Sequence record: OQ223305.1
Direction: 5' to 3' (one strand)
Length of the DNA: 64,000 bases
DNA from: Escherichia phage EO1
Shown here: positions 1 to 64,000 of the stretch, piece by piece
Numbering within the stretch: position 1 is the first letter of the stretch
Layout: every line of letters begins with the position of its first letter
Translations under genes and position numbers: made by a program
The notes under the pieces: model-generated
Told to the model about the DNA's origin: nothing
The model's database searches: none
The model's input: only the letters and a program-made list of their open reading frames with translations

Positions 1-45
1 AATAACTTTTCTACGCATCGTTTGCATTTCTTGTGGCTTTTTCAT
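1..45 (-). CDS. 29: Baseplate hub / tail-length protein gp29, N-terminal 15 codons only (gene continues beyond window start)
   Basis: ATG at 45-43 on the minus strand overlaps the gp28 stop (ATGA); translation [15 protein letters not shown]; matches T4 order 51-27-28-29. Confidence 0.5.
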   Translation of the reverse strand, partial: MKKPQEMQTMRRKVI

Positions 46-575
46 TCAAATAATCCAATAATATTGCCAATTCCGGTTATTGGACCATTAGGGCCAGGAA
101 TTGCTAAAGTTGTAAAAATATCATTTGCCCATTTTAAAACGAATGCTGGCATCTCAAGAAAATTAATTTCTTTAACTTCATCATTGACCTTAAGCAAGCA
201 TTTGGATAACATATCGCTCACCGTTAAAAATTGTTCAAATTTTCCAGGAGGTCTAAAATAAAATGTATTTCCTTGGTATTGAAATTCCAATCTTTGGCAT
301 ACATAAACATCATTAATGTCATAAGTATAACCATCTATTTCTTTACGAGATTTAATCTTTCCATTAAATTCCAATAGATGAATAGAAACGAAATCAACTT
401 CTGCCGGTGATAAATTCGGACAAATAGAATCAATAAGAAGTTTTAAATTTTCATCAGGACCTTTAACATCTTTTAAAATGTTATAATGTTTAAGACCCAT
501 TTTAGGAATAGAAACTTCTTTATTGCTTATTGGAAGAACTACTTTCTTCAGTGGTAGTATCAGATTTAAATTCAT
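42..575 (-). CDS. 28: Baseplate distal hub subunit gp28
   Basis: 177 aa ORF, same length as T4 gp28, downstream of gp27 on the minus strand; start may lie at an internal Met because it overlaps the gp27 end. Confidence 0.75.
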
Positions 576-1695
576 TTTTAACCTTAACTGGGTCTATTGT
601 TTCCAGTTTCGTTGCATTAGTGAACATATATAGATGAGTTACTGAATTATTATTTGATAATTCATGGATGACTTCATCAACGTAAAATTCTGTTTTAAAT
701 TGGTTTTTACTATCGTTAAAAATAATTTTAACGCCAGGTGTCAAGTTAAAATTACCGACAGTAGAACATTTAGCATAGCCATCGTATTGTGCCATAGTTT
801 GAAGACGAATAGCTTCTTCATATCCATTCCTATAAGTCATTTCAGAATAAGCACCTGACCTTGATACCACAATAGAGTTTTCTCCCTTTCCTGTAGTAAT
901 CATTGGCAATGAAGAATCTAAAAATGAATGCGCATAAATAGTAGCATTTTTCATTGGGTCACGTTTATGAGGATTCGATTTAGTCAACCAAACGAAATCA
1001 TATGCTAATGGATATTTTAATTCTTGGATGAATTGACCTATTAAAGATGGCTCACCGACAATCATTGGATACGGTTCTTGATTTATCATCATATCATAGT
1101 CCATCATGTTAACTCCCATGATGTCTTGCCACACAAATACAAATTTGTCACTTCCTACAGCTAGAGCAACTTCTCTAACATACGACAAATAGTTTTCAAA
1201 TGTGCTAGTCCATGGAATATCAGGAACATAAGCATTTATAGCATTTATTGCTGGAGTTAATAACGTGCGATCCTGATAAATGACACCAAGCATTTCCTTT
1301 ATAGATTCACCTGCATCAGAGAAAAACGGTCTGCCAAATTTAAGATTTTCTATAGAATGAATAGTTCCCAATTCAATAGCAATGATGTTATCACCCTTTG
1401 AATCTACAGATACAGAAAAATGCTTACATCCATAAATTCGTGTTTTAACATTATTAATATCGTTTGCATTAGCTACAGAAATCTGAATTATTTCATTTCC
1501 ATCCATTTTTGTATGGATATTTTTAGAATCATAAAACTGCAGCATTCCTTCATTTCGGCCATAAAGAGAATCCCGCATAGTTAATGTGGTAATAGTAGCA
1601 GCTAATTCAACAAATCTATTATTACTCCAAGCGTCGTAGCTATCAAATAATTTAACGCTGAGATTTGGATATCCTGGGCGTTGCAACATACTCAT
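520..1695 (-). CDS. 27: Baseplate hub subunit gp27
   Basis: 391 aa, T4 gp27 length and synteny. Confidence 0.85.
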
Positions 1696-2444
1696 TATTG
1701 TTTATCCTTCTCAATCAGTTTTAATACGAATCCGCGCTCAGCAGGAATCATTTTCATTATTGAATTTAAGCTATAATTACTTTTTACGAGCGTGTGATTG
1801 ATTTGATAAAAAGTAAATATTTCATCTGGGTTAACTAATAGCTTAAACACATCTACTATATCAGTGTATTTTTTTACATACTTATTACAGCATGACATAT
1901 GCAATGTTAAATTAATAGGATTCATTGCATCGAGAATTTTTTCTAATGTTTCTATCTCGATGGCATCAACAAGTTCTATTTGGCTTGATTCGCTAATTTC
2001 ATTCCAATCATACCACATTTCATCTACTTGAACGGAATGAATATTTTCAGTAATCATCTTTGCTTTATTTTCATAAAACTCAGAAGGAAACTTTAATTTA
2101 ATTTTAACATTAGCTACATCAAAAACAGGTTCCTTTAATTCTTTTTGATATATTTCAAATGGAACTGTCTTTTCTTTTTTACATTTTGGACATACAAATG
2201 TGACCGGTACTTTAGTTTTACCTATTGACCCTACAAATACCTGCAAAAATATAAATGGTTGCCAAGTCTTCGGATAGTCTCCAAAATAATCAGCAATTAA
2301 ATCAGCAATTATTTCTTTTTGTTCTTGTGGTGACCGATGTTCTATATCGTTTCGAACTAACAAAAAATCTCGATAATCTTCTACCGTAAATGGTTTAAAA
2401 CGATGAACACCATCTGGTAATTTACAACGAATAATGTTTGCCAT
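1695..2444 (-). CDS. 51: Baseplate hub assembly catalyst gp51
   Basis: 249 aa, synteny; divergent from gene 26. Confidence 0.8.
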
Positions 2445-2461
2445 AGATGCTCCTTTTATTC

Positions 2462-2473
2462 TATTTATAAATA
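2462..2473. promoter_or_regulatory. Overlapping divergent T4 late promoters (TATAAATA on + at 2466-2473 for gene 26; on - at 2462-2469 for gene 51)
   Basis: Sequence ctatttataaatatg reads TATAAATA on both strands. Confidence 0.5.
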
Positions 2474-2494
2474 TGATAAATAAAGGAGCTAAAT

Positions 2495-3121
2495 ATGTAT
2501 GAATACAAATTTGATGTGAGAGTTGGTTCTAAAATAATCAACTGTCGCGCATTTACTCTTAAAGAATATCTAGAACTTATTACTGCTAAAAAGAACGGTT
2601 CAGTAGAAGAGATCGTTAAAAAGCTAATCAAAGAATGCACAAATGCAAAAGATTTAAACCGCCAAGAATCAGAACTACTATTGATTCATTTATGGGCACA
2701 TTCTCTTGGAGAAGTTAATCACGAAAACTCCTGGAAGTGCACCTGCGGAACTGAAATACCAACCCATATAAATCTATTACATACACAAATAGATGCACCA
2801 GAAGACCTCTGGTATACACTGGGTGACATTAAAATTAAGTTCCATTACCCTAAAATTTTTGATGATAAAAATATAGCCCACATGATAGTATCATGTATAG
2901 AAACGATTCATGCTAACGGTGAAAGCATTCCAGTTGAAGACTTAAATGAAAAAGAATTGGAAGATTTATATTCTATCATCACAGAGTCAGATATTGTAGC
3001 TATAAAAGATATGCTTTTAAAGCCTACTGTTTATTTGGCTGTTCCAATTAAGTGTCCAGAGTGTGGAAAAACTCACGCTCATGTAATAAGAGGACTCAAA
3101 GAATTCTTTGAGCTATTGTAA
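2495..3121 (+). CDS. 26: Baseplate hub subunit gp26
   Basis: 208 aa, synteny. Confidence 0.8.
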
Positions 3122-3519
3122 TGGCAAATATTAATAAGCTTTATTCTGACATTGACCCAGAAATGAAAATGGATTGGGACAAAGACGTTTCCAGATCTCT
3201 TGGATTAAGGTCAATTAAAAATAGCCTTTTAGGAATTATTACAACCAGGAAAGGGTCAAGGCCATTTGACCCAGAATTTGGATGCGATTTATCTGATCAG
3301 CTTTTTGAGAATATGACTCCTCTTACTGCTGATACTGTTGAGCGTAACATTGAAAGCGCAGTAAGAAACTACGAGCCACGTATTGATAAATTAGCAGTTA
3401 ATGTAATACCGGTTTATGATGATTATACTCTGATAGTAGAAATACGCTTTTCAGTCATCGATAACCCTGATGATATTGAGCAGATAAAACTACAACTGGC
3501 TTCCAGTAACAGAGTATAA
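3121..3519 (+). CDS. 25: Baseplate wedge subunit gp25 (lysozyme-like fold)
   Basis: 132 aa, T4 gp25 length, synteny. Confidence 0.85.
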   Translation: MANINKLYSDIDPEMKMDWDKDVSRSLGLRSIKNSLLGIITTRKGSRPFDPEFGCDLSDQLFENMTPLTADTVERNIESAVRNYEPRIDKLAVNVIPVYDDYTLIVEIRFSVIDNPDDIEQIKLQLASSNRV

Positions 3520-3545
3520 TGCTTCACGTATAAACGTGGTATAAT
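3520..3545 (+). promoter_or_regulatory. T4 middle promoter: MotA box TGCTTCA (3520-3526) plus -10 TATAAT (3540-3545)
   Basis: MotA-box consensus about 20 bp centre-to-centre from the -10, in the 66-nt gap upstream of uvsY. Confidence 0.6.
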
Positions 3546-3585
3546 GAATCTAAGTCCATCCAATAACAATTGAATAGAGAACAAT

Positions 3586-3999
3586 ATGAGATTAGAAGAT
3601 CTTCAAGAAGAATTGAAGAAAGATGTGTTTATAGATTCGACTAAATTACAGTATGAAGCAGCTAATAATGTGATGTTATATAGTAAATGGCTCAATAAGC
3701 ATTCAAGTATTAAAAAGGAAATGCTTAGAATTGACGCGCAGAAAAAAGTTGCTCTTAAAGCTAAATTAGACTACTACTCGGGACGAGGAGACGGTGATGA
3801 ATTTAGTATGGACCGTTATGAGAAATCAGAAATGAAGACAGTTCTATCAGCTGATAAGGACGTTTTAAAAGTTGATACTTCATTACAATATTGGGGAATT
3901 TTATTAGATTTCTGTAGCGGAGCTCTTGATGCTATTAAATCACGCGGATTTGCTATTAAGCATATTCAAGACATGCGAGCATTTGAGGCTGGAAAATAA
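3586..3999 (+). CDS. uvsY: Recombination mediator UvsY
   Basis: 137 aa, T4 UvsY length, synteny after gene 25. Confidence 0.85.
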   Translation: MRLEDLQEELKKDVFIDSTKLQYEAANNVMLYSKWLNKHSSIKKEMLRIDAQKKVALKAKLDYYSGRGDGDEFSMDRYEKSEMKTVLSADKDVLKVDTSLQYWGILLDFCSGALDAIKSRGFAIKHIQDMRAFEAGK

Positions 4000-4223
4000 T
4001 GAAATATAGCATTGATGATGCTTTTAATTATGAAGAAGAATTTGAAACGGAAATTCAATTCTTAATGAAAAAGTATAATCTCAAGCGTCAGGATATTCGT
4101 ATCCTGGCCGACCATCCATGCGGTGAAGATGTACTTTATATTAAAGGAAAATTTGCCGGATATCTTGATGAATATTTTTATTCCAAAGATATGGGCATTG
4201 ATATGCATATGAGAGTTATATAA
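3999..4223 (+). CDS. Hypothetical protein (position of T4 uvsY.-1)
   Basis: 74 aa ORF coupled to uvsY stop. Confidence 0.6.
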   Translation: MKYSIDDAFNYEEEFETEIQFLMKKYNLKRQDIRILADHPCGEDVLYIKGKFAGYLDEYFYSKDMGIDMHMRVI

Positions 4224-4251
4224 ATAGATATATAATTTAGAGGAGACAATC

Positions 4252-4419
4252 ATGTCAGATAAGATTTGTGTTGTCTGTAAAACTCCAATCGATTCTGCAT
4301 TGGTTGTTGAAACAGACAAAGGTCCTGTACATCCTGGGCCTTGTTATAATTACATTAAAGAACTACCAGTTTCAGAAAGTTCGGAAGAACAATTAAATGA
4401 AACACAACTTTTGCTATAG
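4252..4419 (+). CDS. Hypothetical small Cys-containing protein (position of T4 uvsY.-2)
   Basis: 55 aa ORF below ORF-track cutoff; RBS aggagacaat before ATG; MSDKICVVCKTP... Confidence 0.45.
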   Translation: MSDKICVVCKTPIDSALVVETDKGPVHPGPCYNYIKELPVSESSEEQLNETQLLL

Positions 4420-4474
4420 TGTGACCTTTAGTCTATAGTTTTGGCCCTTCCTTTTTGGTTGGGCCTTTTTTAAT

Positions 4475-4717
4475 TTAAAAGCTTTCTTCTACTTCATCGT
4501 CTGAATCTTCTAATTCAGCTCTTTTTCCTGCCAAAGCATCTCTCACAGAGATGTCATCAGTGTCTTTTAATTCAGTTTCTTTAACTCTTTTCTTGTAATA
4601 AGCTTCAAGTTCTTCTAGACCTTCTAATGTTTGACATGATGCAATTTTACCCATAAATTCATCAATAGAAGCTTCATAAAGAAATTGTTTAAATTCTAGT
4701 AACATCTTTTTCTCCAA
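4475..4717 (-). CDS. uvsW.1: Small acidic protein UvsW.1
   Basis: 80 aa ORF immediately downstream of uvsW on the minus strand. Confidence 0.6.
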   Translation of the reverse strand: MEKKMLLEFKQFLYEASIDEFMGKIASCQTLEGLEELEAYYKKRVKETELKDTDDISVRDALAGKRAELEDSDDEVEESF

Positions 4718-4730
4718 AGGGCCGAAGCCC

Positions 4731-6242
4731 TTATAAATTAACTGTTTTCATTACGTAATTAAATTTTTCATCTGCGTAGCGCTGAATACGATCAATTCCG
4801 TGTTTTAAAAGATAGTTCAAATGAACGTATTTCTTTTTCGTATTAGCAGATTTTGGCTTAACACCGCAATCATCAATGAGGTCCCATACCGTTGCGATTG
4901 TTTTAGAACCATGCTTACGTAATACGCGACCTATTGTTTGCAATACAATAATTTTAGATTTAACACCGTGTGCTAAAATAACGTGATGCAGATTTTTAAC
5001 TGAAATACCAGTAGAAAATACACCATAACTAGCTACTATAATTATTCCTTTACCGTTTTCAGCTAGGGTTTTCATTACGTTGCGTGTTTCGGTATCAACT
5101 TCCCCTGATACGTAATAAACTTTATCGTATTCATTTTTAATTAAATCGAAAATAGCTTTACCGTGCGATACGTGTTTAAACATGACAAAAGCGTTTTCAT
5201 CTTTTTGTGCAAGTTTAATAGCTAATTTAGCGATCCATTTATTTCTTTTACTGAGCCCAGTAATAATTTTTATTTCTTCTTGGTAAGTTTTTCCCTTTAA
5301 TTTAGTAGTGAACTCATCGGGATAGCGAAGAAAAATACTATTAATTTTTAACTCAGTTACTTGTCCATCTTCCATTAATTTAGAAGTCGTTACTGGCTTA
5401 AATATTTCACCAAACATTCCAACATACTGCATGATATTAGCTTTGCCATCACGCAATGAACCTGATAGACCAAATTTAAACATGCAGTTATTTAAACCTG
5501 ATATGATAGATGAAATACTTTTTCCTGTAGCAAGATGGCATTCATCATTCATCATCATTCCAAACTGTGAGAACCATTCTTTCGGTTGTTTTACTACAGT
5601 TTGCCATGTACCAACAACGACTGGTGCATCATTTTTATATTTATCATCTTTTGATGCTCCGCCGCCAATTTTCTTTATCATTGCATGACTGAATAAACGA
5701 TAATCAACAAAGTCATCAGCCATCTGAGTTGTCAGAGCAGTTGTTGGAACAATGATAAGAATTTTACCTTCATAATTTTCCAAATAATAACGTGCAAGCA
5801 AAGCTTGAATTAAAGATTTACCTGCGGATGTTGGAAGATTAAGAATTCTACGACGATTAACTAATCCTTCGAACACTGCATCTTTTTGATACCAATGCGG
5901 TTCAATTCTTTTATTTCCTGAATAGATTTCTAATTTAGAAAGCCATTCATCAAAATCTTTTCTTGATAATTCTTCTTTTTCGTTAATTTGTGGGTCAATC
6001 CAGGCTTTATAGCCAAAGTTATCACAGAACTTTTTAATTTGCCCGACTAAGCCGAACGGAAGAAGGCGATTATAATCTAAAAGACGGATTCGTCCATCCC
6101 AGTGACCATATTTGTATTTCGGATTAAAACGATACCCATCAGCTTCAAAGCTAAAGAAATCACGGAGTTCATGAAATGTACTTTCTTCACAATCAATTCT
6201 CACGTGACTAAAATCATAAAAATGTACTTTAATGTCAGTCAT
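4731..6242 (-). CDS. uvsW: UvsW DNA/RNA helicase (SF2)
   Basis: 503 aa; helicase motifs (GKS Walker A, DECH box); T4 synteny. Confidence 0.85.
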   Translation of the reverse strand: MTDIKVHFYDFSHVRIDCEESTFHELRDFFSFEADGYRFNPKYKYGHWDGRIRLLDYNRLLPFGLVGQIKKFCDNFGYKAWIDPQINEKEELSRKDFDEWLSKLEIYSGNKRIEPHWYQKDAVFEGLVNRRRILNLPTSAGKSLIQALLARYYLENYEGKILIIVPTTALTTQMADDFVDYRLFSHAMIKKIGGGASKDDKYKNDAPVVVGTWQTVVKQPKEWFSQFGMMMNDECHLATGKSISSIISGLNNCMFKFGLSGSLRDGKANIMQYVGMFGEIFKPVTTSKLMEDGQVTELKINSIFLRYPDEFTTKLKGKTYQEEIKIITGLSKRNKWIAKLAIKLAQKDENAFVMFKHVSHGKAIFDLIKNEYDKVYYVSGEVDTETRNVMKTLAENGKGIIIVASYGVFSTGISVKNLHHVILAHGVKSKIIVLQTIGRVLRKHGSKTIATVWDLIDDCGVKPKSANTKKKYVHLNYLLKHGIDRIQRYADEKFNYVMKTVNL

Positions 6243-6271
6243 GTCTAAATACCATGTAATAAATATATCTA

Positions 6272-6279
6272 TATTTATA
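6272..6279 (-). promoter_or_regulatory. Late promoter TATAAATA (minus strand) upstream of uvsW
   Basis: tatttata on + strand, 30 nt upstream of the uvsW ATG. Confidence 0.4.
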
Positions 6280-6292
6280 CTGAGGAAATATT

Positions 6293-6973
6293 ATGATAGA
6301 TAAAGATTATATTGCAGAGCTGAAGGCTCTTGATGATAATAAAGAAGCTAAGGCTAAATTAGCTGAATATGCTGAACAGTTTGGTATAAAGGTCAAAAAG
6401 AATAAATCTTTTGATAATATCGTTATTGATATTGAAGAAGCCCTCCAGAAGCTCGCTAGTGAACCTATGCCAGAGACTGATGGGTTATCTATTAAAGACT
6501 TAATTAATGCTGCTGATGCTGCAGAGGGATTAAAATATGACGATGAAGAGGTCAATCCAGAAGCAGCACTTCTGATTGATTCTCCGGTTAAATCTGACAT
6601 TAAAATTGAAGTGGTAGAAACGGATAAAATTCCTGAAAATATCGATGTTTTGATTGAAGATACTCCTTTTGTTGAAGAAAAATTCGAACAGGCTGTAGCT
6701 GAGATTATTGAATCTGAAAAGCCGTCTGTATTTACTCTTCCGGAAAACTTTAGTCCGAATCTTCAGCTGATTGGGAAAAATCCAGGATTCTGTACTGTTC
6801 CTTGGTGGATTTATCAATGGATCGCTGAAACTCCGGATTGGAAATCTCACCCAACTAGTTTTGAACACGCGTCGGCACACCAAACTTTATTTAGCTTAAT
6901 TTACTACATTAATCGTGATGGATCAGTTCTAATTCGTGAAACACGCAATTCTTCTTTCGTAACATTAAAATAA
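6293..6973 (+). CDS. inh: Inh, inhibitor of prohead protease gp21
   Basis: 226 aa, synteny next to hoc. Confidence 0.7.
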   Translation: MIDKDYIAELKALDDNKEAKAKLAEYAEQFGIKVKKNKSFDNIVIDIEEALQKLASEPMPETDGLSIKDLINAADAAEGLKYDDEEVNPEAALLIDSPVKSDIKIEVVETDKIPENIDVLIEDTPFVEEKFEQAVAEIIESEKPSVFTLPENFSPNLQLIGKNPGFCTVPWWIYQWIAETPDWKSHPTSFEHASAHQTLFSLIYYINRDGSVLIRETRNSSFVTLK

Positions 6974-6982
6974 GGATAACTT

Positions 6983-8113
6983 ATGGCTTTTACAGTTGAT
7001 ATAACTCCTAAAACACCTACTGGAGTTATAGATCAGACTCAGCAGTTTACTGCTACACCCAGTGGTGAAACTGGAGGTGGAACTATTACCTATGCTTGGA
7101 CTGTAGATAATGTTCCACAAGATGGAACTGAAGCAACTTTTAGTTATGTACTAAAAGGACCTGCCGGTCAAAAGACTATTAAAGTAGTTGCAACAAACAC
7201 AGTTCCAGATACTGATGCTGAAACAGCAGAAGCTACTACAACTATCACAGTTCAAAATAAGACACAGACAACTACCTTAGCTGTAACTCCTGATAGTCCT
7301 GCTGCTGGAGTGATTGGAACTCCTGTTGAATTTACTGCTGCTTTAGCTTCTCAACCATCAGGCGCATCTGCTACGTATCAATGGTATGTTGACGACTCTC
7401 CTGTTAGTGAAGCAACTTCCGCTACATTTAGCTATACTCCAACTACAAGTGGAGTAAAAAGAATTAAATGCGTAGCTCAAGTAACAGCGACAGATTACGA
7501 TACAAAAGAAGTTACTTCTAATGAAGTATCACTGACTGTTAATAAGGAGTCAATGAATCCACAGGTTACATTGACTCCTCCTTCTATTAACGTTCAGCAA
7601 GATGCTTCGGCTACATTTACTGCTAATGTTACTGGCGCACCTGACGCAGCACAAATTACTTACTCGTGGAAGAAAGATTCTTCTCCTGTAGAAGGGTCAA
7701 CTAACGTATATACTATCGATACCTCATCTGTTGGAAGTCAAACTATTGAAGTTACTGCTGTCATTACAGCAACTGACTATGATAGCAAAACAGTTAAAAC
7801 AACAGGTCAAGTTCAGGTAACTGATAAAGTTGCTCCGGAACCAGAAGGTGAATTGCCTTATGTTCATCCTCTTCCACATCGTACTTCAGCTTATATCTGG
7901 TGCGGTTGGTGGGTTATGGATGAAATCCAAAAAATGACTGAAGAAGGTAAAGATTGGAAAACTGACGACCCAGATAGTAAGTACTACTTGCACCGTTACA
8001 CCCTTCAGAAGATGATGAAAGACTATCCAGAAGTTGATGTTCAAGAATCACGTAATGGATACATCATCCATAAAACTGCTTTAGAAACTGGTATCATCTA
8101 TACCTATCCATAA
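6983..8113 (+). CDS. hoc: Hoc, highly immunogenic outer capsid protein (tandem Ig-like domains)
   Basis: 376 aa, T4 Hoc length; repeated Ig-like segments (TATDYD recurring). Confidence 0.85.
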   Translation: MAFTVDITPKTPTGVIDQTQQFTATPSGETGGGTITYAWTVDNVPQDGTEATFSYVLKGPAGQKTIKVVATNTVPDTDAETAEATTTITVQNKTQTTTLAVTPDSPAAGVIGTPVEFTAALASQPSGASATYQWYVDDSPVSEATSATFSYTPTTSGVKRIKCVAQVTATDYDTKEVTSNEVSLTVNKESMNPQVTLTPPSINVQQDASATFTANVTGAPDAAQITYSWKKDSSPVEGSTNVYTIDTSSVGSQTIEVTAVITATDYDSKTVKTTGQVQVTDKVAPEPEGELPYVHPLPHRTSAYIWCGWWVMDEIQKMTEEGKDWKTDDPDSKYYLHRYTLQKMMKDYPEVDVQESRNGYIIHKTALETGIIYTYP

Positions 8114-8117
8114 TATC

Positions 8118-8145
8118 AGGGGCTTCGGCCCCTTTCTTCATTTTG
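8118..8145 (+). terminator. Rho-independent terminator (aggggc-ttcg-gcccct then T-rich)
   Basis: GC stem with UUCG tetraloop followed by ttcttcatttt. Confidence 0.6.
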
Positions 8146-8201
8146 AAAGCACACAAAACACAATCAGAAAACGATGTATATAATGGCACCAACTCGATAA
8201 C

Positions 8202-8417
8202 ATGAGATTGATTATGAGAACTGAGGTTGTGGTGTTTACACTCCATGAGTCTGGAAAGTCATTCATTGAAATTGCTCGTGAATTGAACTTACAGGCAAAA
8301 GAAGTGGCTGTATTATGGGCTCGAGCTATGACTGCTAAGAATAAATTTGAGACTCGAGAAAAAGTTGTCTATAGAAAAAGACATATTAATAAAAAGGTGA
8401 AAAATGGAACAGTATGA
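8202..8417 (+). CDS. Hypothetical basic protein
   Basis: 71 aa ORF between hoc and rnlB. Confidence 0.45.
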   Translation: MRLIMRTEVVVFTLHESGKSFIEIARELNLQAKEVAVLWARAMTAKNKFETREKVVYRKRHINKKVKNGTV

Positions 8418-8682
8418 TCTTTATGAAAATGAATCTTTCGCTAATCAATTACGCGAAAAAGCACTTAAAAGTAAACAGTTTAAACTAGAGTGTTTTATTA
8501 AAGATTTTTCGGAACTTGCTAATAAAGCAGCTGAACAAGGTAAAACATATTTTAGTTATTATTGTACTGCTCGCGATAAATTGATTACTGAAGAAATTGG
8601 TGATTGGCTGAGAAAAGAAGGATTTAGCTTTAAAGTCAATAGTGATCAGCGTGATGGTGATTGGTTAGAAATTACATTTTGA
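8404..8682 (+). CDS. Hypothetical protein
   Basis: 92 aa ORF, translationally coupled. Confidence 0.5.
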   Translation: MEQYDLYENESFANQLREKALKSKQFKLECFIKDFSELANKAAEQGKTYFSYYCTARDKLITEEIGDWLRKEGFSFKVNSDQRDGDWLEITF

Positions 8683-8691
8683 GGATTAATT

Positions 8692-9696
8692 ATGTTTAAA
8701 AAGTATAGCAGTCTTGAAAATCATTACAATTCTAAATTCATTGAAAAACTTTATAGTTTAGGATTGACTGGCGGCGAATGGGTAGCTCGTGAAAAGATTC
8801 ATGGTACAAATTTCTCATTAATTATTGAGCGCGATAAAGCAACTTGTGCTAAACGTACTGGACCGATTCTTCCTGCTGAAGATTTCTTTGGGTATGAAAT
8901 TATTTTAAAGAATTATGCTGATTCCATTAAAGCAGTGCAAGATATTATGGAAACTTCAGCAGTTGTATCTTATCAAGTCTTCGGTGAATTCGCTGGGCCT
9001 GGTATTCAGAAGAATGTCGATTATGGCGATAAAGATTTTTATGTATTTGACATTATTGTTACTACCGAAAGTGGTGATGTGACTTATGTCGATGATTATA
9101 TGATGGAATCATTCTGTAATACATTCAAATTTAAAATGGCTCCACTTTTGGGTCGTGGTAAATTTGAAGAACTTATTAAATTGCCAAATGATTTAGATTC
9201 TGTCGTCCAGGATTATAATTTTACAGTAGACCATGCTGGATTAGTTGATGCAAATAAATGCGTTTGGAATGCCGAAGCAAAAGGTGAAGTATTTACCGCT
9301 GAAGGTTATGTATTGAAACCTTGTTATCCTTCTTGGATGCCTAACGGAAATCGTGTAGCTATTAAATGCAAGAACTCTAAATTTAGTGAAAAGAAAAAGT
9401 CTGATAAGCCTATTAAAGCTAAAGTTGAGCTGTCAGAAGCTGATAATAAATTGCTGGGAATTTTAGCTTGCTACGTTACACTGAACCGGGTAAATAACGT
9501 TATTTCTAAAATTGGCGAAATTGGTCCAAAAGATTTTGGAAAGGTGATGGGACTAACTGTTCAAGATATTTTGGAAGAAACTTCTCGTGAAGGTATTACT
9601 TTAACTCAAGCGGATAATCCTTCTTTGATTAAAAAGGAATTAGTTAAAATGGTACAAGATGTACTTCGTCCGGCTTGGATTGAATTAGTGAGTTAA
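8692..9696 (+). CDS. rnlB: RNA ligase 2 (RnlB)
   Basis: 334 aa; ligase motif I lysine in EKIHGTNFS; T4 synteny. Confidence 0.85.
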
Positions 9697-9698
9697 AT

Positions 9699-9727
9699 AA
9701 AAAGGGACCGAAAGGTCCCTTTGTTTT
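9699..9727. terminator. Bidirectional terminator between convergent rnlB and gene 24
   Basis: agggacc-gaaa-ggtccct with A-run upstream and T-run downstream. Confidence 0.6.
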
Positions 9728-11009
9728 ATTCATCAACGATAATTTTTGGTAGCTTAACACCTAATAAAACAGACAAATCTGAACGACCCGCCATTTTATC
9801 CATGTCTCCACCATCAATTATTCTTGCTTCTTTTTCATCTTTTGCTACAGTGTAAGGATTTGCAGATAAAGCATATCTAACCAATAAACCGATAGATGGC
9901 TGCAAACTTTCTGGATCGACTACAACTTTAAATGCACCTACATGTTCAGGGTCATCTAAGTCAAGACCTTCTGTATACGGAGCATAGAAAATTGATCCGA
10001 CAATTTCTTTTTCACCGATATTTTCTACTACACCAACGATTACATAATCTAATGGGCTGTTAGTATCGCAATAAAGCGGTAAACCATTAGCTAAGAACCC
10101 ATAGGCATTTTGTGAAAGATATTTATCATCTTCTGGTTTATGTTTTAACCAACCTGATGCAGCAAGAATCGCAGCGGCACGAGCTGAAGCAACACAGAAC
10201 GTTGCAGTATAAGTTGATTCTTTTTGGATATGCGAAACCATTTCACATACCATTCGGTATAATGAACGACCAGCTTCAGGTGCAGATGCATAACTCAAAT
10301 CAATGAATCCGGTATCAGTAATTCCTGTAACTTTATAGCGTTTTGATACTGTAATCAAAGACTGTAGAATATCTTTATTGATTTCATCCGCCATTTCAGT
10401 TGCAAGCAAATCTTCCAAGAAATTAGGAGCATCGAATCCATTTGCTTCTAAATCTTGTGCTAATTCAACTGTGATACCAGTTTTAAGTTTACGAGATTTA
10501 ACAGCGGTTTGCCATTTATTAATCTGGAATCTAGCATCCGCAATTTCGCTATCAGAGCTTTCAAATTTGCTTGTTACTGCAGCATCAGAAAATAGACGAA
10601 CCTTTAAAAGAACAATTGCAATCTGAAGAGCTAATTCTAAATCACTTTCTTCAATGGTAGCAAATGGTGTATCTTCTAATACTTTATAAACGATATTATT
10701 ATATTTGAATAAATCGCCTTTATTGAGAGTTAATTTAGACTCTTCTGTTAATTCTGTGATTTGTTCTCGGTCTACGTACCCAGCTTCGCCAGCGTAAGTA
10801 GCACCAGTTTTAAATGTAAATTCGTTATCTGGGTTAAGGTATTTGATACCATAAAAAGCAGCAACAGGTTGATTAGTTCTTTGCGTTGCTACAATGTCAG
10901 AATATATTAATTTAGTGGTAGCGCGAGTCAAAGCAACGAGATTTGGGCGACCGATTGAGTTGCTATTCGTTGTGGTTGATTCGCGCAGAAGTTCGTTGAT
11001 TTTAGCCAT
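9726..11009 (-). CDS. 24: Capsid vertex protein gp24
   Basis: 427 aa, T4 gp24 length; paralog of gp23; synteny. Confidence 0.9.
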   Translation of the reverse strand: MAKINELLRESTTTNSNSIGRPNLVALTRATTKLIYSDIVATQRTNQPVAAFYGIKYLNPDNEFTFKTGATYAGEAGYVDREQITELTEESKLTLNKGDLFKYNNIVYKVLEDTPFATIEESDLELALQIAIVLLKVRLFSDAAVTSKFESSDSEIADARFQINKWQTAVKSRKLKTGITVELAQDLEANGFDAPNFLEDLLATEMADEINKDILQSLITVSKRYKVTGITDTGFIDLSYASAPEAGRSLYRMVCEMVSHIQKESTYTATFCVASARAAAILAASGWLKHKPEDDKYLSQNAYGFLANGLPLYCDTNSPLDYVIVGVVENIGEKEIVGSIFYAPYTEGLDLDDPEHVGAFKVVVDPESLQPSIGLLVRYALSANPYTVAKDEKEARIIDGGDMDKMAGRSDLSVLLGVKLPKIIVDE

Positions 11010-11036
11010 TGCGCTTTCCTTTTAGTTTATATGATT

Positions 11037-11044
11037 TATTTATA
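11037..11044 (-). promoter_or_regulatory. Late promoter TATAAATA (minus) upstream of gene 24
   Basis: tatttata on + strand in the 23-24 intergenic region. Confidence 0.5.
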
Positions 11045-11060
11045 CCATAAAAACAACTAA

Positions 11061-11078
11061 AGGGACCCGAAGGTCCCT
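11061..11078 (-). terminator. Terminator hairpin after gene 23
   Basis: gggacc-cgaa-ggtccc stem followed by U-rich tract on the minus-strand transcript. Confidence 0.55.
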
Positions 11079-11092
11079 TAAATCGTCAAAGA

Positions 11093-12658
11093 TTAGATAC
11101 CTTTAACATATACACGGCGGAAGTAAGCGTTTTTACCAAGGCTATTCAGAATAGAAGGCATACCGCTCTGGATGCGAGAAGCCGGAGCCTGAGCAGCGGA
11201 TTCTGCAAATGGGTTGATACCGATACCGTAACGAGTTTTGAATCCCATTACTGGTTGGAAGTTCTTCGGATCGGAACCACGCAGCGGAGTCAGAGCTACA
11301 TATGGAGCATAGTAAATACCAGCATCCATTTCGTTCGGACCTTTATAACCTACAGTGAAATAATCCTGTTTAGCATACTGGTCGATATATACACGGTATT
11401 TACCACCCAGAACACCAGCAAATACTGACTTGGTAGTATCAGTGTTAAAGCCTGTAGCCAGACCCTGTGCAGCATAAGAAATGCCAGTATCAACTGAAGC
11501 CAGAACGTTAACTACGTTACGGGAAGCGATAATGAAGTTACCTTCACCACGACCGGTCTGACGAGCAATTTCAACTGCTTCTTTGTCAATCTGGAACAAC
11601 AGAGCTTTAAAGGATTCACCCGCCCAGCGAGCACCACGAATATCAATCGGATCCTGGAAGTCAAATACACCAGCTTTAGAACCCGGAGTTAGGGTCATAC
11701 CAGATTTACCAACCTGAGCTGAGTAGTTAATCCAATCAACAACTTCACGGTTGATTTCCAGCATGATTTCGGTAGCCAGAATACCAGACAGTTCAGCATC
11801 AGCATCCATACCGTGAACAGCGCGGAGGTCTTGTGCTAATTCGATAGAGTAAGCAGCTTTCAGCTGACGAGATTTAGCTTCGATAACTTGTTTATCGATA
11901 CGGAAGCCCATTTCATTCCATGGGTTATCGGTAGAACCGTTGAAACCTTCCTGAAGTTCAGCGATAGAAGTAGCCATACCTTCAGCGATTTCTACCAGTA
12001 CACCAGCTTCCATTTGTTTCTTAATTTCAGCATCTAATTTAGCTGCATCAGTTGCGCTTGCACTAATTGTTACTTGAGCAGAAGCCTGCAGATACACAGT
12101 ACCAGTGTCCTGGAAGAAGTGAGTATAGATATCACCTACTGTGGTTTCTGTGCTAGCAGCCAGAGCCGGGAATTTCTTAGCAGCACCCTGGCCAGAGAAC
12201 ATTGCATCTGGACCATACATTGGGTGGAATGCTTCTTTAGCACCGGAAGCGATTGGGTCTTTACCATATACTGCACGCAGTGCGAATACCTGGCCAGTCG
12301 GGCTGTTCATCGGCTGAACACCACAAATATCGAAAGCAATCAGGTTAGGAATAGCACGACGTACCATACCCATAACAGCTGGGCCAATCTGAGTTACTGC
12401 GCCAGAAGTCTGACCAGCAGCGATGTTAGTAGCATTGTAACCGTGGTCACCACCGATTTCAGCTTCTGTTAAGAAAGAACCGAACGCCTGAGCGATTTTT
12501 TCGTCTTTGTACTCTGGAGCTGTCTGGAAATCTTTTTCCTGGTTTTCAAAGATTTTAGCGATAATCGCTTGTTTGCTATTAGCAATTTCCGGTAAACCTT
12601 CACCTTCCAGTAATGGCTTCCATTTGTTCAAAAGTTCAGCTTTAGTTTTGATAGTCAT
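11093..12658 (-). CDS. 23: Major capsid protein gp23
   Basis: 521 aa, T4 gp23 length, synteny. Confidence 0.95.
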   Translation of the reverse strand: MTIKTKAELLNKWKPLLEGEGLPEIANSKQAIIAKIFENQEKDFQTAPEYKDEKIAQAFGSFLTEAEIGGDHGYNATNIAAGQTSGAVTQIGPAVMGMVRRAIPNLIAFDICGVQPMNSPTGQVFALRAVYGKDPIASGAKEAFHPMYGPDAMFSGQGAAKKFPALAASTETTVGDIYTHFFQDTGTVYLQASAQVTISASATDAAKLDAEIKKQMEAGVLVEIAEGMATSIAELQEGFNGSTDNPWNEMGFRIDKQVIEAKSRQLKAAYSIELAQDLRAVHGMDADAELSGILATEIMLEINREVVDWINYSAQVGKSGMTLTPGSKAGVFDFQDPIDIRGARWAGESFKALLFQIDKEAVEIARQTGRGEGNFIIASRNVVNVLASVDTGISYAAQGLATGFNTDTTKSVFAGVLGGKYRVYIDQYAKQDYFTVGYKGPNEMDAGIYYAPYVALTPLRGSDPKNFQPVMGFKTRYGIGINPFAESAAQAPASRIQSGMPSILNSLGKNAYFRRVYVKGI

Positions 12659-12676
12659 TTGTGTTAACCTTTAAAA

Positions 12677-13486
12677 TTAGAAACGAGATGCGACTTTCGC
12701 ATATACACTTACAATATCTTCTGCACCAGGTGCAGCTTTATCTTCTACAGCTTCAGTGACGAAATTCAGTCCGGCTGCTTCAGTATCAGGAGTATTTATA
12801 CCCTCAGTAATAGTGCTTTCATCTTTATTAGACTTCTTCACCATTTCTACGATGGCACTCAATTTATTTGAGAATTCATCTGAATAATCCATACCTTCGA
12901 CCAGAGCAGAGACTTTTTCTTTTTGAGACTCAGTCAGATCTTTAGTACTTTCGCTCAATGCCACTTCACGCTGCACATAATTGATATATGCGTCACGCTT
13001 ATTGAGTTCTTCGAACAGACGAGCTGATTCTTCTTTATGTTCTTGCAGCTCTTCTTCCATTTCAGCTACAACATCAACTGATTCTTCTGGAACAACAACG
13101 TTGTGTTCAACAAAGAGCTCTTTTAATCCACCAAGCATGGATTCAAACAGTTCGGCTTTGATGCCTTTATCAACTGCTAATTTATTTTCAGCGAGCCATT
13201 CTTTCGCAAGATGGTCAATGAATTTAGAAGCTTGCTCAGCGATTTTCTTCTCAGCTTTTTCTTCGGCTTCTTCTTTATTTTTTTCTACTTCTTCTTCTGC
13301 TTTTTCAGCAATTTTAGCGATATGAGATTCAGCTAATTTAACGGCGTGCTGCTTGACGGTAGCTTCGAATACAGTGCCGAAAGTTTCTTTTGCTTCCGGA
13401 GAAATATTAACTGATTCGAAAATACTATCAAGAGCAACGGAAGCATCAATTTTTTGCGCTTCAGCAATCAGTTGTTCTTTAAGCAT
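12677..13486 (-). CDS. 22: Prohead core scaffold protein gp22
   Basis: 269 aa, highly charged E/K-rich, synteny. Confidence 0.85.
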   Translation of the reverse strand: MLKEQLIAEAQKIDASVALDSIFESVNISPEAKETFGTVFEATVKQHAVKLAESHIAKIAEKAEEEVEKNKEEAEEKAEKKIAEQASKFIDHLAKEWLAENKLAVDKGIKAELFESMLGGLKELFVEHNVVVPEESVDVVAEMEEELQEHKEESARLFEELNKRDAYINYVQREVALSESTKDLTESQKEKVSALVEGMDYSDEFSNKLSAIVEMVKKSNKDESTITEGINTPDTEAAGLNFVTEAVEDKAAPGAEDIVSVYAKVASRF

Positions 13487-13516
13487 TTTGTAGTCCTGTT
13501 GTTTAGATAATAATAT

Positions 13517-14155
13517 TTATAACGCTTTTTTCATGGCCTCTGCGAGAGCCATATAGGCGTCATCGGCACTTGTATCGGCTTCCGCCGTCTGTGATTCGGT
13601 AATTTCCTTAGGAGTTACCCATGCATCTGGAGCACTTGGACCCCATACTGCATCAACACCTACAGTTAATTTGAATCCTTCGTTTACGATACGATAACCT
13701 TTATTTGTGTCAGTCAATGAACCTAATCCACGAGAAGAAACTCCTGGAATCCATCCGGCACGAATATTAGCTGCTAATTTATCTCCAGGACCGTGGTCAC
13801 CTTCAATAACACGAGCTCGTCCGTATACGTCATTTCCTTTCCACCACATATCTTCTATAATGATAGCGGCTTGCATCGGGTCAACATTAGCGCGTGGAGG
13901 ATGATTTAATTCTCCGAGAGCTTGTTTAGTTAAAACTTGCTCATTAATATAGTCTTTTACCGCTTTTTCTAATATGCGTTTTGGATAAAGACGTTTATTT
14001 CTATTGACGACTTCTGCTTGCATGAATATTCCTTCGATGTATAAACCCGGTTTTAAACCTAAGTCTTTTCCATCGTGGGATTCGAGCATTGGCACACCAT
14101 CAATAATTTCGCCAGGTTGACCCCAAGTTTCAATTAGTAATTGGGGTTCATTCAT
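13517..14155 (-). CDS. 21: Prohead protease gp21
   Basis: 212 aa, T4 gp21 length, synteny. Confidence 0.9.
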   Translation of the reverse strand: MNEPQLLIETWGQPGEIIDGVPMLESHDGKDLGLKPGLYIEGIFMQAEVVNRNKRLYPKRILEKAVKDYINEQVLTKQALGELNHPPRANVDPMQAAIIIEDMWWKGNDVYGRARVIEGDHGPGDKLAANIRAGWIPGVSSRGLGSLTDTNKGYRIVNEGFKLTVGVDAVWGPSAPDAWVTPKEITESQTAEADTSADDAYMALAEAMKKAL

Positions 14156-14580
14156 TAGCTTAATCCTAATGCTTTACGGCGTTTAAGAGCTTTTTTACGC
14201 TTACGCTGAGCACGAGATTGACCTGCTGGATTGGCAATCTTCGTTTTGGTAGCTTTGCGAGCAATTTGTCTACGTTTTGCTTTAGACAGCCCAGTGGTTT
14301 GAAATGCATTACGTTCGCGTGTTTTGCGATCTTTAGTACGTGTAATTTCACCACGAGCTGAAACGTGCTTAACAATGAATTCATTTAACGGCATGTTTTC
14401 ATTAATAGAAGCTAATGCAACTGCTAAATCAGTTTCATCATCAAGCATATTCTCGACAATTGTATTTATATCGTCTTTATTTAAAGCAGAAGACAATTCG
14501 TCAAAGCGACCCTGTGCTTCAGGAATAAGTGCTTCGACATTCTCGAGAACTAATTCATGAGTTTCAGGGATCAGAAGCAT
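14155..14580 (-). CDS. 68: Prohead core protein gp68
   Basis: 141 aa, synteny. Confidence 0.75.
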
Positions 14581-14812
14581 TATTCATCATCCTCGTCTTC
14601 GTCAGAGTCTTTGTCTTTTTTGTCGTCTTTATCATCACCATCTTCGTCATCATCTTCGTCTTCAGGTTCTTCACCTTCGATTAAGAAATTACGAGCGATA
14701 GCGATTTTTTCTTCTTTAATTAAATCAATCGTTCTTGCAGCCATGGCTTCAGCAAAGAATTTACGAGCGGCTACGAGGTCGTTTGATTTAATAGCTTCAA
14801 TTAAACCTTCCA

Positions 14813-14813
<1 letters not shown>
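14580..14813 (-). CDS. 67: Prohead core protein gp67 (acidic D/E tract)
   Basis: 77 aa, synteny between 20 and 68. Confidence 0.7.
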
Positions 14814-16438
<1,625 letters not shown>

Positions 16439-16470
16439 TTAAGCAGGATGGGGATTTCTCCCCATTCATT

Positions 16471-16962
16471 TTATTCCCAATAATCGAGAGCGAGAGTTAC
16501 TTCAAAGGTTTGGATTTCATTGTTTGAATCCCAATCTAACTGAAGTTCACCCACGTTAGTAGGCCACAGGCCTTTAATTTCGACTTCTTTTGTTACAGTT
16601 TTAGCGTCACGAGCATATTGGCGTACAATAGCACTCTTTTTATACTCTGCTGGTTTTCCACCAGTAATTTCGTTTCCTTGCCCAGCAGCAATGCTTTGCC
16701 AGTCAACAAACTTCTGACGAGCATCATGTGCCTCATCGTTCATTACTGTAATAGTCCAGTCATCGAATGTACGATCGCCTGCTACGTTAATTTTACGGTT
16801 CATAAATCCGACTGGAATTTTTTCTACAATACCAGCTGGTAAAGCAGTGGCTTTACATTGAAACGTAAAATTTTGTCCAAGATAAGAAATTTCTACTTGG
16901 AATAAGTTAGGTCGAGCAAAATCACCAGATTCAAACGCTCGTGTTACATCATCTACAAACAT
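16471..16962 (-). CDS. 19: Tail tube protein gp19
   Basis: 163 aa, T4 gp19 length, synteny. Confidence 0.9.
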   Translation of the reverse strand: MFVDDVTRAFESGDFARPNLFQVEISYLGQNFTFQCKATALPAGIVEKIPVGFMNRKINVAGDRTFDDWTITVMNDEAHDARQKFVDWQSIAAGQGNEITGGKPAEYKKSAIVRQYARDAKTVTKEVEIKGLWPTNVGELQLDWDSNNEIQTFEVTLALDYWE

Positions 16963-16976
16963 ATTAGCCTCTGTAG

Positions 16977-17043
16977 TATTTATATCCCTATGTTTAACCT
17001 AGGGCATATAGAATTAAAGAATTAAGGATATAGTGTATTTATA
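16977..17043 (-). promoter_or_regulatory. Two late promoters TATAAATA (minus; 16977-16984 and 17036-17043) upstream of gene 19, next to a hairpin (17045-17062)
   Basis: tatttata twice on + strand; ggcctg-ccgaaa-caggcc hairpin after gene 18. Confidence 0.45.
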
Positions 17044-17078
17044 TGGCCTGCCGAAACAGGCCTTTAGAATGCACCGTA

Positions 17079-19058
17079 TTAACCTGCAAGACCAGTTAAC
17101 TCATCGAAATCTGCACCTGTAGCAGTTGCTACGAAGTTCAAGGTAATGTAGTTAATGCTTCTAGCCGGTTGGATGTAGAATGTTGCAACAAACTCATTTC
17201 TATCAATTACTGACGGAGTGTTATTTGTTGTATCGCAAACTACACGATATTCATAAATTCCACCGAGAGCTTTAATTCCCTGTAAGTATTGGGCAGTTTC
17301 TGTGCGGAATGATGAACGAGTAAACGCGTTGTTTAATTCGAACAAACGATATTTTGAACTACGTCCGATATTCGTTTTCAACATATTAAACAGACGACGA
17401 ACGTTAATACGATCAAATGGAGAAGGAACAGAAGTAGCTGTTTTATCACCATATAATACGTAACCATCACCACCTGTACCAGTTACTGGGTTGATAGCTT
17501 CTTGATATAAACGGTCGCGCTGAGCTTGGCGAGTTTCAATAGCAAGTTTAATAACGTTAAGAATCTGGCCGCGATTATAACCAGCTGGAGACATCCAAGT
17601 CTGAGAAACGTTATCGGTTCTTGCACATAAACCGGCAATATCAGCTGCTAATGGAACCCAACGATTGACATCATTATATTTGTCATACTGATATTTGTAG
17701 TTACCATCAATTGCTGCGTAGGTTGAACTGATATTAAAGTTATTATCAGTGTATGAACCTGTTGCAGTTCTCCAATTGACTAAGTTATCAACAGCGCGAG
17801 TTACAGGAATTCCAACTACAGTTTCGCGCGGTGGTGAGCACAATACTAAGCAATCCTGGCGAGCATCCCCAATTGAAACGACGTGTTTTTGGACAGTAGA
17901 TGCTGTTTCTAAAGATTCACCGGCACAAGAACCCGCAATAAACAACTGAACGTCAACAGATTCACGGTCAGCAAAGAAGTCCCAAGCTTCCATCAAATCT
18001 CCTGCTGTTACTTCAGCATTTGATGATAATCCACCAGACAGAGTTAAAATTCCAGAGAATCCTTCTGGCCAGTTTTGTGCAGTTGCGAAAATATATTCTG
18101 AACCACCTTTTGCGAAAAAGTCATCAATGTAGATGTTACTATCGTAAATATCTTTTTCACCACGCTTTGTTGAAAGAACAACGCTTTGAACAATAGCATC
18201 ATTACGACGAACTATAATAGCGTATTGCGAATCAGTTTGTGGTCCATATCCAAACACTGCTTTGGCAGTAGATGCACGTGTTCCGCCACCTGGATAAATT
18301 GGGAGTAATGCAGAAGCACCTTTTGCGTAGTCAGCTTTAGATACGATTTCAATTTCGATTTTATCGCCCAACTCGCCCGGATAAAGAGCTACTACTCCTG
18401 GAATTCCATATTTTTCGAGATTTGTTTGAAATTCAACCGCTGTCATAGCAGCTTCGGCATTTTCAATTTCAGCTAATAAAATACCAGAATCAGTAATAAT
18501 TTTTCCAAGAGTTATTACTGCAGCTAAACCAGAGGAAGACGAAGAAATTTCCGCGGTCCAGTTAGAACCTAATGCTGGATATTCACCGACTTCTTTCGCT
18601 TTAGCGATAATTTTTGCAGTAGGAATATTAATTTTCTTAATTTTTCCATCAGCATCTACTTCGGTAATTTTACCTTCCGTTTCAATGTCTTCTGAAACAT
18701 ACTTAACTGTGATTTTATCTCCAACCGCGTAGTTACTACCTGGGGTAGAAATAGTGTATTCAATATTACCAGCAATCGGAGATGAGTTTTTAGCGGTATC
18801 TCTATCGACAGCACGCACAACTCGCAAATCATTTCCGTATTGTAAGAAATTCATTGCAGACATAAAATAGTCAGCAGTTTCAGCTGTAGGTTGACCAAAA
18901 GTATTAACTAAATCTACTTCATTTGTAACCTGTTTGATCTGAAAAGCAGGACCCCACTGGAATTTACCGGCCAAAGCTGCTGTACCAGTAGAGTTATTAA
19001 CCACGGTGCTTTGAACCGTAGTTTCTTTGAGCTCAATGCCCGGAGATAATAAAGTCAT
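17079..19058 (-). CDS. 18: Tail sheath protein gp18
   Basis: 659 aa, T4 gp18 length, synteny. Confidence 0.95.
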   Translation of the reverse strand: MTLLSPGIELKETTVQSTVVNNSTGTAALAGKFQWGPAFQIKQVTNEVDLVNTFGQPTAETADYFMSAMNFLQYGNDLRVVRAVDRDTAKNSSPIAGNIEYTISTPGSNYAVGDKITVKYVSEDIETEGKITEVDADGKIKKINIPTAKIIAKAKEVGEYPALGSNWTAEISSSSSGLAAVITLGKIITDSGILLAEIENAEAAMTAVEFQTNLEKYGIPGVVALYPGELGDKIEIEIVSKADYAKGASALLPIYPGGGTRASTAKAVFGYGPQTDSQYAIIVRRNDAIVQSVVLSTKRGEKDIYDSNIYIDDFFAKGGSEYIFATAQNWPEGFSGILTLSGGLSSNAEVTAGDLMEAWDFFADRESVDVQLFIAGSCAGESLETASTVQKHVVSIGDARQDCLVLCSPPRETVVGIPVTRAVDNLVNWRTATGSYTDNNFNISSTYAAIDGNYKYQYDKYNDVNRWVPLAADIAGLCARTDNVSQTWMSPAGYNRGQILNVIKLAIETRQAQRDRLYQEAINPVTGTGGDGYVLYGDKTATSVPSPFDRINVRRLFNMLKTNIGRSSKYRLFELNNAFTRSSFRTETAQYLQGIKALGGIYEYRVVCDTTNNTPSVIDRNEFVATFYIQPARSINYITLNFVATATGADFDELTGLAG

Positions 19059-19089
19059 TTTTAATCCTCTTTAATATGCTTTAATATAT

Positions 19090-22227
<3,138 letters not shown>

Positions 22228-22268
22228 GATTTCTCCTAATCTGGGCTTTAATTAGTTTATAATATTTA

Positions 22269-23970
<1,702 letters not shown>

Positions 23971-24001
23971 TTAAAAAAATCCTTTGGGGCCTTGCGGCCC
24001 C
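23971..24001 (-). terminator. Rho-independent terminator after wac
   Basis: ggggcc-ttgc-ggcccc stem followed by U7 on the minus-strand transcript. Confidence 0.6.
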
Positions 24002-24004
24002 ATG

Positions 24005-25462
24005 TTATGCTGGTGATAAAAAGGTAGAAAGTAGTACCCATTCGCCGTCTTTACGAACGTAAGCTTGGCCATCTTTTGGAGCTTCAGGGATATAACCTGC
24101 TTCCTGTAAAGTCTGAACATCCCCCTGTAATGAAGATACATTACTTTTAATACTACGCATTTCTTGATTAATAGAAGAAATGTTAGTTTCATTAGCTTTT
24201 ATTGAATTAGTTAATCCGCGCTCTTCTACTGTTGAACCATTTGGATTTGTGCCGCTTACTAGTTTATTTAGTGCAACAACTTGGCCTTTAATTCCAGTAG
24301 TGTTATTACCAATTTCAACTTGTAAGTTTTGAACATCATTGTTCAGTCTATTAACTGAAGTTTCAACAGTTGAAACCCTATTTAAAAGAGACCCAGGAGG
24401 AGAAGGCTGACCTCCACTAGAATCAGTTCCAACGATTTGGTTTAGCCATGAAACGTTTGCTCGTAGTCCAGATGAAGTGTTTTCACCAACAATTCCATTT
24501 AAAAACTCAATTGATGTTGTATTATCTTTAATTTGACCTTTAATACTAGAAGGAATATCATCTGAGCCAATTGACGTTTCAATGACAGTCAATCGTTGTT
24601 TAATACCTCCGCTTTTATTTAGTTCATCATTTAAAGCTGAAATTTCTTGTGTATTAGTGTTAACATCTGTGATTATTGAAGTATTTCCTGGATATCCAAT
24701 AGAAGTTTTGATAGATTTAATTTCGGAACTAAGATTAATCTGCGATTGATCTAAATTATGAACACGTGAATATATGCTTTCACTGAATGAAGATGGTCTT
24801 TGTCCAAGTTCTTGTCTAAGATTTCCAACTTCAATTGTCAGTGAACCTACATCAGATTCAATAAATTTTTCTTCCAAATCACTTAGACGTATTCCTTGGG
24901 AAGTTATAGCATCTGTATTATTAATGATGCGGTGCTTCATACCCGTGCTGCTATTTCCTACAACAGGAAGACCATTGATGTCTTGCCCAGCATATTGTCC
25001 TAATTCCCTTTTAATCCATAACAAATCATTTCTAATCGTTCTATAAACTGAATTTGCTTGCGAATTAAATGGACCAATATCAGAAAGAATATTATCAACC
25101 GTAGTATTTGTGCCATTTAATATATCAGTATGTTCATTCGTGAGTGTCTTTAAATTTGATATATCATTTTTATTAACACTGATCTGTGATAGCGCTTCTA
25201 TATCTCCTGATACATCTAAAATGCCTTGAATGGTTTTAATATCTTCCTGAGATGTTTCAATGGCAGTTTTAAGAATTCCTACATTTTCGTCGAGAACCTC
25301 GACATTTTTAAACACAGAAACAGTTGGTCTATTCATTGACCCATCGTTTCCATACTTAGTACTAGCTCCTAATATTTCTTCACCATTTTTAATCCATGAA
25401 ATACGTTCCTGACCTTCGCCAGGAACGCTATCAACAAAAGGTAACTCTTTTAATTCAATCAT
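24005..25462 (-). CDS. wac: Fibritin (whisker) Wac
   Basis: 485 aa, coiled-coil heptad-rich, C-terminal foldon-like tail [27 protein letters not shown]. Confidence 0.85.
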
Positions 25463-25471
25463 TTGTAATCC

Positions 25472-27022
25472 TTAGTAATGAATTTTAATAATATAGTTTA
25501 ATGATATATTCCATGGTCTAGTTTCATAACCAATTAATCCTTCACGATTAAGTGTACCAAGGGCATCTCTCGGTCCACCCAATTCAAATCCATCATTAGT
25601 GAAGTATGAAGCATTATCCCAGTCGGCATATTTTCTAGTTCCAAGATATCCTTGATAAACGGACGCACCAAATGGAGCTTCATGTCTTTGGTATTCTCCC
25701 CAACCACCAGCATGTTTATGGTATGACATTTGTTGTGCCTGAACGCCACCAACATGCATTCCGTCGCATCCTACACCAAGTCTATCCTTCCCATAGCCAT
25801 CTTGTCCTCGTTGATTTAAAATATGACCGCCCGTGCCAGCTCCTCTGACGAAAAGACCTCTCATATCAGGAATGCCAGGGTTATTCCAATCACCACCAAA
25901 TCTTGTTCCAACTGTGTTTCTATAATCAGGATATTGATCTCCTGACACTGTTCCACCATGGCACATAATCCAACCCGGAGGTGCTGAATCTCCCGCAAAC
26001 ATCATAATAGTTCCAACTGGAACCCTTTCTGACGCATATCTTTCAGTGGCAACAGGTTGATCGCCATTTTTCCACATTCCGCCGCGCGACCAAATTCCGT
26101 TTGCTGTAAGATGGTCTAAATTTAAAGAACCATTAATAGTTTGTCCACCACGAGTATTAATTACATCTGCGTTCCATGCTAATGCACCAGAGCTATCACC
26201 TTCAGGGGCAATACCGGCTTGCGTCGTTAATTTTACCACCCCACGCATAGAACCAGTAGCTCCTCGACCATTTAGTGTTTCACCTGTTACTGCAACATCT
26301 CCTAAATTACTGTTAATTTCCGATTGTGTTCCTAAACGTATAACACCCTTATATTCTTGTGTTGCAACAGAATTCATAAAGGTATACGGAGAAATTGCAT
26401 ATCCTTCGCGGAGAGTTCCTTGACGAGTTTGCGCAACAGTAGATAATTGAACTACACCTCTCACAGATTCTGATGCAGTATCTTCGGAAGGAGCTATTTG
26501 TGAAATTAATTTTATTGCAAGTTTTTGCGTTTTTAATGGAGTCATTGCCGTAGTATCATCAACTCCAGCTAAAGCTGCAGGTGTAGATGATATTTTAATA
26601 ACCCCATTTGATGACTCAGACGAATATCTATTTTGGAACACATCGTCAGTATGGTATTTCAGTTTTTGCGGCGTTATTGATGAATTATTATCTGAGCCTT
26701 CTAATGTTTCTTCATTTGTTGAATAGCGCGTTAAACCATACTTAGTTTCAGTAGCATTTGGATACAATAATCTTGTTGCTAATGTAGCTGGTGTAACGAT
26801 TTTAGAATTATTAGTTCCATCTAAAACCTCTTGCTCTGACGCAATCATTGCTATTCCTTTAACTTCCATAGTTGCATCAGGAATACCATTTACGCCGATA
26901 TTACTTATTTTTGATAATGCAGACTGCACTGTCGTGACAGTGTCAGGAAAATTCGATCCTACTGGATCGAATTTAACATATTTTGATTCATTTGATACGT
27001 GCTGATATGTATTGTTACTCAT
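25472..27022 (-). CDS. 12: Short tail fiber gp12
   Basis: 516 aa, synteny between wac and gene 11. Confidence 0.85.
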
Positions 27023-27678
27023 GCTATTCTCTCAAAATAATAAAATACTGTAGGTTGTGTGTGACTATCTAGCGTGACAGTTTGCGCACCTAATAATTGC
27101 CAAGTTCCGTATCCAGGTTTAGAAGGAGAAATTATTTCCTGTTTGAAAGTAATTCCTTTATCAGAGTATTGTTCTAAGATATGTTCTTGGTTATCTAAAT
27201 ACTTAACTTGTATTTTATTTCCTATGGTAGGATGGTCTTCAAATGAATCAATTGCAATAAATTTTGCAACCATTTCCTGTAGAGCTGTTCTAACGGCACT
27301 GGTAAATTCGATTGAAGTCATTCCGTTAGTAGCTTTAACAGGAATGCCAAACATGTTAACAATAACTGGGTCTCCGGGTTTAGCTGAAGTATCAGTAACA
27401 GTTCCTTCAAATGACCAATAGTCTGTTTGCTGCACGCCAGTAGGAGATACGCCGCTTATATTAACTAATACAGCTCCAACTTGTTGCTCTGCCATATTTC
27501 TAACATCATTGATAGCAGATTCTACATTTGGGTCATAAAAACCCTTTGCTATTTGTGAAATTGTTACAGCGCCTACTGGCTGATTATTCATAACCGAAAT
27601 ATCATTTTTCTTAGTTCTAAAACCAAGAAAATCTGCTAAGCGGGAAATAACTCCCGCTTTATTATTAAGTAAACTCAT
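27019..27678 (-). CDS. 11: Baseplate wedge / short-fiber attachment protein gp11
   Basis: ORF 27019-27696; start trimmed to Met giving 219 aa ([13 protein letters not shown]...) as in T4. Confidence 0.8.
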
Positions 27679-29483
27679 TATGCAATCCTTATCCAACGGT
27701 ATACAGTAATAGACGGTTGAATATTACTAATATTAGCAGGAGGAGTATGTGAAGAGTTTGTTGTTGCGTAATCTTCACGGTATTTTGTATATATAGGACC
27801 AGTTTCATCTGGGTCATATTGGCAACCTCCAATAATAACCGATCCATTTTCGTCTTCAATTAAAACTCTTTCGTCGGTTTTAGTTGCAGGAAGATTTGCG
27901 TTTTCAAGCGTTACTGATGTTGTTCCAACCGTTCCACCGGCAGTATGTGAAGGATTTCCACTAGAATCTAAATCATTATTGTTTAAAGCAAAGTTTGGAT
28001 CCGTAACATCATCATTCCATCCTACTAAAACTTGTCCTTTACCAAATAATTTCCATGAACCAAATCCCATATAAGTCACCGGATTATTTGGATTTATAGC
28101 ATTTTCATAAATTGAACCTACAGGATAAATGCTATCGAAAATAGATGATATTGAATTATACGTTCTAGTATAAGAATCAACTTTTTCAACATTTGGCCAA
28201 CCGATTTTATCGAAATCTGTTAAGGCCACATCACCAGTAACTTCAGTAGATGATCCTTTGCTAACATAGCGGTCATCAGTCAATTCAATAATGTCATCTT
28301 TTTCTAAAAGAGTTCCTAAATCGTTATTGAACCATGTTATAACGATAATGTCACCGGATTCAAATTTTCTATCAAATAAAAGACTGGTAGGTTTTCCATC
28401 TTCATATTCTATAGAATAATCTGTGTTTGATTCTTTCCATTCGCCACCAAGAGATATACATCCTTCTTGTGTATCTGAACTAGCGCCTTCACACAAAAAC
28501 AGAGGATATCCAGCTGTTCCAGCCTGCTGTTGTAAAATTCCATTAAAACGAACCTCAAGAGAGTTAGGATTAATGGGTTCACCAGGAATTAATCCAAATG
28601 CAGAAAATGGAATTGATTTCATCGCCGATAAATCAGTAACATAAATGCTTCCTTCTAAAGAAGTCTTTGATGTTAGTTTTGAATCTAGTACTTTTATTTG
28701 GCGTCTAGTATATGAACTTCTCCATTGTGATACACCATCCATAAATGTTTCAATTTGAACAGTGTCACCAATATTACAAGGCTGTCTTAATCGAATATTA
28801 AATCCATCAAGAGGAACTAATTCGCCTTCATTTTCGCCCGGAGAGCCAAAGTCACTGTTTTCGCTAAATACATCACCGTAATACAATTCGTTACCACGAT
28901 GTTTTACTCTGATGTTATTGACATTATAACTAGTTCCATTAAAAACATCTAAAAAGTCTGTTTGCCCTTGAACTTCGACTAAAAATTCTTTACGAGCTAC
29001 ATTACTAATGTCTGAACTAATAATTTTATCAATTTGCTTATTTTTGACATACTCCCAGCGTCCTGGAGCGCAATAAACGAGCTCTAAATCACTAAATTGA
29101 ATATTAATTTCAACTGACGATGACGACCCTTTAATTGTATCTCCGGAAGCAGCTACTAAAGTAACTGGATTGATGTTCCATGTAGCGAATACGTCTCTAG
29201 CTCTAATTACCTTGTTGTAATCATTAACAGTTCCTTTAGGAAGTTGTAGAGTTACTCTTCCAGACGAAGTATTAATGGCATATGATTTTCCCCATTCTGC
29301 CGTTAGTGTTTGTCCAGATGAAGCATTATAAGTTTTCCAGGCACCGGCTGAATATGGAACATCTCCATCACCAAGTTCATAATAAAGTTCATCAAAGTTT
29401 TCATTTATTTTTATACCACCTTTACGCAGGTAGTCACCGGTACCATCATCAACAACATTACCGATATTAATATTTTGTTTCAT
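27678..29483 (-). CDS. 10: Baseplate wedge protein gp10
   Basis: 601 aa, synteny. Confidence 0.85.
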
Positions 29484-30349
29484 TATTGAGCCACCCCGAT
29501 TTTCTGCGTAGCGATAACTTTAACTGCTGCTCTCATACCGACAGTTGAAGAACTTATAGTCGCCGTTACATAATTTTCTTTAATACTAAATGCAATATTA
29601 GCGATTTCGTCTTCTTCGGTTTCATTCCCAACCCGCATGACAGCATATTCAGAAGAAATGACCGTTGAATTAACAGTATCTACAAGAATATTTATTTCTG
29701 CCGTTTTAATTTTTCTTCCATCTACCGATTGACACGTAACTAGTAATTTAGCCATATTGTATTCAGTACGATGAAATAATGGAATGTCAACTGATCCGGA
29801 TGTAGAAATATTCCATGTACCTTCAGCCGGTGATTCCTTTTGGCCAAACATACTTTCAATAGAATAATTCCAAACTGACGTAGAATTATCAGATGAAATA
29901 CAACGTAAAGTAACTTTACTATATGGGCTAGTTACTACCAAATTACCTGAAACACCTTTAATTGAATCAATCGCTTGAATCGTTAAAGGATTGGTAACTG
30001 ATATAGATCCATTTGAGTTAATAAATTCAACGCAATCACCAAGTTCGCCTCTTTCAATGATAACTTTAACACCTACAGCAGAGGTATCAATATCGTGTCT
30101 AGTACCAACTTTCACCGGAGTTGCGTACTCTGTGATAGAATGCTTTTGATAATATCCAGTAGCATGGATAATTTGGCCGTCAGCACCAGTACCATTTGCT
30201 ACTGCCATTTTACGCTGATCGCCAAACGCGTTATAAATTGCATTAAAATCACTATTAATTTTATTACCACCGTCGAATAAGATATCACCAGTAGAAGCGT
30301 TACCAATTTCGCCGGTATCAATCAATTTCTTTGGTTCTTGAATGAACAT
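29483..30349 (-). CDS. 9: Baseplate wedge / long-fiber socket protein gp9
   Basis: 288 aa, T4 gp9 length. Confidence 0.85.
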   Translation of the reverse strand: MFIQEPKKLIDTGEIGNASTGDILFDGGNKINSDFNAIYNAFGDQRKMAVANGTGADGQIIHATGYYQKHSITEYATPVKVGTRHDIDTSAVGVKVIIERGELGDCVEFINSNGSISVTNPLTIQAIDSIKGVSGNLVVTSPYSKVTLRCISSDNSTSVWNYSIESMFGQKESPAEGTWNISTSGSVDIPLFHRTEYNMAKLLVTCQSVDGRKIKTAEINILVDTVNSTVISSEYAVMRVGNETEEDEIANIAFSIKENYVTATISSSTVGMRAAVKVIATQKIGVAQ

Positions 30350-30373
30350 AGCGGTTTCCTTATGAGTTTATAG

Positions 30374-30407
30374 TATTTATAAAGAAAAAGGGAGCCCATG
30401 GGCTCCC
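30374..30407 (-). promoter_or_regulatory. Gene 8 terminator hairpin (30390-30407) followed by late promoter TATAAATA (30374-30381, minus) for gene 9
   Basis: gggagccc-at-gggctccc palindrome then U-run; tatttata on + strand. Confidence 0.5.
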
Positions 30408-30412
30408 TTAAT

Positions 30413-31417
30413 TTAAAATGTAAACAGAATATTGATTTCTTCCGTTTGATCCATTGCCATAATAATAGGTGGCCTATTTTCCATATAAATCATTTCGCCC
30501 GAATGCCTCATTAAATCTTCCGGATCATAGTAATCCTTTTCAGCTTTAACGTTTGGGTCATTTGGATGAACTTTAGCTTCAAGAGGATTCGTGATTATCG
30601 ATATTTGTCTAAATCCTTTATTTCCTGGCAATGCAGCTTCAGGAAAATAAACTGAATCTAAGTATGCTTTAAAACGAATAGTATTTGCCTTAACCCGGTA
30701 AATTAATCCAAAATCATCTTGCTGCCAAGTGAGGTTATCTTCATACCCCCATCTAGTCGGATCTTCTTTTAATTCCTCAGGCCAAGGAACCACGATATAT
30801 TCATTCGTGCATCTGTTTATAGATACATCAGGCGGAATCTCAAAAAGATATTCCCATACATACCCGTCTCCAGGTTCGATTGTTCCTTCCGCGTCTCCTC
30901 GACCTTCAGGAGGAGTCATTGACCTAACAGAAGGAGTCCATTTTCCACCTAGCTTAAGGCATTCATCCTTATTAGTTAAAGACTCAATTGAGCACATTCC
31001 AGTATCAGGAACATCTAAACAACGATATACTAACCAGCCTGCGCCTGATTCGGTAGCGTTGTAAGGAGCTGAGTTACACACTACAATATCGTTAATTCTA
31101 AATGTGTATGGATCCGGATATCTAGTATCTCCCCAATCTCGACGAGGAATAACTGCATCAAGCATAGATGGAAGAACCTTCACGGTTCCCATCATATGAG
31201 TCCACATGTCAGTTACACCTAACACAGAATCGGTGGGATAAGGTGGGGCAAATCCCACCTCATTTTCGTTTGATGACCACGGTTCTGATCTTCCAAATGT
31301 AATAAAGATAGTGTTTTTATCCGGACCACTTCCAATTGAATTATAAAAATTCAACATTTTTTCTGTTCTAAATTTTGAAGTAACTATCGCACGATAGATA
31401 ACACTTGAATCATTCAT
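30413..31417 (-). CDS. 8: Baseplate wedge protein gp8
   Basis: 334 aa, T4 gp8 length. Confidence 0.85.
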   Translation of the reverse strand: MNDSSVIYRAIVTSKFRTEKMLNFYNSIGSGPDKNTIFITFGRSEPWSSNENEVGFAPPYPTDSVLGVTDMWTHMMGTVKVLPSMLDAVIPRRDWGDTRYPDPYTFRINDIVVCNSAPYNATESGAGWLVYRCLDVPDTGMCSIESLTNKDECLKLGGKWTPSVRSMTPPEGRGDAEGTIEPGDGYVWEYLFEIPPDVSINRCTNEYIVVPWPEELKEDPTRWGYEDNLTWQQDDFGLIYRVKANTIRFKAYLDSVYFPEAALPGNKGFRQISIITNPLEAKVHPNDPNVKAEKDYYDPEDLMRHSGEMIYMENRPPIIMAMDQTEEINILFTF

Positions 31418-34400
31418 CTATTTTAACCTGTGTTGGATTTTCAGGGTCTCTTGGATTTCCTATATTATCTTTTAGACGTTTATTAACTAAATCCCTAAAT
31501 TGCGCAAATGTTGTTCCAGATGCATCAAATAGAGGACTCATTAATTTACGTCGTTCAGACGGCAATTGACCTTGAAATATTGAATTATTATTTTCAGCAT
31601 TATAGTCATCAGGAAGAGGATATTCTACACCAGCCATTGGGCCAGGTTCATAAATTGCTTCGCCTGTTACCGAATCATGCTCAATTTCACCGGTTGGAGT
31701 CAATTTAGCTACTCTATCAGCATATTCAGTAGGCAATCCAGAATCCCATTTATAGTTTTTGTATTTATTAATTATAGTCTCTGTGTGTTTAAGGGTTAAA
31801 CCAACATTAATAAACATTGTTAAAAGAGTAATTGCTATAAATCCAAATCCTACTGGATGAACAAAACGAATAACGTCAGATTTCCAGCGGGAAGAAGGTA
31901 AATTGGATTTAATTTTCATTACATAATATGATCTACTTCTATTAATATAGTCTATATTATTTTGAAGCAAATCCTTTCCTTTAACCCCGCGAATAATTTC
32001 GCCTTCGAAACTAGGGAGTCTTTCTGCTTTAACTTCTTGACCGGCAATTAATCTTCCCAAAAGATTATGAATAGTTACGGTCCATTGCAATTTACCATTA
32101 GAATAGCTTCTTTCTATATAAGTAACATTACATCTTCCTGTAGCTGTATAAATCGTTTGTCCTACTAAATCTTCAGTCAAAGAATCAGATTGAACGATTA
32201 TATCATATTCAGTACCAGCCCCAGATTCAATTTCAATTTCAACTTCTTCATTATAAAGAACTTTAAAAAGAAATTTGTATGATGCTTCAATTCCTTTAGT
32301 AGAATAAAAATCATAGCTACGTGATTCAAAAAATCTTGCAACAGCATCGCGTTTATCAGCATTTAAATAAATGTTTCTTTTATATATCTCTGACCACAAA
32401 TATTCCCACGCGTGCTCTTCTCGCGGATATTGGTTACGAATTAAATTTCGTAAATTGTTATACTGAGTTCCATATCCATCAGAAAGATATTGAATATATG
32501 CTTCGCAAAATGCTTCAAAATTCGAATCCTGTAACAAATAAGAATCAGGCATCATTGTGCCAATTAATGGTCTTAAATCAGGGTCAGCTAATCCACGTTC
32601 TTCTTCTGGTGACCAAGGAGTTTCGCGCTCTTGGTTTTGTAAAAATGCTTTTAAAAATACTTCAGTTGGTTTCCAAATAATTTCTACTGTATCTCTCACA
32701 CGATAGTTAAAATCATAATAAGAAATTATTTCGCCAGAAGATTTGTAGAAAAGCATTCCAGATGCATATTTTTTAAATCCGGTGAATTTAACATTTGGCA
32801 TTACTATAGTGCAATCGCCATCATCCCAGTATTCATGAACTAATCTATCTGGTGATGTTTCCGGAATATTTTCTATAACTTTAGTGTATTTTAAATCAGC
32901 ATAAACTACTACAGCTTTATCAGAGTTGTTTATCCAGCACCGTGTATTAGACTTTTTAGACCAGTTAAAGAATGGTTCTGCATAGTATTTCATTGGCTGA
33001 GGCGTAAAAGTTTCCCAATCAGACTTTTCATCTGCTATAAATGCCATCATATGATAATGCTTATCAGCTAACCATTCACGAGGAAATTCATATTTAACGG
33101 CACCGATTAACTGATATTTTGCTACAGTTTCAGAGTCATTAACAATATTATCACTTAAAAATTTAAAATTACTCGAAGATAGAGAAACTAATTTACCATC
33201 AGTTGACATATTCGCATACCCAGGTTGAATACGTCTTCTTTCTTCTTCAGTGTTGCCAAAAACTCTTTTCCACGTTTTTGTGTCATGATTTAAAACATAT
33301 ATTCCTTTATCAGCAGAATCAATTATTTTTGACGTTCTAGGATTAGCATTTAATGTTTCAACTTCGCCAATAATAAGAGCAAAAACTTTATCACCGATAG
33401 AATCCATTTTATAGCATACTGCTTTAGGATTTCCAGTTATAGTCATTGTATCAGGTTCAAAAAGTCTTTCCGAGTATGTTGGTGATAACGGGTCAGAATC
33501 TATAGGTGCATTACTCGTTTTTATATATCTAACTTTATCTCTGGCAACAACATAGATATAATCATCCGTACAAGTAATGGCTTCAGCTATACGATATACA
33601 TTCGCTGGTAAAGTCGCATAAGTAGCGAAGATTTCAACATCGAATCCTAAATGAAGTTGGTCTCCTAATTTAGCAAATGTTATATCCTGCGAACTGAATC
33701 TGACATCATCTGCTGACCATCTAACATCAGTAGATTTGCGACCATAGAAAATCTTGTCGTATCCTAGAACGTATGTTGTGTTTGCAGATTGGTAATATAC
33801 AGTCTTAGATAAAGGATATCCTACACGGTCATTGAAGAGCTTTACAGCTTTCCAAGTTTGTCCTTTATCATTTGATACTTTAACTACGGGTTGATAGCGC
33901 TCAAAAAGATATAGAATCCCTTCTGATTCCATCAAATAAACTCGGTTAATATCCTTACATACTTGCTGAATAGAACCTTGTATTTCATGATACTCGTTTT
34001 CACCAATAATAAAATTACTGATTGATGAGACATCAGCATACGATGGGCTGAACTGAAATGATTCATTCATTAACGCAGCCATTATTGTGTCATTATTGAA
34101 ATTGACATAATTAGAATTATTAAGAGTGAACTTTTCCTGAATGAATTTATTAGCTAATTGCATTTCAATCATATTTTGAAATGTGTAAGCATTCGTAGCA
34201 AAAGTTTCAAACTCTTCGGTATAAATCCAATCAGACTGCTCAAAATCTTGCGCAGCCGTAGATACTCTAATAACATATGATGTCAGTGGATCAGCATCAT
34301 CAAAAAAGAAACTATTATTTGCTGTATATCCTAAATTAATCCAACGATATTGATTACTCGGGAGATTTTCCCCCGAGTTTGTTTTTGTCTCAGCGATTTC

Positions 34401-34508
34401 TACAAAGTAGTAGAAATTAGCACCAACGTCATCCCAGCGTACTTGCACCTGATTTGCGGATAACTTGGAAATTCTGAGACTAGTGACTGAAGGTGCTTTT
34501 ACTGTCAT
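31410..34508 (-). CDS. 7: Baseplate wedge protein gp7
   Basis: 1032 aa, T4 gp7 length. Confidence 0.9.
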   Translation of the reverse strand: MTVKAPSVTSLRISKLSANQVQVRWDDVGANFYYFVEIAETKTNSGENLPSNQYRWINLGYTANNSFFFDDADPLTSYVIRVSTAAQDFEQSDWIYTEEFETFATNAYTFQNMIEMQLANKFIQEKFTLNNSNYVNFNNDTIMAALMNESFQFSPSYADVSSISNFIIGENEYHEIQGSIQQVCKDINRVYLMESEGILYLFERYQPVVKVSNDKGQTWKAVKLFNDRVGYPLSKTVYYQSANTTYVLGYDKIFYGRKSTDVRWSADDVRFSSQDITFAKLGDQLHLGFDVEIFATYATLPANVYRIAEAITCTDDYIYVVARDKVRYIKTSNAPIDSDPLSPTYSERLFEPDTMTITGNPKAVCYKMDSIGDKVFALIIGEVETLNANPRTSKIIDSADKGIYVLNHDTKTWKRVFGNTEEERRRIQPGYANMSTDGKLVSLSSSNFKFLSDNIVNDSETVAKYQLIGAVKYEFPREWLADKHYHMMAFIADEKSDWETFTPQPMKYYAEPFFNWSKKSNTRCWINNSDKAVVVYADLKYTKVIENIPETSPDRLVHEYWDDGDCTIVMPNVKFTGFKKYASGMLFYKSSGEIISYYDFNYRVRDTVEIIWKPTEVFLKAFLQNQERETPWSPEEERGLADPDLRPLIGTMMPDSYLLQDSNFEAFCEAYIQYLSDGYGTQYNNLRNLIRNQYPREEHAWEYLWSEIYKRNIYLNADKRDAVARFFESRSYDFYSTKGIEASYKFLFKVLYNEEVEIEIESGAGTEYDIIVQSDSLTEDLVGQTIYTATGRCNVTYIERSYSNGKLQWTVTIHNLLGRLIAGQEVKAERLPSFEGEIIRGVKGKDLLQNNIDYINRSRSYYVMKIKSNLPSSRWKSDVIRFVHPVGFGFIAITLLTMFINVGLTLKHTETIINKYKNYKWDSGLPTEYADRVAKLTPTGEIEHDSVTGEAIYEPGPMAGVEYPLPDDYNAENNNSIFQGQLPSERRKLMSPLFDASGTTFAQFRDLVNKRLKDNIGNPRDPENPTQVKIDE

Positions 34509-36487
34509 TGTGATATAGGCTCCAAATCGATAGTTAAGTATTGTGGACGTAAGTCATTTTCAAATACAATCAGTGAACCATCGCGAGTAAAGATAACATC
34601 ATCGGTTGGGTCAGAATATAATTCAATAGTCTGAACTTCAAATTTTTCAGATGTTAAATTAATTTTAGCGATATTCCAATAAATCATGTCAGCTGGATAA
34701 TTTATTTCACCGATAACATAGTATTTGTCGCGTCCATCAGAATTTGCTAATTTGTTAAAATCGTTGCCTGTATACGGCTGAATGTTTTCATTTTCTGTAA
34801 CATCGCCAGAAGCAAATGGACCAATAATAACTTTACCAATTCCTTTAGAATCTCGGTCTGTTGATACTATACGAACGTCATATAATACATCTTCTTCTAA
34901 ACCAGTATCAGGATTTACAACCTTTCGTCCAGAATTAAATGAAAACGTATTAGATTCCATAGAACGGTCTTTTATTTGATTATTGTATTTAATACCTGCT
35001 TCAGGAGTTTTATAGAAGTTTTGTACTTCACGAACAATTTGAATTGTCGCTGATGAACCAATGATAGAATGATCTGCATCATCTACATATGTCAACATCT
35101 TAGACTTGGCAAAAGACGAGTTAAAAATTTCTACATCTTCGGTATAATAACGATCAATTTTATCAATTATTTGACCTTCGAGCCACTGTTCGGATTCTTG
35201 CAGCTTATTTAAAGCATATGTGACTTTTAAATTAGTCTTAATAAAAAGATAATTAGGAGAAATAATTGATGGCGTAATAGGAGCTAAATTATAGTCTTTG
35301 AGATAATTTTTAATATCTTCACGTTGTACAGTAGTTAAATACAATCCTGATTTAGGTTTAGCAGCAATAAATGCATACCCAGGTTTAGTAGAATCAGTGA
35401 AAGTCTGAACAGCTTGAATAATAGAACCAAATCTCTCTGAAACGAATGTATCGTAGTCAGTCGCAGTTACGCATCGTTGTTGGGTTTCGCGTTTAATAGT
35501 ACCCAATTCGCGAATACGCTCAATATCTTCTGGATCACCGCCGCCATCTGCCCCAACAAAATCTGGGTCATCGTTTGGATTTTCATTAATATTGATGACA
35601 GTTATATTTGTTAATGTATCTGCGTATGAAAATCCGACTGCTCCGTTCGCGTCAGCACCATTAGTACTGATGTACTCAATAACAATCGTAGAGTTCTGGG
35701 TAGGTTTAAGACCTCCAATATAATTAGCGGTCAATGCTCCTTCTGCCGCATTAACGGAAATCTCACCTTCACCAAAATAAAATTCAGTATTTCCATCAAT
35801 AGTTTCACGCATGTAGTAAATTGTTGATGTAGAACCAGCATGAACCATTGACTTTCTTGTCCAGTTAATCCATTCTGCTCCATCAACATACAGCTTAACT
35901 TGGTTTCTATCAATATTTTTATCATAAATGATAATAGGTGTTAATTTATCATAAATGATTTCAGTTCTTACTATACGTCCCTGGGCCAATTTTAAACGTG
36001 GAAAATATTGGTTATTTTTATCACGAATAGCAATAACGTCTTCGGTAGAAACGAAGTTATATGGATTAACAGAAGTATCTTTTGCATATGCTAAAAAGCG
36101 AGTTCCGCGAGGAATAGTAATGTAATTCCTATTCAATGCGTCGGTGCATGTTAACATAATTTCGGTCTGCGCAGCGGATTTTGAAGTAGGTAAATATCCG
36201 TTATCTTGTGCAGCTTGAACAACTGAACTTCGTAAGTTAGCAGTACGCATAAAGCTTTCATACACAGCAGCATTACCAAACTGCTGAATGTACAATGTAT
36301 TATAAGCCAAAAGGTCACACAGAACGTTTAATCTTGAGCCTTCAAAATCATAATCCAAAAATTCATTTTGGCCATTAAGCCATTCAATGAGGTTTTGTTT
36401 TATTTCAGCAAACGTACCCCCGACGAATATCTCGGGAATAGCATTTGCTGTTCTTGTTAATTGATAATTTACAGGGGTATTTGCCAT
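34505..36487 (-). CDS. 6: Baseplate wedge protein gp6
   Basis: 660 aa, T4 gp6 length. Confidence 0.9.
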   Translation of the reverse strand: MANTPVNYQLTRTANAIPEIFVGGTFAEIKQNLIEWLNGQNEFLDYDFEGSRLNVLCDLLAYNTLYIQQFGNAAVYESFMRTANLRSSVVQAAQDNGYLPTSKSAAQTEIMLTCTDALNRNYITIPRGTRFLAYAKDTSVNPYNFVSTEDVIAIRDKNNQYFPRLKLAQGRIVRTEIIYDKLTPIIIYDKNIDRNQVKLYVDGAEWINWTRKSMVHAGSTSTIYYMRETIDGNTEFYFGEGEISVNAAEGALTANYIGGLKPTQNSTIVIEYISTNGADANGAVGFSYADTLTNITVININENPNDDPDFVGADGGGDPEDIERIRELGTIKRETQQRCVTATDYDTFVSERFGSIIQAVQTFTDSTKPGYAFIAAKPKSGLYLTTVQREDIKNYLKDYNLAPITPSIISPNYLFIKTNLKVTYALNKLQESEQWLEGQIIDKIDRYYTEDVEIFNSSFAKSKMLTYVDDADHSIIGSSATIQIVREVQNFYKTPEAGIKYNNQIKDRSMESNTFSFNSGRKVVNPDTGLEEDVLYDVRIVSTDRDSKGIGKVIIGPFASGDVTENENIQPYTGNDFNKLANSDGRDKYYVIGEINYPADMIYWNIAKINLTSEKFEVQTIELYSDPTDDVIFTRDGSLIVFENDLRPQYLTIDLEPISQ

Positions 36488-36495
36488 TTTAAATC

Positions 36496-36789
36496 CTATT
36501 TAATGAATACTTTAGATGATGCCTGAGCCACAGTATCACCGCATGATATTGGATCAGCCATTTGAACAGCTTTCTTTCCAGTGACATATACCTTAGAAGT
36601 TCTAGGTTGTGTCACTCCGCCATGTGTTTCATATGGCTTTTTAATTTCTGTATGTTCTGTAATTGGATCGCCTGCTACTAGAACAGCAATTCCTCCAGTG
36701 AATACTTTACTTTGTGTAGCATTCACAACTGTTGGAGGCCACGCTTCATGGCCAGCAGTAACACACTTATCATAACTTAATCCTGACAT
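36496..36789 (-). CDS. 5.4: PAAR-repeat spike tip protein gp5.4
   Basis: 97 aa, PAAR-like fold expected from T4 synteny. Confidence 0.8.
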
Positions 36790-37347
36790 TTATGGCCTCT
36801 CATACACGTAGCTTCTCAGTTTATTAGCCCAACGACTCCAATTTCCAACTATAGTTTTAGTATAATTTTTAACGAGAGTTTTTCTTATTGGAGCAGGAGG
36901 ATCCGTTGGTTCGGTAGTATCAAAAGATGACCTAGAATTACTGCCAGAACCTCCAGATTCACTTTGTTCTTGGTAGTCATATATTAATGTTACTTCGTAA
37001 GTGAATGTCTTCTGGAGATTCTGAGGAGCTTTCCACAAATACAACTGAGTGTCAGAATCAGTAGGAAGTTCTTCCCATGAAGCAGCAGTTTTAAATTCAT
37101 CATCTAAACGATATTTCAATGCGTCATTTCCAAATCCAAACACAGATTCATACGTTCCATATAAACGATTTTCTTCTACTAAAACCCCAGGAGTTTCTTC
37201 GTAACTAGTTATATTTATAGATACTAACGTTTCACCTGTTTCTAATTGAGCGGTAAAGGTGACGTCGATAGAAGAACCTTCCATGGATTCTCCTAAATCA
37301 GCGCTCATTGGAAGTATATTAGCCAATGTCAATCCTCGATCCATCAA
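36790..37347 (-). CDS. Hypothetical protein (position of T4 5.1); start uncertain, may be Met at 37308
   Basis: 185 aa ORF overlapping gene 5 end; acidic, Ser/Gly-rich C-terminal segment. Confidence 0.5.
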
Positions 37348-39046
37348 TTGTGTATTGACCAGATGAAATAGAACTCATAGATGCCATTTTTTCTGTCCAA
37401 TCACCACCAACGTCCCAATCAACTGTCCCAGCAACTTTCCAAGAAAGATTTCCATTTACTGTATTAGTCTGGTTTCCTTCAACTAAAGTGGTAGCATCTC
37501 CTTTAACTGTAATGTCAGCATTACCTTCAACTACAATAGTAACATTACCTTTGACTAGGATAGTTCCATTACCTTCAACCGTCTTAGTTTCATCGCCGCG
37601 GACAAATATTGTGTTGCTTCCATCTATTTGGTGAAGACGATTATCCATGTTGTAGTAAATTTCTGATCCACCGACGTTAGTCTTTTTATCGCCGGCTACC
37701 AAAAAATTACCGTCAGCATTTGTTATATCATACAAATTATCAACAGTTTTTCTCGTTCTTCTTCCTGATGGTGATACTTCCTCATATGTTCCAGTCGGAT
37801 GAACTAATCTGTATCGTTCTTGCCCAGGGGTATCATCAAATTCCTGAATATGACCGCTTTCAGTTTCCATTGTGTGAACATATGGATATTCACCTTTATA
37901 TGAAGAAACAGGTTCTTTAAATAAAATTCTCGAATCATTCGGAATAGGAGGGTCAGCTGGATCAGAAGACTTTGCTACAGTAGCAGCCATTGCTGACAAA
38001 GACTTAGCTGGTGTTTTCACTTCAATACCGTATGATTCCAAATTACCTGTAAGAATAATCATGGTAACACGAGATGCACGGCCTTTTGTTTGTTGATACC
38101 ACAATGAATCACGACCAGCTTTATATGCTTTTTCCCAATCTCCGGCTAACATAGCAGTTAACATTGTGTTAAATTTAGCTACACCGCCAACGCCCATTTG
38201 GAATGCCATATTTTCTAATGCCATTTGACGAGAACGATTAACTGCCTGCCAAACTGGGCCAACTTTAGAATGTGATTTAATGTCACGTTGCATATCAGCC
38301 AAATCACGTTCAAATAAAGCTACCGCTTCTTCCATTGTAATGGAACCTGGATTTCCTGTAATTTCACGACCAACTTGTTTTGATAAAACTTTATTAATTT
38401 GAGTCATATCACGAACTGGCTGCTTCATGATAAGATGACCAATACCAATTGTCGGATATCCTTCGGTATCCCAATAAACTTTTAGTCTTAATCCTTCATC
38501 ACGGCGAAGCATTTCAGCCATTGACATATTTGGATTATCATCAGTTGGAATCTCTGATAGTGGTCTATCATCAGGATTTATCGCAGTGTCTAGATTGCTA
38601 TCTTGGATAATATTAGAAGACGAATCATATCCTACTTCTCCGCCTTGGTTTAATACGTTAGTATCATTTCCTAGACGTCTAGGATACTGTCCAGTTGGGT
38701 CAGAAAATCCTTCAAGTCTATTAGGCTTTTCGCGAACTATTCCACCATACGTGCCAAGGACAATTCCGTTAGTTTTCCATTTGTCTAAAAAATGACCATA
38801 AACTCTAGTTCCTTCTACTGGTCCAGTAACGGAGCCTCCAATTCCAGACATTGCTGCGGAAGTTATAGGTTGAATAACTGACATCCACGGTAATTTATCA
38901 GTTGGAATACCCATTACGTCGCCTTGTGCTCTTTGAGGTGGATGCAGACCAACCACACGAACACGAACACGACCTAATTTTAATGGGTCCATTCTATCTT
39001 CAACAACACCAACAAACCAATTAAGGTTATTACTTATCATTTCCAT
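37319..39046 (-). CDS. 5: Baseplate central spike and tail lysozyme gp5
   Basis: 575 aa, T4 gp5 length; lysozyme-domain motif similar to gene e (GHLIMKQP) and C-terminal beta-helix VxGxxxxx repeats. Confidence 0.9.
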   Translation of the reverse strand: MEMISNNLNWFVGVVEDRMDPLKLGRVRVRVVGLHPPQRAQGDVMGIPTDKLPWMSVIQPITSAAMSGIGGSVTGPVEGTRVYGHFLDKWKTNGIVLGTYGGIVREKPNRLEGFSDPTGQYPRRLGNDTNVLNQGGEVGYDSSSNIIQDSNLDTAINPDDRPLSEIPTDDNPNMSMAEMLRRDEGLRLKVYWDTEGYPTIGIGHLIMKQPVRDMTQINKVLSKQVGREITGNPGSITMEEAVALFERDLADMQRDIKSHSKVGPVWQAVNRSRQMALENMAFQMGVGGVAKFNTMLTAMLAGDWEKAYKAGRDSLWYQQTKGRASRVTMIILTGNLESYGIEVKTPAKSLSAMAATVAKSSDPADPPIPNDSRILFKEPVSSYKGEYPYVHTMETESGHIQEFDDTPGQERYRLVHPTGTYEEVSPSGRRTRKTVDNLYDITNADGNFLVAGDKKTNVGGSEIYYNMDNRLHQIDGSNTIFVRGDETKTVEGNGTILVKGNVTIVVEGNADITVKGDATTLVEGNQTNTVNGNLSWKVAGTVDWDVGGDWTEKMASMSSISSGQYTIDGSRIDIG

Positions 39047-39620
39047 AAGATTTCTCCATTATACGTATAAGGTCGTTCATAAATGAATTGATGTCTGATT
39101 TTGCTATTATTTTTATTTGACGAAGTTTTTCATTTTCAAGAACAGCAGCTTCATACGTATCGACCGCAGCAAGTGCTCCTTCATATTGAGGATATTTTCT
39201 AGCTTTATCGCCTTTGTCATACCAAACATATGGATTATCATCGTATGATATTAAATTATAAAATTTTTCACCATTCTCATTCACATGATATACTATTTGG
39301 TCTCCACCTACATTTTTGTATTTTTGGATAGATGCTTGATAAGCAGCTTCTTGCGAAGTAATCCATCCATAATACGGATCATAATTATCATTACACATCA
39401 ATAAAACCCAATACAACTGTGGATTTCCATATATAGCGTTTGCTAATTCTTCCGGGCGTGGTGAACCTTTAATATAATAAGTACGTAAACGGTATCCCGC
39501 AAGAGCACGTTTGAAATAGTCTTTATAGTTTCTAAAAATATCTGTCATAGGAATAGTCGGCGCGTTTTTATTCACCGTTTTGGCCGCATATTCAATCGGA
39601 TCAAAAAATGTAAAGAGCAT
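39030..39620 (-). CDS. 53: Baseplate wedge protein gp53
   Basis: 196 aa, synteny. Confidence 0.85.
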   Translation of the reverse strand: MLFTFFDPIEYAAKTVNKNAPTIPMTDIFRNYKDYFKRALAGYRLRTYYIKGSPRPEELANAIYGNPQLYWVLLMCNDNYDPYYGWITSQEAAYQASIQKYKNVGGDQIVYHVNENGEKFYNLISYDDNPYVWYDKGDKARKYPQYEGALAAVDTYEAAVLENEKLRQIKIIAKSDINSFMNDLIRIMEKSYGNDK

Positions 39621-39633
39621 GGGCCCTCCTGTT

Positions 39634-39656
39634 TATAAATATATTATCTATTTATA
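39634..39656. promoter_or_regulatory. Divergent late promoters (TATAAATA + at 39634-39641 for gene 4; minus at 39649-39656 for gene 53)
   Basis: gtttataaatatattatctatttataagg. Confidence 0.55.
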
Positions 39657-39667
39657 AGGAGAATCCA

Positions 39668-40120
39668 ATGGCATATTCTGGAAAATGGGTTCCTAAAAAT
39701 ATATCAAAATATAGAGGTGACCCTAAAAAAATTACGTATAGATCAAATTGGGAAAAATTCTTTTTTGAATGGTTAGATAAAAATCCAGAAATTATTGCAT
39801 GGGGTAGTGAAACAGCGGTAATTCCTTATTTTTGTAATGCAGAAGGGAAAAAACGTAGATACTTCATGGATATTTGGATGAAAGATTCTTCTGGACAAGA
39901 ATTTTTTATTGAAATAAAACCTAAAAAAGAAACACAACCACCAGTTAAACCGGCACATCTAACAACTGCAGCGAAGAAAAGATTTATGAATGAAATTTAT
40001 ACATATTCCGTTAATACTGACAAATGGAAAGCAGCTCAAGCTTTAGCTGAAAAGCGTGGAATAAAATTTAGAATTCTAACAGAAGATGGATTAAGAGCTC
40101 TTGGCTTTAAGGGGGCATAA
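39668..40120 (+). CDS. 4: Head completion protein gp4
   Basis: 150 aa, synteny. Confidence 0.85.
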
Positions 40121-40944
40121 TGGCTATTTTTCAAATAATTAATGAAAGCACTCCCCAAGTTCCAAAGGTTAAGCAATCATTAAACGAAAAGAAATGGATT
40201 CAGATAGGTCTTGAATACAAAAAGGCCAAAGCAAAAGGAATGACAGGAAAGCAATTTGCTGAAGAAAGAGGAATCAAATACTCTACGTTTACTTCGGCAA
40301 TGTCAAAATATGCTTCAGGAATTAAAACGGCTGAAAAGATTCAAAAGCTTGAATCAAAACCAATGAATAAACTCAATAAGCAAGAAAGACAACTGCTTAT
40401 GATAAATTCATTCAGGCAAACATTGCGCGATAAAATTCGTAATGAAGGTGCAGCAATTAATAATAAAACCAGAAAGTGGTTTGCTGAAACTATTAAGCAG
40501 GTAAAAGGACATAAAGTTGTTCGCCCGCAGCCGGGACGAATATATGCTTTTGCTTATGATGCTAAACACAAAGAAACTCTTCCTTATTGGGATAAATTTC
40601 CTTTGATAATTTACCTCGGTTTAGGTAAACACAATTTAATGTACGGATTGAACTTGCACTATATTCCACCTAAAGCTCGTCAGCAATTTCTAGAAGAGCT
40701 TTTAAAGCAATATTCGAATACACCTACTATTACTAATAAAACGAAATTAAAAATTGATTGGAGTCAAGTGAAAGGATTTAGGGGTGCAGACCAAATGATT
40801 AAGGCATATATACCCGGTAATATTATGGGTAGCCTTGTTGAAATCGCCCCGAAAGACTGGGCGAACGTTGTATTAATGCCACTTCAGCAGTTCGTTTCAA
40901 AAGGAAAACGTTTCTCTGCAAACAAAGTCTGGTCAAATATCTAA
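40120..40944 (+). CDS. 2: DNA end-protector protein gp2
   Basis: 274 aa, synteny. Confidence 0.85.
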
Positions 40945-41050
40945 TTCTATTATCTTCCATTCTTTTCTATTGTTTGTTCTAATTGGAATTGAATGGAAGG
41001 GACTTAGACCCATTATACCACCAACATTTATAAAGCATTATGAGGAATAT

Positions 41051-41581
41051 ATGTCGCAAGCACTACAACAAATTTTTAACCAAGCAAATACAACTAACTT
41101 TGTAGTATCAATACCGCATAGTAATACTACATCTGCTTTTACTTTAAATGCTCAGTCAGTTCCTATTCCGGGAATTAGGATACCTGTTACTGATACCGTG
41201 ACTGGGCCTTTTGGACTAGGCCGAGCACAGCGTCCAGGAGTTACATTTGAGTACGACCCACTCATCGTGAGATTTATAGTTGATGAAGAGCTTAAGTCAT
41301 GGATAGGAATGTATGAATGGATGCTAGGAACTAGTAACTATCTTACAGGCGAAAATACTGCCCAAAAAACAGGTCCTGAATACATTACGCTTTACATTTT
41401 AGATAATAGTAAAACTGAAATCGTGATGTCAATAAATTTTTATAAGCCCTGGGTTTCTGACCTGTCTGAAGTAGAATTTAGCTACACAGAAGATTCAGAC
41501 CCAGCCTTAGTATGCACAGCAACGATTCCTTATACGTATTTTCAAGTAGAAAAAGATGGAAAAATTATAGCAGAAGTTTAA
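41051..41581 (+). CDS. 3: Tail completion / sheath stabilizer gp3
   Basis: ORF 40970-41581 trimmed to Met giving 176 aa (T4 gp3 length). Confidence 0.75.
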   Translation: MSQALQQIFNQANTTNFVVSIPHSNTTSAFTLNAQSVPIPGIRIPVTDTVTGPFGLGRAQRPGVTFEYDPLIVRFIVDEELKSWIGMYEWMLGTSNYLTGENTAQKTGPEYITLYILDNSKTEIVMSINFYKPWVSDLSEVEFSYTEDSDPALVCTATIPYTYFQVEKDGKIIAEV

Positions 41582-41630
41582 TGTTTCAGTTTCATGTGTT
41601 ATAATCTTAACTAAATTTGAGGAGAAACAT

Positions 41631-42355
41631 ATGAAACTAATCTTTTTAAGTGGTGTAAAGCGTAGTGGAAAAGATACTACTGCAGATTTTATTATGAATA
41701 ATTATTCTGCAGTTAAATACCAACTTGCTGGTCCTATTAAGGATGCATTAGCTTATGCATGGGGAGTATTTGCAGCAAACACTGACTATCCTTGCTTAAC
41801 TCGTAAAGAGTTTGAAGGAATTGACTATGATCGTGAGACTAATTTAAATCTGACTAAATTAGAAGTAATCACGATTATGGAACAAGCATTTTGCTATCTT
41901 AATGGTAAAAGCCCAATTAAGGGTGTGTTTGTTTTTGATGACGAAGGACAAGAATCAGTTAATTCCGTAGCATTTAACAAGATTATTGACGTTATAAATA
42001 ATATTGAAGATCAATGGTCAGTCCGTCGTCTGATGCAAGCCCTAGGTACGGATTTGATTGTTAATAACTTCGACCGCATGTACTGGGTAAAATTATTTGC
42101 TTTAGATTATCTTGATAAATTTAACTCAGGTTATGATTATTATATCGTTCCTGATACTCGTCAAGATCATGAAATGGATGCGGCTAGGGCGATGGGTGCT
42201 ACAGTAATTCATGTAGTTCGTCCTGGTCAAAAATCCAATGATACACACATTACAGAAGCTGGATTGCCAATTCGTGATGGTGATTTAGTAATTACAAACG
42301 ATGGTTCTCTTGAAGAACTTTTTTCTAAAATTAAAAATACACTAAAGGTACTATA

Positions 42356-42356
<1 letters not shown>
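41631..42356 (+). CDS. 1: Deoxynucleoside monophosphate kinase gp1
   Basis: 241 aa; P-loop GVKRSGKDT; synteny. Confidence 0.85.
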
Positions 42357-43053
<697 letters not shown>

Positions 43054-43065
43054 TTTCACAAAGTT

Positions 43066-43095
43066 GTTTACATGCTGATGAGGTAGTGATACTAT
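43066..43095 (+). promoter_or_regulatory. T4-type early promoter (GTTTAC-N18-TACTAT) with stem-loop
   Basis: aagttGTTTACa...tgaTACTAT; flanking stem tgatgag/ctcatca. Confidence 0.55.
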
Positions 43096-43125
43096 TATCT
43101 CATCAAAATTAATTGGGAAAATAAA

Positions 43126-43383
43126 ATGAAAACTTTCAAAGAGTTTGCTACAAAAACTACTATCACTGAATCTTCTCACGGTATGGAAGTAAAGCTTGGA
43201 ATGGCTTTAGCTGAAGCTGAGCGTCTTTTCTCTCGTATTAAAGAACTTGCTGCTGCAGTCGATCCTTCATCTTTTAAAGGAGACCAAACTAAAGTTAAAG
43301 CACTTTTAGCGTTATGCTCCGATGCAGGAGAAATTGCTAAAAATGGTTCTAAGATGAAGAAACGATTAGAAGATTTAAAATAA
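43126..43383 (+). CDS. Internal protein (IPI-like) with capsid targeting sequence
   Basis: 85 aa; N-terminus MKTFKEFATKTTITE resembles T4 CTS MKTYQEFIAE with an I-x-E gp21 cleavage motif; position of T4 ipI. Confidence 0.65.
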   Translation: MKTFKEFATKTTITESSHGMEVKLGMALAEAERLFSRIKELAAAVDPSSFKGDQTKVKALLALCSDAGEIAKNGSKMKKRLEDLK

Positions 43384-43395
43384 TTTCACAAAGTT

Positions 43396-43425
43396 GTTTA
43401 CATAGGGTTTTAGTTGTGATACTAT
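43396..43425 (+). promoter_or_regulatory. T4-type early promoter (GTTTAC-N18-TACTAT) with stem-loop
   Basis: Near-identical copy of the 43066 element; stem atagggt/accctat. Confidence 0.55.
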
Positions 43426-43453
43426 TACCCTATCAACTACTGAGGAGAATAAA

Positions 43454-43639
43454 ATGAAACGCTGTGAATTAATTCGAAATGTTGCTATTGCAATTTCTGC
43501 TTCTGCTTTTAGTTTTTCAATGTTTGTTGGATTTATATGCGGATTATTGACTACAGCAGAAAATGTTTTTTCACTTGTAGTAGCATTTTTAATTGGTTTA
43601 ATTGCTATCGTTATGGATAAAATTTCTAAAGGTGAATAG
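43454..43639 (+). CDS. Small membrane protein (2 predicted TM helices)
   Basis: 61 aa hydrophobic ORF with RBS gaggagaataaaatg. Confidence 0.5.
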   Translation: MKRCELIRNVAIAISASAFSFSMFVGFICGLLTTAENVFSLVVAFLIGLIAIVMDKISKGE

Positions 43640-43640
43640 A

Positions 43641-44021
43641 ATGTACAAAGTGTATGCGGATTATCAGGCTAATCCATCTGAAAAACCAGGTTGTCAAATT
43701 GGATGGGCTCATGATACTTTGCTTGAAGCAGTAGATGCTGCTCAAAAATTGGGATATAAATATGTAGAGATTGTTCAACCGTCAGGAAAAGTTATTACTC
43801 TTGAAGAGTTCAATAACATTAAACCAAACTTTTTACTTTTTGCAGGTGATAATTATTATCCTCGTGGTGGATATGCTGATTTAATAGCGAAAGCCGCTAC
43901 CGAAGATGAACTCCGTGACATTATCAAAGAAAATGAAAACAAACCAGATTATGGTTCTAATCGCTTTGATTGGTGGCAAATTGTAAATGCCAATACTCAC
44001 ACTATTGTTGATGAAGGCTGA
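43641..44021 (+). CDS. Hypothetical protein
   Basis: ORF 43602-44021 trimmed to Met after upstream stop (MYKVYADYQ...), 126 aa. Confidence 0.55.
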   Translation: MYKVYADYQANPSEKPGCQIGWAHDTLLEAVDAAQKLGYKYVEIVQPSGKVITLEEFNNIKPNFLLFAGDNYYPRGGYADLIAKAATEDELRDIIKENENKPDYGSNRFDWWQIVNANTHTIVDEG

Positions 44022-44023
44022 TA

Positions 44024-44311
44024 ATGATTCTTTATGCTAAAGTATCATCCATTGAAAATGGATATAAATACGATCAAGACGCGGCTAAAGCTTTGATTGA
44101 TGATTATGGTATTTTAACATATTTTGAAGTTGAAAAGGTTTACATTGACCGTTCATCTTCACAAGTTAAATTAGTAAAGGAAGACCGTAAATTTAATACA
44201 GTAAATTTTGATTTCTTCATTAAAACAGAAAAAGGTCCTCTTGAATATGATATTTTCAAGAATCCTTTGAGTCTTGAATGCATCGTAAATATGTATTATC
44301 ATAAATGGTAA
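44024..44311 (+). CDS. Hypothetical protein
   Basis: 95 aa ORF. Confidence 0.5.
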   Translation: MILYAKVSSIENGYKYDQDAAKALIDDYGILTYFEVEKVYIDRSSSQVKLVKEDRKFNTVNFDFFIKTEKGPLEYDIFKNPLSLECIVNMYYHKW

Positions 44312-44408
44312 ATATGCTTTAAGAATTATTTGTTATTATTAACTCATATCGCACTGATTAATACCCTCTATCATCAAGGGTTCTTGCTTAAGAGCCTTTG
44401 TTAATAAT

Positions 44409-44481
44409 TGGGAATTAGCCAAGTTGGTAAGGCACTGGATTTTGATTCCAGGATGCAAAGGTTCGAGTCCTTTATTCCCAG
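44409..44481 (+). tRNA. tRNA-Gln (anticodon TTG)
   Basis: Cloverleaf: acceptor tgggaat/attccca, anticodon loop tTTTGAt, T-arm GGTTCGAGTCC. Confidence 0.85.
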
Positions 44482-44482
44482 C

Positions 44483-44569
44483 GCGAGAATGGTCAAATTG
44501 GTAAAGGCACAGCACTTAAAATGCTGCGGAATGATTTCCTTGTGGGTTCGAGTCCCACTTCTCGCACCA
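44483..44569 (+). tRNA. tRNA-Leu (anticodon TAA), type II with CCA encoded
   Basis: acceptor gcgagaa/ttctcgc, loop cTTAAAa, long variable arm, GGTTCGAGTCC. Confidence 0.85.
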
Positions 44570-44574
44570 AATTT

Positions 44575-44648
<74 letters not shown>

Positions 44649-44694
44649 ATTTATGACTCGTCGTGAGACGCTCAGTTCTTTATTAGGGACTGAT

Positions 44695-45303
44695 ATGCAT
44701 TTTTATCTTTATAAAATAACAAATAAAATTAATAATAAAGTTTATATTGGTGTGCATTCTACCGAAAATTTAGATGATGGATATATGGGTTCTGGCAAAT
44801 TATTAAAAAGAGCCCAAGACAAGTATGGTATAGAAAATTTCTCTAAAGAAATATTAGAGTATTTTGATGATAAAGAATCTATGCTTGAAGCCGAGAAAAA
44901 TATTGTCACAGAAGAGTTTTTAAATAGACCAGACGTGTATAATTTAAAACTTGGCGGTGAAGGTGGATGGGACCATATAAATAATTATCCTATGACAGAT
45001 CAGCAACGTGAATTAATTTCATTGGGTGTTAAAAAGGCGCATTCTAACGGAAAATTAAAAGGATGGTCTTCAAATGGATTAATGAAGAATGGCTTTGCTG
45101 GTAAAACTCATTCTCAAGAAGCTAAACGTAAAATAGCAAAAGCAAACGAAGCAAAAGTTTCTGCGGATGAAAGAAAAAGAAGAATAGAAATTTCTAAATT
45201 ATATGATTTTTCTAAGCGTGGTGAATTATCTAAATATGCTAAGCATATTGGCGTAAGTCATACTCAAGCAAAAAGAATTCTAAATCAAATTAACAATATA
45301 TAA
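44695..45303 (+). mobile_element. segB: GIY-YIG homing endonuclease SegB inserted in the tRNA cluster
   Basis: ORF 44653-45303; GIY-YIG motif YLYKITNKINNKVYIGVHS...GYMGSG; start likely the second Met (MHFYLYK). Confidence 0.75.
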
Positions 45304-45308
45304 TATTT

Positions 45309-45398
45309 GGAGGCGTGGCAGAGTGGTTTAATGCACCGGTCTTGAAAACCGGCAGTCGCTCCGGCGACTCATAGGTTCAAATCCTATCGCCTCCGCCA
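45309..45398 (+). tRNA. tRNA-Ser (anticodon TGA), type II
   Basis: acceptor ggaggcg/cgcctcc, loop cTTGAAa, long variable arm, GGTTCAAATCC. Confidence 0.85.
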
Positions 45399-45403
45399 GT
45401 TTT

Positions 45404-45479
45404 GCTGATTTAGCTCAGTAGGTAGAGCAACTCACTTGTAATGAGAATGTCGGCGGTTCGATTCCGTCAATCAGCACCA
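45404..45479 (+). tRNA. tRNA-Thr (anticodon TGT)
   Basis: acceptor gctgatt/aatcagc, loop cTTGTAa, GGTTCGATTCC. Confidence 0.85.
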
Positions 45480-45480
45480 A

Positions 45481-45555
45481 GGCCCTGTAGCTGGAAGGTT
45501 CAAGCAAGCGACTCATAATCGCCAGATGGTGGTTCAATTCCACCCAGGGCCACCA
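45481..45555 (+). tRNA. tRNA with CAT anticodon (Ile2/lysidine-type or Met)
   Basis: acceptor ggccctg/cagggcc, loop cTCATAa, T-arm GGTTCAATTCC; the T4 counterpart is the AUA-reading tRNA-Ile. Confidence 0.75.
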
Positions 45556-45568
45556 AATTAAGAATTAA

Positions 45569-45655
45569 GGGGAGTTATCCCGTAGAGGTAGCGGTGTGGA
45601 CTGTAAATCCATTGTCATTGCGACTCGGGTGGTTCGACTCCATCACTCCCCACCA
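45569..45655 (+). tRNA. tRNA-Tyr (anticodon GTA), type II
   Basis: acceptor ggggagt/actcccc, loop cTGTAAa, long variable arm, GGTTCGACTCC. Confidence 0.75.
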
Positions 45656-45659
45656 ATTT

Positions 45660-45734
45660 GGATGTGTAGCTCAATGGCAGAGCGATCGCCTGTTAAGCGA
45701 TTGGTTATAGGTTCGAATCCTATCACGTCCGCCA
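45660..45734 (+). tRNA. tRNA-Asn (anticodon GTT)
   Basis: acceptor ggatgtg/cacgtcc, loop cTGTTAa, GGTTCGAATCC. Confidence 0.8.
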
Positions 45735-45848
45735 AATTTGTGACAACTGTCACATTAATATCTACTTGACGCGATTATAGGGGTTGAACTGATCACTCTT
45801 CTCTTAATTTCGTGTGAAGACATCTTGATTGTTGGAGTAGGTATTAAT
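45735..45848 (+). other. AT-rich 114-nt spacer inside the tRNA array with a short hairpin (gtgac-aact-gtcac); possible small stable RNA or internal promoter
   Basis: No tRNA fold and no ORF; occupies the position where T4 carries small stable RNAs within its tRNA cluster. Confidence 0.25.
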
Positions 45849-45924
45849 GTGGCCGTAGTTCAGTTGGTAGAACTCGAGATTGTGATTCTCGTAGTCATGG
45901 GTTCGACCCCCATCGGTCACCCCA
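45849..45924 (+). tRNA. tRNA-His (anticodon GTG)
   Basis: acceptor gtggccg/cggtcac, loop tTGTGAt, GGTTCGACCCC; no encoded G-1. Confidence 0.75.
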
Positions 45925-45928
45925 ATTA

Positions 45929-46004
45929 CGGGGCATAGCTCAGAAGGAAGAGCAAGGACCTTCTAAGTCCTAGGTCGTAGGTTCGATCCCTACTGCCTCG
46001 ACCA
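45929..46004 (+). tRNA. tRNA-Arg (anticodon TCT)
   Basis: acceptor cggggca/tgcctcg, loop cTTCTAa, GGTTCGATCCC. Confidence 0.85.
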
Positions 46005-46022
46005 ATTATAAGTGAGGAAAAT

Positions 46023-46373
46023 ATGAAAGGTAATGTTTATTTAGTAGTTCATGATTTAACATTTTACTTCAATGAATATGAAAAACATATCTCATTTCGT
46101 GAAATTAATTTACTTTATCAACACGCGGATTATATTTATATTCAAAACGAATTTGGTCATTGGCAATTTCTCAAAAATCGTTCATTTGGCTTAGATGGTT
46201 ACGAATACTTTGAACGTAAAGACCTTTTAGATAAAATTCCGTTATCTACGCAATATCAAAATCACAAATCTTTATATAAATGCCGTCCAATTCGAAATGT
46301 TGAATCCGCGTATGAAGCAATTGATTTATGGCGTGAACGCCGTAAACAGATTTATGCTTTAAAAGAATATTAA
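46023..46373 (+). CDS. Hypothetical protein
   Basis: 116 aa ORF with RBS gaggaaaatATG directly after tRNA-Arg. Confidence 0.55.
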   Translation: MKGNVYLVVHDLTFYFNEYEKHISFREINLLYQHADYIYIQNEFGHWQFLKNRSFGLDGYEYFERKDLLDKIPLSTQYQNHKSLYKCRPIRNVESAYEAIDLWRERRKQIYALKEY

Positions 46374-46682
46374 GAAGCCGGGTCGCTACCGGTAAGTCGT
46401 CGGACTGATGTTCCCTGAGTAAGGAATTGCGTTAATAATCTTTGCGTTTATTGATGCCCTCTTACATCACAGCAGAAACGGCGCACCGAATTATCGATTC
46501 GAGGAAATATCTTTGCCGTAAGCCGAGTAGCGTTTTTGACGGAACGTTCGGATATGGTCGAGATATGGCCTTTTAAAAATATTGAGTAGCGTCAACTGCT
46601 TAATAACCGGGTTCGAATCCCGGCGTTTCGTACAAACACTTGCCTTAGCAGGTGGAACCCCGACAAGGTTGCCGCAAGGCTT
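46374..46682 (+). ncRNA. GC-rich ORF-free structured region; candidate stable RNA or degenerate tRNA-like element
   Basis: About 310 nt with no ORF of 60 aa or more on either strand, GC-rich against an AT-rich genome; contains tRNA T-arm-like ccgGGTTCGAATCCcgg and a repeated gagtagcgt motif. Confidence 0.3.
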
Positions 46683-46720
46683 AGCCCCGACCGAAAGGTT
46701 GGGGCTTTTTGGTATAAATA
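46683..46720 (+). terminator. Strong rho-independent terminator (46683-46711) followed directly by late promoter TATAAATA (46713-46720)
   Basis: agccccgacc-gaaa-ggttggggct plus ttttt; then gGTATAAATAtag. Confidence 0.65.
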
Positions 46721-46760
46721 TAGTAGTATATTAAATCCACGAATTAAAACAGGAAATAAG

Positions 46761-47234
46761 ATGAAATCATATACTCAATTTTTAAATGAAGCGGTGTTAA
46801 ATGAAGCATCTAGCACCGAAATTCAAGCTGTCGCAAAAGCAGCCATTGCAGCGGGTAAATATTCTTATAAAGATGCTTCTGATGAATCGCGATTCCAGTT
46901 CGCACGCGACATGAAAGCGGAAGGATTTACGGGAAATGCAGTTAGTATGGCCTGGAAAAGTTTAGTTGCTACTGGCGCTGCTTTTGCAAAGGCTTCGGGT
47001 AAACCTGCTCCTAAAGCAGATCCTAAAGCTGCACAAGAAAAAAATATTGTTAAAGGAATTATCGCTAAATATGAAGCTATCCTTAAAGAGCTTTTAGTAA
47101 TCAAAACCGAAGGCCAAAAGCTAGCTCGTGCTTATAGTTTCAAAGATAACCCACATGCTCATGACCTAGAGTATGTTGAAGATCTCCAAAAAATCATCAA
47201 AGACCGCATTTGGTCTGCTAAACAAATCAAATAA
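46761..47234 (+). CDS. Internal-protein-like protein with capsid targeting sequence
   Basis: 157 aa; N-terminus MKSYTQFLNEAVLNE resembles the T4 CTS (L-x-E cleavage motif); Ala/Lys-rich. Confidence 0.55.
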   Translation: MKSYTQFLNEAVLNEASSTEIQAVAKAAIAAGKYSYKDASDESRFQFARDMKAEGFTGNAVSMAWKSLVATGAAFAKASGKPAPKADPKAAQEKNIVKGIIAKYEAILKELLVIKTEGQKLARAYSFKDNPHAHDLEYVEDLQKIIKDRIWSAKQIK

Positions 47235-47251
47235 CATTCTTAGCCCTAGCC

Positions 47252-47280
47252 GAAAGGTTGGGGCTTTTTGGTATCTAGGC
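47252..47280 (+). terminator. Rho-independent terminator, near-duplicate of the 46683 terminator
   Basis: agccctagc-cgaaa-ggttggggct plus ttttt. Confidence 0.65.
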
Positions 47281-47401
47281 CTTTCCAGGCCTCTCTAGAC
47301 ATCATTTAGTTTCTACCCTTTATAATATATTATCCTATCCTTTGATTTCCCCTCCCTGCCCTAGAATTCCCCAAAACTTTTTAAAAATTTTTCACAAAAC
47401 T

Positions 47402-47431
47402 GTTTACACCCTTGTCATTCCATGGTACTAT
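47402..47431 (+). promoter_or_regulatory. T4-type early promoter (GTTTAC-N18-TACTAT) plus conserved leader ACAACTATCAACTAC
   Basis: ctGTTTACa...catggTACTATacaactatcaactact. Confidence 0.55.
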
Positions 47432-47474
47432 ACAACTATCAACTACTGATACAGAAAACAACTTGGAGAATGAA

Positions 47475-47738
47475 ATGGATAATTATGGTGAACTGTTCAA
47501 CTTCTTTATGAAATGTGTTTCAGAAGATTTTGGTCGTACAGTGAATGATATTAAAGTTATCGGTCCTGACCATCCGATGTTTGAAACTTACGCAGTAATG
47601 GGTAATGAAGATGGTCAGTGGTATACTGTAAAGGTTGTGATTAACATGTTCACAGCAGAAGGTTATGTTAAACTGTCTTCTAAAGTTTACCATGATAACG
47701 ACGAAATCGCAGAAGAATATTTCAATAATATGAAATAA
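47475..47738 (+). CDS. Hypothetical acidic protein
   Basis: ORF 47412-47738 trimmed to Met after RBS ggagaatgaa (the N-terminal extension is translated promoter and leader); 87 aa. Confidence 0.55.
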   Translation: MDNYGELFNFFMKCVSEDFGRTVNDIKVIGPDHPMFETYAVMGNEDGQWYTVKVVINMFTAEGYVKLSSKVYHDNDEIAEEYFNNMK

Positions 47739-47806
47739 TTGTGTACAAACACCAAGGATGGTGTTATTATAGACTTATCAAAACAAATACAGAAACGGAG
47801 AAATAA

Positions 47807-47983
47807 ATGACTACTTTAATTATTTGGTTCGACGAGAATGAAGAAACATACTGCGTGAATATTGGTGAAAGCCCAATGCCAGAGTTTGAATCTTCAGATA
47901 AAAATTCGGTTGTATCCTGGGCTGAAGGTTATAAAGCAGCAAAAGGCGATGTCGAAATAGTTTATAAACTCTTTGGAGTATAA
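47807..47983 (+). CDS. Hypothetical small protein
   Basis: 58 aa ORF with RBS acggagaaataaATG. Confidence 0.4.
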   Translation: MTTLIIWFDENEETYCVNIGESPMPEFESSDKNSVVSWAEGYKAAKGDVEIVYKLFGV

Positions 47984-48028
47984 TACTCCCACGGATTATA
48001 AAACCCTTAATTAACTAAAGGAAATGCT

Positions 48029-48622
48029 ATGAACATGCTGAAGAAAATTGTTGAGTTTATTCGCACTAAACTTGGTTCTGCTATGGCTAAAAATCTATCT
48101 GTTGAAGAGCAGTATACTGCCGCAGCAGCAAAATTGCTTGATAAAATTAAAGATCTAAAAACTGCTTCTGTTAAATCTATTAATGAAGAAAAGCGTATTC
48201 GTGAACTTATTGTCGAAAAGAATAAGCAGGCCGAATCAAAAGAGCGTGAAATTCGCAAGCTCCTTTCGGAAGGTCAAGATGTAACAATGCATGCTAAACT
48301 TGGTTTACTATATCGTCGAACAGCTGAGCAGTTGACTACTAAAGCTGATGGTTATGCTGAAATGCGAATTGAAATCGCCAAGAAAGTAGTTGAGTTAGAT
48401 GATGCTCGCCAAGAACTTGCAGTTAAATTGGAATATATCCGTGAAACTCGCGCCGCGAATGCCCTTGGAATTAGTACTGCTGATGATGTAGTTGAAATTG
48501 CAGCACTGACTAAGGTTGATATTGAAGATACTCTTGCTCGAGTTGAAACCTTTAATGGTAATATTTCTGGGGTTGAAACTACCTCTGCCGATGTTCAGGA
48601 ATATATTAATTCTCTGAAATAA
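48029..48622 (+). CDS. Coiled-coil protein of unknown function
   Basis: 197 aa, long heptad-rich helical segments, E/K/R-rich. Confidence 0.55.
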
Positions 48623-48627
48623 TGATA

Positions 48628-48650
48628 AGGGGCTTCGGCCCCTATTACTT
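48628..48650 (+). terminator. Terminator hairpin (aggggc-ttcg-gcccct), copy of the hoc terminator stem
   Basis: Identical stem-loop to 8118-8133. Confidence 0.5.
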
Positions 48651-48663
48651 GGAGTAAGTAGGA

Positions 48664-49272
48664 ATGAAAATGCAAAGTGATTTCAATTCAATGTTTGAAG
48701 AGTTCCAAAGACAGGTTGATGTTCCAGACCAATTATTAAATGCTCTTAAACGTATGGCAGAAGGACGTAATTATTATTGGGGTTCTTCATATGAAACTGT
48801 TGAAAGTCTTTCTGGAAGATTTTCTAGAGGTAAAAAGTCTTTAATACGTCCTGGAATACTTATTAACAGTATTGAATCAATTCATTTATTAACATGCGAT
48901 TTTGACGTTGAATTTACTGATTTTGTTTCTCCTGAATGGACGGTCTGTTATTTAAACGACGATTATGATTATCTTGGCGTTTATAGTTTAAGTGATGCAT
49001 GGTTTAAACGTAATTTACAAAAGTCAAATTTATTCTATATTGATACTACTGTAAAATTTCAGGGCAAGAAATATTTCTTTACTCTTATAGTTGACTCTGA
49101 AACAAAATATGAAAATAAACGTATTCTTAGTAAAAAGAATATCTTAACTACTGTCGATGATCTTTTTGATAAATTCGTAGAAAATCCCAATTTTGAAAGC
49201 GATTTATTATTAGAAAAATTTGTTAAGGAATGCAGAGAATATGTCAAAACCATCACTATACCTTCCAAGTAA
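48664..49272 (+). CDS. Hypothetical protein ending in a conserved FVKECR tail
   Basis: 202 aa ORF, RBS ggagtaagtaggaATG. Confidence 0.55.
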   Translation: MKMQSDFNSMFEEFQRQVDVPDQLLNALKRMAEGRNYYWGSSYETVESLSGRFSRGKKSLIRPGILINSIESIHLLTCDFDVEFTDFVSPEWTVCYLNDDYDYLGVYSLSDAWFKRNLQKSNLFYIDTTVKFQGKKYFFTLIVDSETKYENKRILSKKNILTTVDDLFDKFVENPNFESDLLLEKFVKECREYVKTITIPSK

Positions 49273-49633
49273 ACCGTTGAAGTATGAATTAAAGCGTCAG
49301 ATAATTTCTACTGATGTGTTAATAGGTCCTGTGGTAGCTGTATCATTTGTGATTCTGCTGATTGCTGGAATGGTTATAGACGTTATGACTGATATTGGAT
49401 CTAATACAATATTTGCGTCAACGCTAATTCTTCCATTGGTAGTTCCGCTTTTATTAGTACCTATAAATTGGATAGGATATTGGTATCAAGGAAGACACTA
49501 TCGTAAACGTGTACGTGATTGGAAAGCCCAGTGCAAAAAGATTAAAAAAGAACATCAGCTTAAACTTGCTGCGTATGAATTTGATGAAATTATGAAATTT
49601 GTTAAGGAATCACGATGCAAAAGCCAAAACTAA
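49241..49633 (+). CDS. Small 2-TM membrane protein (paralog family); start uncertain (49220 or 49241)
   Basis: Two hydrophobic helices; C-terminal FVKESRCK tail; overlaps upstream gene. Confidence 0.5.
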   Translation: MSKPSLYLPSKPLKYELKRQIISTDVLIGPVVAVSFVILLIAGMVIDVMTDIGSNTIFASTLILPLVVPLLLVPINWIGYWYQGRHYRKRVRDWKAQCKKIKKEHQLKLAAYEFDEIMKFVKESRCKSQN

Positions 49634-49989
49634 ATAAAGTCAAATATTCTCTTCCTGAGTCATTTTTAATTTTTGCTGTAGCGTTGGCTACAGCTCTTGC
49701 GGGTAGTCTTTTTGGATTGTTAATTGACTGTCTTATTTTAAACATCCGTAGTAACGTCAGCGGTATAATAGATATAATAGAAGTTTGGAGTGAACTTCAT
49801 TATACTATAGCGATTTCATTATTTTCATTCTTTGGTACAATGTTATATTTTCATTATGATAATTTTAAAATAAATTGGCAAAGAAAAAAGGATTACAAAA
49901 TACAATTAAAGGAATATAATAGCTACATGTCTTATATTGAAAAAGAATCAATGGAAGAGTTTGTGAGTGATTGTAGGAAAATTAAATGA
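49615..49989 (+). CDS. Small 2-TM membrane protein (paralog family)
   Basis: 124 aa; two hydrophobic helices; C-terminal FVSDCRKIK. Confidence 0.55.
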   Translation: MQKPKLNKVKYSLPESFLIFAVALATALAGSLFGLLIDCLILNIRSNVSGIIDIIEVWSELHYTIAISLFSFFGTMLYFHYDNFKINWQRKKDYKIQLKEYNSYMSYIEKESMEEFVSDCRKIK

Positions 49990-50474
49990 TTTTAAAAACT
50001 CGCTGGTATGATTTAGATGACGGGGATGATGGCATTTCAGTTGATAGAGTTGACTGGAATGGCTGTTCCGAAGATATGAAAAATTTGCTGATTAGGGAGT
50101 TTAGAATGGGATATCAACCAGTTAAGCCATCTACTGCAACAGATGATAAATTCGTGTGTATTCATAATGGTCGCGCTAAATTAACGAACGCTGATTGGTT
50201 CACAGATAAAATTATGATTCTATGGTATATTATTAGTCTTCCTGTGACATCATTCGTATTTTACTTTTTTATAAAAAATCCAATGGACAGAATAGGAGAT
50301 TGGATTCTTTTAACCATACTTGTTAATATTTTTACTGCAGCAATATTATCTGGGATATGGTACACGTTCATTGAAATGCCATGGCGTTTACGCAGACAAC
50401 AAAAGATTTTTGATGAAAAGAAATATACCCAAAATTTAAATAGCTTTATCACTGAATGCAGGAAATTAAAATGA
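49986..50474 (+). CDS. Small 2-TM membrane protein (paralog family)
   Basis: 162 aa; two hydrophobic helices; C-terminal FITECRKLK; ATGA overlap with upstream gene. Confidence 0.55.
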   Translation: MILKTRWYDLDDGDDGISVDRVDWNGCSEDMKNLLIREFRMGYQPVKPSTATDDKFVCIHNGRAKLTNADWFTDKIMILWYIISLPVTSFVFYFFIKNPMDRIGDWILLTILVNIFTAAILSGIWYTFIEMPWRLRRQQKIFDEKKYTQNLNSFITECRKLK

Positions 50475-50911
50475 AAACATTATCAGCTGGTATTATCTTT
50501 ATGACAGAAGATAAAGATTTATTTATGGGACGAGTTACTGGTTCTCGTAAGCCTGGAATGATGGCACATCGCTGGGATATTCCAAAAGGTCGTGTAGAAA
50601 ATTCTGATTTAAGCGCATTAGATGCAGCACGAAGAGAATGCTCAGAAGAGACTGGTTTTAACAATTATAATCCAGACCTTCTAGAAGACCTAGGTGTATT
50701 TAAATATTCTAGTAATAAAGACTTACAGTTATTTTATTATACGATTCCAGTAGAGCATGAGATGTTCAGAAATTGCCGTTGTGAGTCTTATTTTGAAAAT
50801 AAAGATGGCGTTATGATTCCAGAGATGGATGCTTTTGCTCTTATTCCTCGTACTCAGTGGCAATATGTGATGGGTCCTTCACTTTACCGAATAATGAACA
50901 GCCTCTTTTAA
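50471..50911 (+). CDS. nudE: Nudix hydrolase NudE
   Basis: Nudix box GRVENSDLSALDAARRECSEETGF; ORF 50456-50911 trimmed to Met after RBS (MKTLSAG); position upstream of e. Confidence 0.8.
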   Translation: MKTLSAGIIFMTEDKDLFMGRVTGSRKPGMMAHRWDIPKGRVENSDLSALDAARRECSEETGFNNYNPDLLEDLGVFKYSSNKDLQLFYYTIPVEHEMFRNCRCESYFENKDGVMIPEMDAFALIPRTQWQYVMGPSLYRIMNSLF

Positions 50912-51442
<531 letters not shown>

Positions 51443-51446
51443 AGTT

Positions 51447-51476
51447 GTTTACTTTCTCCTAGAATTGTGATAGTAT
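51447..51476 (+). promoter_or_regulatory. T4-type early promoter (GTTTAC-N18-TAGTAT)
   Basis: aaagttGTTTACtttctcctagaattgtgaTAGTATattc. Confidence 0.5.
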
Positions 51477-51501
51477 ATTCACAGTTACTTGGAGGGATAA
51501 A

Positions 51502-51918
51502 ATGACTCGTATTAATTTGACTTTAGTATCTGAACTTGCTGATCAACATTTAATCGCAGAATACCGTGAATTGCCGCGTGTTTTTGGTATAGTTCGTAAG
51601 CATGTGGCAAACGGTAAGCGCGTTAAAGATTTTAAAATATCTTCTAAATTTATTTTAGGTTCTGGTCATGTTACGTTCTTTTATGATAAGTTAGAATTTT
51701 TGCGAAAGCGTCAATCGGACATTATAACGGAATGCTTAAAACGCGGGTTTAGTATAAAAGATACTGAAGTTCCTGACATCGGCGATATTCCAGCAGAATG
51801 GAAAAATGATTATAATCCATGCAAATCAGCTATTAAATTGAGTCAACAACGACTTGATGAAAAAATTTTAATGAAACCACATTGGTATAAGTATTACGGT
51901 AAAAATATTTACATTTAA
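51502..51918 (+). CDS. denV: Endonuclease V (pyrimidine dimer DNA glycosylase, DenV)
   Basis: 138 aa; [17 protein letters not shown]...[11 protein letters not shown] matches T4 endo V from memory. Confidence 0.9.
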
Positions 51919-51927
51919 AGGAAACCC

Positions 51928-52401
51928 ATGAAAACATATCAAGAATTTATTACTGAAGCAGCTATTAATTCTCAAATTATTGCTGAATCTTTTACTGATC
52001 TTTTGAAATTTAAAAAAGGTCAAAAAATCACTGCTGTATTGGATGATGGTACAGAAGTTGAGATGGATGTACAGGGATATAATTATGCAGTAGATGGAAA
52101 ACTGTATAATAAATCTCATGCTAAATTTGATTCATTTGACGACTTTGTTAATACAGTTGAAGATGAAAAAACTCGTCGATCCATTGCAACTGGTGATGCT
52201 AAGGTTCTTATGGCACATGGTCATGAACGCATTCGCGCTAAACAGAATAAAATGGGTGAAGATAATTTTGCATTAGTTGGTTATCAATCTGGTAAACAAA
52301 CTTATGGCTATCAACGTACTGCTACCATGTATAATAAAAATGGTAAAATCGCCTTTGTGAATAGCAAAGGTTCTGTTCAGTATGTCAAATCATTCAAATA
52401 A
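51928..52401 (+). CDS. Internal protein (IPII/IPIII-like) with canonical capsid targeting sequence
   Basis: 157 aa; N-terminus MKTYQEFITE near-identical to T4 CTS MKTYQEFIAE; position of T4 ipII/ipIII. Confidence 0.7.
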   Translation: MKTYQEFITEAAINSQIIAESFTDLLKFKKGQKITAVLDDGTEVEMDVQGYNYAVDGKLYNKSHAKFDSFDDFVNTVEDEKTRRSIATGDAKVLMAHGHERIRAKQNKMGEDNFALVGYQSGKQTYGYQRTATMYNKNGKIAFVNSKGSVQYVKSFK

Positions 52402-52554
52402 GCAAATAAGAAATATGGGAACAAGCTGGACCTCATGATTCTATGAGGGATTCCCGCCAACCTGTAATAAGGTCGAGCCCAAGTGCGGTAATGGGTAAAT
52501 ACAGAAATGGAAAATTCATGCGCCATGGAATGGCCCAAATTTAGAGATAACAAA

Positions 52555-53094
52555 ATGAGAACATTTTTAACTGGTCCTTATCTATCCCTGATGAATGCTT
52601 TTACACACCATTCTGATGCTAGAGTAGAAGAAATTTGTAAAAACGATTATATCCCACCATTTGAAGACTTACTCAAGCAGTATTGCACACTTCGATTAGA
52701 TGGTGGCAGACAATCCGGTAAATCAACTGCTGTGACTAACTTTGCTGCTAATTGGCTGTATGATGGTGGAACAGTTATTGTTCTTTCTAATACTTCAGCT
52801 TACGCTAAAATTTCTGCAGGCCACATTAAAAAAGAATTTTCTCGTTATTCTGGCGATGATATTCGATTCCGCTTATTTACCGATTCTGTCCGTAGTTTTA
52901 TCGGTAATAAAGGAAGCAAGTTCAGAGGTTTATCGCTTTCACGAATTTTGTATATAATTGATGAGCCTGTTAAAGCTCCTGATATGGATAAAATTTACGA
53001 TATTCATATTGAAACTGTACATTACTGTTGCAATAGTAAATGCTGCATTGGTGGTATTACTCGTCCACAGTTTTTCATAATCGGAATGCAATGA
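52555..53094 (+). CDS. Small P-loop NTPase-like protein
   Basis: Walker A-like GGRQSGKST and Walker B-like ILYIIDEP; ORF 52507-53094, start tentatively Met at 52555. Confidence 0.45.
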   Translation: MRTFLTGPYLSLMNAFTHHSDARVEEICKNDYIPPFEDLLKQYCTLRLDGGRQSGKSTAVTNFAANWLYDGGTVIVLSNTSAYAKISAGHIKKEFSRYSGDDIRFRLFTDSVRSFIGNKGSKFRGLSLSRILYIIDEPVKAPDMDKIYDIHIETVHYCCNSKCCIGGITRPQFFIIGMQ

Positions 53095-53420
53095 TGACAG
53101 ACACACAGCTTTTCGAATATCTTTATTTTTCGCCAAAAACTATTAAAAATAAATTGGTGAATCATTTTGAAATTTTGGCAAATAATAACGTCTTGAGCGA
53201 ATTTTATCCTAAGCAATACAAATTACAAAAAGGCGTATTCAAAGGATGCAGAGTTTTGTGCACTGCTCCTAATGCAAGATTAATGAATAAAATTCCATAT
53301 TTTACCATGGAATTTATTGATGGACCTTTTAAAGGACTAATCACCCAAAGTTTAATGGCATATGATTCTGAGCCATTTTTAATTAAAGAACAGTCTTGGA
53401 TAAATTTATTTTCTAATTGA
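53091..53420 (+). CDS. Hypothetical protein
   Basis: ORF 53040-53420 trimmed to ATGATG at the upstream stop; 109 aa. Confidence 0.45.
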   Translation: MMTDTQLFEYLYFSPKTIKNKLVNHFEILANNNVLSEFYPKQYKLQKGVFKGCRVLCTAPNARLMNKIPYFTMEFIDGPFKGLITQSLMAYDSEPFLIKEQSWINLFSN

Positions 53421-53426
53421 GGTTAT

Positions 53427-53789
53427 ATGAAAGCATATCAAATTCTTGAAGGCACACATAAAGGTACTATTTATTTTGAAGATGGTATTCAAGCACGAAT
53501 TATTGTCTCCAAAACCTTTAAAGAGGACTCTTTTGTAGACCCAGAAATTTTCTACGGTTTGCATGCCCGTGAAATTGAAATTGAGCAACAGCCTACAGTT
53601 AAAATTGAAGGTGGTCAACACCTGAACGTTAACGTTCTGCGTCGTGAAACTCTGGAAGATGCAGTTAAGCATCCGGAAAAATATCCGCAGCTGACCATCC
53701 GTGTATCCGGTTATGCAGTTCGCTTTAACTCTCTGACTCCGGAACAGCAGCGCGACGTTATCGCTCGTACCTTTACCGAGAGTCTGTAA
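53427..53789 (+). CDS. Autonomous glycyl radical cofactor (GrcA/YfiD-like; counterpart of T4 Y06I)
   Basis: C-terminal 60-odd residues ...[61 protein letters not shown] carry the glycyl radical motif RVSGY and match E. coli GrcA from memory. Confidence 0.8.
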
Positions 53790-54010
53790 TGGCAAAGATA
53801 ATTATTGAAGGTTCTAAAGATGTGCTAAATGCTTTCGCCGAGTGGTTTAGTAATTCAGGCGAACAGCAATTTAATGAAGCATGGAATATGGGTGATATTG
53901 ATGGAATTTATCCTACGACAGAAATTTCTGCTCAGGGATATGGCATTCATGAACCTATTCGTTTAGTTGAATATGATTTAGGTACTGGTGAGGAAGTAAA
54001 ATATGATTGA
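53789..54010 (+). CDS. Hypothetical protein
   Basis: 73 aa ORF, ATGG overlap with upstream stop. Confidence 0.45.
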   Translation: MAKIIIEGSKDVLNAFAEWFSNSGEQQFNEAWNMGDIDGIYPTTEISAQGYGIHEPIRLVEYDLGTGEEVKYD

Positions 54011-54269
54011 AGATATTAAGGGTTATAAGCCACATACTGAAGAGAAAATCGGTAAAGTGAATGCTATCAAAGATGCTGAAGTTCGTTTAGGACTTATCTT
54101 TGATGCTTTATATGATGAATTCTGGGAAGCACTAGATAATTGTGAAGACTGTGAATTCGCAAAGAATTATGCTGAAAGTCTTGATCAGTTAACTATTGCT
54201 AAAACGAAACTCAAAGAAGCCAGTATGTGGGCTTGTCGTGCTGTGTTCCAACCAGAGGAAAAATATTAA
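54003..54269 (+). CDS. Hypothetical protein
   Basis: 88 aa ORF. Confidence 0.45.
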
Positions 54270-54547
54270 TGGCTCAATTAAGCGCAGGGTTTGGTTATGA
54301 GTATTATACTGCCCCTCGTCGTGCATCTGTTGCTCCTAAGAAAATTCAAAGTCTTGATGACTTCCAAGAAGTAGTCCGTAAAGCTTTCCAGGACTATGCA
54401 CGTTATCTTAAAGAAGATTCACAGGACTGTCTCGAAGAAGATGAAATTGCTTACTATACGCAGCGTCTTGAACAGCTCAAAAATCTACATGAGGTTCGTG
54501 CAGAAGTTTCAAAGTCTATGAATAAATTGATTAGATTTAAAGAATAA
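54269..54547 (+). CDS. Hypothetical protein
   Basis: ORF 54227-54547 trimmed to Met after RBS ([13 protein letters not shown]), 92 aa. Confidence 0.45.
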
Positions 54548-54549
54548 CT

Positions 54550-54579
54550 GTTTACTTTTCCTCTTGACTGTGGTATAAT
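54550..54579 (+). promoter_or_regulatory. T4-type early promoter (GTTTAC-N18-TATAAT, TG-extended) with RBS-sequestering stem
   Basis: ctGTTTACttttcctcttgactgtggTATAAT; stem cctcttgactg/cagttaagagg. Confidence 0.6.
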
Positions 54580-54606
54580 TTTTCTATCAGTTAAGAGGAG
54601 AATAAC

Positions 54607-55068
54607 ATGACTATCAATACAGAAGTTTTTATCCGTCGAAATAAGCTTCGTCGTCACTTTGAGTCGGAGTTTCGTCAAATTAACAATGAGATTCGTGAGG
54701 CATCAAAAGCAGCAGGGGTCTCATCGTTTCATCTAAAATATTCTCAGCATCTTCTTGATCGTGCAATTCAACGGGAGATTGATGAGACATATGTTTTTGA
54801 ATTATTCCACAAAATAAAAGACCATGTTTTAGAAGTTAATGAATTCCTGAGTATGCCTCCGCGTCCTGACATTGACGAGGATTTTATTGATGGGGTTGAA
54901 TATCGTCCTGGGCGTTTGGAAATTACAGATGGAAATCTTTGGCTTGGATTTACAGTTTGTAAGCCTAATGAGAAGTTCAAAAACCCGTCACTTCAATGCA
55001 GGATGGCAATTATCAACAGTCGTCGTTTACCAGGAAAGGCTTCTAAAGCAGTAATTAAAACTCAATGA
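54607..55068 (+). CDS. regB: Sequence-specific endoribonuclease RegB
   Basis: 153 aa, T4 RegB length; early promoter upstream; synteny near denV. Confidence 0.7.
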   Translation: MTINTEVFIRRNKLRRHFESEFRQINNEIREASKAAGVSSFHLKYSQHLLDRAIQREIDETYVFELFHKIKDHVLEVNEFLSMPPRPDIDEDFIDGVEYRPGRLEITDGNLWLGFTVCKPNEKFKNPSLQCRMAIINSRRLPGKASKAVIKTQ

Positions 55069-55075
55069 GGTAAGC

Positions 55076-55621
55076 ATGAGAAAAGCACTACTCGCTGGTC
55101 TATTGGCCATTTCAATGATGGCACATAGCTCCGAGCATACTTTCAGTAATGTCCAACTCGATAACATGCGTTACGCGTATCAATTCGGGGAACAATTTTC
55201 TAAGGATGGAAAATATAAAACACACAAAAATATCCACAAGAGCGGATTAGGTCATATAATGGCTGCTATTTTATGGCAAGAAAGCTCTGGCGGAGTTAAT
55301 TTAAAATCTAAACCAAAGCATCACGCCTACGGAATGTTCCAAAATTATTTGCCTACTATGCGAGCAAGAGTTAAGGAACTTGGTTATAATATGACCGATG
55401 CTGAAATAAAAAGAATGTTGAATAAACGGTCCAATTCAGCTTCCTGGGCGTACATTGAACTTTCTTATTGGTTAAATATACATAAGGGCGATATAAGAAA
55501 AGCAATATCCTCTTATAATTCGGGATGGAATGTTAAAGCAGGTTCTAAATATGCTTCTGAAGTCCTAGAAAAGGCTAATTACCTTAAAAATAATAAACTT
55601 TTGGAAATAGTAAATGACTAA
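55076..55621 (+). CDS. Secreted lytic transglycosylase-like protein (SLT domain)
   Basis: N-terminal signal peptide MRKALLAGLLAISMMAHS; SLT motifs LWQESSGG, YGMFQ, SYNSGWN. Confidence 0.6.
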   Translation: MRKALLAGLLAISMMAHSSEHTFSNVQLDNMRYAYQFGEQFSKDGKYKTHKNIHKSGLGHIMAAILWQESSGGVNLKSKPKHHAYGMFQNYLPTMRARVKELGYNMTDAEIKRMLNKRSNSASWAYIELSYWLNIHKGDIRKAISSYNSGWNVKAGSKYASEVLEKANYLKNNKLLEIVND

Positions 55622-55955
55622 AATTTTGGTTTTATGTATAGGATTAATTTCATTTTCTGCGTTAGCAGATACATCATATACTGAAATTAGAGAGTATGTA
55701 AACCGTACTGCAGCGGATTATTGCGGGAAAAATAAAGCATGCCAAGCTGAATTTGCACAGAAATTAATATATGCATATAAAGACGGAGAAAGAGATAAAT
55801 CAAGCAGATACAAAAATGATACATTGTTAAAACGATATGCTAAAAAGTGGAATACCTTAGAATGTTCAGTTGCGGAGGAGAAAGATAAAGCCGCTTGTCA
55901 TTCAATGGTTGACCGTTTAGTAGATTCTTATAATCGAGGATTGAGTACTAGATGA
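55614..55955 (+). CDS. Secreted Cys-containing protein
   Basis: Signal peptide MTKILVLCIGLISFSALA; four Cys. Confidence 0.5.
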   Translation: MTKILVLCIGLISFSALADTSYTEIREYVNRTAADYCGKNKACQAEFAQKLIYAYKDGERDKSSRYKNDTLLKRYAKKWNTLECSVAEEKDKAACHSMVDRLVDSYNRGLSTR

Positions 55956-56431
55956 TTGTAAAATATATCAAGGGCGATATTGTCGCCCTATTTCTTCAAG
56001 GTAATATTATTGCGCACGGGTGCAATTGTTTTCATACTATGGGTTCAGGTGTAGCGGGTCAATTAGCAAGAGCCTATCCCAAAATTTTAGAAATAGATAA
56101 AACTACTACCGAGTACGGTTCTCGTGATAAATTAGGCGATATGTCTATTGTTTTTAAACATAGTCCTACGGGATTTGGTATATGCTATAACCTGTATACA
56201 CAATACGAACCGGGTCCTAATCTTGATTATGGTGCTTTAGTAAACTGCATGATAGAATTAAATCTACAGGCAGAAACCCTTTTGTTTAAACCAGTAATTT
56301 ACATTCCACGCATAGGTTGCGGTATTGCTGGCGGCGATTGGGATAAGGTTTCTAAATTAATCGACATGTTTACTCCTGATATTGATTTAATAGTGGTGGA
56401 TTATGAAAGTACATTACCCGCATCCGTTTGA
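55952..56431 (+). CDS. Macro domain protein (ADP-ribose binding/processing)
   Basis: GNIIAHGCNCFHTMGSGVAGQLA and IPRIGCGIAGGDW resemble macro-domain signature motifs; 159 aa. Confidence 0.55.
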   Translation: MIVKYIKGDIVALFLQGNIIAHGCNCFHTMGSGVAGQLARAYPKILEIDKTTTEYGSRDKLGDMSIVFKHSPTGFGICYNLYTQYEPGPNLDYGALVNCMIELNLQAETLLFKPVIYIPRIGCGIAGGDWDKVSKLIDMFTPDIDLIVVDYESTLPASV

Positions 56432-56615
56432 TCCTAAAAACAAAGTGGAAATTATTCGTCAATGGGAACGCATTTGCCGTACTAAATGCCCAATTAATAG
56501 TCCACATGATGTAGATAAAGACTATATTGGAACATTCGTTGAATATACCTTTATTGATAGGAAAGGTCGTAAACAACATGTAGAAGAATATTGTTTAAAG
56601 GTTACATGGTTATGA
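56403..56615 (+). CDS. Hypothetical protein
   Basis: 70 aa ORF. Confidence 0.4.
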   Translation: MKVHYPHPFDPKNKVEIIRQWERICRTKCPINSPHDVDKDYIGTFVEYTFIDRKGRKQHVEEYCLKVTWL

Positions 56616-56818
56616 GCCAAACTAGTATTCTTAAAAATGCCCACTGCGAAAAGTGTGAATGGCCAGTTGTTTTTGCTTTATGTAATGATGAAATGGCTTG
56701 TGATTTCGATTATTGGTGCTATTGTTCCAATAAAGGATGCATCAATCATAAAGGTGAAGGATTTTATTCAGGATTTTATCCTTATCCTGATTTCGTTAAA
56801 GAAGGTAAACCGAAATGA
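56591..56818 (+). CDS. Cys-rich small protein (putative zinc-binding)
   Basis: CEKCEW...CNDEMACDFDYWCYCSNKGCINHKGE; 75 aa. Confidence 0.45.
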   Translation: MFKGYMVMSQTSILKNAHCEKCEWPVVFALCNDEMACDFDYWCYCSNKGCINHKGEGFYSGFYPYPDFVKEGKPK

Positions 56819-56988
56819 ATAGTTTTGAGTTACAATATGAAGTGTTACGTGAGCTTGATAATTTAATTGAACTCGCTGTCAATAAAGGTTTTGCCATTGG
56901 AATCGGTCAAAAAGATACTGGTCATTTAACTATGGAAATATTTAAGCAAAAGCGAATTATTTTAAAACTCCTGGAAATTAATATATGA
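56815..56988 (+). CDS. Hypothetical small protein
   Basis: 57 aa ORF below cutoff; ATGA overlaps at both ends. Confidence 0.35.
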   Translation: MNSFELQYEVLRELDNLIELAVNKGFAIGIGQKDTGHLTMEIFKQKRIILKLLEINI

Positions 56989-57170
56989 GTCTGAGTAAAG
57001 AACAAAAAGATAAATTGTTTGAGCTTATCCATGAACTTCTAGATGAGCATACAGAAGCAAACACCTTTTATGATGAATACGGCCCGCTATCTCCCGAACA
57101 GCAAGAAGAATTTGCTGATCGGTTTGATAAGAAAGAAAACGAATTAATAGCTTATGTGAATATGCTTTAA
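56985..57170 (+). CDS. Hypothetical acidic protein
   Basis: 61 aa ORF. Confidence 0.4.
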   Translation: MSLSKEQKDKLFELIHELLDEHTEANTFYDEYGPLSPEQQEEFADRFDKKENELIAYVNML

Positions 57171-57179
57171 GAAGGTGAT

Positions 57180-57761
57180 ATGGCGAGTTTAATTTTTACT
57201 TACGCAGCAATGAATGCTGGAAAATCTGCTTCTCTTTTGACTGCTGCACATAATTATAAAGAACGTGGAATGAGTGTATTAGTTCTTAAGCCTGCTATTG
57301 ATACTCGCGATTCTGTCTGTGAAGTCGTTTCTCGCATTGGAATTAAGCAGGAAGCGAATATTATTACGGATGATATGGATATTTTTGAGTTCTATAAATG
57401 GGCTGAAGCACAAAAAGATATTCATTGTGTATTTGTAGATGAAGCTCAGTTTTTAAAAACTGAACAGGTGCATCAATTAAGTCGAATTGTTGATACATAT
57501 AATGTTCCTGTTATGGCTTATGGGCTAAGGACTGATTTCGCTGGAAAATTATTTGAAGGTTCTAAAGAACTTTTGGCGATTGCAGATAAACTTATTGAAC
57601 TAAAGGCAGTTTGTCATTGTGGTAAAAAAGCTATTATGACAGCTCGATTAATGGAAGATGGAACACCAGTTAAAGAAGGTAATCAAATCTGTATTGGTGA
57701 TGAAATTTATGTTTCTTTGTGTAGAAAACATTGGAACGAATTAACTAAAAAGCTCGGTTAG
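57180..57761 (+). CDS. tk: Thymidine kinase
   Basis: 193 aa; P-loop AAMNAGKSASLL; C-terminal Zn-ribbon CxxC...CxxH; T4 Tk length. Confidence 0.9.
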   Translation: MASLIFTYAAMNAGKSASLLTAAHNYKERGMSVLVLKPAIDTRDSVCEVVSRIGIKQEANIITDDMDIFEFYKWAEAQKDIHCVFVDEAQFLKTEQVHQLSRIVDTYNVPVMAYGLRTDFAGKLFEGSKELLAIADKLIELKAVCHCGKKAIMTARLMEDGTPVKEGNQICIGDEIYVSLCRKHWNELTKKLG

Positions 57762-57770
57762 TGCAAAAGT

Positions 57771-57778
57771 TATAAATA
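57771..57778 (+). promoter_or_regulatory. Late promoter TATAAATA upstream of the rI region
   Basis: gtTATAAATAgg. Confidence 0.5.
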
Positions 57779-57803
57779 GGTTTATCTAACTAAAGGGGTA
57801 TAT

Positions 57804-58016
57804 ATGCTACAATTAACTGAAAAGCAACTTCGCAATCTTACTGTTCTTCAATTAGATGAAATTCGTAGGGAAGTTGGAAATATCATTTCAGCTTTGCGTC
57901 GAGAAGTATCACTCAACCAATCTCCGGCAGACTATACTAGATTGCGAAATTTTGAAAAATACCTTGATAAAGTTAAGGCCGTGCATCGGCATAAAGTAAA
58001 TACAGGACAAAAATGA
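57804..58016 (+). CDS. Hypothetical protein (position of T4 rI.-1)
   Basis: 70 aa ORF. Confidence 0.5.
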
Positions 58017-58028
58017 TAGGAGGCCTTT

Positions 58029-58322
58029 ATGGCCTTAAAAGCAACGGCACTATTTGCCATGCTAGGATTAGCGTTTGCTTTATCTCCACCGATTGAAGCG
58101 AATGTCGATCCTCATTTTGATAAATTTATGGAATCTGGCATTAGACATGTTTATATGCTTTTTGAAAATAAAAGCGTAGAATCATCTGAACAGTTCTATA
58201 GTTTTATGCGAACGACCTATAAAAATGACCCGTGCTCTTCCGATTTTGAATGTATAGAGCGAGGCGCGGAGATGGCACAATCATACGCTAGAATTATGAA
58301 CATTAAATTGGAGACTGAATGA
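58029..58322 (+). CDS. rI: Lysis inhibition regulator (antiholin) RI
   Basis: 97 aa; signal-anchor MALKATALFAMLGLAFALSPPIEA; T4 RI length; position after tk. Confidence 0.8.
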   Translation: MALKATALFAMLGLAFALSPPIEANVDPHFDKFMESGIRHVYMLFENKSVESSEQFYSFMRTTYKNDPCSSDFECIERGAEMAQSYARIMNIKLETE

Positions 58323-58705
58323 AATTCAGCGACTTTTCACAAAGTGGAAAACCTTCAAAGGCAGATGAATACTTAGGTTTATTAATGGCTGCACAAGCTT
58401 ATTTTCATTCTGCACATTTTGAAACTAAAAGTTATGCTAGACACAAAGCATACGATTTTATTTTCTCCGAGTTGCCAGATTTGATTGATAAATTTGGTGA
58501 GCAATATTTGGGGTATTCTGGTAGAAAATACACACCTTCAATTCCAGATGCCAGTAAACTTCCTACCGACACAATTAAAATGATTGATCGCATACTAGAC
58601 CAATCTAACAGCATTTATAAAGAAATGCCTCCAGCCATCCAAAGCACGATAGATGATATTACTGGAATGTTTTACCAGAGTAAATATCTTCTTTCCCTCG
58701 AATAA
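58319..58705 (+). CDS. Hypothetical protein (position of T4 rI.1)
   Basis: 128 aa ORF coupled to rI. Confidence 0.55.
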
Positions 58706-58709
58706 CATT

Positions 58710-58733
58710 AGTCTCCTTCGGGAGACTTTTTTC
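58710..58733 (+). terminator. Rho-independent terminator
   Basis: agtctcc-ttcg-ggagact plus tttttt. Confidence 0.7.
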
Positions 58734-58741
58734 ATTTTACC

Positions 58742-58771
58742 GGTTTACTTTCCATTTGAGCTGTGATACTA
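58742..58771 (+). promoter_or_regulatory. T4-type early promoter (GTTTAC-N18-TACTAT)
   Basis: gGTTTACtttccatttgagctgtgaTACTATacaacc. Confidence 0.55.
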
Positions 58772-58800
58772 TACAACCATCGGATAAAGAGGAGAACATC

Positions 58801-58989
58801 ATGAAAATTGAAGCACTTAATCAAGAAGGAAATATCTACGTCATTATTAATGGTGATTTTTTCGTCGACATGGATGAAGTTACTAGTGAAGAACTTGTAG
58901 AACTTCTTAAGAAACGTTATAATATGTGTGATGAAGTTGCAACTCACATGGCATGTGCAATATTCTCTCTTTCATATGTGGTGGAATAA
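58801..58989 (+). CDS. Hypothetical protein
   Basis: ORF 58756-58989 trimmed to Met after RBS gaggagaacatcATG; 62 aa. Confidence 0.45.
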
Positions 58990-59192
58990 TGATTAGTATT
59001 GAACAAGCAGATAAAATTAAGGAATTAGTGGCTTCAATTCGTAAAGCAGATGAAGAGCTGATTGACTTTGATTGGTATTCATCGGGTATTTCTAATAAAG
59101 GCATTAAAGACTTTGAAACTAAAGTGGATAATGCTATAGAAGCGTTAGATATGTTTCTTGATGAAATTATCGATCATAATACAAGAGTGTAA
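58989..59192 (+). CDS. Hypothetical protein
   Basis: ORF 58953-59192 trimmed to TAATG-overlap start; 67 aa. Confidence 0.4.
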   Translation: MISIEQADKIKELVASIRKADEELIDFDWYSSGISNKGIKDFETKVDNAIEALDMFLDEIIDHNTRV

Positions 59193-59194
59193 GT

Positions 59195-59389
59195 ATGCTA
59201 ACACGCGAACAGTTTGAAAAAATCATTAAATTAGCACGTGATATTGAAATAGATTCATATCAATTAGCAGTTGAGCATTGTGAAGGATATTCATACGACG
59301 GTATAGAAGCAGCTAAAAAGGATTTGGATAAATCTAAAGCTAAGCTAGTTCAATATCTTGAAATGATTAGGTGGAATAATGAAAACTGA
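59195..59389 (+). CDS. Hypothetical protein
   Basis: 64 aa ORF. Confidence 0.4.
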   Translation: MLTREQFEKIIKLARDIEIDSYQLAVEHCEGYSYDGIEAAKKDLDKSKAKLVQYLEMIRWNNEN

Positions 59390-59552
59390 AAAGCAGATGT
59401 TTTTAATGAAACTAATTGAAGAATATGCTAATGCAGTTTCTGACTATGAATGTTCTTCTCGGGAAAGAGGTACAGCTTTCGCCAAAGAAGAAATGAAAAT
59501 CATGGTTGATGCTCACACAAAGCTTCAGAATTTTATTGAAAACGTCATTTAA
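59379..59552 (+). CDS. Hypothetical small protein
   Basis: 57 aa ORF below cutoff, overlaps upstream stop. Confidence 0.35.
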   Translation: MKTEKQMFLMKLIEEYANAVSDYECSSRERGTAFAKEEMKIMVDAHTKLQNFIENVI

Positions 59553-59554
59553 TG

Positions 59555-59584
59555 GTTTACAAGTTGGCAAGGTTATGGTATAGT
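59555..59584 (+). promoter_or_regulatory. T4-type early promoter (GTTTAC-N18-TATAGT) with flanking stem ttggca/tgccaa
   Basis: gGTTTACaagttggcaaggttatggTATAGTaatcttgtcaactgccaagg. Confidence 0.5.
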
Positions 59585-59716
59585 AATCTTGTCAACTGCC
59601 AAGGAGAAGAGAATGAAAGTTTTGTTTGTTATATATGTGATGATTCAATATAATTACCCAATGTTTACTTATAATTTGGTGAATAACATTATTGATATTA
59701 TTCAAAGGAGTATGTA

Positions 59717-59902
59717 ATGACAAGTGAGCAGGCTTTTAAATTAAGAGAATTAATTGAGACGTATAGTAGAGCTGTTCATACATCAACAATTATTGATGAA
59801 TCAGCTTTCTCCGGACATGCTAACAAGATTAAATACAAAACTCTTATGGAAGAAGCTAAAGTAAATCTTGATTGTTATATTGAAACTTTAATTGGTAAAT
59901 AA
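59717..59902 (+). CDS. Hypothetical protein
   Basis: 61 aa ORF with RBS aaaggagtatgtaATG. Confidence 0.45.
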   Translation: MTSEQAFKLRELIETYSRAVHTSTIIDESAFSGHANKIKYKTLMEEAKVNLDCYIETLIGK

Positions 59903-59903
59903 T

Positions 59904-60446
59904 ATGAAAGCTGTAATTGAAACAACTGATTTGTTCGGTAATCTAGTTATCGAAAAACGCGGTAATGTATATGTTCTGACGCAGGAAGACGATAGTATTA
60001 TTATTCTTCCTATGGAACTGGCTGCGATTTTATCTTATGCTCCCTCAAGAGTTACCGGTGTAACTAATATTACAGACGACCTCCAAGTTCGTTTTTATCG
60101 TGGCCTTTACGGCGGTAATATTGAAACTGAATTTATGTGTCTTTCTATCAACAATTGGGCAACATTCGTTGCCAAGGTGAAAGAATTCTTGGAATCTGAA
60201 ACAGTCGAAACACCCGAAAAGGCTAAACTTCAATGGGCTAAAGATCGCGGTGCTAGCATTATTAATCCAGTAGCTGCAAATTATACTACGACTTTGGATG
60301 TCAAGACTTCTTATGAAGATGGCGATGTCGTACTTGTTCGCCAAATTGATGATTCTCGAGCACATATTGTCACATTTACCAAAGATGAAGCTATTGCACT
60401 AAAGACTTATCTTGATTCTGTCATTCCAACTATGATTTCAAAGTGA
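59904..60446 (+). CDS. Hypothetical protein (paralog A)
   Basis: ORF 59892-60446 trimmed to MKAVIETT; C-terminus resembles that of the next gene. Confidence 0.5.
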   Translation: MKAVIETTDLFGNLVIEKRGNVYVLTQEDDSIIILPMELAAILSYAPSRVTGVTNITDDLQVRFYRGLYGGNIETEFMCLSINNWATFVAKVKEFLESETVETPEKAKLQWAKDRGASIINPVAANYTTTLDVKTSYEDGDVVLVRQIDDSRAHIVTFTKDEAIALKTYLDSVIPTMISK

Positions 60447-60452
60447 GGAAAT

Positions 60453-60974
60453 ATGTTTATTTCAAGTGGAAGTGGTTTAATTCGTGTTGAATTTAAAAAT
60501 GACATCTTTCTTATTCAAGGAGATGATATTATTAAAATGAGTTATGACGAAATCAAGAAAATTTGTCATGCTCTTGAAAGTCATGGAAAAGTGAACGCTG
60601 TTATTGATATTGGCGATTTATGGGTGACACTTTATGAAGTATCCGAAGGATTTAACATTGAAGATGAAAATAACATTTTAGCTATTGATAAAAGAACTGA
60701 TTTGTTTGATGTATTAAAAGTTTATGAACAGTCAAATGGCGGAAGAAAAGCTGTATTGATTTATCAAAAACCGCATTCATGTGGAACTGCTTCAATCATT
60801 TCAAATATTGAAGGCGAAGTTGATACTTATATGTGTGTTTTAAAAGCTGGTGGTGACCGTCATCCGGATTTTATTTCTATTCGTCAAAACAATGGAGAAA
60901 TTTCATTGTCAAAATCAGAAGCTGAAGCTATGATTAAGTATTTAACAACCGTTACGCCTTCAATGAAAGGATAG
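60453..60974 (+). CDS. Hypothetical protein (paralog B)
   Basis: 173 aa; C-terminal ...SKSEAEAMIKYLTTVTPSM resembles ...TKDEAIALKTYLDSVIPTM of paralog A. Confidence 0.5.
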   Translation: MFISSGSGLIRVEFKNDIFLIQGDDIIKMSYDEIKKICHALESHGKVNAVIDIGDLWVTLYEVSEGFNIEDENNILAIDKRTDLFDVLKVYEQSNGGRKAVLIYQKPHSCGTASIISNIEGEVDTYMCVLKAGGDRHPDFISIRQNNGEISLSKSEAEAMIKYLTTVTPSMKG

Positions 60975-60976
60975 TT

Positions 60977-61291
60977 ATGATTATTAATGAAAACTCTTGG
61001 CACTATAAATTATTCAAATTGTTTAACGATGAATGGCAACGACCTAAGACACTATGTGCATACTTTTGGTCTATTGTTATCCCTACATTTTTCGTTTCTT
61101 TTTTCGGATGCACTATACTCGCAGGTCTAACTATCATCTGTGCAGAAATCATACAGAAATGGCTTATTTTTGGTAGTTTATGGACTCTTATTCCATCAGC
61201 ATTTATACTTGCTATTTTGCTTGTTTTACTTATTATCGGTTCATTTGTTATTCCTGTACATTTGCATGAAAAATATAAAGATTATAAATGA
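60977..61291 (+). CDS. Small membrane protein (2-3 TM helices)
   Basis: 104 aa, strongly hydrophobic. Confidence 0.5.
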   Translation: MIINENSWHYKLFKLFNDEWQRPKTLCAYFWSIVIPTFFVSFFGCTILAGLTIICAEIIQKWLIFGSLWTLIPSAFILAILLVLLIIGSFVIPVHLHEKYKDYK

Positions 61292-61434
61292 AAAAAGGAT
61301 TATGCTTTACACGTAGAAAATATTGATAGAGCGTATAAAGGTTTACCTCCTATTCAACCCAAGAAATCTATTATCGTCGAATTTTTAAAAGCGCGTAAAG
61401 CTAAAGTATGTCCTGTTATTGAATATAAGGCTGA

Positions 61435-62448
61435 ATGATGAAAACAGTAATGAAAAGTTATTTTGGTAGTCATCTTTATGGAATTTCTACCCCAGAATCT
61501 GATGTAGATTTTAAAGAAATCTTTGTTCCTCCTGCTCGCGATATTCTTATTGGAAATGTCAAAGAGCATATGAGTAAAAACACTAACAACACATCATCTA
61601 AAAACACTAAAGATGATATTGACCATGAACTATACAGTCTTAAGTATTTCTTTAAATTAGCAGCAGATGGTGAAACTGTAGCGTTAGATATGCTTCACAC
61701 TCCGCCTGAACTAGTGGTTAAATCTGATTTGCCTGATGTATGGAAGTTTATTCAAGACAATCGTTCTCGTTTTTATACGACTAACATGAAATCCTACTTA
61801 GGATATGTTCGCAAGCAAGCTTCTAAATACGGTGTTAAGGGTTCTCGTTTGGCTGCATTACGTGATGTATTGAAAGTAGTTAATCAAATCCCCGATCAGT
61901 GGGTTGATTACCGAGAAGATGGAACACAAGGACAACGTCGCACTAAAGTTGAAGATATTAAGCATCGTCTTCCAGAAAACGAATTCTGTGAATGGGTGTT
62001 CCATAATCATGAGAAAACAGGTCCACAAACGTTCTACACTGTATTGGGTCGTAAATATCAGACAACGCTTTCTCTTATTGAGCTTAAGCAGTCTTTGAAT
62101 AAACTTGATGCTGAATATGGTGAACGCGCTCGTAAGGCTGAAGCCAATGAAGGTATTGACTGGAAAGCTCTGAGCCATGCTTGTCGTGGTGGACTCCAAC
62201 TATTGGAAATTTACAAAACTGGCGACTTAGTTTATCCACTCCAAGATGCTCCATTTATTCTCGACGTGAAGCTGGGTAAACATCCATTTAAAACTGTTCA
62301 AGAGTTTTTGGAAGATGTGGTCGATCAAGTAGAAGCAGCATCTACTGAAGCTTCTAAGAATGGTATGCCTAAAACAGTAGATATGAGCTTTTGGAATAAT
62401 TTCCTCGAACAGGTTTATCTTGAAAACCACCGAAGTTATTATAAATGA
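61435..62448 (+). CDS. Pol-beta-superfamily nucleotidyltransferase-like protein
   Basis: N-terminal motif FGSHLYGISTPESDVDF fits the hG[GS]x9-13Dh[DE]h NTase signature; 337 aa with helical C-terminal region. Confidence 0.5.
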   Translation: MMKTVMKSYFGSHLYGISTPESDVDFKEIFVPPARDILIGNVKEHMSKNTNNTSSKNTKDDIDHELYSLKYFFKLAADGETVALDMLHTPPELVVKSDLPDVWKFIQDNRSRFYTTNMKSYLGYVRKQASKYGVKGSRLAALRDVLKVVNQIPDQWVDYREDGTQGQRRTKVEDIKHRLPENEFCEWVFHNHEKTGPQTFYTVLGRKYQTTLSLIELKQSLNKLDAEYGERARKAEANEGIDWKALSHACRGGLQLLEIYKTGDLVYPLQDAPFILDVKLGKHPFKTVQEFLEDVVDQVEAASTEASKNGMPKTVDMSFWNNFLEQVYLENHRSYYK

Positions 62449-62449
62449 T

Positions 62450-62474
62450 AGGGAGCCTTCGGGCTCCCTTTTTA
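62450..62474 (+). terminator. Rho-independent terminator
   Basis: gggagcc-ttcg-ggctccc plus ttttt. Confidence 0.7.
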
Positions 62475-62497
62475 TTTCAAAAATTTTTCACAAAGTT

Positions 62498-62527
62498 GTT
62501 TACAAGCATAAAGCTTTATGGTACTAT
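62498..62527 (+). promoter_or_regulatory. T4-type early promoter (GTTTAC-N18-TACTAT) plus conserved leader
   Basis: caaagttGTTTACaagcataaagctttatggTACTATacaactatcaactg. Confidence 0.55.
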
Positions 62528-62561
62528 ACAACTATCAACTGATACGGATTTGGAGAATAAA

Positions 62562-63530
62562 ATGAAAACTGTAACTATCAATAAGGGTATCTACTTCGGT
62601 AAAGAAATCTCTGGAACTTTTGAGCTCTTAGGCGAATGGTTCCCAGATAATGCTCCGGTAGATGCACAAGGAGATGGTAAAGTTTTTGTTGAAATTGACG
62701 GTAAGCGTCGCGGTGTTTGGGTTTACAAATCAGACATTTCATATGATGGTGTAAAAGTTGAAGAAGTTAAAGAATCGTATGAAGATATGAAAACCCGCAT
62801 TAATAAAAGATTTAATGTTATGGGAATGATGACGAATGGTATTATTAATGGAAATATTCGTTCATTAATTATCTCTGGCGCAGCAGGTATTGGTAAAACG
62901 TATTCTTTAGATAAAGCTTTAAATAAAGCAAATGATATTGGATACATTGAATATAAAAGCATTAATGGTAAAATCTCTGGTATTGGTCTTTATGAGCAGC
63001 TTTGGAATAATCGTGAAGAGAATTCTGTCCTTTTGATTGATGATGTGGATGTTTTCTCTGATATGGACATTCTTAATCTTCTGAAAGCTGCTCTGGACAC
63101 TGGAGAGACCCGTAAAGTCTGCTGGAGCACCGCATCTTCTTACTTAGAAGAAAAAGGCATTGAGCGTGAGTTTGAATTTAAAGGAACGATTGTTTTTATC
63201 ACAAACGTTGACATTGACCGCGAATTAGACCGTGGTACTAAACTTGCTCCACATTTACAAGCATTAGTGTCCCGCTCAGTTTATTTGGATTTGGGTGTTC
63301 ACACTAATGAAGAAATTATGGTCAGGGTTGAAGATGTTATTCTTTCAACTGACATGATGCAAAAGCGTGGTCTTTCTGATGAAGAAACTTATAAAGCATT
63401 ATCATGGATGAAAGTCAATGTTAATCGTTTACGCAATGTTTCACTGCGTACTGCTCTTTATCTTGCTGACTTTATTATGACCGACAAAAACGGTTGGGAA
63501 GAAATTGCTACGGTTACTCTTCTGAAATAA
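62562..63530 (+). CDS. P-loop (AAA-like) ATPase
   Basis: Walker A SGAAGIGKT and Walker B VLLIDDVD; ORF 62445-63530 trimmed to Met after RBS ggagaataaaATG; 322 aa. Confidence 0.55.
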   Translation: MKTVTINKGIYFGKEISGTFELLGEWFPDNAPVDAQGDGKVFVEIDGKRRGVWVYKSDISYDGVKVEEVKESYEDMKTRINKRFNVMGMMTNGIINGNIRSLIISGAAGIGKTYSLDKALNKANDIGYIEYKSINGKISGIGLYEQLWNNREENSVLLIDDVDVFSDMDILNLLKAALDTGETRKVCWSTASSYLEEKGIEREFEFKGTIVFITNVDIDRELDRGTKLAPHLQALVSRSVYLDLGVHTNEEIMVRVEDVILSTDMMQKRGLSDEETYKALSWMKVNVNRLRNVSLRTALYLADFIMTDKNGWEEIATVTLLK

Positions 63531-63632
63531 ATTCATAAGAGGACTTCTAAGACAAAAAGGCAGTTCAGAAATAGATTATATGGACTGCCATCAAAAAGAT
63601 GACTAGAATTAAACTGGTAAATGGAGGTAAAG

Positions 63633-63935
63633 ATGTTATACTCAAAAGCTCGTGAAATTTATGAAACTAAAATTAAAGACGCGGTTCATCAGTTCGCAAC
63701 GACAATGCGTTGGACAAATGACTGGGAATACTCCAAGAATCATAAGAAGCCCTTGGTGACAAGAAAGGCTCATATGTTAGTGTTAATAGACCGTGAGCAG
63801 ATTAAAGCCCGAGAAGCCCTCCAGAATCATAAAAAGGCTGCCTTTGAATGGTTTATGGATAACACTGCTCCTGAGACTAAGAAAGCAGTGAGCGCTTGGT
63901 TCAGTGGAAAAAATTGTGAAAGAAGTTTCTTTTAG
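63633..63935 (+). CDS. Hypothetical protein
   Basis: ORF 63621-63935, start probably Met at 63633 after RBS ggaggtaaag. Confidence 0.45.
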   Translation: MLYSKAREIYETKIKDAVHQFATTMRWTNDWEYSKNHKKPLVTRKAHMLVLIDREQIKAREALQNHKKAAFEWFMDNTAPETKKAVSAWFSGKNCERSFF

Positions 63936-63937
63936 TT

Positions 63938-63967
63938 GTTTACAAGACTGTTCCTCTGTGGTACTAT
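63938..63967 (+). promoter_or_regulatory. T4-type early promoter (GTTTAC-N18-TACTAT) inside an RBS-sequestering stem-loop
   Basis: GTTTACaagactgttcctctgtggTACTATacaactatcaactacggaggaacag; stem ctgttcctc/gaggaacag. Confidence 0.55.
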
Positions 63968-64000
63968 ACAACTATCAACTACGGAGGAACAGAAAATGAA

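Follow-up and report, generated by a model that had tools for sequence, protein, structure and literature searches.

Probable recurrent conversion of the glycyl-radical module of the T4-type phage gene vs.6 by host grcA

To our knowledge, T4 and its relatives, which degrade the DNA of their host, are generally held to have essentially no sequence in common with the host chromosome. The gene vs.6 of Escherichia phage EO1 raises the question of how a functional phage gene can hold about 170-180 bases that are perfectly identical to the host, and why the host allele represented there varies among phage genera and even among coliphages. Here we examine the origin of this stretch, the direction in which it was transferred, and whether it was acquired once or repeatedly.

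A phage copy of GrcA with two unlike halves

The window, by which we mean the whole 64-kb stretch of DNA analysed, is a segment of a T4-like (Tequatrovirus) genome. Over positions 53000-54200 the closest record is Escherichia phage PE37 (98.6%), and the other best-matching T4-type phages are at 97-98%. The gene order at the locus is ipII/ipIII - vs.8 - vs.7 - vs.6 - vs.5 - vs.4 (acb2) - regB, and in related phages the gene studied here is annotated vs.6 or GrcA. Its features are as follows.

53419..53422, + strand: GAGG, putative ribosome-binding site, read from the sequence
53427..53789, + strand: vs.6 / Y06I, GrcA homologue of 120 aa, ORF from ATG to TAA
53427..53603, + strand: phage-type, AT-rich, diverged GrcA N-terminal domain, codons 1-59, GC3 0.24
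53605..53776, + strand: glycyl-radical module, host-derived and probably a conversion tract, with an unbroken run of 172 bases identical to E. coli (K-12-type) grcA
53700..53714, + strand: RVSGY motif, residues 92-96, from the translation
53709-53711, + strand: codon of Gly95, predicted glycyl radical site, from the GrcA alignment (PDB 6OWR)
53777..53789, + strand: end of the ORF (ACC GAG AGT CTG TAA), 3′ boundary of the patch; 3 of the 13 nt differ from E. coli, all synonymously

The ORF at 53427-53789 is the T4-type vs.6 (Y06I), the phage copy of the autonomous glycyl radical cofactor GrcA. The first-pass annotation had recognised a gene of the T4 Y06I type with a C-terminus matching that of E. 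coli GrcA (YfiD), RVSGY motif included, and alignment agrees on both points: the vs.6 protein and its T4 counterpart are 99.2% identical, and 60 of its last 61 residues are those of E. coli GrcA, the exception being V67 to I60. Pfam Gly_radical (PF01228) covers residues 60-101 (E = 2.5e-18), and the solved structure of E. coli GrcA (PDB 6OWR) aligns with residues 22-120 (E = 9e-42) at a constant offset, phage residue n corresponding to GrcA residue n+7, so that Gly95 is the counterpart of GrcA Gly102. TIGR04365 scores the vs.6 protein at 154.9 bits over residues 20-120, which does not reach the curated equivalog cut-off of that model (170 bits) because the N-terminal half has diverged; the phage homologues in RefSeq are named GrcA by NCBI despite this score.

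Furthermore, vs.6 is a stand-alone gene and not the C-terminus of a glycyl radical enzyme, having its own putative ribosome-binding site and ATG and separate ORFs on either side. The GAGG is found 4 nt upstream of the ATG, where it overlaps the TGA stop of the preceding ORF (the vs.7 homologue), and the TAA of vs.6 in turn overlaps the ATG of the next ORF (the vs.5 homologue, 53789-54010). A scan for promoters and terminators around vs.6 returned none above shuffled expectation.

The two halves of the gene differ markedly in composition. The GC content is 0.348 over ORF nt 1-178 and 0.492 over nt 179-363, and GC3 changes from 0.24 to 0.44 at 53604/53605. In the 3′ half, Leu is encoded by CTG (6/6), Pro by CCG (3/3) and Arg by CGT or CGC (6/6); the 5′ half uses CTT/TTG, CCA/CCT and CGA/CGT, respectively. 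A compositional break inside the ORF, followed by a 3′ half rich in CTG, CGT and CCG, had been described in the first-pass annotation, and the quantified GC and GC3 steps and the codon counts confirm it; the break had, however, been placed at about 53590, and this position has to be corrected to 53604/53605. Among all 185-nt windows in the 64 kb, 0.9% are as GC-rich as the 3′ half of vs.6, and these lie in tRNA genes, a gene-23-sized ORF and a putative tail-fibre gene. A GC step as large as the one in vs.6 occurs at 1.1% of positions. The other GC-rich patches are a tRNA cluster, a 521-aa ORF that equals T4 gene 23 in size, and a 516-aa ORF, which we take to be a short-tail-fibre gene.

Identity to the host shows the same two-part pattern. 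A nucleotide BLAST against the host gene, which had been suggested as a check on the proposed host origin, was carried out with BLASTN on complete E. coli genomes: ORF nt 179-363 matches grcA at 98.4% over 185 nt in all of them (5,426/5,426). Upstream of 53605, identity to E. coli grcA is about 50-55%. When the entire 64 kb was compared with the 5,426 E. coli genomes using megablast, the vs.6 tract was the only segment matching every genome. No other host-like DNA was found in the 64 kb by megablast against E. coli, save for tRNA-like matches of ~90%, and positions 1-40000 of the window gave no megablast match at all to the E. coli genomes.

The donor, the direction and the 5′ half

To place the donor, we compared the module between hosts. 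The 186-nt module of vs.6 has 4 differences from E. coli grcA. Over the same 186 nt, E. coli itself differs from Citrobacter amalonaticus at 14 positions, from two Klebsiella species at 25-28, from Raoultella at 26 and from Salmonella enterica at 29. The comparison of nucleotides shows the 3′ half of vs.6 to be host-derived, with E. coli grcA specifically as its donor. Both grcA and pflB had been named as possible sources. The first of these stands, at 98.4%, and the second does not, being a worse match. We rejected pflB and tdcE as donors, since in each of the E. coli genomes it is grcA that matches best. Of three genes compared with the module of the Klebsiella phage JD18, K. pneumoniae grcA comes closest (95%), ahead of E. 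coli grcA (87%) and E. coli pflB (83%).

Phage and host homologues hardly vary at all in their C-terminal 61 residues, and the nucleotide identity therefore needs a control for protein constraint. Such a control is provided by the IMG/VR phages L094-L096, whose C-terminal peptide is identical to that of E. coli and yet has 32 of 62 codons in common with it, compared with 58 of 61 for vs.6 of EO1 (binomial P ~1e-13). Protein constraint as the cause of the nucleotide identity is ruled out by these identical-peptide lineages.

Next, we consider the direction of transfer. E. coli grcA lies in the same context as in other enterics (ung-grcA-eamB), has a uniform composition (GC3 of 0.42 and 0.43 in its two halves), and differs from other enterobacterial grcA genes by a similar synonymous divergence in both halves. 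It is because the host gene is syntenic, compositionally uniform and evenly diverged that we regard the host as the donor, and these comparisons show a transfer from host to phage. The same three features speak against a transfer from phage to host, for which we found nothing specific, even though exchange of psbA in cyanophages has been reported both ways (PMC1484495). An assembly or contamination artefact would, for its part, have to recur in frame and at one and the same junction in several hundred phage genomes sequenced independently of one another, T4, T2 and RB69 included. Taken together, reverse transfer and artefact have a negligible probability.

The 5′ half bears on how the host sequence came to be in the gene. 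According to the first-pass annotation, the glycyl-radical module was captured from the 3′ end of a host grcA or pflB and fused to a phage N-terminal domain. In its strict form, this would be a single illegitimate capture joined to an unrelated domain, giving rise to a new chimeric gene. Such a fusion would account for the sharp break in composition and identity at 53604/53605, and it would fit the finding that the 59-residue N-half, searched alone against NCBIfam, matches no family. However, the N-half is itself a GrcA N-domain: it aligns significantly with a profile made from the N-domains of 67 different host GrcA sequences (16.1 bits; E = 4.8e-7, for one sequence), profile positions 27-66 corresponding to vs.6 residues 21-59. 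The first ~20 residues of the protein are not alignable to the host N-domain. Against the host profile, the scores of phage N-domains fall off gradually, from 133 to 16 bits, and the alignments with TIGR04365 (residues 20-120) and 6OWR (22-120) both run through the N-half.

Furthermore, the full-length architecture is widespread. We detected a GrcA homologue in 1,588 phage records (tblastn), belonging to Tequatrovirus, Mosigvirus, Jiaodavirus, CC31-like, Slopek/Pseudoteven-like and T5-like phages, Aeromonas and Vibrio phages and jumbo Yersinia phages. Nearly all of these homologues have the same two-part architecture, also in genera without a host-identical 3′ half, and most of the phage modules are no more than 70-84% identical to any of 80 host grcA genes. 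The end of the gene points the same way: the GAG and AGT codons at the end of vs.6 are common to the unconverted relatives L094, L096, L099 and L100, and this means that phage-type sequence flanks the host tract on both sides. With pflB also a worse match than grcA (83% against 87% for the JD18 module and the E. coli genes), we consider a single capture and fusion very improbable, and the claim of a fusion to a phage N-terminal domain is not supported. Judged by these alignments, the vs.6 tract is a gene-conversion patch within an old phage grcA homologue, and no fusion.

Probable recurrence among phage genera and host alleles

We then asked whether phages of other hosts carry the module of their own host. 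In the Jiaodavirus phages of Klebsiella (JD18, RCIP0102, Merci, KPV15), the 5′ half of vs.6 is 72% identical to that of EO1 at the nucleotide level, GC3 rises from 0.25 in that half to 0.60 in the module, and the module encodes the Klebsiella-type LLDAVEH variant. The grcA gene of K. pneumoniae, which is absent from the 80 GTDB host loci, was taken from a K. pneumoniae chromosome that PLSDB lists among its plasmids. Over the first 175 nt of the module, the Jiaodavirus genes have 8-12 differences from K. pneumoniae grcA, and E. coli and K. pneumoniae grcA have 22 differences from each other. A match of at least 95% to K. pneumoniae grcA was found in 108 phage records, typically at 97-98% over module nt 4-171. 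In KPV15, 1 of 158 nt differs from K. pneumoniae grcA, with an identical run of 140 nt, and the gene reverts to Jiaodavirus-specific sequence ~25 nt before the stop, a 3′ junction unlike that of the T4-type phages.

A K. pneumoniae-type tract is also present in a phage named 'Salmonella phage PSE-D1', and the E. coli-type tract occurs in phage isolates of Yersinia, Proteus, Hafnia and Citrobacter as well. Salmonella grcA has no phage match above 90%. For the Enterobacter-associated CC31-type phages (L089-L093), no host in the 80-species panel, Enterobacter included, exceeds 81%, and the modules of the CC31-type, Slopek/Pseudoteven-type (L094-L100) and T5-like phages are at most 84% identical to every host in that panel. 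Host tracking is lineage-specific and not general, with no recent conversion in the CC31-type, Slopek/Pseudoteven-type and T5-like genes.

A second line of evidence is given by the comparison of T4-type with RB69-type phages. The nucleotide identity of EO1 to the RB69-type phages (RB69, L087, L088) starts at 0.65 in vs.7, rises to 0.90 in the 5′ half of vs.6 and to 0.988-1.000 in the tract, and then falls to 0.85 (last 13 nt), 0.72 (vs.5) and 0.68 (vs.4). With L088, a mismatch-free block extends over 53597-53776 between flanks that differ by 10-35%. By the Nei-Gojobori method, EO1 and the RB69-type phages have a synonymous divergence of 0.33 for the 5′ half, compared with 0.04-0.07 for the tract (Fisher p 0.0009 and 0.003, in tests with small site numbers and non-independent pairs). 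Between T4-type and RB69-type phages, 15 synonymous differences are expected in the tract and no more than 3 are observed (Poisson P 1.8e-4). The tract is not simply evolving more slowly than the rest of the gene, since pairs within a genus (EO1-L085, EO1-L086, JD18-Merci) have equal synonymous rates in both halves. The base-by-base comparison covers ~20 phage genes.

Within the coliphages, the tract varies in a manner that resembles variation in E. coli. Internal differences from the K-12-type allele number 0 in T4, L084, L088 and OES_C-2, 6 in IME537 and 9 in Killian, and the 5′ halves of these coliphages have 4-7 differences from EO1. The tract of Killian has its best match in 82 E. coli records, including the O157:H7 strain TR01. 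The minority grcA allele of TR01 (one record inspected) differs from the K-12-type at exactly three module positions, namely A27, A108 and T159. All three variants are found in Killian and IME537; EO1, T4 and RB69 have the K-12-type states. By a rough estimate, the chance of three common allele SNPs is ~6e-7. Killian and IME537 have 3-6 further internal differences from the best E. coli allele, G6, C111 and A147 among them, and no E. coli allele was found that matches the tract of Killian throughout, the best one being at 95.6% (8 mismatches, aligned 183 nt). Phage tracts thus follow polymorphisms segregating within E. coli. In pairwise comparison the two parts of the gene are incongruent: by its 5′ half EO1 is close to Killian and distant from RB69, and by its tract it is close to RB69 and distant from Killian.

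The edges of the tract were also compared. At the 3′ edge the phages differ, with GAG AGT CTG in EO1, GAA AGT TTG in T4 and GAG AGC CTG in OES_C-2. The 5′ junction, at grcA nt 200, is one and the same in all E. coli-type phages listed, out of ~620 records at 95% or more. We attribute this common junction to a lack of homology upstream, but it would fit a single founding event too and does not decide between the two. Indeed, one conversion in an ancestral T-even phage, followed by spread from phage to phage in co-infections and with no more input from the host, would produce the same junction in all of these phages. T-even genomes are mosaics, and such a spread would be in keeping with this. 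It would nevertheless leave unexplained the K. pneumoniae-type tract of Jiaodavirus with its other 3′ junction, and the three O157-type SNPs in Killian and IME537. Exchange between phages should moreover reach into the flanks, but the low-divergence block of T4-type and RB69-type phages stops at the limits of E. coli homology, its 5′ end being within 8 nt of that limit and its 3′ end exact. RB69 reportedly cannot recombine with T4 or the other RB phages (PMC6024577). The position of the block edges, together with this report, argues against spread from phage to phage, and we consider a single conversion with later spread unlikely.

Selection without any later recombination has to be weighed as well. 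A single ancient acquisition could have been held near identity by selection on the protein, on codon usage or on mRNA features, which would agree with the almost invariant C-terminal 61 residues of all homologues and with the host-like CTG, CGT and CCG codons of the tract. Against it, lineages with an identical peptide have about half of their codons in common with E. coli, synonymous change within a genus is equally fast in the tract and the 5′ half, and Killian and IME537 carry 6-9 internal substitutions. Selection of this kind cannot, furthermore, fit a Klebsiella phage to the synonymous sites of K. pneumoniae and a coliphage to those of E. coli. We see hardly any room for this explanation.

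Collectively, these comparisons show, at the level of sequence, hard tract edges and at least three separate events, with K-12-type E. coli, O157-type E. coli and K. pneumoniae as the respective sources. The most likely explanation, to which we assign a high probability, is that host grcA has converted the module of the phage gene repeatedly.

A conversion model and its relation to known systems

We propose that vs.6 would be an old, phage-resident grcA homologue, the N-half of which would have diverged and taken on the base composition of the phage. The module (ORF nt 179 to ~350) would have been overwritten by the chromosomal grcA via homologous recombination, in a gene conversion resembling marker rescue, with the recombination system of the phage itself copying host DNA during infection. 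The patch would start at the first base of the module and end a few bases before the stop codon, and its edges would be hard because the conserved module is the only usable homology between phage and host. Once in place, a host-identical tract would offer 170-180 nt of perfect homology and so ease renewed conversion. Neutral changes inside the tract would be erased and changes at its edges would persist, and the tract would in this way keep up with the allele carried by the current host species or strain. Under this hypothesis, the gene of a lytic phage and the gene of its host would undergo concerted evolution. Both the recombination machinery and the rate are ones that we infer. We put at about even the chances that the vs.6 module is in continuous and fairly fast concerted evolution with the grcA gene of whichever cell is currently infected, via marker rescue in lytic infection.

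T4 Y06I and E. coli YfiD restore the activity of oxygen-cleaved pyruvate formate-lyase (PFL), as Wagner et al. 2001 are cited in PMC8683613. With its 99% identity to the T4 protein, the vs.6 protein of EO1 would be expected to rescue oxygen-cleaved PFL in the same way. Host PflA would place the glycyl radical on Gly95, and the vs.6 protein would dock on PFL cleaved by oxygen at the enzyme's radical glycine, replace the C-terminal fragment of PflB and thereby restore activity. The supply of acetyl-CoA and ATP from fermentation may in this manner be kept up in the infected cell under microaerobic conditions, and this sustained fermentative energy supply would be the presumed benefit to the phage. 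The biochemical role of the vs.6 protein is already known, and the value of this locus lies in evolution and recombination and not in a new function.

If the conversion model is true, strictly lytic phages recombine with the chromosomes of their hosts in nature, and vs.6 provides a clean and tractable case of host-to-phage gene conversion in the best-studied pair, a process that has so far been argued mainly for cyanophage psbA. An auxiliary metabolic gene would then stay matched to PflA and PflB without selection on each mutation. The tract would record the recent natural host species, and even the allele, of a T-even phage, could help in the host assignment of therapeutic or metagenomic T4-like phages, and would be a natural reporter of the rate of recombination between lytic phages and host chromosomes. 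In a literature search we found no paper that links grcA or vs.6 to host-phage recombination; the T4 genome review (Miller et al. 2003) may hold an earlier mention. Nolan et al. 2006 noted the Gly_radical domain and nothing more.

At the level of the protein, vs.6 resembles GrcA (YfiD) and T4 Y06I (TIGR04365 / IPR011140; PDB 6OWR) in being small (~14 kDa class) and stand-alone, with a C-terminal glycyl-radical module and the RVSGY motif. It differs from E. coli GrcA in being 7 residues shorter and in its N-terminal ~59 residues, which are weakly similar (16 bits). Whereas E. coli grcA is located between ung and eamB, vs.6 sits in an early-gene cluster of a lytic phage, vs.8-vs.7-vs.6-vs.5-acb2-regB.

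At the level of mechanism, the nearest parallel is the marker rescue of T4. Marker rescue and plasmid-phage recombination in T4 use the UvsX/UvsY/gp32 and gp46/47 pathway and are a laboratory phenomenon with cloned T4 fragments. In an infected cell, cytosine-containing DNA that shares tens to hundreds of bp with the phage can enter progeny genomes, and ~50 bp suffices, a length that the 172-178-nt tract of vs.6 exceeds. In contrast to marker rescue, the donor of vs.6 would be a chromosomal gene native to the host, and phage populations in nature show the result.

Finally, the closest evolutionary parallel is found in cyanophages. Intragenic recombination between host and phage in cyanophage photosynthesis genes was reportedly described by Zeidner et al. 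in 2005. For psbA and psbD, intragenic host-phage recombination has been detected from patchiness in %G+C and recombination tests (Sullivan et al. 2006, PMC1484495). Like vs.6, these are auxiliary metabolic genes of T4-like phages that became mosaic through the exchange of segments with the host copy, and the phage genes cluster by host. The signs used for psbA are all present in vs.6, namely a compositional patch, an identifiable donor, a phage-type remainder and incongruence (by pairwise comparison). The case of vs.6 is a further psbA-like example, in a different gene and a different phage group, and the evidence for it is unusually clean. Unlike in psbA, the donor of vs.6 is resolved to the species and the allele, with runs of perfect identity of 140-178 nt; the patch is always the same module, its edges are set by the limit of homology, and the direction is clearly from host to phage. 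The vs.6 system also differs from psbA in belonging to the model pair of T4 with E. coli and Klebsiella, in which it is directly testable.

Tract type and the named host of the phage

For several phages, the type of the host-derived 3′ tract of vs.6/grcA differs from what the name of the phage would indicate. We found a K. pneumoniae-type tract (97.1%) in the Salmonella phage PSE-D1 (ON550260; H205/H250), and an E. coli-type tract in the Proteus phage Isf-Pm2 (H137), with 96.8% identity to E. coli grcA. The E. coli type was also observed in the Yersinia phage PST (H44), whose protein is 100% identical to that of the window, and in the Hafnia phage IsaacDaniel (H225), for which identity to K. 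pneumoniae grcA is only 87.4%, as in coliphages. The tract may be a better mirror of the evolutionary host than the isolation host is.

Interrupted and host-type copies of grcA

Two database loci depart from the usual phage gene:

L108, Klebsiella phage KPV15 (KY000080 / NC_055715): vs.6/grcA at about locus 1500-1860
L111, IMGVR_UViG_2706794630_000006: 19-kb contig, classed as viral, with a fully host-type grcA

In KPV15, one nucleotide is missing from the 5′ half of the gene relative to JD18 (GAAACCTTTT to GAAACTTTT), and this deletion cuts the reading frame to 49 aa, while the K. pneumoniae-type tract downstream of it is almost perfect. The deletion is either a sequencing error or the mark of a recent pseudogene. 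In L111, the N-domain scores 133 bits against the host profile and the module has 91% identity to Yersinia artesiana grcA; the sequence probably comes from the host chromosome or from a stretch bordering on host DNA, in a contig that is either misclassified or prophage.

A frameshift is likewise found in the grcA of the K. aerogenes NCTC10006 record (L168, LR134122.1), caused by a homopolymer indel that looks like a long-read error. Separately, we observed that the PLSDB entry ‘plasmid unnamed2’ (L167, CP125156.1) is a 5.37-Mb K. pneumoniae chromosome.

GC-rich patches elsewhere in the window

Further GC-rich patches, with GC up to 0.53, are located at 11062-12544 and 25653-26123, each in an ORF:

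11093-12658, minus strand: 521-aa ORF with patch 11062-12544, the same size as the T4 major capsid protein gp23
25472-27022: 516-aa ORF with patch 25653-26123, which we take to be the short tail fibre gp12

Neither patch has an E. coli genome match by megablast and, therefore, high GC alone is no sign of host origin here.

Gene neighbourhood and tRNA genes

54003-54269: vs.4 counterpart, second gene downstream of the GrcA ORF
44409-46004: cluster of 10 tRNA genes (Gln, Leu, Gly, Ser, Thr, Met-CAT, Tyr, Asn, His, Arg)

In related phages vs.4 is annotated as anti-CBASS protein 2 (Acb2), which places the GrcA gene within an early-gene cluster that also houses counter-defence functions. Downstream of vs.4 are regB and a vs.1 homologue annotated as transglycosylase-like (SLT).

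Within the tRNA cluster, the tRNA-Tyr region has megablast matches of about 90% in some E. coli plasmid records. T4 carries 8 tRNA genes, a partly different set, so that the tRNA repertoire of EO1, with its 10 genes, is expanded or altered relative to that of T4.

Follow-up and report, generated by a model that had tools for sequence, protein, structure and literature searches.

The 64,000-nucleotide stretch of Escherichia phage EO1 (record OQ223305.1; hereafter the window) encodes a macrodomain protein, a diverged allelic form of its T4 ortholog, the product of tk.4, now also named adfM. The EO1 allele probably encodes a small cytoplasmic ADP-ribosyl glycohydrolase consisting of one macrodomain; this enzyme would most likely guard the replicating phage genome from DarTG2, and its predicted active site is built around a glutamine, as in Streptomyces coelicolor SCO6735. 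The feature is genuine, and the literature already describes it as T4 Tk.4/AdfM; the reading of the first-pass annotation, which had proposed a macrodomain protein from the letters of the DNA, is supported. The gene and its junction with the preceding gene are located as follows.

55952..56431, + strand: coding sequence of the macrodomain protein, the T4 tk.4/adfM allele (open reading frame, Pfam Macro match, synteny and AF2 model)
55952..55955, + strand: ATGA, in which the vs stop codon overlaps the tk.4 start codon (read from the sequence)

The open reading frame has an ATG start and a product of 159 residues, in which the two motifs originally likened to macro-domain signatures, GNIIAHGCNCFHTMGSGVAGQ and IGCGIAGGDW, form residues 17–37 and 121–130, respectively. 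The start at 55952 is correct and is preferred over that of a shorter, 130-residue version used in some records, because a protein begun at the alternative, downstream start would lack H22, G23, N25 and C26, all of which are invariant. The profile comparison suggested by the first-pass annotation gives a match to Pfam Macro (PF01661) with E=1.3e-7, its 32 bits exceeding the gathering score of 22; it covers positions 2–117 of the 118-position profile, nearly end to end, and is far beyond chance. An AlphaFold2 model calculated with 103 homologs has a mean pLDDT of 94.3 and a pTM of 0.89, and the top Foldseek structures for this model are TARG1, Poa1p, BT1257 and DarG. The closest solved structures by sequence are those of Bacteroides BT1257, yeast Poa1p, Streptomyces SCO6735, Mycobacterium tuberculosis DarG and human TARG1. 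The profile, structure-prediction and fold-search results thus all confirm a macro fold, and the outcome that the first-pass annotation had named as refuting, a non-macro fold from profile search or structure prediction, did not occur. Taken together, these results place the EO1 protein in the TARG1/DarG/Poa1p/SCO6735 structural class, which the study of SCO6735 names the ALC1-like class (PMC9411070).

Existing annotations describe the same protein in other terms. It matches PHROG 335 ('phosphatase') with E=1.2e-71, and the RefSeq record of Shigella phage Sf21 labels the gene 'phosphatase; macro domain-containing protein, pfam01661'. DarG provides both the best NCBIfam and the best PADLOC model, each far under its full-length cutoff because the macrodomain portion alone aligns. 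By tblastn, 2,789 of 50,697 phage records contain a homolog; among 1.84 billion cluster representatives (clusters at 50% identity), 6,116 relatives reach E≤1e-3. Some relatives form the N- or C-terminal part of proteins of 200–350 residues (for example, 350 and 321 residues), which may be fusions with other domains.

The EO1 window belongs to a T4-like phage approximately 99% identical to Sf21, and the 2.8-kb stretch around tk.4 is approximately 99% identical in Sf21, in the BASEL Escherichia phage WilhelmHis (99.1%, with this allele of the gene included) and in many further Tequatroviruses. The macrodomain gene lies between vs and tk.3, the slot that tk.4 occupies in T4. T4 Tk.4 (NP_049723, 155 residues, 'phosphatase; contains A1pp phosphatase motif') aligns gap-free with the EO1 protein along 155 residues (58% identity, E=1e-70), and both proteins carry H22, N25, Q84 and the loop 2 glycines G122 and G124. 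The EO1 allele differs from T4 Tk.4 by a four-residue C-terminal extension, by an overlap with the tk.3 reading frame that involves its final 29 nt, compared with 4 nt in T4, and by the sequence of loop 2, which reads GCGIAGGDW in EO1 and GAGIGKGNW in T4.

Orthology with T4 tk.4 connects the EO1 gene to published genetics. T4 lacking adfA and adfN is still resistant to DarTG2, from which a further factor had been predicted; DarTG2 activity requires chloramphenicol at sub-MIC levels (PMC11825919). In a 2025 preprint, tk.4 was the sole T4 hit of a HIDEN-SEQ screen on a DarTG2 host, and its clean knockout made T4 sensitive to DarTG2; the gene was renamed adfM (anti-DarT factor Macrodomain), a structural likeness to M. 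tuberculosis DarG was noted and enzymatic removal of ADP-ribose from DNA was proposed, by inference only (bioRxiv 10.1101/2025.11.20.689424). Plating on DarTG-positive hosts, put forward by the first-pass annotation, has therefore already been carried out by others on the T4 ortholog, and the idea that a phage macrodomain might reverse DarT-type defence ADP-ribosylation matches these genetics. According to published data, the Tk.4 protein is also detected in T2-infected cells.

The predicted active site is formed by three conserved elements.

56015..56059, + strand: loop 1, the catalytic-loop motif H22-G-C-N25-C-F-H-T-M-G-S-G-V-A-G36 (invariance among homologs, SCO6735 alignment)
56201..56203, + strand: codon CAA of Gln84, the predicted key catalytic residue, in N80-x-Y82-T83-Q84 (invariance, SCO6735/TARG1 alignment)
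56306..56341, + strand: loop 2 (phosphate-binding), P119-R-I-G-C-G-I-A-G-G-D-W130 (conservation, SCO6735 alignment)

An alignment of 103 homologs, 38–97% identical to the EO1 query, shows no variation at twelve residues (H22, G23, N25, C26, G33, A35, D49, N80, Y82, Q84, P119 and W130). Q84, N25 and Y82 are also invariant in a 136-sequence sample consisting of the EO1 query and 135 further cluster representatives, so that the glutamine is present in 103/103 and 136/136 sequences; H22 is kept in 103/103 and 131/136 and G124 in 102/103 and 135/136, and the loop 2 glycines G122, G124, G127 and G128 are at least 90% conserved among the 103 homologs. In the alignment from a profile search of the protein data bank, Q84 corresponds to SCO6735 Gln85 and to TARG1 Lys84, N25 to SCO6735 Asn27, H22 to His24 and G124 to Gly128, the SCO6735 chain numbering, with its 20-residue tag offset, matching the published residue numbers (PMC9411070). 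HGCNC thus aligns to SCO6735 H24-V25-C26-N27, and the PRIGCGIAGGDW loop to the near-identical PRIGCGLAGGTW of SCO6735. SCO6735 strips thymidine-linked ADP-ribose from DNA and guards against DarT; its Gln85 corresponds to DarG Lys80 and TARG1 Lys84, and both Q85A and the Asn27 mutant are inactive (PMC9411070). This alignment, combined with the published residue roles, indicates that the Tequatrovirus AdfM family has an SCO6735-type (Gln) active site, not the Lys type of DarG2 or PhiKZ AdfM.

SCO6735 (PDB 5E3B) and Bacteroides BT1257 (2AFC/2FG1) are orphan Gln-type macrodomains approximately 26–29% identical to the EO1 protein, which has the Gln, Asn, His and loop Gly of the SCO6735-type catalytic site. 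Both differ from the phage family profile by a 5–6 residue insertion in the loop after the glutamine. SCO6735 Lys89 and Lys94, located in an extended mobile loop and reported to aid action on or binding to DNA (PMC9411070), have no counterparts in the phage family, which also has Gly23 where SCO6735 has Val25.

Comparison with the DarG2 antitoxin macrodomain (Thermus aquaticus, 5M31/5M3E; M. tuberculosis, 5M3I) shows a catalytic Lys80 in place of Gln84, and DarG has in addition a C-terminal DarT-binding domain that is absent from the single-domain EO1 protein. The NCBIfam DarG model NF048014 scores 27.7 bits (cutoff 250) over positions 2–142 of 338, and no darT lies beside the EO1 gene, which has vs.1, vs, tk.3 and small phage reading frames around it. 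Identification of the EO1 protein as a DarG antitoxin was rejected on these grounds: scores far under the cutoffs and the lack of the Lys, of the C-terminal domain and of an adjacent darT. A chromosomal homolog in Pelagimonas, at the one locus inspected, likewise stands alone among housekeeping genes with no darT nearby, which fits, as weak evidence, an origin in orphan macrodomains and not in DarG2.

PhiKZ gp104 AdfM, from a chimallivirus, is like T4 AdfM a phage single macrodomain that counters DarTG2; it takes thymidine-linked ADP-ribose off an oligonucleotide in vitro with an N23/K78 active site (Cell Rep 2026, PMC13309987), and it is imported into the phage nucleus and expressed late (PMC13309987). 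BLASTP between PhiKZ AdfM and the EO1 family finds essentially nothing, and hhalign relates the two with a probability of 96% at 22% identity; since the hhalign register around the catalytic residue is of low confidence, it was left out of the comparison with K78. Matched by motif, the Asn is common to both and the TK of PhiKZ AdfM stands against the TQ of the EO1 family. The two are remote homologs only, their identity was ruled out, and PhiKZ AdfM is a separate lineage sharing the same name. Among eukaryotic members of the ALC1-like class, human TARG1/OARD1 (4J5R; profile E=3e-16) has a Lys84/Asp125 dyad that is replaced by Gln84/Ala126 in the EO1 protein. Yeast Poa1p (6LFQ; E=1e-14) was aligned at the residues of its mutant structures: H22 corresponds to H23, S30 is conservatively matched by T29 and the position of F152 is taken by A126.

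A mechanism that would unite these observations starts from expression of tk.4 within the regB–vs.1–vs–tk.4 gene string. DarT2 attaches ADP-ribose to thymidines of single-stranded DNA and blocks replication, and the AdfM-type phage enzyme would cleave the ADP-ribose off the DNA again. Catalysis would fall to the invariant Gln84, which Asn25 would position, as described for SCO6735, and not to a Lys as in DarG, TARG1 and PhiKZ AdfM. The EO1 allele, which retains every family-invariant pocket residue, would have the same activity as T4 Tk.4. Several points weigh against this explanation: the allele is only 58% identical to the T4 protein, which was itself tested genetically, in a preprint; and the DarG Lys, the DarT-binding domain and the counterparts of SCO6735 Lys89/Lys94 are all missing from the EO1 protein, whose post-Gln loop is shorter.

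Divergence from T4 is concentrated in tk.4, as seen from the protein identities to T4 along the locus and from the DNA segment concerned.

regB protein: 99% identical to T4
vs.1 protein: 100% identical to T4
vs protein: 97% identical to T4
Tk.4 protein (the EO1 macrodomain): 58% identical to T4
tk.3 protein: 91% identical to T4
tk protein: 99.5% identical to T4
56081..56430, + strand: segment strongly diverged from T4, the putative allele cassette (identities of 60-nt blocks)

DNA identity to T4 is 90–100% (mostly 97–100%) up to the tk.4 start, 83–85% in the first ~130 nt of the gene and 43–57% in the 60-nt blocks of 56081..56430, save one block of 73% that holds the catalytic motif; it is back at 97% by 56488, within tk.3. 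Codons for the same amino acid are identical to those of T4 in 75% of cases (27/36) over codons 1–45 and in 46% (23/50) afterwards (Fisher p=0.008), a contrast that suggests a recombination breakpoint inside tk.4 rather than purifying selection alone. The putative breakpoints would lie near codon 45 and where tk.4 meets tk.3. Because the protein is 58% identical to T4 between flanking proteins at 91–100%, EO1 tk.4 looks like a swapped cassette. Copies at least 90% identical to the EO1 allele occur in 312 phage records, intermediates lie at 60–82% identity to EO1 and the T4/T6 type at 57–58%. Natural Tequatroviruses hold at least two very different alleles at the tk.4 slot, probably exchanged as a cassette.

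The interval between tk.3 and tk (56606–57170, + strand) is also unlike that of T4. A Phage_zn_bind reading frame (56606–56818) and a 57-residue reading frame (56815–56988) have no tblastn match in the T4 locus, a DUF7438 reading frame (56985–57170) is only 54% identical to T4 tk.2 (5535–5717 of the T4 locus sequence) and T4 tk.1 has no match among the reading frames of the EO1 window. Together, tk.4 and the tk.3–tk interval form a variable island between the conserved vs and tk.

The extent of this divergence bears on whether the protein acts mainly by binding and blocking the DarT2 toxin, as an antitoxin mimic for which catalysis is secondary or dispensable. Divergence of 58%-identical proteins within a backbone of 91–100% is more easily explained by tracking a variable partner than by cutting a fixed bond, and ICP1 AdfB does counter DarT through direct binding. 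The catalytically dead SCO6735 Q85A, moreover, still inhibits DarT in vitro by binding, and does so more than DarG K80A or TARG1 K84A (PMC9411070). However, no DarG-like C-terminal toxin-binding domain is found in the EO1 protein, and the pocket residues H22, N25 and Q84 and the Gly-rich loops are kept across hundreds of divergent homologs, which points to selection for catalysis or for binding of ADP-ribose. We consider a primarily toxin-binding role unlikely.

Still more improbable is a main substrate other than DNA, either protein or RNA modified by other toxins or defence ADP-ribosyltransferases, or the phage's own Alt, ModA and ModB marks. T-even phages do have three ADP-ribosyltransferases, but the link to their marks drawn by the first-pass annotation finds no support: the Alt, ModA and ModB modifications are Arg-linked, and macrodomains of this class are not known to accept or remove Arg-linked marks. 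TARG1 and SCO6735 handle protein as well as DNA (PMC9411070), and RNA ADP-ribosylation, with enzymes reversing it, is described in bacteria (PMC11833690); in the T4 screen, however, DarTG2 alone gave a tk.4 phenotype (bioRxiv 10.1101/2025.11.20.689424).

Least probable is a Poa1p-like small-molecule enzyme, an ADP-ribose-1''-phosphate phosphatase or O-acetyl-ADP-ribose deacetylase acting on NAD-derived metabolites and not on modified DNA. Against it, the 'phosphatase' label is an old transfer of the A1pp domain name with no measured activity behind it, and weak A1pp phosphatase activity is a side reaction of many macrodomains. Poa1p F152 is, moreover, Ala126 in the EO1 protein, and in T4 the knockout has an effect specific to DarTG2, which modifies DNA (bioRxiv 10.1101/2025.11.20.689424).

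The genomic setting of tk.4 is an early-gene string. regB, vs.1, vs, tk.4 and tk.3 lie on one strand, tightly packed or overlapping, and the ATGA junction suggests co-transcription and translational coupling of tk.4 with vs. A scan for sigma-70 promoters shows no enrichment (20 sites compared with 22.5 ± 5 in shuffled sequences), the sole plausible sigma-70-like site being that at 54551–54579, upstream of regB, with 10/12 matches and a TG. An Rfam scan of 53000–58500 matched no family.

The macrodomain gene had also been described as lying next to secreted proteins. As a description this holds, in that the products of vs.1 (55076..55621, + strand; 181 residues) and vs (55614..55955, + strand) start with K/R and then a hydrophobic stretch (12-residue mean hydropathy of 2.3 and 2.7), N-termini that appear signal-peptide-like as judged from hydropathy alone; a functional tie to the macrodomain was not found, and relative to it vs.1 and vs are merely co-located early genes. 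EO1 vs.1, 100% identical to T4 Vs.1 and hypothetical in most records, contains a Pfam SLT lytic-transglycosylase domain (1.4e-5, above the cutoff). The vs product, annotated as 'valyl-tRNA synthetase modifier', has the signal-like start MTKILVLCIGLISFSALA and no Pfam match, and such a start is odd for the supposed modifier of a cytoplasmic enzyme; in minimal medium, HIDEN-SEQ found vs to be more depleted than any other T4 gene (bioRxiv 10.1101/2025.11.20.689424).

Farther upstream, vs.6 (53427–53789, + strand) encodes a GrcA-like autonomous glycyl-radical cofactor with a ...RVSGYAVRF... motif, and vs.4 (54003–54269, + strand; 88 residues), 1.7 kb upstream of tk.4, matches Pfam Acb2_Tad1_hairpin at 7e-20. 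By this match vs.4 is the homolog of the Acb2 anti-CBASS signal sponge, so that, with tk.4, the early-gene string would hold at least two counter-defence genes.

Within tk.4 itself, 20 nt into the gene, a strong GC-rich hairpin AGGGCGATATTGTCGCCCT (55971–55989, both strands; about −13 kcal/mol) precedes a T-rich run. The stem-loop is identical in T4 and the run differs; the hairpin could be an attenuator, an RNA-stability element or a by-product of the conserved IKGDIVAL codons. A pattern resembling a MotA-box middle promoter, TGCTTTA-N12-TAGAAT (56233–56258, + strand), is not matched anywhere in the 8-kb T4 locus and was dropped from the feature for this reason; in the window as a whole, this pattern is present 9 times compared with 2.4 expected. 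Opposite-strand reading frames (for example, 56370..56579) lie wholly within conserved + strand genes and were judged spurious from the list of reading frames.

A broader reading, which we hold to be possible but rather doubtful, is that the tk.4/adfM slot carries deeply diverged, recombinationally exchanged alleles differing in specificity, either for DarT2 variants through toxin contact or for ADP-ribose linkages on DNA, RNA or protein, and that the Tequatrovirus family stems from orphan SCO6735/BT1257-like 'genome-protector' macrodomains, not from DarG2, and uses a lysine-independent, Gln-based chemistry. Such chemistry, if real, would be new among the phage counter-defence enzymes described so far. 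That a widespread phage gene long called 'phosphatase' encodes a counter-defence enzyme against DNA ADP-ribosylation is a discovery already made for T4, and the T4 phenotype should not be assigned to every 'Tk.4' by name. What the EO1 window newly contributes is modest, namely, a diverged allele and a Gln-type active site. The latter bears on the origin of the gene, on how the bond is cleaved and on whether inhibitors or mutational logic established for DarG would carry over to the phage family.
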